From assembly GCA_951406725.2 (NCBI GenBank), contig OX597841.1, positions 25,916,001-25,980,000 on the forward strand: DNA of 64,000 bases, in the 5' to 3' direction. Origin of the DNA: Octopus vulgaris. Taxonomy: Eukaryota. Positions within the stretch are counted from its first letter, which is position 1; every line of letters starts with the position of its first letter. The notes beneath the pieces were generated by a model that was not told the DNA's origin, did not search any database, and saw only the letters and a program-made list of their open reading frames with translations. Shown piece by piece: positions 1 through 64,000 of the stretch. Position numbers and translations under genes: made by a program.

Positions 1-11129: not shown

Positions 11130-12465
11130 CCCTTTTGATATGAAACTGCCTGAGACAATTCTTTGAAATATGATATAAATTTCCAGTTTTAAAATGGTCT
11201 AAATTAAAACCTTCGGATCTTTTCAGTTTGAACAGTAGTTTTTTCTAGCGGTGTCATATGAAATTGTCACCCATAATTATGACCCTAGTATCGATCTATT
11301 GCACTTCAATCTGTTTTAGGGTTAGGGTTAGTTAGGGTTAGGGGTAGGGGGAAGGGTATCTTTTTTTCTTCACAAATGTAAATAAACCCAATCTGTTTCT
11401 TAAACGAGGGACATATGTGGCACAGAATGTTTTTTTTCCTCAATAGACTGTCATTGATTGGTTGAAATTGCAAAAATTGTCACCCATAATTATGACCCTA
11501 GTATTGATCTATTGCATTTCAATCTCTTTTAGGGTTAGGGGTGGGGGGAAGGGTAGCCTTTTTTCTTGAGAAATGTAAATAAACCCAATCTGTTTCTTAA
11601 ACGAGGGACATATTCATACGGTACAGAATGTTTTTTTACCTCAAGAGAGGTAAAATATCTTACAAACTATAGAATTTTCTCAATAAAGCCAAGAGAAAAA
11701 GATGTTTTATAAACACATTTTACCAGTATACGAAGTTTTAAATTCTTTAGTTACCTAGAAATTATGTTAAAAACTGCCGTTCAAACCGAAAAGATCCTAA
11801 ACCCAATCTGTTTCTTAAACGAGGGACATATTCATATGGCACAGAATGTATTTTACCTCAATGGACGTCAATGATTGGTTGAAATTGCAGAAATTGAAGA
11901 AAAAAACAACAAATATCTTACAAACTATAGAATTTTCTCAATAAAGCCAAGAGAAAAAGATGTTTTATAAACACATTTTACCAGTATACGAAGTTTTAAA
12001 TTCTTTAGTTACCTAGAAATTATGTTAAAAACTGCCGTTCAAACCGAAAAGATCCTAAACCCAATCTGTTTCTTAAACGAGGGACATATTCATATGGCAC
12101 AGAATGTATTTTACCTCAATGGACGTCAATGATTGGTTGAAATTGCAGAAATTGAAGAAAAAAACAACAAATATCTTACAAACTATAGAATTTTCTCAAT
12201 AAAGCCAAGAGAAAAAGATGTTTTATAAACACATTCTACCAGTATACGAAGTTTAAAATTTTTTAGTTACCTAGGAATTATGTTAAAAACTGCTGTTGAA
12301 ACAGAAAAGATCCAAACCTTCTTCCATCAAAATTTTGTGTTAATTTATGTTCAAAACACCAGCTTAATAATTACGAAATTAGTTTATTCAATTTTCATTA
12401 TTTTTCTGAATTAATTGAGACAAAGTCAGTGTGTTTTAATAGTGAAATGGTAACAAAAAGGTTAA
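11130..12465. mobile_element. Old AT-rich MITE-like repeat (piggyBac-like ends), split by the 11215-12313 insertion; related copy at ~10810-11040
   Basis: AAATTAAAACCTTCTTCC...ATGGTA(G/A)CAAAAGG shared by both copies; ends CCCTTTTGATA...AAAAAGGTTAA. Confidence 0.45.
11215..12313. mobile_element. Merlin-like (GG-terminal) MITE with 8-bp TSD, TTAGGG tract and triplicated right end
   Basis: TIRs GGATCTTTTCAGTTTGAACAG...CTGTTGAAACAGAAAAGATCC; TSD AAACCTTC at 11207-11214 and 12314-12321; right TIR also ends at ~11797 and ~12056. Superfamily is inferred from the GG ends and 8-bp TSD. Confidence 0.8.
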
Positions 12466-12571
12466 TTAATAATGACACAGTATTTGACGGAATTCTCCGT
12501 CGATATTTTCTAAATTGATTAAAACAAATTGACGGCAACAAATGGGAAAGTTTGACCTTTGCAAGCAAAGG

Positions 12572-12696
12572 TCTGTACCTCTGAAAAACCTAAACCTTGT
12601 GTATAATATGCACCACTTCTCTAACTTGAGTCAAGGAGGTCTATATAGCGTCCTTGGTTTGTAAAACTGTATACAGTAAATGTCCTTTATTATTAT

Positions 12697-12735
<39 letters not shown>

Positions 12736-12967
12736 GCACATACATATATACATACACACACACATATATCTATATCTATATATACACATATATGCACATG
12801 CACACATATATATACATACACACACGCATGCATATATATATATACACACATAGTATACACACAAAAATATATACATATATTTATATTATATAAATACATA
12901 CATATATACATACACACACACATACATATATCTATATCTATATATACACATATATGCACACACACAC

Positions 12968-13060
<93 letters not shown>

Positions 13061-13194
13061 TGCACACGCACACATATATATACATACACACACACATGCA
13101 TATATATATATATACACATAAAAATATATACATATATTTATATTATATAAATACATACATAGATACATACACACACGCACACATAAGCTCTACA
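12572..13194. other. Composite insertion: Tc2-MITE fragment (12572-12698) plus inverted copies of 10462-10630
   Basis: CTGTACCTCTGAAAAACCTAAACC matches the 13405-14200 units; CACGCACACATAAGCTCTACA (to 13194) is the reverse complement of TGTAGAGCTTATGTGTGCGTG (from 10462). Confidence 0.75.
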
Positions 13195-13404
13195 TGGGGA
13201 CATGTTTGTTTATTTGGACATGTTCGGTTCATTTGGTCACTTCAGGATTGTACATTCCAACTAGGTTATTTTGTTAAGGTTATTTCTGCAGATATTCTTC
13301 TAGAAATTATATCCAACACTAATTTTTGCTACAGCATTTTGTACACAAGACATCAGATGTAAACAAACAATGAGATTGAAGATAAACATTGGGTAATGGG
13401 TATA

Positions 13405-14530
13405 CCATAAATCCTCGAGTATAGTCCGCCCTTGAGTATAATACGCAGGGGAATTTTAGGGGCTGTACCTCTGAAAAACCTAAACCTTGTGTATAATACT
13501 CACCCCTTCTCTAACTTGAGTCAAGGAGGTCTATATAATGTCCTTGGTTTGTAAAAATGTACCGTAAATCCTCGAGTATAGTCCGCCCTTGAGTATAATA
13601 TGCAGGGAATTTTTAGGGGGTCTGTACCTCTGAAAAACCTAAACCTTGTGTATAATACGCACCCCTTCTCTAACTTGAGTCAAGGAGGTCTATATAACGT
13701 CCTTGGTTTGTAAAAATGTACCATAAATCCTCGAGTATAGTCCGCCCTTGAGTATAATATGCAGGGGATTTTTAGGGGGCTGTACCTCTGAAAAACCTAA
13801 ACCTTGTGTATAATACGCACCCCTTCTCTAACTTGAGTCAAGGAAGTTTATATAACGTCCTTGGTTTGTAAAAATGTACCGTAAATCCTCGAGTATAGTC
13901 TGCCTTTGAGTATAATACGCAGGGGAATTTTAGGGGGCTGTACCTCTGAAAAACCTAAACCTTGTGTATAATACGCACCCCTTCTCTAACTTGAGTCAAG
14001 GAAGTTTATATAACGTCCTTGGTTTGTAAAAATGTACCGTAAATCCTTGAGTATAGTCTGCCCTTGAGTATAATATGCAGGGGATTTTTAGGGGGCTGTA
14101 CCTCTGAAAAACCTAAACCTTGTGTATAATACTCACCCCTTCTCTAACTTGAGTCAAGGAGGTCTGTATAATGTCTTTGGTTTGTAAAACTGTATATGGT
14201 AACGTCCTTTATTATTATTGCAAACGTGTAGCTTTTTTGTGCATTTTGTTTGCAGAAAATAAAGAAATAACAGTAATAACATTTAATAAATGTTGCTTAC
14301 TGCAAGTTATGGATGATTCTTTTATGACTTCATTGCTTTCTGGCTTAGCTTAAGGTATTTTCACGCCCGACATCACAAGATGCATCTGAATAAAAATTGC
14401 TGAACAACAAATAGACTCAGACATTGCTTAGAAAATAATTTTCATTTTTAACCTCGTATATAGTACACACTAGGGATTTTGACCTTGAAATTTTGGGGAA
14501 AAAATGCGAATTATACTTAAGGATTTACGG
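13405..14530. mobile_element. Tc2-like (TcMar) MITE, TA TSD, left end tandemly repeated 5x (~158 bp)
   Basis: TA|CC(G/A)TAAATCCTCGAGTATA starts at 13405, 13562, 13721, 13879 and 14037; right TIR TATACTTAAGGATTTACGG|TA ends at 14530. CCGTA termini are typical of Tc2/Kanga-type elements. Confidence 0.85.
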
Positions 14531-14952
14531 TATAGGCCATATTTCGAGGGGTCTTGTCCTTTCATTAACAGCTATGTAATCCATTAATCGTCTTGTATAT
14601 GAAATGCTGTAGCAAAAAGAATCAGTGTTAGGCATAATTTGCATAGAATATCTATAGAAATAATCTTAACAAAGTAATATACAAGGCACTGCTAACACAG
14701 GAGGATGTAGTGTTGACTTATAAAAACATTTAGTATGTTTTATAGCATATAATGGTTGCATAACAAAATACCACGTACCTACAAATCCTTAGTATTCTAA
14801 CTAAGGTTTCCAGGTTTGTCATCCAAGACTTTTACGTATAGACAAACATTAAGGAACAATTTTTGGTCATCGTTATAATTTGCACAATTCCAAATTGAAT
14901 GGGTGGGGAAAAAGAATGCTAAAGGATTAAGAATGAATCGCTTAAATGTCCG

Positions 14953-15198
14953 TTGCAGCATGGAAGGGGTTTATAAGCCATTTAAAAAACACACAAAAGC
15001 CATTAGATTCACTTCAACATTTAAATTTAATTTGTCAAAATATTTTTGTTGCTTTGAAACTGTGACCATTTTGTCAGTGAACAGGTTGTGGTTTCAAAGC
15101 GATGAAAATATTTTGACAAATTAAATTTCAATGTTGAATTGAATCTAATGGTTTTTGTGTGTTTTTTAAATGGCTGATAAACACCTTCCATGCTGCAA
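14953..15198. repeat. ~246-bp imperfect palindrome (Penelope-like fold-back)
   Basis: TTGCAGCATGGAAG...GCTTTGAAAC versus GTTTCAAAGC...CTTCCATGCTGCAA; arms ~110 bp. Confidence 0.85.
15070..15120 (+). ncRNA. Type I hammerhead ribozyme fold with G3-C8 swapped core
   Basis: TTTGTCA | GTGAACA | G GTTGT-loop-GCGAT | GAAA | ATAT | TT | TGACAAA: 7-bp stem I and palindromic AATATT stem III. Confidence 0.6.
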
Positions 15199-15326
15199 TT
15201 GTTTTTGTTTCAACACACGATCTCAGATTAAGTCACTTGCTATGCAAGTACATCTTTATAGTTCTTAAATTTCATTTATATGCTTAACAGGGAAGACTGA
15301 TATAGATCTGTTGGCAAAGGGGAACC

Positions 15327-15368
15327 ACTATGGACATGTTTCAAACTCTCTAATCTCATCAGCACAGT
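15327..15368 (-). ncRNA. Type I hammerhead ribozyme (canonical core, weak stem II)
   Basis: Minus strand ACTGTG | CTGATGA | GATTAGAGAGTTT | GAAA | CATG | TC | CATAGT; 6-bp stem I, ACATGT palindrome, GUC site. Confidence 0.6.
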
Positions 15369-15573
15369 ATTATTCTAACTAAAATTGCCAGATATAACAA
15401 CCAAGATTTTCTCATTTAGACAAGCGGTTTCACACAATATAATTGTTATAATTGATACAATTAAAATAGAAAGAGGTGACGAAGGATGATTTCCAGAAAT
15501 TAAAAATTAATGTTTCAAAGTTAATTTACATGCTTAATGGGACAAGTCTGGTCTTTGCAGGCAAAGATGGACA

Positions 15574-15618
15574 GCTATGGACAAATGTTTTGACTTATTT
15601 GGTCCTCATCAGAATTGT
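15574..15618 (-). ncRNA. Degenerate hammerhead motif
   Basis: Minus strand CTGATGA | GGAC-loop-GTC | AAAA (GAAA mutated) | CATTTG | TC | CATAG. Confidence 0.45.
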
Positions 15619-15736
15619 ACAAACTTTTACTAAGCTTTTCAGGGTAGTCACTGATGATTTTTGCATATCGAAGAAACTTTTGTGAATAATTTCTTAATGG
15701 GCAAGCTTGAGCATTGTTTGCAGGCAAAGGTGAAAA

Positions 15737-15779
15737 ACTATGGACATATTTCAGTCTATGTGACCCTCATCAGGACAGT
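15737..15779 (-). ncRNA. Type I hammerhead motif (canonical core)
   Basis: Minus strand ACTGTC | CTGATGA | G GGTC-ACATA-GACT | GAAA | TATG | TC | CATAGT; one mismatch at the base of stem I. Confidence 0.55.
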
Positions 15780-16088
15780 ACATTCCAACCAAACTTGTCA
15801 ATTTAGTCGGCAAAAGTTTCCACTTACAGTAAAACCATTGTGAATAATTTCTGCTCGTTATAATTCACATAATAAAATAATAAAACAATAATTAAAAAAA
15901 TAATAAAACAATAATAAAAAAATAATAAAAAAAATAAATAAAAAGAGCAACGGTAACCAGCTCATATTTGACATTGATATAAATTTGGAAATTATGTTAT
16001 TTAATTAAGTTTTAATTATTGTTGATCTTTGTTACTCCATGTACTATTTCATTATTATGTATTGTTTTTGCTATATATTTAACTATAT

Positions 16089-17050
16089 GTTTTATTGTGT
16101 CTTGGGAAGTTCATTATGCCAATAATTATAAACACACGCACAGGTTCAATTCCACTTCTTTATTGCTATCAATTGGTTAAAAAATCTAACCAACTAATTA
16201 ATTGATTGTTTGTTTAATGTGTTTGTTAAATAATTAATTGGTTGTTTGTTAGTCAAAGCTTGTTTGTTGCTGTTTGCAACCTTTTCAGTGACTTTTTTTA
16301 ATGTTCATGTTCAGACTCTCCCCAAACACAACAAAATTTGTTTTAAGACAAGTTCACATTAAGAATCTTGCAAGCCAAATAAAAAGAAAATGAAGTTTAA
16401 AAATGTGTCCATATTTTTATTGTAGTTTTGTTATGTCTTGGGAGGGTCATCACGCCAATAACAATACCAACAACACAAGCACTGTCTAATTCCATTGTTA
16501 GTCAGCTGAAACAACTAACTAATCAGTCATTTGTTTAATCTGCTGGTTAAACAATCAATCGATTGTTTGTTAGTCAAATCTTTTTATTTGCTGTTTGTCT
16601 CCTTTTTCTGTGATTTTTAAAATTATTGGTGTTAGAACTCTCCCAAGACAACAAAATTTGTTTAAACATAAGAAATTCAGATCAAGAATTTTGCAAGCCA
16701 AATAAAAAGAAAATGAAGTTTAACAATGTGTCCGTATTTTTATTGTAGTTTTGTTATGTTTTGGGAGGGTCATCACGCCAATAACAATACCAACAACACA
16801 AGCACTGTCTAATTCCACTTTATTGGTAGAACTCTCCCAAGACAACAAAATTTGTTTAAACATAAGAAATTCAGATCAAGAATTTTGCAAGCCAAATAAA
16901 AAGAAAATGAAGTTTAACAAAATGTCTGTGTTTTTATTTGTGTCTCAGGTGGGGCTGTTATGCCAAAATAACACATGCACTGGCTCAATATCACTTCTTT
17001 ATTGTTTGTCAATTGGTTAAATATCTGACCAACTGACTAATCAACTGTTT
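16089..17050. repeat. Diverged tandem array (~330-bp units, 3-4 copies) of a MITE-like element
   Basis: TG(T/C)(C/T)TTGGGA(A/G)G...CTCTCCCAA(G/A)(A/C)ACAACAAAA inverted pair in each unit; GCAAGCCAAATAAAAAGAAAATGAAGTTTAA at ~16370, 16693 and 16887. Confidence 0.7.
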
Positions 17051-17054
17051 ATCG

Positions 17055-17285
17055 TTTTACCTTTTGCTTGTTTCAGTCATTAGAATTGTGGCCATGCTGG
17101 GGCACCGCCATGAAGAATTTTTAGTCAAATGAATCGAACCCCAGTACTTAAGTTTTTTTTAAGCCTGGTACTTAGTCTATCGGTCACTTTGCTGAACCAC
17201 TAAGTTATGGGGACATAAACACACCAACACCGGTTGTCAAGTGGTGGTAGGGGGACAAACATAGACACAAAGATGCACACAACAC
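17055..17285 (-). mobile_element. SINE family A-related 3' half
   Basis: TTGTTTCAGTCATT...GGCCATGCTGG...GGTTGTCAAG...GACAAACATAGACAC. Confidence 0.8.
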
Positions 17286-17324
17286 CTGTCTGTGTTCAGA
17301 TTGTCCTTCCACAGGGGCCATCCT

Positions 17325-20300
17325 GATGATGATGACGGTAGAGATGGTGGCAGTGATGCAGATGATGATGGTGATGGTGGTGGTAGTAGCAGTCGTGGTG
17401 GTGGCGGTCGTGTTAGTGGTGATGATGATGGTGGCAACAATGGCAGCGATGATGACGACAGTGATGTTGGTGATGAAGGTAGCGGCAGTGTTGGTGATGA
17501 TGGTGACGATGATGGTGATGGCGGCAGTGGTGCTGATGATGATGGTGATGGTGGCAGTGGTGCTGGTGATGATGGTGATGGTGGCAGTGGTGCTGGTGAT
17601 GATGATGATGGTGGCAGTGGTGCTGGTGATGATGATGATGGTGGCAGTGGTGCTGGTGATGATGATGGTGATGGTGGCAGTGGTGCTGGTGATGATGGTG
17701 ATGGTGGCAGTGGTGCTGGTGATGATGATGGTGATGGTGGAAGTGGTGATGGTGATGATGATGGTGATGGTGGCAGTGGTGATGGTGATGATGATGGTGA
17801 TGGTGGAAGTGGTGATGGTGATGATGATGATGGTGGAAGTGGTGATGGTGATGATGGTGATGGTGGCAGTGGTGATGGTGATGATGATGGTGATGGTGGA
17901 AGTGGTGATGGTGATGATGATGGTGATGGTGGAAGTGGTGCTGGTGATGATGGTGATGGTGGCAGTGGTGATGGTGATGATGATGGTGATGGTGGAAGTG
18001 GTGATGGTGATGATGATGATGGTGGAAGTGGTGATGGTGATGATGATGATGATGGTGGAAGTGGTGCTGGTGATGATGATGGTGATGGTGGCAGTGGTGC
18101 TGGTGATGATGGTGATGGTGGCAGTGGTGATGGTGATGATGATGGTGATGGTGGAAGTGGTGCTGGTGATGATGATGATGGTGGCAGTGGTGCTGGTGAT
18201 GATGGTGATGGTGGCAGTGGTGCTGGTGATGATGGTGATGGTGGCAGTGGCAGTGGTGATGATGATGGTGATGGTGGCAGTGGTGCTGGTGATGATGGTG
18301 ATGGTGGCAGTGGTGCTGGTGATGATGGTGATGGTGGAAGTGGTGATGGTGATGATGATGATGATGGTGGAAGTGGTGATGGTGATGATGATGATGGTGG
18401 CAGTGGTGCTGGTGATGATGATGGTGATGGTGGCAGTGGTGCTGGTGATGATGATGATGGTGGAAGTGGTGATGGTGATGATGGTGATGGTGGCAGTGGT
18501 GCTGGTGATGATGATGGTGATGGTGGCAGTGGTGCTGGTGATGATGGTGATGGTGGCAGTGGTGCTGGTGATGATGATGGTGATGGTGGAAGTGGTGATG
18601 GTGATGATGATGATGGTGGAAGTGGTGATGGTGATGATGATGATGATGGTGGAAGTGGTGATGGTGATGATGATGATGGTGGAAGTGGTGCTGGTGATGA
18701 TGATGGTGATGGTGGAAGTGGTGCTGGTGATGATGGTGATGGTGGCAGTGGTGCTGGTGATGATGATGGTGATGGTGGAAGTGGTGATGGTGATGGTGGC
18801 AGTGGTGCTGGTGATGATGATGGTGATGGTGGAAGTGGTGATGGTGATGATGGTGATGGTGGCAGTGGTGATGGTGAAGATGGTGATGGTGGCAGTGGTG
18901 CTGGTGATGATGATGGTGATGGTGGAAGTGGTGCTGGTGATGATGGTGATGGTGGCAGTGGTGCTGGTGATGATGATGGTGATGGTGGTGATGATGATGG
19001 TGGTGATGGTGGCAGTGGTGCTGGTGATGATGATGGTGATGGTGGAAGTGGTGATGGTGATGATGGTGATGGTGGCAGTGGTGATGGTGATGATGGTGAT
19101 GGTGGCAGTGGTGCTGGTGATGATGATGGTGATGGTGGAAGTGGTGCTGGTGATGATGGTGATGGTGGCAGTGGTGCTGGTGATGATGATGGTGATGGTG
19201 GAAGTGGTGATGGTGATGATGGTGATGGTGGCAGTGGTGCTGGTGATGATGATGGTGATGGTGGAAGTGGTGATGGTGATGATGGTGATGGTGGCAGTGG
19301 TGATGGTGATGATGGTGATGGTGGCAGTGGTGCTGGTGATGATGATGGTGATGGTGGCAGTGGTGCTGGTGATGATGGTGATGGTGGCAGTGGTGCTGGT
19401 GATGATGATGGTGATGGTGGCAGTGGTGCTGGTGATGATGGTGATGGTGGCAGTGGTGCTGGTGATGATGATGGTGATGGTGGAAGTGGTGATGGTGATG
19501 ATGATGATGGTGGAAGTGGTGATGGTGATGATGATGATGATGGTGGAAGTGGTGATGGTGATGATGATGATGGTGGCAGTGGTGCTGGTGATGATGGTGA
19601 TGGTGGCAGTGGTGCTGGTGATGATGATGGTGATGGTGGAAGTGGTGATGGTGATGATGGTGATGGTGGCAGTGGTGCTGGTGATGATGATGGTGATGGT
19701 GGAAGTGGTGATGGTGATGATGGTGATGGTGGCAGTGGTGCTGGTGATGATGATGGTGATGGTGGAAGTGGTGATGGTGATGATGGTGATGGTGGCAGTG
19801 GTGCTGGTGATGATGATGGTGATGGTGGAAGTGGTGATGGTGATGATGGTGATGGTGGCAGTGGTGCTGGTGATGATGATGGTGATGGTGGAAGTGGTGA
19901 TGGTGATGATGGTGATGGTGGCAGTGGTGCTGGTGATGATGATGGTGATGGTGGAAGTGGTGATGGTGATGATGGTGATGGTGGCAGTGGTGCTGGTGAT
20001 GATGATGGTGATGGTGGAAGTGGTGCTGGTGATGATGGTGATGGTGGCAGTGGTGCTGGTGATGATGATGGTGATGGTGGAAGTGGTGATGGTGATGATG
20101 ATGATGGTGGAAGTGGTGCTGGTGATGATGATGATGATGGTGGAAGTGGTGATGGTGATGATGATGGTGATGGTGGCAGTGGTGCTGGTGATGATGGTGA
20201 TGGTGGAAGTGGTGATGGTGATGATGATGATGATGGTGGAAGTGGTGATGGTGATGATGATGATGGTGGCAGTGGTGCTGGTGATGATGATGATGATGGT

Positions 20301-21460
20301 GGAAGTGGTGCTGATGATGATGGTGATGGTGGCAGTGGTGATGGTGGCAGTGGTGCTGGTGATGATGATGATGGTGGCAGTGGTGCTGGTGATGATGGTG
20401 ATGGTGGCAGTGGTGCTGGTGATGATGGTGATGGTGGCAGTGGTGCTGGTGATGATGATGGTGATGGTGGAAGTGGTGCTGGTGATGATGGTGATGGTGG
20501 CAGTGGTGCTGGTGATGATGATGGTGATGGTGGAAGTGGTGATGGTGATGATGATGATGATGGTGGAAGTGGTGATGGTGATGATGATGGTGATGGTGGC
20601 AGTGGTGCTGGTGATGATGGTGATGGTGGAAGTGGTGATGGTGATGATGATGATGATGGTGGAAGTGGTGATGGTGATGATGATGATGGTGGCAGTGGTG
20701 CTGGTGATGATGATGGTGATGGTGGAAGTGGTGCTGATGATGATGGTGATGGTGGAAGTGGTGATGGTGATGATGATGATGATGGTGGAAGTGGTGATGG
20801 TGATGATGATGATGGTGGCAGTGGTGCTGGTGATGATGATGGTGATGGTGGAAGTGGTGATGGTGATGATGATGATGATGGTGGAAGTGGTGATGGTGAT
20901 GATGATGATGGTGGCAGTGGTGCTGGTGATGATGATGGTGATGGTGGAAGTGGTGCTGGTGATGATGGTGATGGTGGAAGTGGTGATGGTGATGATGATG
21001 ATGGTGGCAGTGGTGCTGGTGATGATGATGGTGGAAGTGGTGATGGTGATGATGGTGATGGTGGCAGTGGTGCTGGTGATGATGGTGATGGTGGAAGTGG
21101 TGATGGTGATGATGATGATGATGGTGGAAGTGGTGATGGTGATGATGATGATGGTGGCAGTGGTGCTGGTGATGATGATGGTGATGGTGGAAGTGGTGAT
21201 GGTGATGATGATGATGATGGTGGAAGTGGTGATGGTGATGATGATGATGGTGGCAGTGGTGCTGGTGATGATGATGGTGATGGTGGCAGTGGTGCTGGTG
21301 ATGATGATGATGATGGTGGAAGTGGTGCTGATGATGATGGTGATGGTGGCAGTGGTGATGGTGGCAGTGGTGCTGGTGATGATGGTGATGGTGGCAGTGG
21401 TGCTGGTGATGATGGTGATGGTGGCAGTGGTGCTGGTGATGATGGTGATGATGCAGATTA
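17325..21460. repeat. 4.1-kb GGT/GAT-derived minisatellite, 30-33 bp variant units GGTGG(C/A)AGTGGTG(C/A)TGGT(GAT)n[GGTGAT]
   Basis: Direct reading; all length variation is in triplets, which gives four long ORFs. Confidence 0.95.
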
Positions 21461-35139: not shown

Positions 35140-35818
35140 GATGTGGATGATGATGATGATGATGGTGGTGGTTGTGGTGGCGTGGTTGTCGTTGTCGTAA
35201 TGTAGTGATAGTTATGGTAGTAGTAGTAGTAGAAGAGAGTTGGCTGTGGTATGTGCAGTTGTAGCAGTGGTGGTGGTGTTGGTATATAGAGTAATGGCTG
35301 CAGAAGTGGTGGTGGTGATGGTGGCGGTGTTGGTAGTGGTGGTAGTGGTTGTGTTGGTGGTGGTGTTGATGGTGGCAATGCTTTTTGTGGTGGTAGTTGA
35401 GGTGGAGTTGTGGTGGTGGTGATTGTGGTAGTTGTGTTAGTGGTGTGGTAGTGGTGGTGGTAACAGTGGCAGTTGTGGTGGTGGTTGTGGTGGTGGTTGT
35501 GCTGGTAGTTGTGGTGGTGTTGGTGGTTGTGGTAGTTGTGGTGGTTGTGGTGGTGGTTGTGATGGTGGTGGTGTTGATGGTGGCAATGCTTTTTGTGGTG
35601 GTATTTGCCATGGTGGTAGTTGTGGTGGTGGTGGTTGTGGTAGTTGTGGTGATTGTGGTGGTTGTGGTTGTTGTAGTGGTAGTTATGATGGTGGTGGTAG
35701 TGGTAGTTGTTGTTGTGGCGGCAGTTGTAGTGATGATGGTGGTTATGATAGAGTTGATGATGATGGTTGGCAGTGGTTGTTCTGGAGGTAGCTGTGGTGG
35801 TGATGGTGGCAGTGTTTT

Positions 35819-35855
<37 letters not shown>

Positions 35856-36005
35856 TGAAATATTGGTGGTGAGGGTAGTGGTGGTGGTTGTTGTGACAGT
35901 AGTGGATGATGGTGCAGGTGGTGCTAGTGACAGCAGCACCTGCAGTAGAAGTAGTAGTGGTTGTAGTGGTGGTGATAGCAATAGTAGTGACTGTACTAGT
36001 GGTAG

Positions 36006-36040
<35 letters not shown>
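35140..36040. repeat. (GGT/GTT/GTA/GAT)n low complexity
   Basis: Direct reading; GGTGTTGATGGTGGCAATGCTTTTTGTGGTGGTA is duplicated. Confidence 0.9.
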
Positions 36041-36042
<2 letters not shown>

Positions 36043-36298
36043 ATACGACTATTTTCTACTCTGATCTATTCTAATTCAGATTGTTTCCCTGTATCTAAGT
36101 ATCAGCCCCGTAACAGTTCATTTAGGAATGATATCAACATTTTCTAGGCCGTCTCAGGATGTATAAGTGATATTGGCTTCTGTCCTGCTCCTTGACCCTT
36201 TATAATGGCCAAAGTTTGGCAGTTATATCTACAGTACCAAAGACTGCCCACAGTAAAAACATACAACAAACAAAGCACAACACAGAGCCAACACCATT

Positions 36299-36350
36299 CC
36301 ATATCCTGAAGATAGGGCTGAGGTAGTCCGGAAAAAGCTGATAGAAATGG
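36299..36350 (+). ncRNA. Degenerate type I hammerhead motif
   Basis: CCATATC | CTGAAGA | TA GGGCT-GAGGT-AGTCC G | GAAA | AAGCTG ATA | GAAATGG; stem I 6/7 paired, stem III damaged. Confidence 0.45.
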
Positions 36351-36522
36351 ATCTATGAATTTCTTGTTTCAAACAAACTGAAAGGTTCTGATTGGTTGAT
36401 ATGAAAAATTTTAATAGAATGATTAAATTTGAATATAGTAGTATTTTCAAGATTATACATACATACATACATACATATACATACATACATGCAAGCATAC
36501 ATACATACACACATTTGTACAT

Positions 36523-36670
36523 AGGTATGGGAGTGGCTGTGTGGTAAGTAACTTGCTTATGAACCACAAGGTTCCGGGTTCAGTCCCATTGCGTGGCACC
36601 TTGTGTCTTCTACTATAGCCTCGGGCCGACCAAAGCATTGGAAAATGGAAACTAAAAGAAGCCCATCGTA
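36523..36670 (+). mobile_element. SINE family A head
   Basis: GGAGTGGCTGTGTGGTAAG...AAGAAGCCCATCG. Confidence 0.85.
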
Positions 36671-36714
36671 TATATATATGTATGGGTGTTCTTATAGCCA
36701 CATCTATCTAGCTA

Positions 36715-40810
<4,096 letters not shown>

Positions 40811-41477
40811 CATTTTTGTGGCTGTTTTTGCTGCTATTTTTTTTTTGCTTTATGTTTAAGCTTTTGTTTGCTTTTTTTCTGTTTTCTGGGAGGGTTTTGG
40901 AAAAAAATTTCCAACGAGAAATTGAAAAGGAAGGAGGATGAGTATTTTCCGTCCATTGTTTTAACGGAAAAATGAAGAGATTGAGAGGCAAAGGAGGGCT
41001 GTGGTTGTGGGTGGTCGTTGTCTGTTGGAGAGAGCGTAAAATGAAAATGAAAGAAGAGGAAAGTGGTGTAAATAAAAAGAAAAATCAGACAAAAAAAAAT
41101 TAATAAATGAGTAACAGGAACAAAAAATATAAATACTGTACAAAAACAGAGAATATATATATAAAAATCTATATCATCGTAAGCCTCAGTCCATTGATAT
41201 GTGTGGTTATGCTCCACCATTACTGCAAATGTTGATATTAGAAAAAAAAGAAACCTTAAAAAAACAAGGAAAAGAGGGGGGAAAAGGGGAAAAAACAAAT
41301 GAAACGCAACATATGTATGCATATATGTGTATATATATTACATACTGTGTATTTGCTTTTGTCTCTTAATTTCATTATATATACATACACACACATATAT
41401 ATATATATGCTTATATAATATTATGTATATTATAAATAAATATTATATATTCACTATACATGTATCTGTATTTGTGA

Positions 41478-41522
<45 letters not shown>

Positions 41523-41530
41523 TAGATATA

Positions 41531-42995
41531 CTCTCTTTACTCTTTTACTTGTTTCAGTCATTTGACTGCGGCCATGCTGGCGCACCGCCTTTAGTCGAGC
41601 AAATTGACCCCAGGACTTATTCTTTGTAAGCCTAGTACTTATTCTATCGCTCTCTTTTGCCCAACAGCTAACCTACGGGGACGTAAACACACCATCATCG
41701 GTTGTCAAGCGATGTTGGGGGACAAACAAAGACACACAAACACATATGCACACATACATATATATATATATACATATATACGACAGGCTTCTTTTAGTTT
41801 CTGTTTACTAAATCCACTTACAAGGCCTTGGTCAGACCGAGGCTATAGTAGAAGACACTTGCCCAAGGTGCCATCTAGTGGGAATGAACCCAGAACCATG
41901 TGGTTGGTAAGCAAGCTCCTTACCACACAGCCACTCCTGCACCTATATATATTTATATATATATATAGAAAGATATATATATAGATATATGTATATTTAT
42001 ATATATATATATATATATATTTGAAACATACATATATACATATATACCTTTTACTTGTTACAGTCATTAGACTGTGGCCATGCTGGAGCAGAGCTTTGAA
42101 GAATTTTCTTAGTCAGATGTATTGACCCCAAGAGTTATTGTTTTAAAGCCTGGTACTTATTCTGTCGATCTCCATGATGGACCACTAAGTTACTGCAGGG
42201 ACATAAACAAATTAATACTATTTGTTAAGCACTGTGTGTGTGTGTGTGTGTGTGTGTATGTATAAAGTGGCTGTGTGGTAAGAAGACTGTTTCACAACCT
42301 CATGGTTTCAGGTTCAGCTCCACTGCATGTCACCTTGGGCAAGTGTCTTCTACTATAGCCTCAGGTTGATCAAAGCCTTTTGAGAGGATTTAGTAGATGA
42401 AAACTGATAGAAGCCCATCATATATATATATATATATATATAATATATATATATATATAGGCGCAGGAGTGGCTGTATGGTAAGTAGCTTGCTTATGAAC
42501 CACATGGTTCCGGGTTCTGTCCCAATGTGTGGCACCTTGGGCAAGTGTCTTCTACTATAGCCTCGGGCCGACCAAAGCCTTGTGAGTGGATTTGGTAGAC
42601 GGAAACTGAAAGAAGCCCTTCGTATATATGTATATATATATATGTATGTGTGTGTGTGTTTGTGTGTCTGTGTTTGTCCCCCTAGCATTGCTTGACAACC
42701 GATGCTGGTGTGTTTATGTCCCCGTTACTTAGCGGTTTGGCAAAAGAGACCGATGGAATAAGTACCGGGCTTACAAAAGAATAAGTCCCGGGGTCGAGTT
42801 GCTTGATTAAAGGCGGTGCTCCAGCATGGCCGCTGTCAAATGACTGAAACAAGTAAAAGAGTAAAAGAGTAAAGAGAATATACACACACACATATATATG
42901 TATGGCACCTTGGGCAAGTGTCTTCTACTATAGCCTCGGGGCGACCAAAGCCTTGTGAGTGGATTTGGTAGACGGAAACTGAAAGAAGCCTGTCG

Positions 42996-43034
<39 letters not shown>

Positions 43035-43230
43035 TTGTGTGTCTGTGTTTGTCCCCCTAGCATTGCTTGTGTTTACGTCCCCGTCACTTAGCGGTTCGGC
43101 AAAAGAGACCGATAGAATAAGTACTGGGCTTACAAAAGAATAAGTCCCGGGGTTGAGTTGCTCGATTAAAGGCGGTGCTCCAGCATGGCCGCAGTCAAAT
43201 GACTGAAACAAGTAAAAGAGAAAAGAGAAA
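41531..43230. mobile_element. SINE family A cluster: 41531-41944 (-), 42047-42230 (-), 42266-42420 (+), 42459-42875 (+), 42903-43230 (+)
   Basis: Family A motifs. Confidence 0.9.
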
Positions 43231-43244
43231 GAGATATATATATA

Positions 43245-43535
43245 TATGTTGCTGCCGTTTCATTTTTAGAGCCATTCGCAGCCCCCTTGTGTAGCAACCA
43301 GCATCAAGTTTTTGATGTGTGATGATATTTTCATCATCATGAAGTGGGTTCCACAGGATCAATTTTGATGCTTCCATTTGAGGATGGTGCACGCAGTAAC
43401 CAAATACTCGCAGCCATTTATGCCTGATCTTTCCGCAGGTCTCCAGAAAGGCATTCATTTCCCATATGTTGCTGCCATTTCACTTTTAGGGCCATTCGTA
43501 GCATCCCTGTGTAGGATGAATTTCTTTGACAGTAT
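43245..43535 (-). pseudogene. Degraded RTE/RTE-X-type LINE ORF2 C-terminal fragment with internal duplication
   Basis: Minus-strand frames give YTGMLRMALKVKWQQHMGNECLSGDL / KIRHKWLRVFGYCVHHPQMEASKLILWNPLH and a second KLDAGCYTRGLRMALKMKRQQHI, matching the post-RT region of RTE-group ORF2. Confidence 0.75.
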
Positions 43536-43626
43536 GATCTGTCTGATTGCCTCCTACTATAGACCCAGATTGACCAAAGCCATGTATGAACCTGGTAGGT
43601 GGAAATTGAAAGTTTCCTGTCGTAAT

Positions 43627-43845
43627 GGCACATGGCTTAGTGGTTAAGGGGCTGGACTCATGATCATAAGATTGCGGTTTCATTCCTGCACCAGGCAATG
43701 TGTTGTGTTCTTGAGCAAAACCCTTCATTTTCACGTTGCTCCAATAAAAATGTCCTGGGATCAATTTCTTCGACTAAAGCCCTTCAAAGTGGTGCTACAG
43801 CGTGGCCACAGTCAAATGACTGAAACAAGTAAAAGAGAAAAAGAA
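43627..43845 (+). mobile_element. SINE B-like head joined to a family A-like tail
   Basis: GGCACATGGCTTAGTGGTTAAG...TTCACGTTGCTCCA, then GTCCTGGGATCAATTT...GCCACAGTCAAATGACTGAAACAAGTAAAAGA. Confidence 0.65.
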
Positions 43846-43867
43846 TATATATATATATATATATGTA

Positions 43868-44145
43868 GTGGAGGCACAGCAGACTTACGGTCGAGGGATC
43901 GCGGGTTTGAATCTCAGACTGAGTGATGTGTGTGTTTATGAGCGAAACACATAAGCTCTACGCAGCTCCAGCAGAAGGTAATGGCGAAACTTCTGCTGAC
44001 ACTTTAGCCACAACTTTCTCTCACTCTTCCCTCCTTCATCTTGCAGCTCACCTGCGACAGACCGGTGTCCCGTCCAGGTGGGGAACCTATATGACAAGGA
44101 AACTGGGAAACCGGCTCTTATGAGCCATGGCTCAAGAAGGAACAA
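43868..44145 (+). mobile_element. tRNA-derived SINE related to family E
   Basis: GGATCGCGGGTTTGAATCTCAGAC...TTTATGAGCGAAACAC...GCCACAACTTTCTCTCACTCTT shared with the 56852-57495 copies. Confidence 0.7.
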
Positions 44146-44361
44146 ACATATATATATATATATATATATATATAGGTTATATACACTGTTATATATTTTG
44201 TTTTATATTGTTCTGTTTACCTTCCTTTTTGTACAAATGTGTATTATATTATATAAGTGTAGCATTATGATATATAAGTTTTTATATTTTACATTTTTAT
44301 ATTTTTATATTTATATGTATATGATTATATAATATTTTTCACTATTATAACAAATTTAATT

Positions 44362-44480
44362 TAATTCTCTGAAGAGGCCGTGGGGCATCCTTGTTAATGC
44401 CTCATTTATACCTGCCTTTATGGCTTATAGGTTAAATGAGGTATGACTGTCCTCACTGCCGAAACAGCTGTCAGTTTTGA
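44362..44480 (+). ncRNA. Type I hammerhead with long stem II in an AT-rich Penelope-like remnant (~44175-44680)
   Basis: CT | CTGAAGA (44369-75) | GGCCGTGGGG...CCTCACTGCC with inner hairpin ATGCCTCATTTA/TAAATGAGGTAT | GAAA | CAGCTG | TC | AG; ACAGCTGT palindrome. Stem I only 2 bp. Confidence 0.6.
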
Positions 44481-44697
44481 TTTATTTGCATATTATATTT
44501 GAAATTTTTTACTTATATCTCTTTATCTTTTTACTTTTACTATTACTGTATATCTCATTTCATTTTATATATTGCCTTTACTCATATGTAATGGTGTATT
44601 AAAGTATGGATTGAGTATCATCGGATAGTTGATGTTTTACTGATTTAAGTATGTTTCTCCATTCTCTAATTTTGTAGTATATATATATATATATATA

Positions 44698-45345
44698 ACG
44701 GGAAGCTTTATGAAAATAAACAAAAGACGAAGGCAGGTGGAAAACAAACGAACAATTGTATTAGTATGGCGCTCAGGAAATATAAATAAAACAAGTCTTT
44801 AACGTTTCGAGCCTACGCTCTTCAACAGAAAGATACACAGAGAGAAAAAAAACACAGAAAGAAGGAGAGAAAAAAAATGCGTGCAGTAGCTAACGAATCA
44901 ACATGGCAATCTGATTTCGGCCAGAGGTCAAAGATCAAACATGAGACGCGAGAGCGAAATAAGGGGAGATAATAGGGTTGATAATAGGGTTGATAATAGG
45001 GTTGAAGGACCAGCTAATAGTGCGTAGGAGGGGTCTGGACGTGTGTATGTATAGGGTTGGTGTATGTATTAGTATGTATAAGGGTGTGTGTGTGTGTGTG
45101 TGTGTGTATGAGAGAGTATTAGTGCGTAGGATTGGTCTGGACGTGCGTATGTATGGGGTTGGTGTATGTATTAGTATGTATTAGTACGTATTAGTATGTA
45201 TAAGTGTGTGTGTGTGTGTATGAGAGAGTATAAGTGCGTATGAGGGGTCTGGACGTGTGTATGTATAGGGTTGGTGTATGTATTAGTATGTATTAGTATG
45301 TATTAATACGTATTAGTATGTATTAGTTGGTGTATGTATTAGTAT
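44698..45345 (-). mobile_element. Penelope-like element end with hammerhead-like motif (44796-44833) and ~105-bp tandem repeat x3 (45018-45340)
   Basis: Minus strand TCTTT | CTGTTGA | A GAGC-GTAG-GCTC | GAAA | CG | TT | AAAGA; homologous to 9340-9490. GGTCTGGACGTG(T/C)GTATGTAT occurs three times. Confidence 0.55.
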
Positions 45346-45389
45346 GGCACATCATATATGATGTGATGTGTAAAGTCGTGTGGTGTAGT

Positions 45390-45700
45390 GAGGAGAAGAG
45401 GGGGAGGGGGAGAAGAGGGGGAGAGAAGGGGAGGGGAAGAAGAGGGGTAGGAGAGGGGGAAGAGGAGAGGATGGGGAGAAGGAAGGGGAGGAGGGGGAGG
45501 AAGGAGGAAAGAGGGAGAGGGGAGAGAGAAGGGGAGTGAGGGAGTGAGGGAGCAGAGGGAAGGTGAAGAGGGAAGGAGGGAGGGAGAAAGAGGGAAGAAG
45601 GGAAGGGGAGTAGGGGTGAAAGGATGAAGGACTGAAGAAGTAGGGGTCGGGGGGAAGGATAGGTGAGGAGGGGGAGAGAGAGAGAGAGAGAGAGTGAGGG
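45390..45700 (+). repeat. Polypurine G-rich tract (G4/triplex potential)
   Basis: Almost pure G/A with many GGG(G) runs. Confidence 0.8.
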
Positions 45701-45791
45701 CGTGATATTATGGGTGGGGGGGAATTAAAATTTTAAAGTGCCCCTTTTTTTTTTCTTCGTAAAATCAAAATCTTCGTAATCGAAAATGAGG

Positions 45792-46184
45792 GGCAATCTT
45801 TCGTCTCTAGTAGACCTTTCCGTCGATTTCCGTAAAATTTTTTTTTTTTTTTACGTATGGGCTTGCGGGAACTTTTGAAGTAATGAGAGCGAAAGAGACT
45901 AAGAGAAAGCGATTGTATGACGAGGGAATTTCTTTTGAAGTTACCGTGCATGTGAAGCATTGATGTATATGTGTGTGTTTGATGGGGTGTGGGAGACAGA
46001 CAGTATGTTGTGTAAGTGAAGTGCTTCTGTTAGTGTGTGTGAAGAGACAGAGTAATGTGTGAAAGAAAGAGATAACTGAAATTTTTTACTCGGTGTATGT
46101 GTATATATGTATGTATATTACTTCAAAAGTTCCCGCAAGCCCATATGTAAAAAAAAAATTTTTTTTACGGAAATCGACGGAGGG
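45792..46184. mobile_element. Second Merlin-like MITE family, right end truncated, inside an outer palindrome (~45725-46255)
   Basis: TIR GGCAATCTTTCGTCTCTAGTAGACC...; inverted relative to 48195-48618. Flanks TTCGTAAAATCAAAAT...CGAAAAT / ATTCTCG...ATTTTGATTTTACGAA are inverted repeats. Confidence 0.8.
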
Positions 46185-46721
46185 ATTCTCGAGTAAGGAA
46201 ATTTTGATTTTACGAAAAAAACAAAAAAACAAAACGGCTTTTTAAAATTTTAAATTGTTGGGTTTAAAAAAAAAACCCCAACAAAAACAAAACAAACCAA
46301 AACAACTAAAACACAAAACAAAATCAACAACAAAAAAACTGGATGCGGTTCACATTCATTAACGTCTGCCGACGGAGAGGACCGTCTCTAAAACATTTCC
46401 AATTGTAACTTCGATCTATTTCGTTCAACTGTTATCCCGAGTTGATATTTGAAAGGTAAGAGATTCTTCAATATCTTCCATAATTGCTGTTTGAACTTTT
46501 GTTTCATGTAACGATTGGTTTTTTATAAAAAATTATATAAATATTTAAAATTTTCAGTTATCATACGATCATCATAATTTGTCTTCGTTATGTTTGCTTC
46601 AAGTATCGGCTTAACAATTCACTCAAACGTTAATTAAGATAAGTCATTATCAATGAAAAAAGAAAAATGAACACAGTAGAACACGATATTGATTCAGAAA
46701 AACGTTTAATATACTTTAAAA

Positions 46722-47338
46722 CAGTGGTTTTCAACCAGGGTTCTGCCAGTACAGTCCAGGGGTTCCGCAAGAAGTTACAAAAATGCTAAAATCGGCAGTA
46801 ATTTTTAAGTCTCCTGTGCAGATATGTGTGCATAAGACAATCAAATTATTGCACAGGGGTTCCCCGAGCCAGTGGAATGTTTTCTTGGGGTTCCGCTCCA
46901 GCAAAAAGATTGAAAGGCACTGCTTTAGGGTTCCGTGGAACCTTAGGGTTCCGTTGAACCTTAGGGTTTCGCCAGTACAGTCCAAGGGTTCCGCAAGAAG
47001 TTACAAAAATGCTAAAATCGACAGTAATTTTAAATTCTCCTGTGCAGATATGTGTGCATAAGACAATCAAATTATTGCACAGGGGTTCCCCGAGCCAGTG
47101 GAATGTTTACTTGGGGTTCCGCTCCAGCAAAAAGATTGAAAGGCACTGCTTTAGGGTTCCGCCAGTACAGTCCAGGGGTTCCGCAAGAAGTTACAAAACT
47201 GCTAAAATCGGCAGTAATTTTTAATTCTCCTGTGTAGATATGTGTGCATAAGACAATCAAATTATTGCACAGGGGTTCCTCGAGCCAGTGGAATGTTTCC
47301 TTGGGGTTCCGCTCCAGCAAAAAGATTGAAAAGCACTG
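46722..47338. mobile_element. hAT-like MITE, three tandem units
   Basis: CAGTGGTTTTCAA...TTGAAA(A/G)GCACTG termini; right TIR ends at ~46922, ~47148 and 47338; imperfect 8-bp TSD CTTTAAAA/CTTTTGAA. Confidence 0.8.
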
Positions 47339-47538
47339 CTTTTGAATGTTATGATTGCGTAACGAAATACAAGCCATTAATGATACAATAATGGCTGCCG
47401 GTGTCGTCTGCCATCTTCATGCCATTGTGATCCACATTCAAAAGTTTCTAATTGCGCACAGACCTAAATTCTTGGAGGGGTTTAATGCAGTTTCGCACCT
47501 CTCCTTCAAAAATGCATTTTATTTTGAAGTTTCTTTTT

Positions 47539-47880
47539 GATCTTTTCGGTTTGAACGGTTTCCACGTAACTAAACGGCAGTTTTTAACATAATTTCTAGG
47601 TAACTAAAAAAATTTAAACTTCGTATACTGGTAGAATGTGTTTATAAAACATCTTTTTCTCTTGGCTTTATTGAGAAAATTCTATAGTTTGTAAGATATT
47701 TGGGATCTTTTCGGTTTGAACGGCAGTTTTTAACATAATTTCTAGGTAACTAAACACTTTTAAACTTCGTATACTGGTAGAATGTGTTTATAAAACATCT
47801 TTTTCTCTTGGCTTTATTGAGAAAATTCTATAGTTTGTAAGATATTTCTTGTTTCTTTCCTGCAATTTCAACCAATCACC
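47539..47880 (-). mobile_element. Two tandem right-end fragments of the 11215-12313 MITE family
   Basis: GATCTTTTCGGTTTGAACGG at ~47539 and ~47704, each followed by the reverse complement of the 11655-11770 sequence. Confidence 0.85.
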
Positions 47881-48194
47881 AGAAACATGTATTTACATCA
47901 AATACTACACCGGCACCCAATTATGCTTTTTTAAAGAGTTTATGGAGTGTAGGCTAAATTTGGTGTTTAAGGAATTTTTTTCAAATTTATATTCTAAAGG
48001 TATTTAATGGCGTTGCCCCAGCATGGCCGCAGCCTCAAGGCTGAAACATATAAAAGAATAAAAGAATCGTATATTTGTTTTGGTTTCAGATTCAGAGTGT
48101 CCCACATTTTAAATTACTCTCGAGCGGCGCTTCTTTAAAATAAAGCTTTTTAATCATTTTTGTGTGTTTCTTAAATGGCTTATAATAAAAGTTT

Positions 48195-48618
48195 GGCGAT
48201 CTTTCGTCTCTAGTAGACCTTCCGTCGATTTCCGTAAAATTTTTTTTTTTTTAACATATGGGCTTGCGGGAACTTTTGAAGTAATATACATACATATACA
48301 CATACACCGAGTAAAAAATTTCAGTTATCACTTTCTTTCACACATTACTCTGTCTCTTCACACACACTAACAGAAGCACTTCACTTACACAACATACTGT
48401 CTGTCTCCCACACCCCATCAAACACACACACACACACACATGTACATCAATGCTTCACATGCACGGTAACTTCAAAAGAACTTCCCTCGTCATACAATCG
48501 CTTTCTCTTAGTCTCTTTCGCTCTCATTACTTCAAAAGTTCCCGCAAGCCCATATGTAAAAAAAAAAAATTTTTTTACGGAAATCGACGGAAAGGTCTAC
48601 TAGAGACGAAAGATTGCC
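48195..48618. mobile_element. Intact Merlin-like MITE with 8-bp TSD
   Basis: ~90-bp TIRs GGCGATCTTTCGTCTCTAGTAGACC...GGTCTACTAGAGACGAAAGATTGCC; TSD AAAAGTTT at 48187-48194 and 48619-48626. Confidence 0.9.
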
Positions 48619-48930
48619 AAAAGTTTATTCCATGCTGCAATAGTTTTTAATCATTTTTTTCCCTCAAATGTTTACCCACCCTGTTATCATCACTGAATTT
48701 TTTTCTGTTTGTTATTTTTTGTCATGTACTGCTCCACATTTTTAAAACACTTGTAAATTGTATTTATTTCAGAAAAAAATTGAGAAAAACAAAAAAAAAC
48801 TACCATGCATAGATCAAAATTTTTCAGTTTTTCAGGGATTTCTTAAAACATTAAACGAAGTGGAAGAAGGAAATTTTTTCTGTAAAAATCGTCTTACATG
48901 TATTTCAAAATGCGAAATGCCTTTACGTAA

Positions 48931-49656
48931 CCTCTTAACATACACATTTTTTTTTTTTCAATTTCCATGCAAAAAATTAATTTTATTTATTTTGAATCCG
49001 TATATAAGAAAGAATATGTACACGATTTTGGCACTACTAGCGAACAGTGGTATCCCGGTGGTAGAATTAACAGCTAATAATATAGTTAATGGGAACAACA
49101 TCATGGGTTTGATCTATGGTTATGGCAGGGTCCTCGACTCCACAGACCTCCATGGTCTTTCTTGCTGCCTAAATGCTGGTCGCTTCACGCGTCATACGGA
49201 GTTGAACCTGATACTCAAGAGGAGCTTGGCTGGGGGGAAGCATCCCTTGCATCTTGGAACCATCTGGATTATCCAGGTGTAATGGGAAAAAGTTTTGTAA
49301 AACTTTTTTTAAAGAATTTTTTTTTTCTAAATATGCAGAAAAATCAGGATTCAGCAAAAATTTCAAAACATTTCTGAACTAACGGTTATGGTTTTAGGGT
49401 TTTAAAGTTAGGGTTTTTGGGTTAGTGTTGCGGAAAAAAATCAAAATTGAAGAAGTTGGGGGGAAAGGGGGAGAATTTTTCACAATGCCAATTTTTGGCA
49501 ATTTTCCGGAACGTCAATATCCGAAAACGGGGATTTTTGGCAAAAAAAAAAAAATATTTTAAATATACAAATTTGGGAGAGAACGTATATATTTTCTTTC
49601 AAATATATTTACAAGACATCTCTGAACGAAAATATACGGGATAATATGTTAAGAGG
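48931..49656. mobile_element. Possible piggyBac-like MITE enclosing a LINE fragment
   Basis: GTAA|CCTCTTAACATA ... TATGTTAAGAGG|TTAA (12-bp perfect inverted repeat, TTAA-like flanks). Confidence 0.5.
49120..49290 (+). pseudogene. Fragment of an RLE-type non-LTR retrotransposon (CRE-like): zinc knuckle to start of the endonuclease
   Basis: GRVLDSTDLHGLSCCLNAGRFTRHTELNLILKRSLAG, frameshift in a G run, then SIPCILEPSGLSRCNGK: the H-x-L-S-C...RH..LN...LEP motif that precedes RPD. Confidence 0.75.
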
Positions 49657-49857
49657 TTAAAGATATGTTCTGTAACATCATATACTTGGAAGAACCAAAT
49701 GTAGCTCTCAGATGAATCCCTTTTGCCAGTTAATAAAAGTTTGTTCCTTATATTTGTTTGGTCAAAGATTAATGAGTAATTTTTGGTTATCTCACCCCCA
49801 TTAAAAAATTGGGCTTTCTCCTCCATTTTTGATCATCTTCAACTAAAGAAAATGTTT

Positions 49858-50665
49858 AGGAGTGGCTGTGTGGTAAGTAGCTTGCTTATGAACCACATGG
49901 TTCTGGGGTCAGTCCCACTGCGTGGCACCTTGGGCAAGTGTCTTCTACTATTGCCTCGGGCCGACCAAGGCCTTGTCAGTGGATTTGGTTGATGGAAACT
50001 GAAAGAATCCTGTCGTATATATGTATATATATATATATTTTTGTATGTATGTGTGTGTATATGTTTGTGTGTCTGTGTTTGCCCCCCCCCCCCAATATCG
50101 CTTGACAACCGACGCTGGTGTGATTACGTCCCCCGTAACTTAGCAGTTCGGCAAAAGGGACCAATAGAATAAGTACTAGGCTTACAAAGAATAAGTCCTG
50201 GGGTTGATTTGCTCAACTAAAGGCGGTGCTCCAGCATGGCCACAAGTAAAAGAGTAACCCACAATAAAGAATATAAAAAAAAGATGAGTGGTAAGTAGCT
50301 TGCTAACCAACCACATGGTTCCGGGTTCAGTCCCACTGCGTGGCATCTTGGGCAAGTGTCTTCTGCTATAGCCCCAGGCCGACCAATGCCTTGTGAGTGG
50401 ATTTGGTAGACGGAAACTGAAAGAAGCCTGTCGTATATGTATATATATATATGTGTGTGTATGTTTCTGTGTCTGTTTGTTCCCCTAGCATTGCTTGACA
50501 ACCGATGCTGGTGTGTTTACGTCTCCGTAACTTAGCGGTTCGGCAAAAGAGACCGATAGAATAAGTACTGGGCTTACAAAGAATAAGTCCCGGGGTCGAT
50601 TTGCTCGACTAAAGGCGGTGCTCCAGCATGGCCGCAGTCAAATGACTGAAACAAGTAAAAGAGAG
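49858..50665 (+). mobile_element. Two SINE family A copies (49858-50255, 50288-50665)
   Basis: Family A motifs. Confidence 0.9.
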
Positions 50666-63976: not shown

Positions 63977-64000
63977 AACAACTTATATTTACGAAGTAAT

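Follow-up and report, generated by a model that had tools for sequence, protein, structure and literature searches.

A decayed tandem array with type I hammerhead remnants in Octopus vulgaris, possibly a fossil retrozyme, and an abundant inserted repeat with a G3-C8 hammerhead-like motif

A stretch of 64 kb from Octopus vulgaris (contig OX597841.1), here called the window, was analysed around a decayed head-to-tail array on its minus strand. Table 1 gives an overview of the array units and of the repeats inserted between them. The original prediction of three adjacent minus-strand units spaced by about 245 and 165 nt was confirmed: their CTGATGA motifs start at 15773, 15612 and 15362, 161 and 250 nt apart, while the distances between the predicted cleavage sites are 163 and 247 nt. 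In each of units A, B and C the minus-strand CTGATGA is succeeded, at a distance of 13–14 nt, by a GAAA-like box together with TGTCCATAG. CTGATGA alone is not enriched in the window (14 occurrences, 11.4 ± 3.6 expected). The composite core (13–14 nt spacing plus GTH) was found twice in 13200–17100 and never in 1.56 Mb of shuffled sequence, both strands being searched.

Table 1 Features of the array and of the repeats that interrupt it (positions within the window)
Feature	Position	Strand	Remarks
Unit A	15693–15868	−	CTGATGA at 15773–15767, C17 of GUC at 15743
Unit B	15520–15694	−	CTGATGA at 15612–15606
Unit C	15256–15519	−	CTGATGA at 15362–15356, C17 at 15333
Abundant inserted element	14953–15261		between unit C and fourth unit; Penelope-like insertion pattern
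G3-C8 type I hammerhead-like motif	15070–15120	+	GUGAACA at 15077–15083; predicted cut after 15113
Fourth unit, upstream part	14787–14952	−	without hammerhead core
Nested later insertions splitting the fourth unit	12581–14786		from repeat comparison, TRF and contig cover
Mid-copy repeat	14590–14786	+	
Mid-copy repeat, inverted partial copy	13266–13351	−	matches 14590–14677
158-bp tandem repeat, five copies	13403–14194		95%
Fourth unit, hammerhead remnant (D)	13193–13266	−	CTGAAGT at 13245; putatively joined to 14787–14952
TA/CA microsatellite	12699–13169		
Fourth unit, downstream flank	12527–12580	−	severed by microsatellite and piece of 158-bp repeat

The units are homologous beyond the motif itself, so that the first condition named as refuting the original prediction, units that fail to align outside the motif, does not apply. 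Flank segments chosen by eye were aligned pairwise and compared with 500 shuffles. Among the upstream segments A, B, C, E and D, taken without the motif, four of ten pairs exceeded all shuffles (A/B 37 against a shuffle maximum of 35, A/E 45 against 34, B/E 49 against 38, C/E 77 against 52), as did four of six downstream pairs (39–40 against maxima of 28–34). No alignment above the 500 shuffles was obtained for B/C upstream, for C/D downstream and for all four pairs including sequence upstream of D; the latter sequence is an inverted copy of another repeat. The spacers had been described as heavily diverged, and they are, yet with a pairwise identity of 55–61% (71–76% in the best pairwise alignments) their common descent is still recognisable. 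The flank distance between units corresponds to a JC value of about 0.27, resting on three or four copies. From B to C the monomer measures 247 nt (GC 32%); the A-to-B monomer (GC 34%) is down to 163 nt after the loss of about 85 nt from the upstream part of unit B.

A split unit and a further partial unit had also been claimed. Their pieces are real, but they likely represent a single broken fourth unit, which makes four units and not five. The piece at 14787–14952 covers no more of a unit than its upstream part, and it stops where the D motif starts. Its end and the start of D have the 12–13 letters CCT(T)AGTT(A/G)GAAT in common, and for this reason the two pieces, together with the downstream flank, are read from the sequence as one unit probably split by insertions. 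A profile built from six pieces revealed no further unit copies in the window, TRF reports no array at 15265–15880, and both array ends sit in low-complexity or decayed sequence. Among 14 informative columns the site patterns group AC with BD eight times, AB with CD three times and AD with BC three times, which is not significant.

A remnant of a type I hammerhead is present in all four units, whereas the complete CTGATGA...GAAA motif originally assigned to each of them was found in A and C only. Unit A has all 12 core letters and a helix II of four pairs after a single unpaired G; its helix I has five pairs, yet a C.C opposition at the pair beside the cut site. In unit C the core is complete, helix I pairs over seven contiguous positions and helix III is palindromic (ACAUGU), and helix II is weak. 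In unit B the GAAA box reads AAAA, so that G12, the general base of the hammerhead, is replaced by A; furthermore, helix III carries a 2-nt insertion and helix I is broken. Remnant D reads CTGAAGT, has lost one letter of GAAA, and its helices I and II are broken. Thus the 12-letter core is complete in two of the four units, each of them with a damaged stem. The view of an old and largely dead locus is borne out by this damage.

The helices pair in 34 of 46 cells (73.9%) over the four units compared to 16–38% after sliding by 1–3 columns, a test that is favoured by the structure having been drawn from these same four sequences. Helix III is paired in all eight cells. The unpaired letter at 9/10.1 is clear in A and B only, and the pair 10.1–11.1 is G.Y in every unit (G-C in two, G-U in two). 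An alternative register of helix II with a CAAAUA hexaloop pairs in 32 of 44 cells with no two-sided changes. The two registers pair about equally, the one with the unpaired letter A9/G10.1 being the better. Covariation over four units does not exceed shuffles (262/500), although stem II looked striking by eye.

Departures from the column majority affect 2 of 47 core letters compared to 117 of 521 flank letters (Fisher p=0.002), a contrast that is biased by the units having been found by their core. It is partly a matter of ascertainment, and the units may come from active copies that had already diverged. The 5′ strand of helix I and helix II have diverged to the extent of the flanks (50–64%). 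Rfam gave no match at the gathering threshold in the 64 kb; relaxed to E≤10 on 15200–15900 it returned two rows, both of unrelated families and neither a hammerhead. Single units fold with z-scores of +0.2 to +1.1, and the circular minimum free energy of the predicted monomers, which are decayed copies, is no better than that of 100 shuffles each (z −0.84 and +0.88).

Twenty public runs from ten studies and two organisms contain 57–71% of the sampled words; none is recorded as RNA, 15 of them are RNA by guess only, and the set does not bear on expression either way. Four runs were compared at a likeness of at least 80%. The records were filtered, the DNA run was read to about 80%, and its depth does not equal copy number. 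Summed depth in this run is 42–161 over unit C, similar to that of the unique stretch 14817–14933 (53–77), and climbs to 730–1190 at 15480–15557. A variant at 15512 is common to 16 of its contigs, and one record links a C-like core to a B-like downstream part via 37 other letters. These sequences point to diverged relatives of the array unit elsewhere, and no abundant young family was seen among them. A young homogeneous family left no sign in the DNA run at an identity of at least 80%, where just diverged fragments appeared.

One contig of run X4, from the second organism and of guessed kind, spans 15181–15865 with four differences and is unbroken over all three predicted cut sites. The locus is present in two organisms at about 1% difference. 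No conclusion follows from gaps in cover, which take in most of A–C in X1 and X6 and four bins of X11 that are low or empty. The joints listed (15 of 74) and the joint fillings listed (12 of 44) include none of a monomer circle.

No reverse transcriptase or GIY-YIG domain was detected by Pfam in 60 of 194 complex ORFs, which include all 13 listed between 10786 and 17017; the scan returned a single irrelevant match below threshold, far from the locus. No ORF remnant lies beside any array unit, and the frames over the units are broken. We considered the upstream part as the tail of a GIY-YIG domain on account of a CLxEK-like stretch, a motif which we take to be a mark of this domain. The frames disagree between units and a stop follows 10 codons later; phmmer with the 52-residue frame, a search of low power, returned two repeat-summed unrelated matches, and the idea was rejected as unsupported. 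All three matches to a repeat-derived frame from the window are predicted proteins of Octopus vulgaris and O. bimaculoides, in agreement with an octopus as host.

A pattern scan of metagenomes yielded six loci, none of them tandem and none of the octopus array family. Two of the six come from one and the same stretch, whose hammerhead resembles a Penelope end, and four lack convincing helices. The same kind of scan gave 0 and 0 matches in viral contigs and 0 in prokaryote genomes. Metagenome contig L001 (and L004), animal-looking DNA, carries four minimal hammerheads resembling Penelope ends within 6 kb (3001–3040, 1396, 3474, 4906).

Several other repeats surround the array. The mid-copy repeat splits the fourth unit at an apparent duplication of 12–13 nt and is possibly a second Penelope-like insertion in the array. 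A young tandem repeat (258 bp, 2.6 copies, 98%) occupies 11653–12318; its ends and those of the 158-bp repeat presumably recall DNA-transposon and Helitron-like elements. Runs of TTAGGG are present at 11316–11349. Unit A is closely preceded, on its upstream side, by another, separate tandem repeat (16089–17050); this one too is diverged, with 3–4 copies of about 323 bp that are 78–94% alike, and the descriptor found no hammerhead in it. At 48150–48640 an element with long inverted ends is nested within a further, incomplete member of the abundant insert family.

This family is represented in the array by the element between unit C and the fourth unit. Its right arm (15069–15198) has a one-sided extension to about 15261, and its left arm (14953–15068) is inverted, 5′-truncated and 86.6% identical. 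An inverted 5′-truncated copy and a one-sided tail of 30–40 bp typify Penelope-like insertions (Craig et al., 10.1101/2021.04.23.441226). The insert matches this pattern, although its tail of about 60 nt is longer than described. In the DNA run it attains a summed depth of up to 2.5 million, which exceeds that of the array by four to five orders of magnitude, bearing in mind that depth is not copy number. The insert could alternatively be a foldback DNA transposon, which we regard as unlikely: a TA-like flank past its outer end would agree with such an origin, but the one-sided tail and the hammerhead motif would be left unexplained.

A descriptor that allows any Watson–Crick 3–8 pair finds exactly one motif in the window, inside the insert at +15077. 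This sole descriptor-perfect type I hammerhead of the window had been overlooked in the original prediction. It has G3-C8 instead of C3-G8 (CUGANGA), which is still a Watson–Crick pair, followed by an unpaired G, a helix II of five pairs (15085–15089 with 15099–15103), GAAA, a palindromic helix III and a helix I of seven pairs. In 1.56 Mb of shuffled sequence no motif as strict occurred, and eight looser ones did. Related contigs of the DNA run convert two G.U pairs of helix II into G-C, C making up 95% of summed depth at 15087 and 75% at 15103, which is position 11.1 and U in the window copy. Positions 15077 and 15082 show no variant among the 40 of 91 variant rows listed, and the contigs suggest that G3-C8 is the family state of the insert. 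The folding z-score of the motif is unremarkable (−0.49), and Rfam misses it; the 20 rows at E≤10 are mostly hairpin miRNA models. The motif is predicted to cut after 15113.

In the 3′ part of the insert (15170–15265, +) a 32-codon frame is open from an ATG and could start a Penelope ORF; it has no match in PDB or the ESM Atlas, and searches with frames of the insert gave no matches. At 15116 an A>G change accounts for 67%, 21% and 66% of summed depth in three guessed-RNA runs versus 6% in the DNA run. It would keep helix I paired as G.U and could reflect A-to-I editing of the inverted repeat, an expressed subfamily or alleles.

Compared to the hammerheads of Penelope terminal repeats (pLTRs), the insert motif shows the unpaired letter at 9/10.1, G10.1-C11.1 (in the related contigs), a palindromic helix III and a five-pair helix II. 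Nevertheless, its unpaired letter is G where the consensus is H, a G that also occurs in the Nasonia entry of PMC4209133; G3-C8 is absent from the 56 motifs in Fig. S3 of that paper, in which U3-A8 occurs; and unlike in Penelope elements no ORF adjoins the insert. Natural U3-A8 hammerheads have been published (PMC3088659; PMC4209133), and in an Anolis Penelope element cleavage is partly recovered when both core letters are exchanged (C3G/G8C; PMC11167929). Literature searches, PMC3884650 included, turned up no natural animal G3-C8 family; supplements of related papers could list some. We see an even chance that this very abundant Octopus repeat is a Penelope-type element with a fixed natural G3-C8 type I hammerhead, inserted in the fossil array of an older, undescribed cephalopod retrozyme.

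For the array itself we lean, with somewhat better than even confidence, towards a fossil non-LTR retrozyme that would derive from a Penelope-like terminal repeat. This reading builds on the flank homology above shuffles, on the helix pairing above the slid controls together with the better kept core, and on the 247-nt period (the 163 nt being explained by deletion) and GC of 32–34%, which fit the range in PMC7229834. It further relies on the lack of reverse transcriptase and GIY-YIG domains in the scanned ORFs and on the diverged relatives elsewhere. The JC value lies near a Penelope-like expansion reported for O. vulgaris at JC 0.2 (PMC13282606), and retrozymes have been argued to be non-autonomous Penelope derivatives (10.64898/2026.07.22.740005). 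Against it stand the silence of Rfam, covariation not above shuffles, monomers that are not unusually folded, and no abundant close family, as the depth of unit C and the insert illustrates. Furthermore, the better register of helix II includes the unpaired A9/G10.1 letter, so the units may be plain Penelope ends.

The original proposal is supported in that a cephalopod hosts tandem non-coding units of retrozyme size and GC content with one type I hammerhead remnant each. Of the traits of metazoan non-LTR retrozymes (size and GC after PMC7229834), head-to-tail units of 150–450 bp, GC below 50%, one type I hammerhead remnant per unit and non-coding sequence are all found, while these decayed copies do not form the highly self-paired monomer. 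With regard to an active retrozyme in the sense of 10.64898/2026.07.22.740005, a TRF array is lacking, and so are two consecutive complete motifs, because B, which lies between A and C, is without G12. Searches of the literature on octopus or cephalopod retrozymes or hammerheads yielded no earlier description of the array family; supplementary lists of related preprints could hold cephalopod motifs.

We envisage that the active family was once transcribed as multimers, which would then have been cut at each GUC, probably as dimeric hammerheads since the palindromic helix III has just two pairs. The monomers were possibly circularised, and a Penelope reverse transcriptase would have returned a multimer to the genome as a DNA copy. 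Afterwards the locus would have lost about 85 nt from one unit and received at least three insertions. No unit-length circle is predicted to arise from it today, because B and D are predicted to be dead and A and C are not adjacent, each having a damaged stem; the one product predicted for the locus is an A-to-C piece of 410 nt.

A serious rival, although clearly the less probable reading, is that the units are pLTR fragments of an extinct autonomous Penelope-like element, multiplied by partial-tandem insertion or local duplication and never an independent circular RNA. The unpaired 9/10.1 letter, G.Y at 10.1–11.1 throughout and the small palindromic helix III fit Penelope hammerheads, the relatives are seen as dispersed fragments, the site patterns lean, without significance, to an AB-to-CD duplication (8 vs 3 vs 3), and the birth of satellites from pLTRs has been proposed (10.64898/2026.07.22.740005). 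However, no ORF remnant accompanies any unit and the one frame searched met unrelated proteins; four units read through at a period of about 250 nt; and the 6–7-pair helix I of unit C as well as the CAAAUA-like loop II (exact in B) recall canonical satellite hammerheads. The opposition of retrozyme and Penelope end on which the original prediction relied is weakened in any case, as retrozymes are argued to derive from Penelope terminal repeats (10.64898/2026.07.22.740005).

It is improbable that unit A or C still cuts and serves a host transcript as a retained processing signal. The core is far better kept than the flanks, unit C retains its core, seven helix I pairs and helix III, natural hammerheads with a two-pair helix II exist (PMC3088659), and the locus persists in two organisms with about 1% difference. 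But helix II and the 5′ strand of helix I have diverged like the flanks, core conservation is expected from ascertainment or from source copies already diverged, and the X4 contig, of guessed kind and of either strand, runs unbroken across the three predicted cut sites. An ordinary old tandem duplication with a chance likeness to hammerheads would agree with unenriched CTGATGA, silent Rfam, unremarkable unit folding and four of six metagenome matches to a similar pattern without convincing helices, but it is very improbable given that the two core boxes and GUC coincide at the correct spacing with a palindromic helix III and a paired helix I, that 1.56 Mb of shuffles contain no such core and that pairing collapses on sliding.

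Taken alone, the array presumed to be a fossil retrozyme places octopus among the many animals in which hammerhead tandem repeats are already known, and it is too decayed to raise a new question; cephalopod hammerheads are on record already for the giant squid, whose genome has 235 Rfam hammerhead-1 loci (PMC6962438). Its mixed anatomy, a canonical-like helix I and loop II with the extra letter of Penelope hammerheads, offers one mollusc test of the Penelope-origin proposal. The G3-C8 insert matters more. If it is real, a variant that the literature knows chiefly as a rescue mutant made in the laboratory would have a natural family of genome scale, one that escapes both Rfam and searches based on CUGANGA. 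Should so large a family have the swap fixed and still cut, standard descriptors undercount animal hammerheads, and the family provides many natural variants for probing the 3–8 pair and for asking what the ribozyme does in Penelope transposition.

Animal non-LTR retrozymes are tandem repeats of 150–450 bp with less than 50% GC and type I hammerheads; they are processed to monomers that become circles, and they probably owe their mobility to Penelope-like elements. Their units measure 220–245 nt in coral, 350–390 nt in mussel and 330–350 nt in axolotl (Cervera and de la Pena 2020, PMC7229834). The array resembles them in its tandem non-coding unit of similar size, its low GC, one type I hammerhead per unit and the short palindromic helix III. 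It differs in that its units are 25–40% diverged, complete motifs do not stand side by side, the monomers are not unusually self-paired and no close family of high abundance was seen; octopus was not encountered among the species described there. Hammerheads whose helix III is short and palindromic cleave preferentially as dimers (Cervera and de la Pena 2014, PMC4209133). Such a helix III together with an unpaired letter at 9/10.1 marks pLTR hammerheads (PMC4209133); the array has the palindromic helix III and, clearly in A and B only, the unpaired letter, and differs by the lack of an adjacent ORF.

The type I hammerhead of Schistosoma Sm-alpha has the loop II CAAAUA and a GUAC tetramer upstream of the core (PMC2632901). 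The loop recurs in the array, exact in B and with one change in A and D, and GUAC is present in three of four units. Unlike in Sm-alpha, GUAC is 4 nt from the core, within a six-pair helix I, and the CAAAUA register pairs worse, for which reasons a loop–loop contact stays a candidate. Li, Clavereau and Pollet (2026, 10.64898/2026.07.22.740005) traced retrozymes to pLTRs; 75% of their families reach at most seven units, and one of nine tested dimers cut. No mollusc term occurs in that text, and the array would fail its filter of a TRF array and two complete motifs. Like these families, nevertheless, the array is short, is predicted to be largely non-cleaving and is probably of Penelope-like origin.
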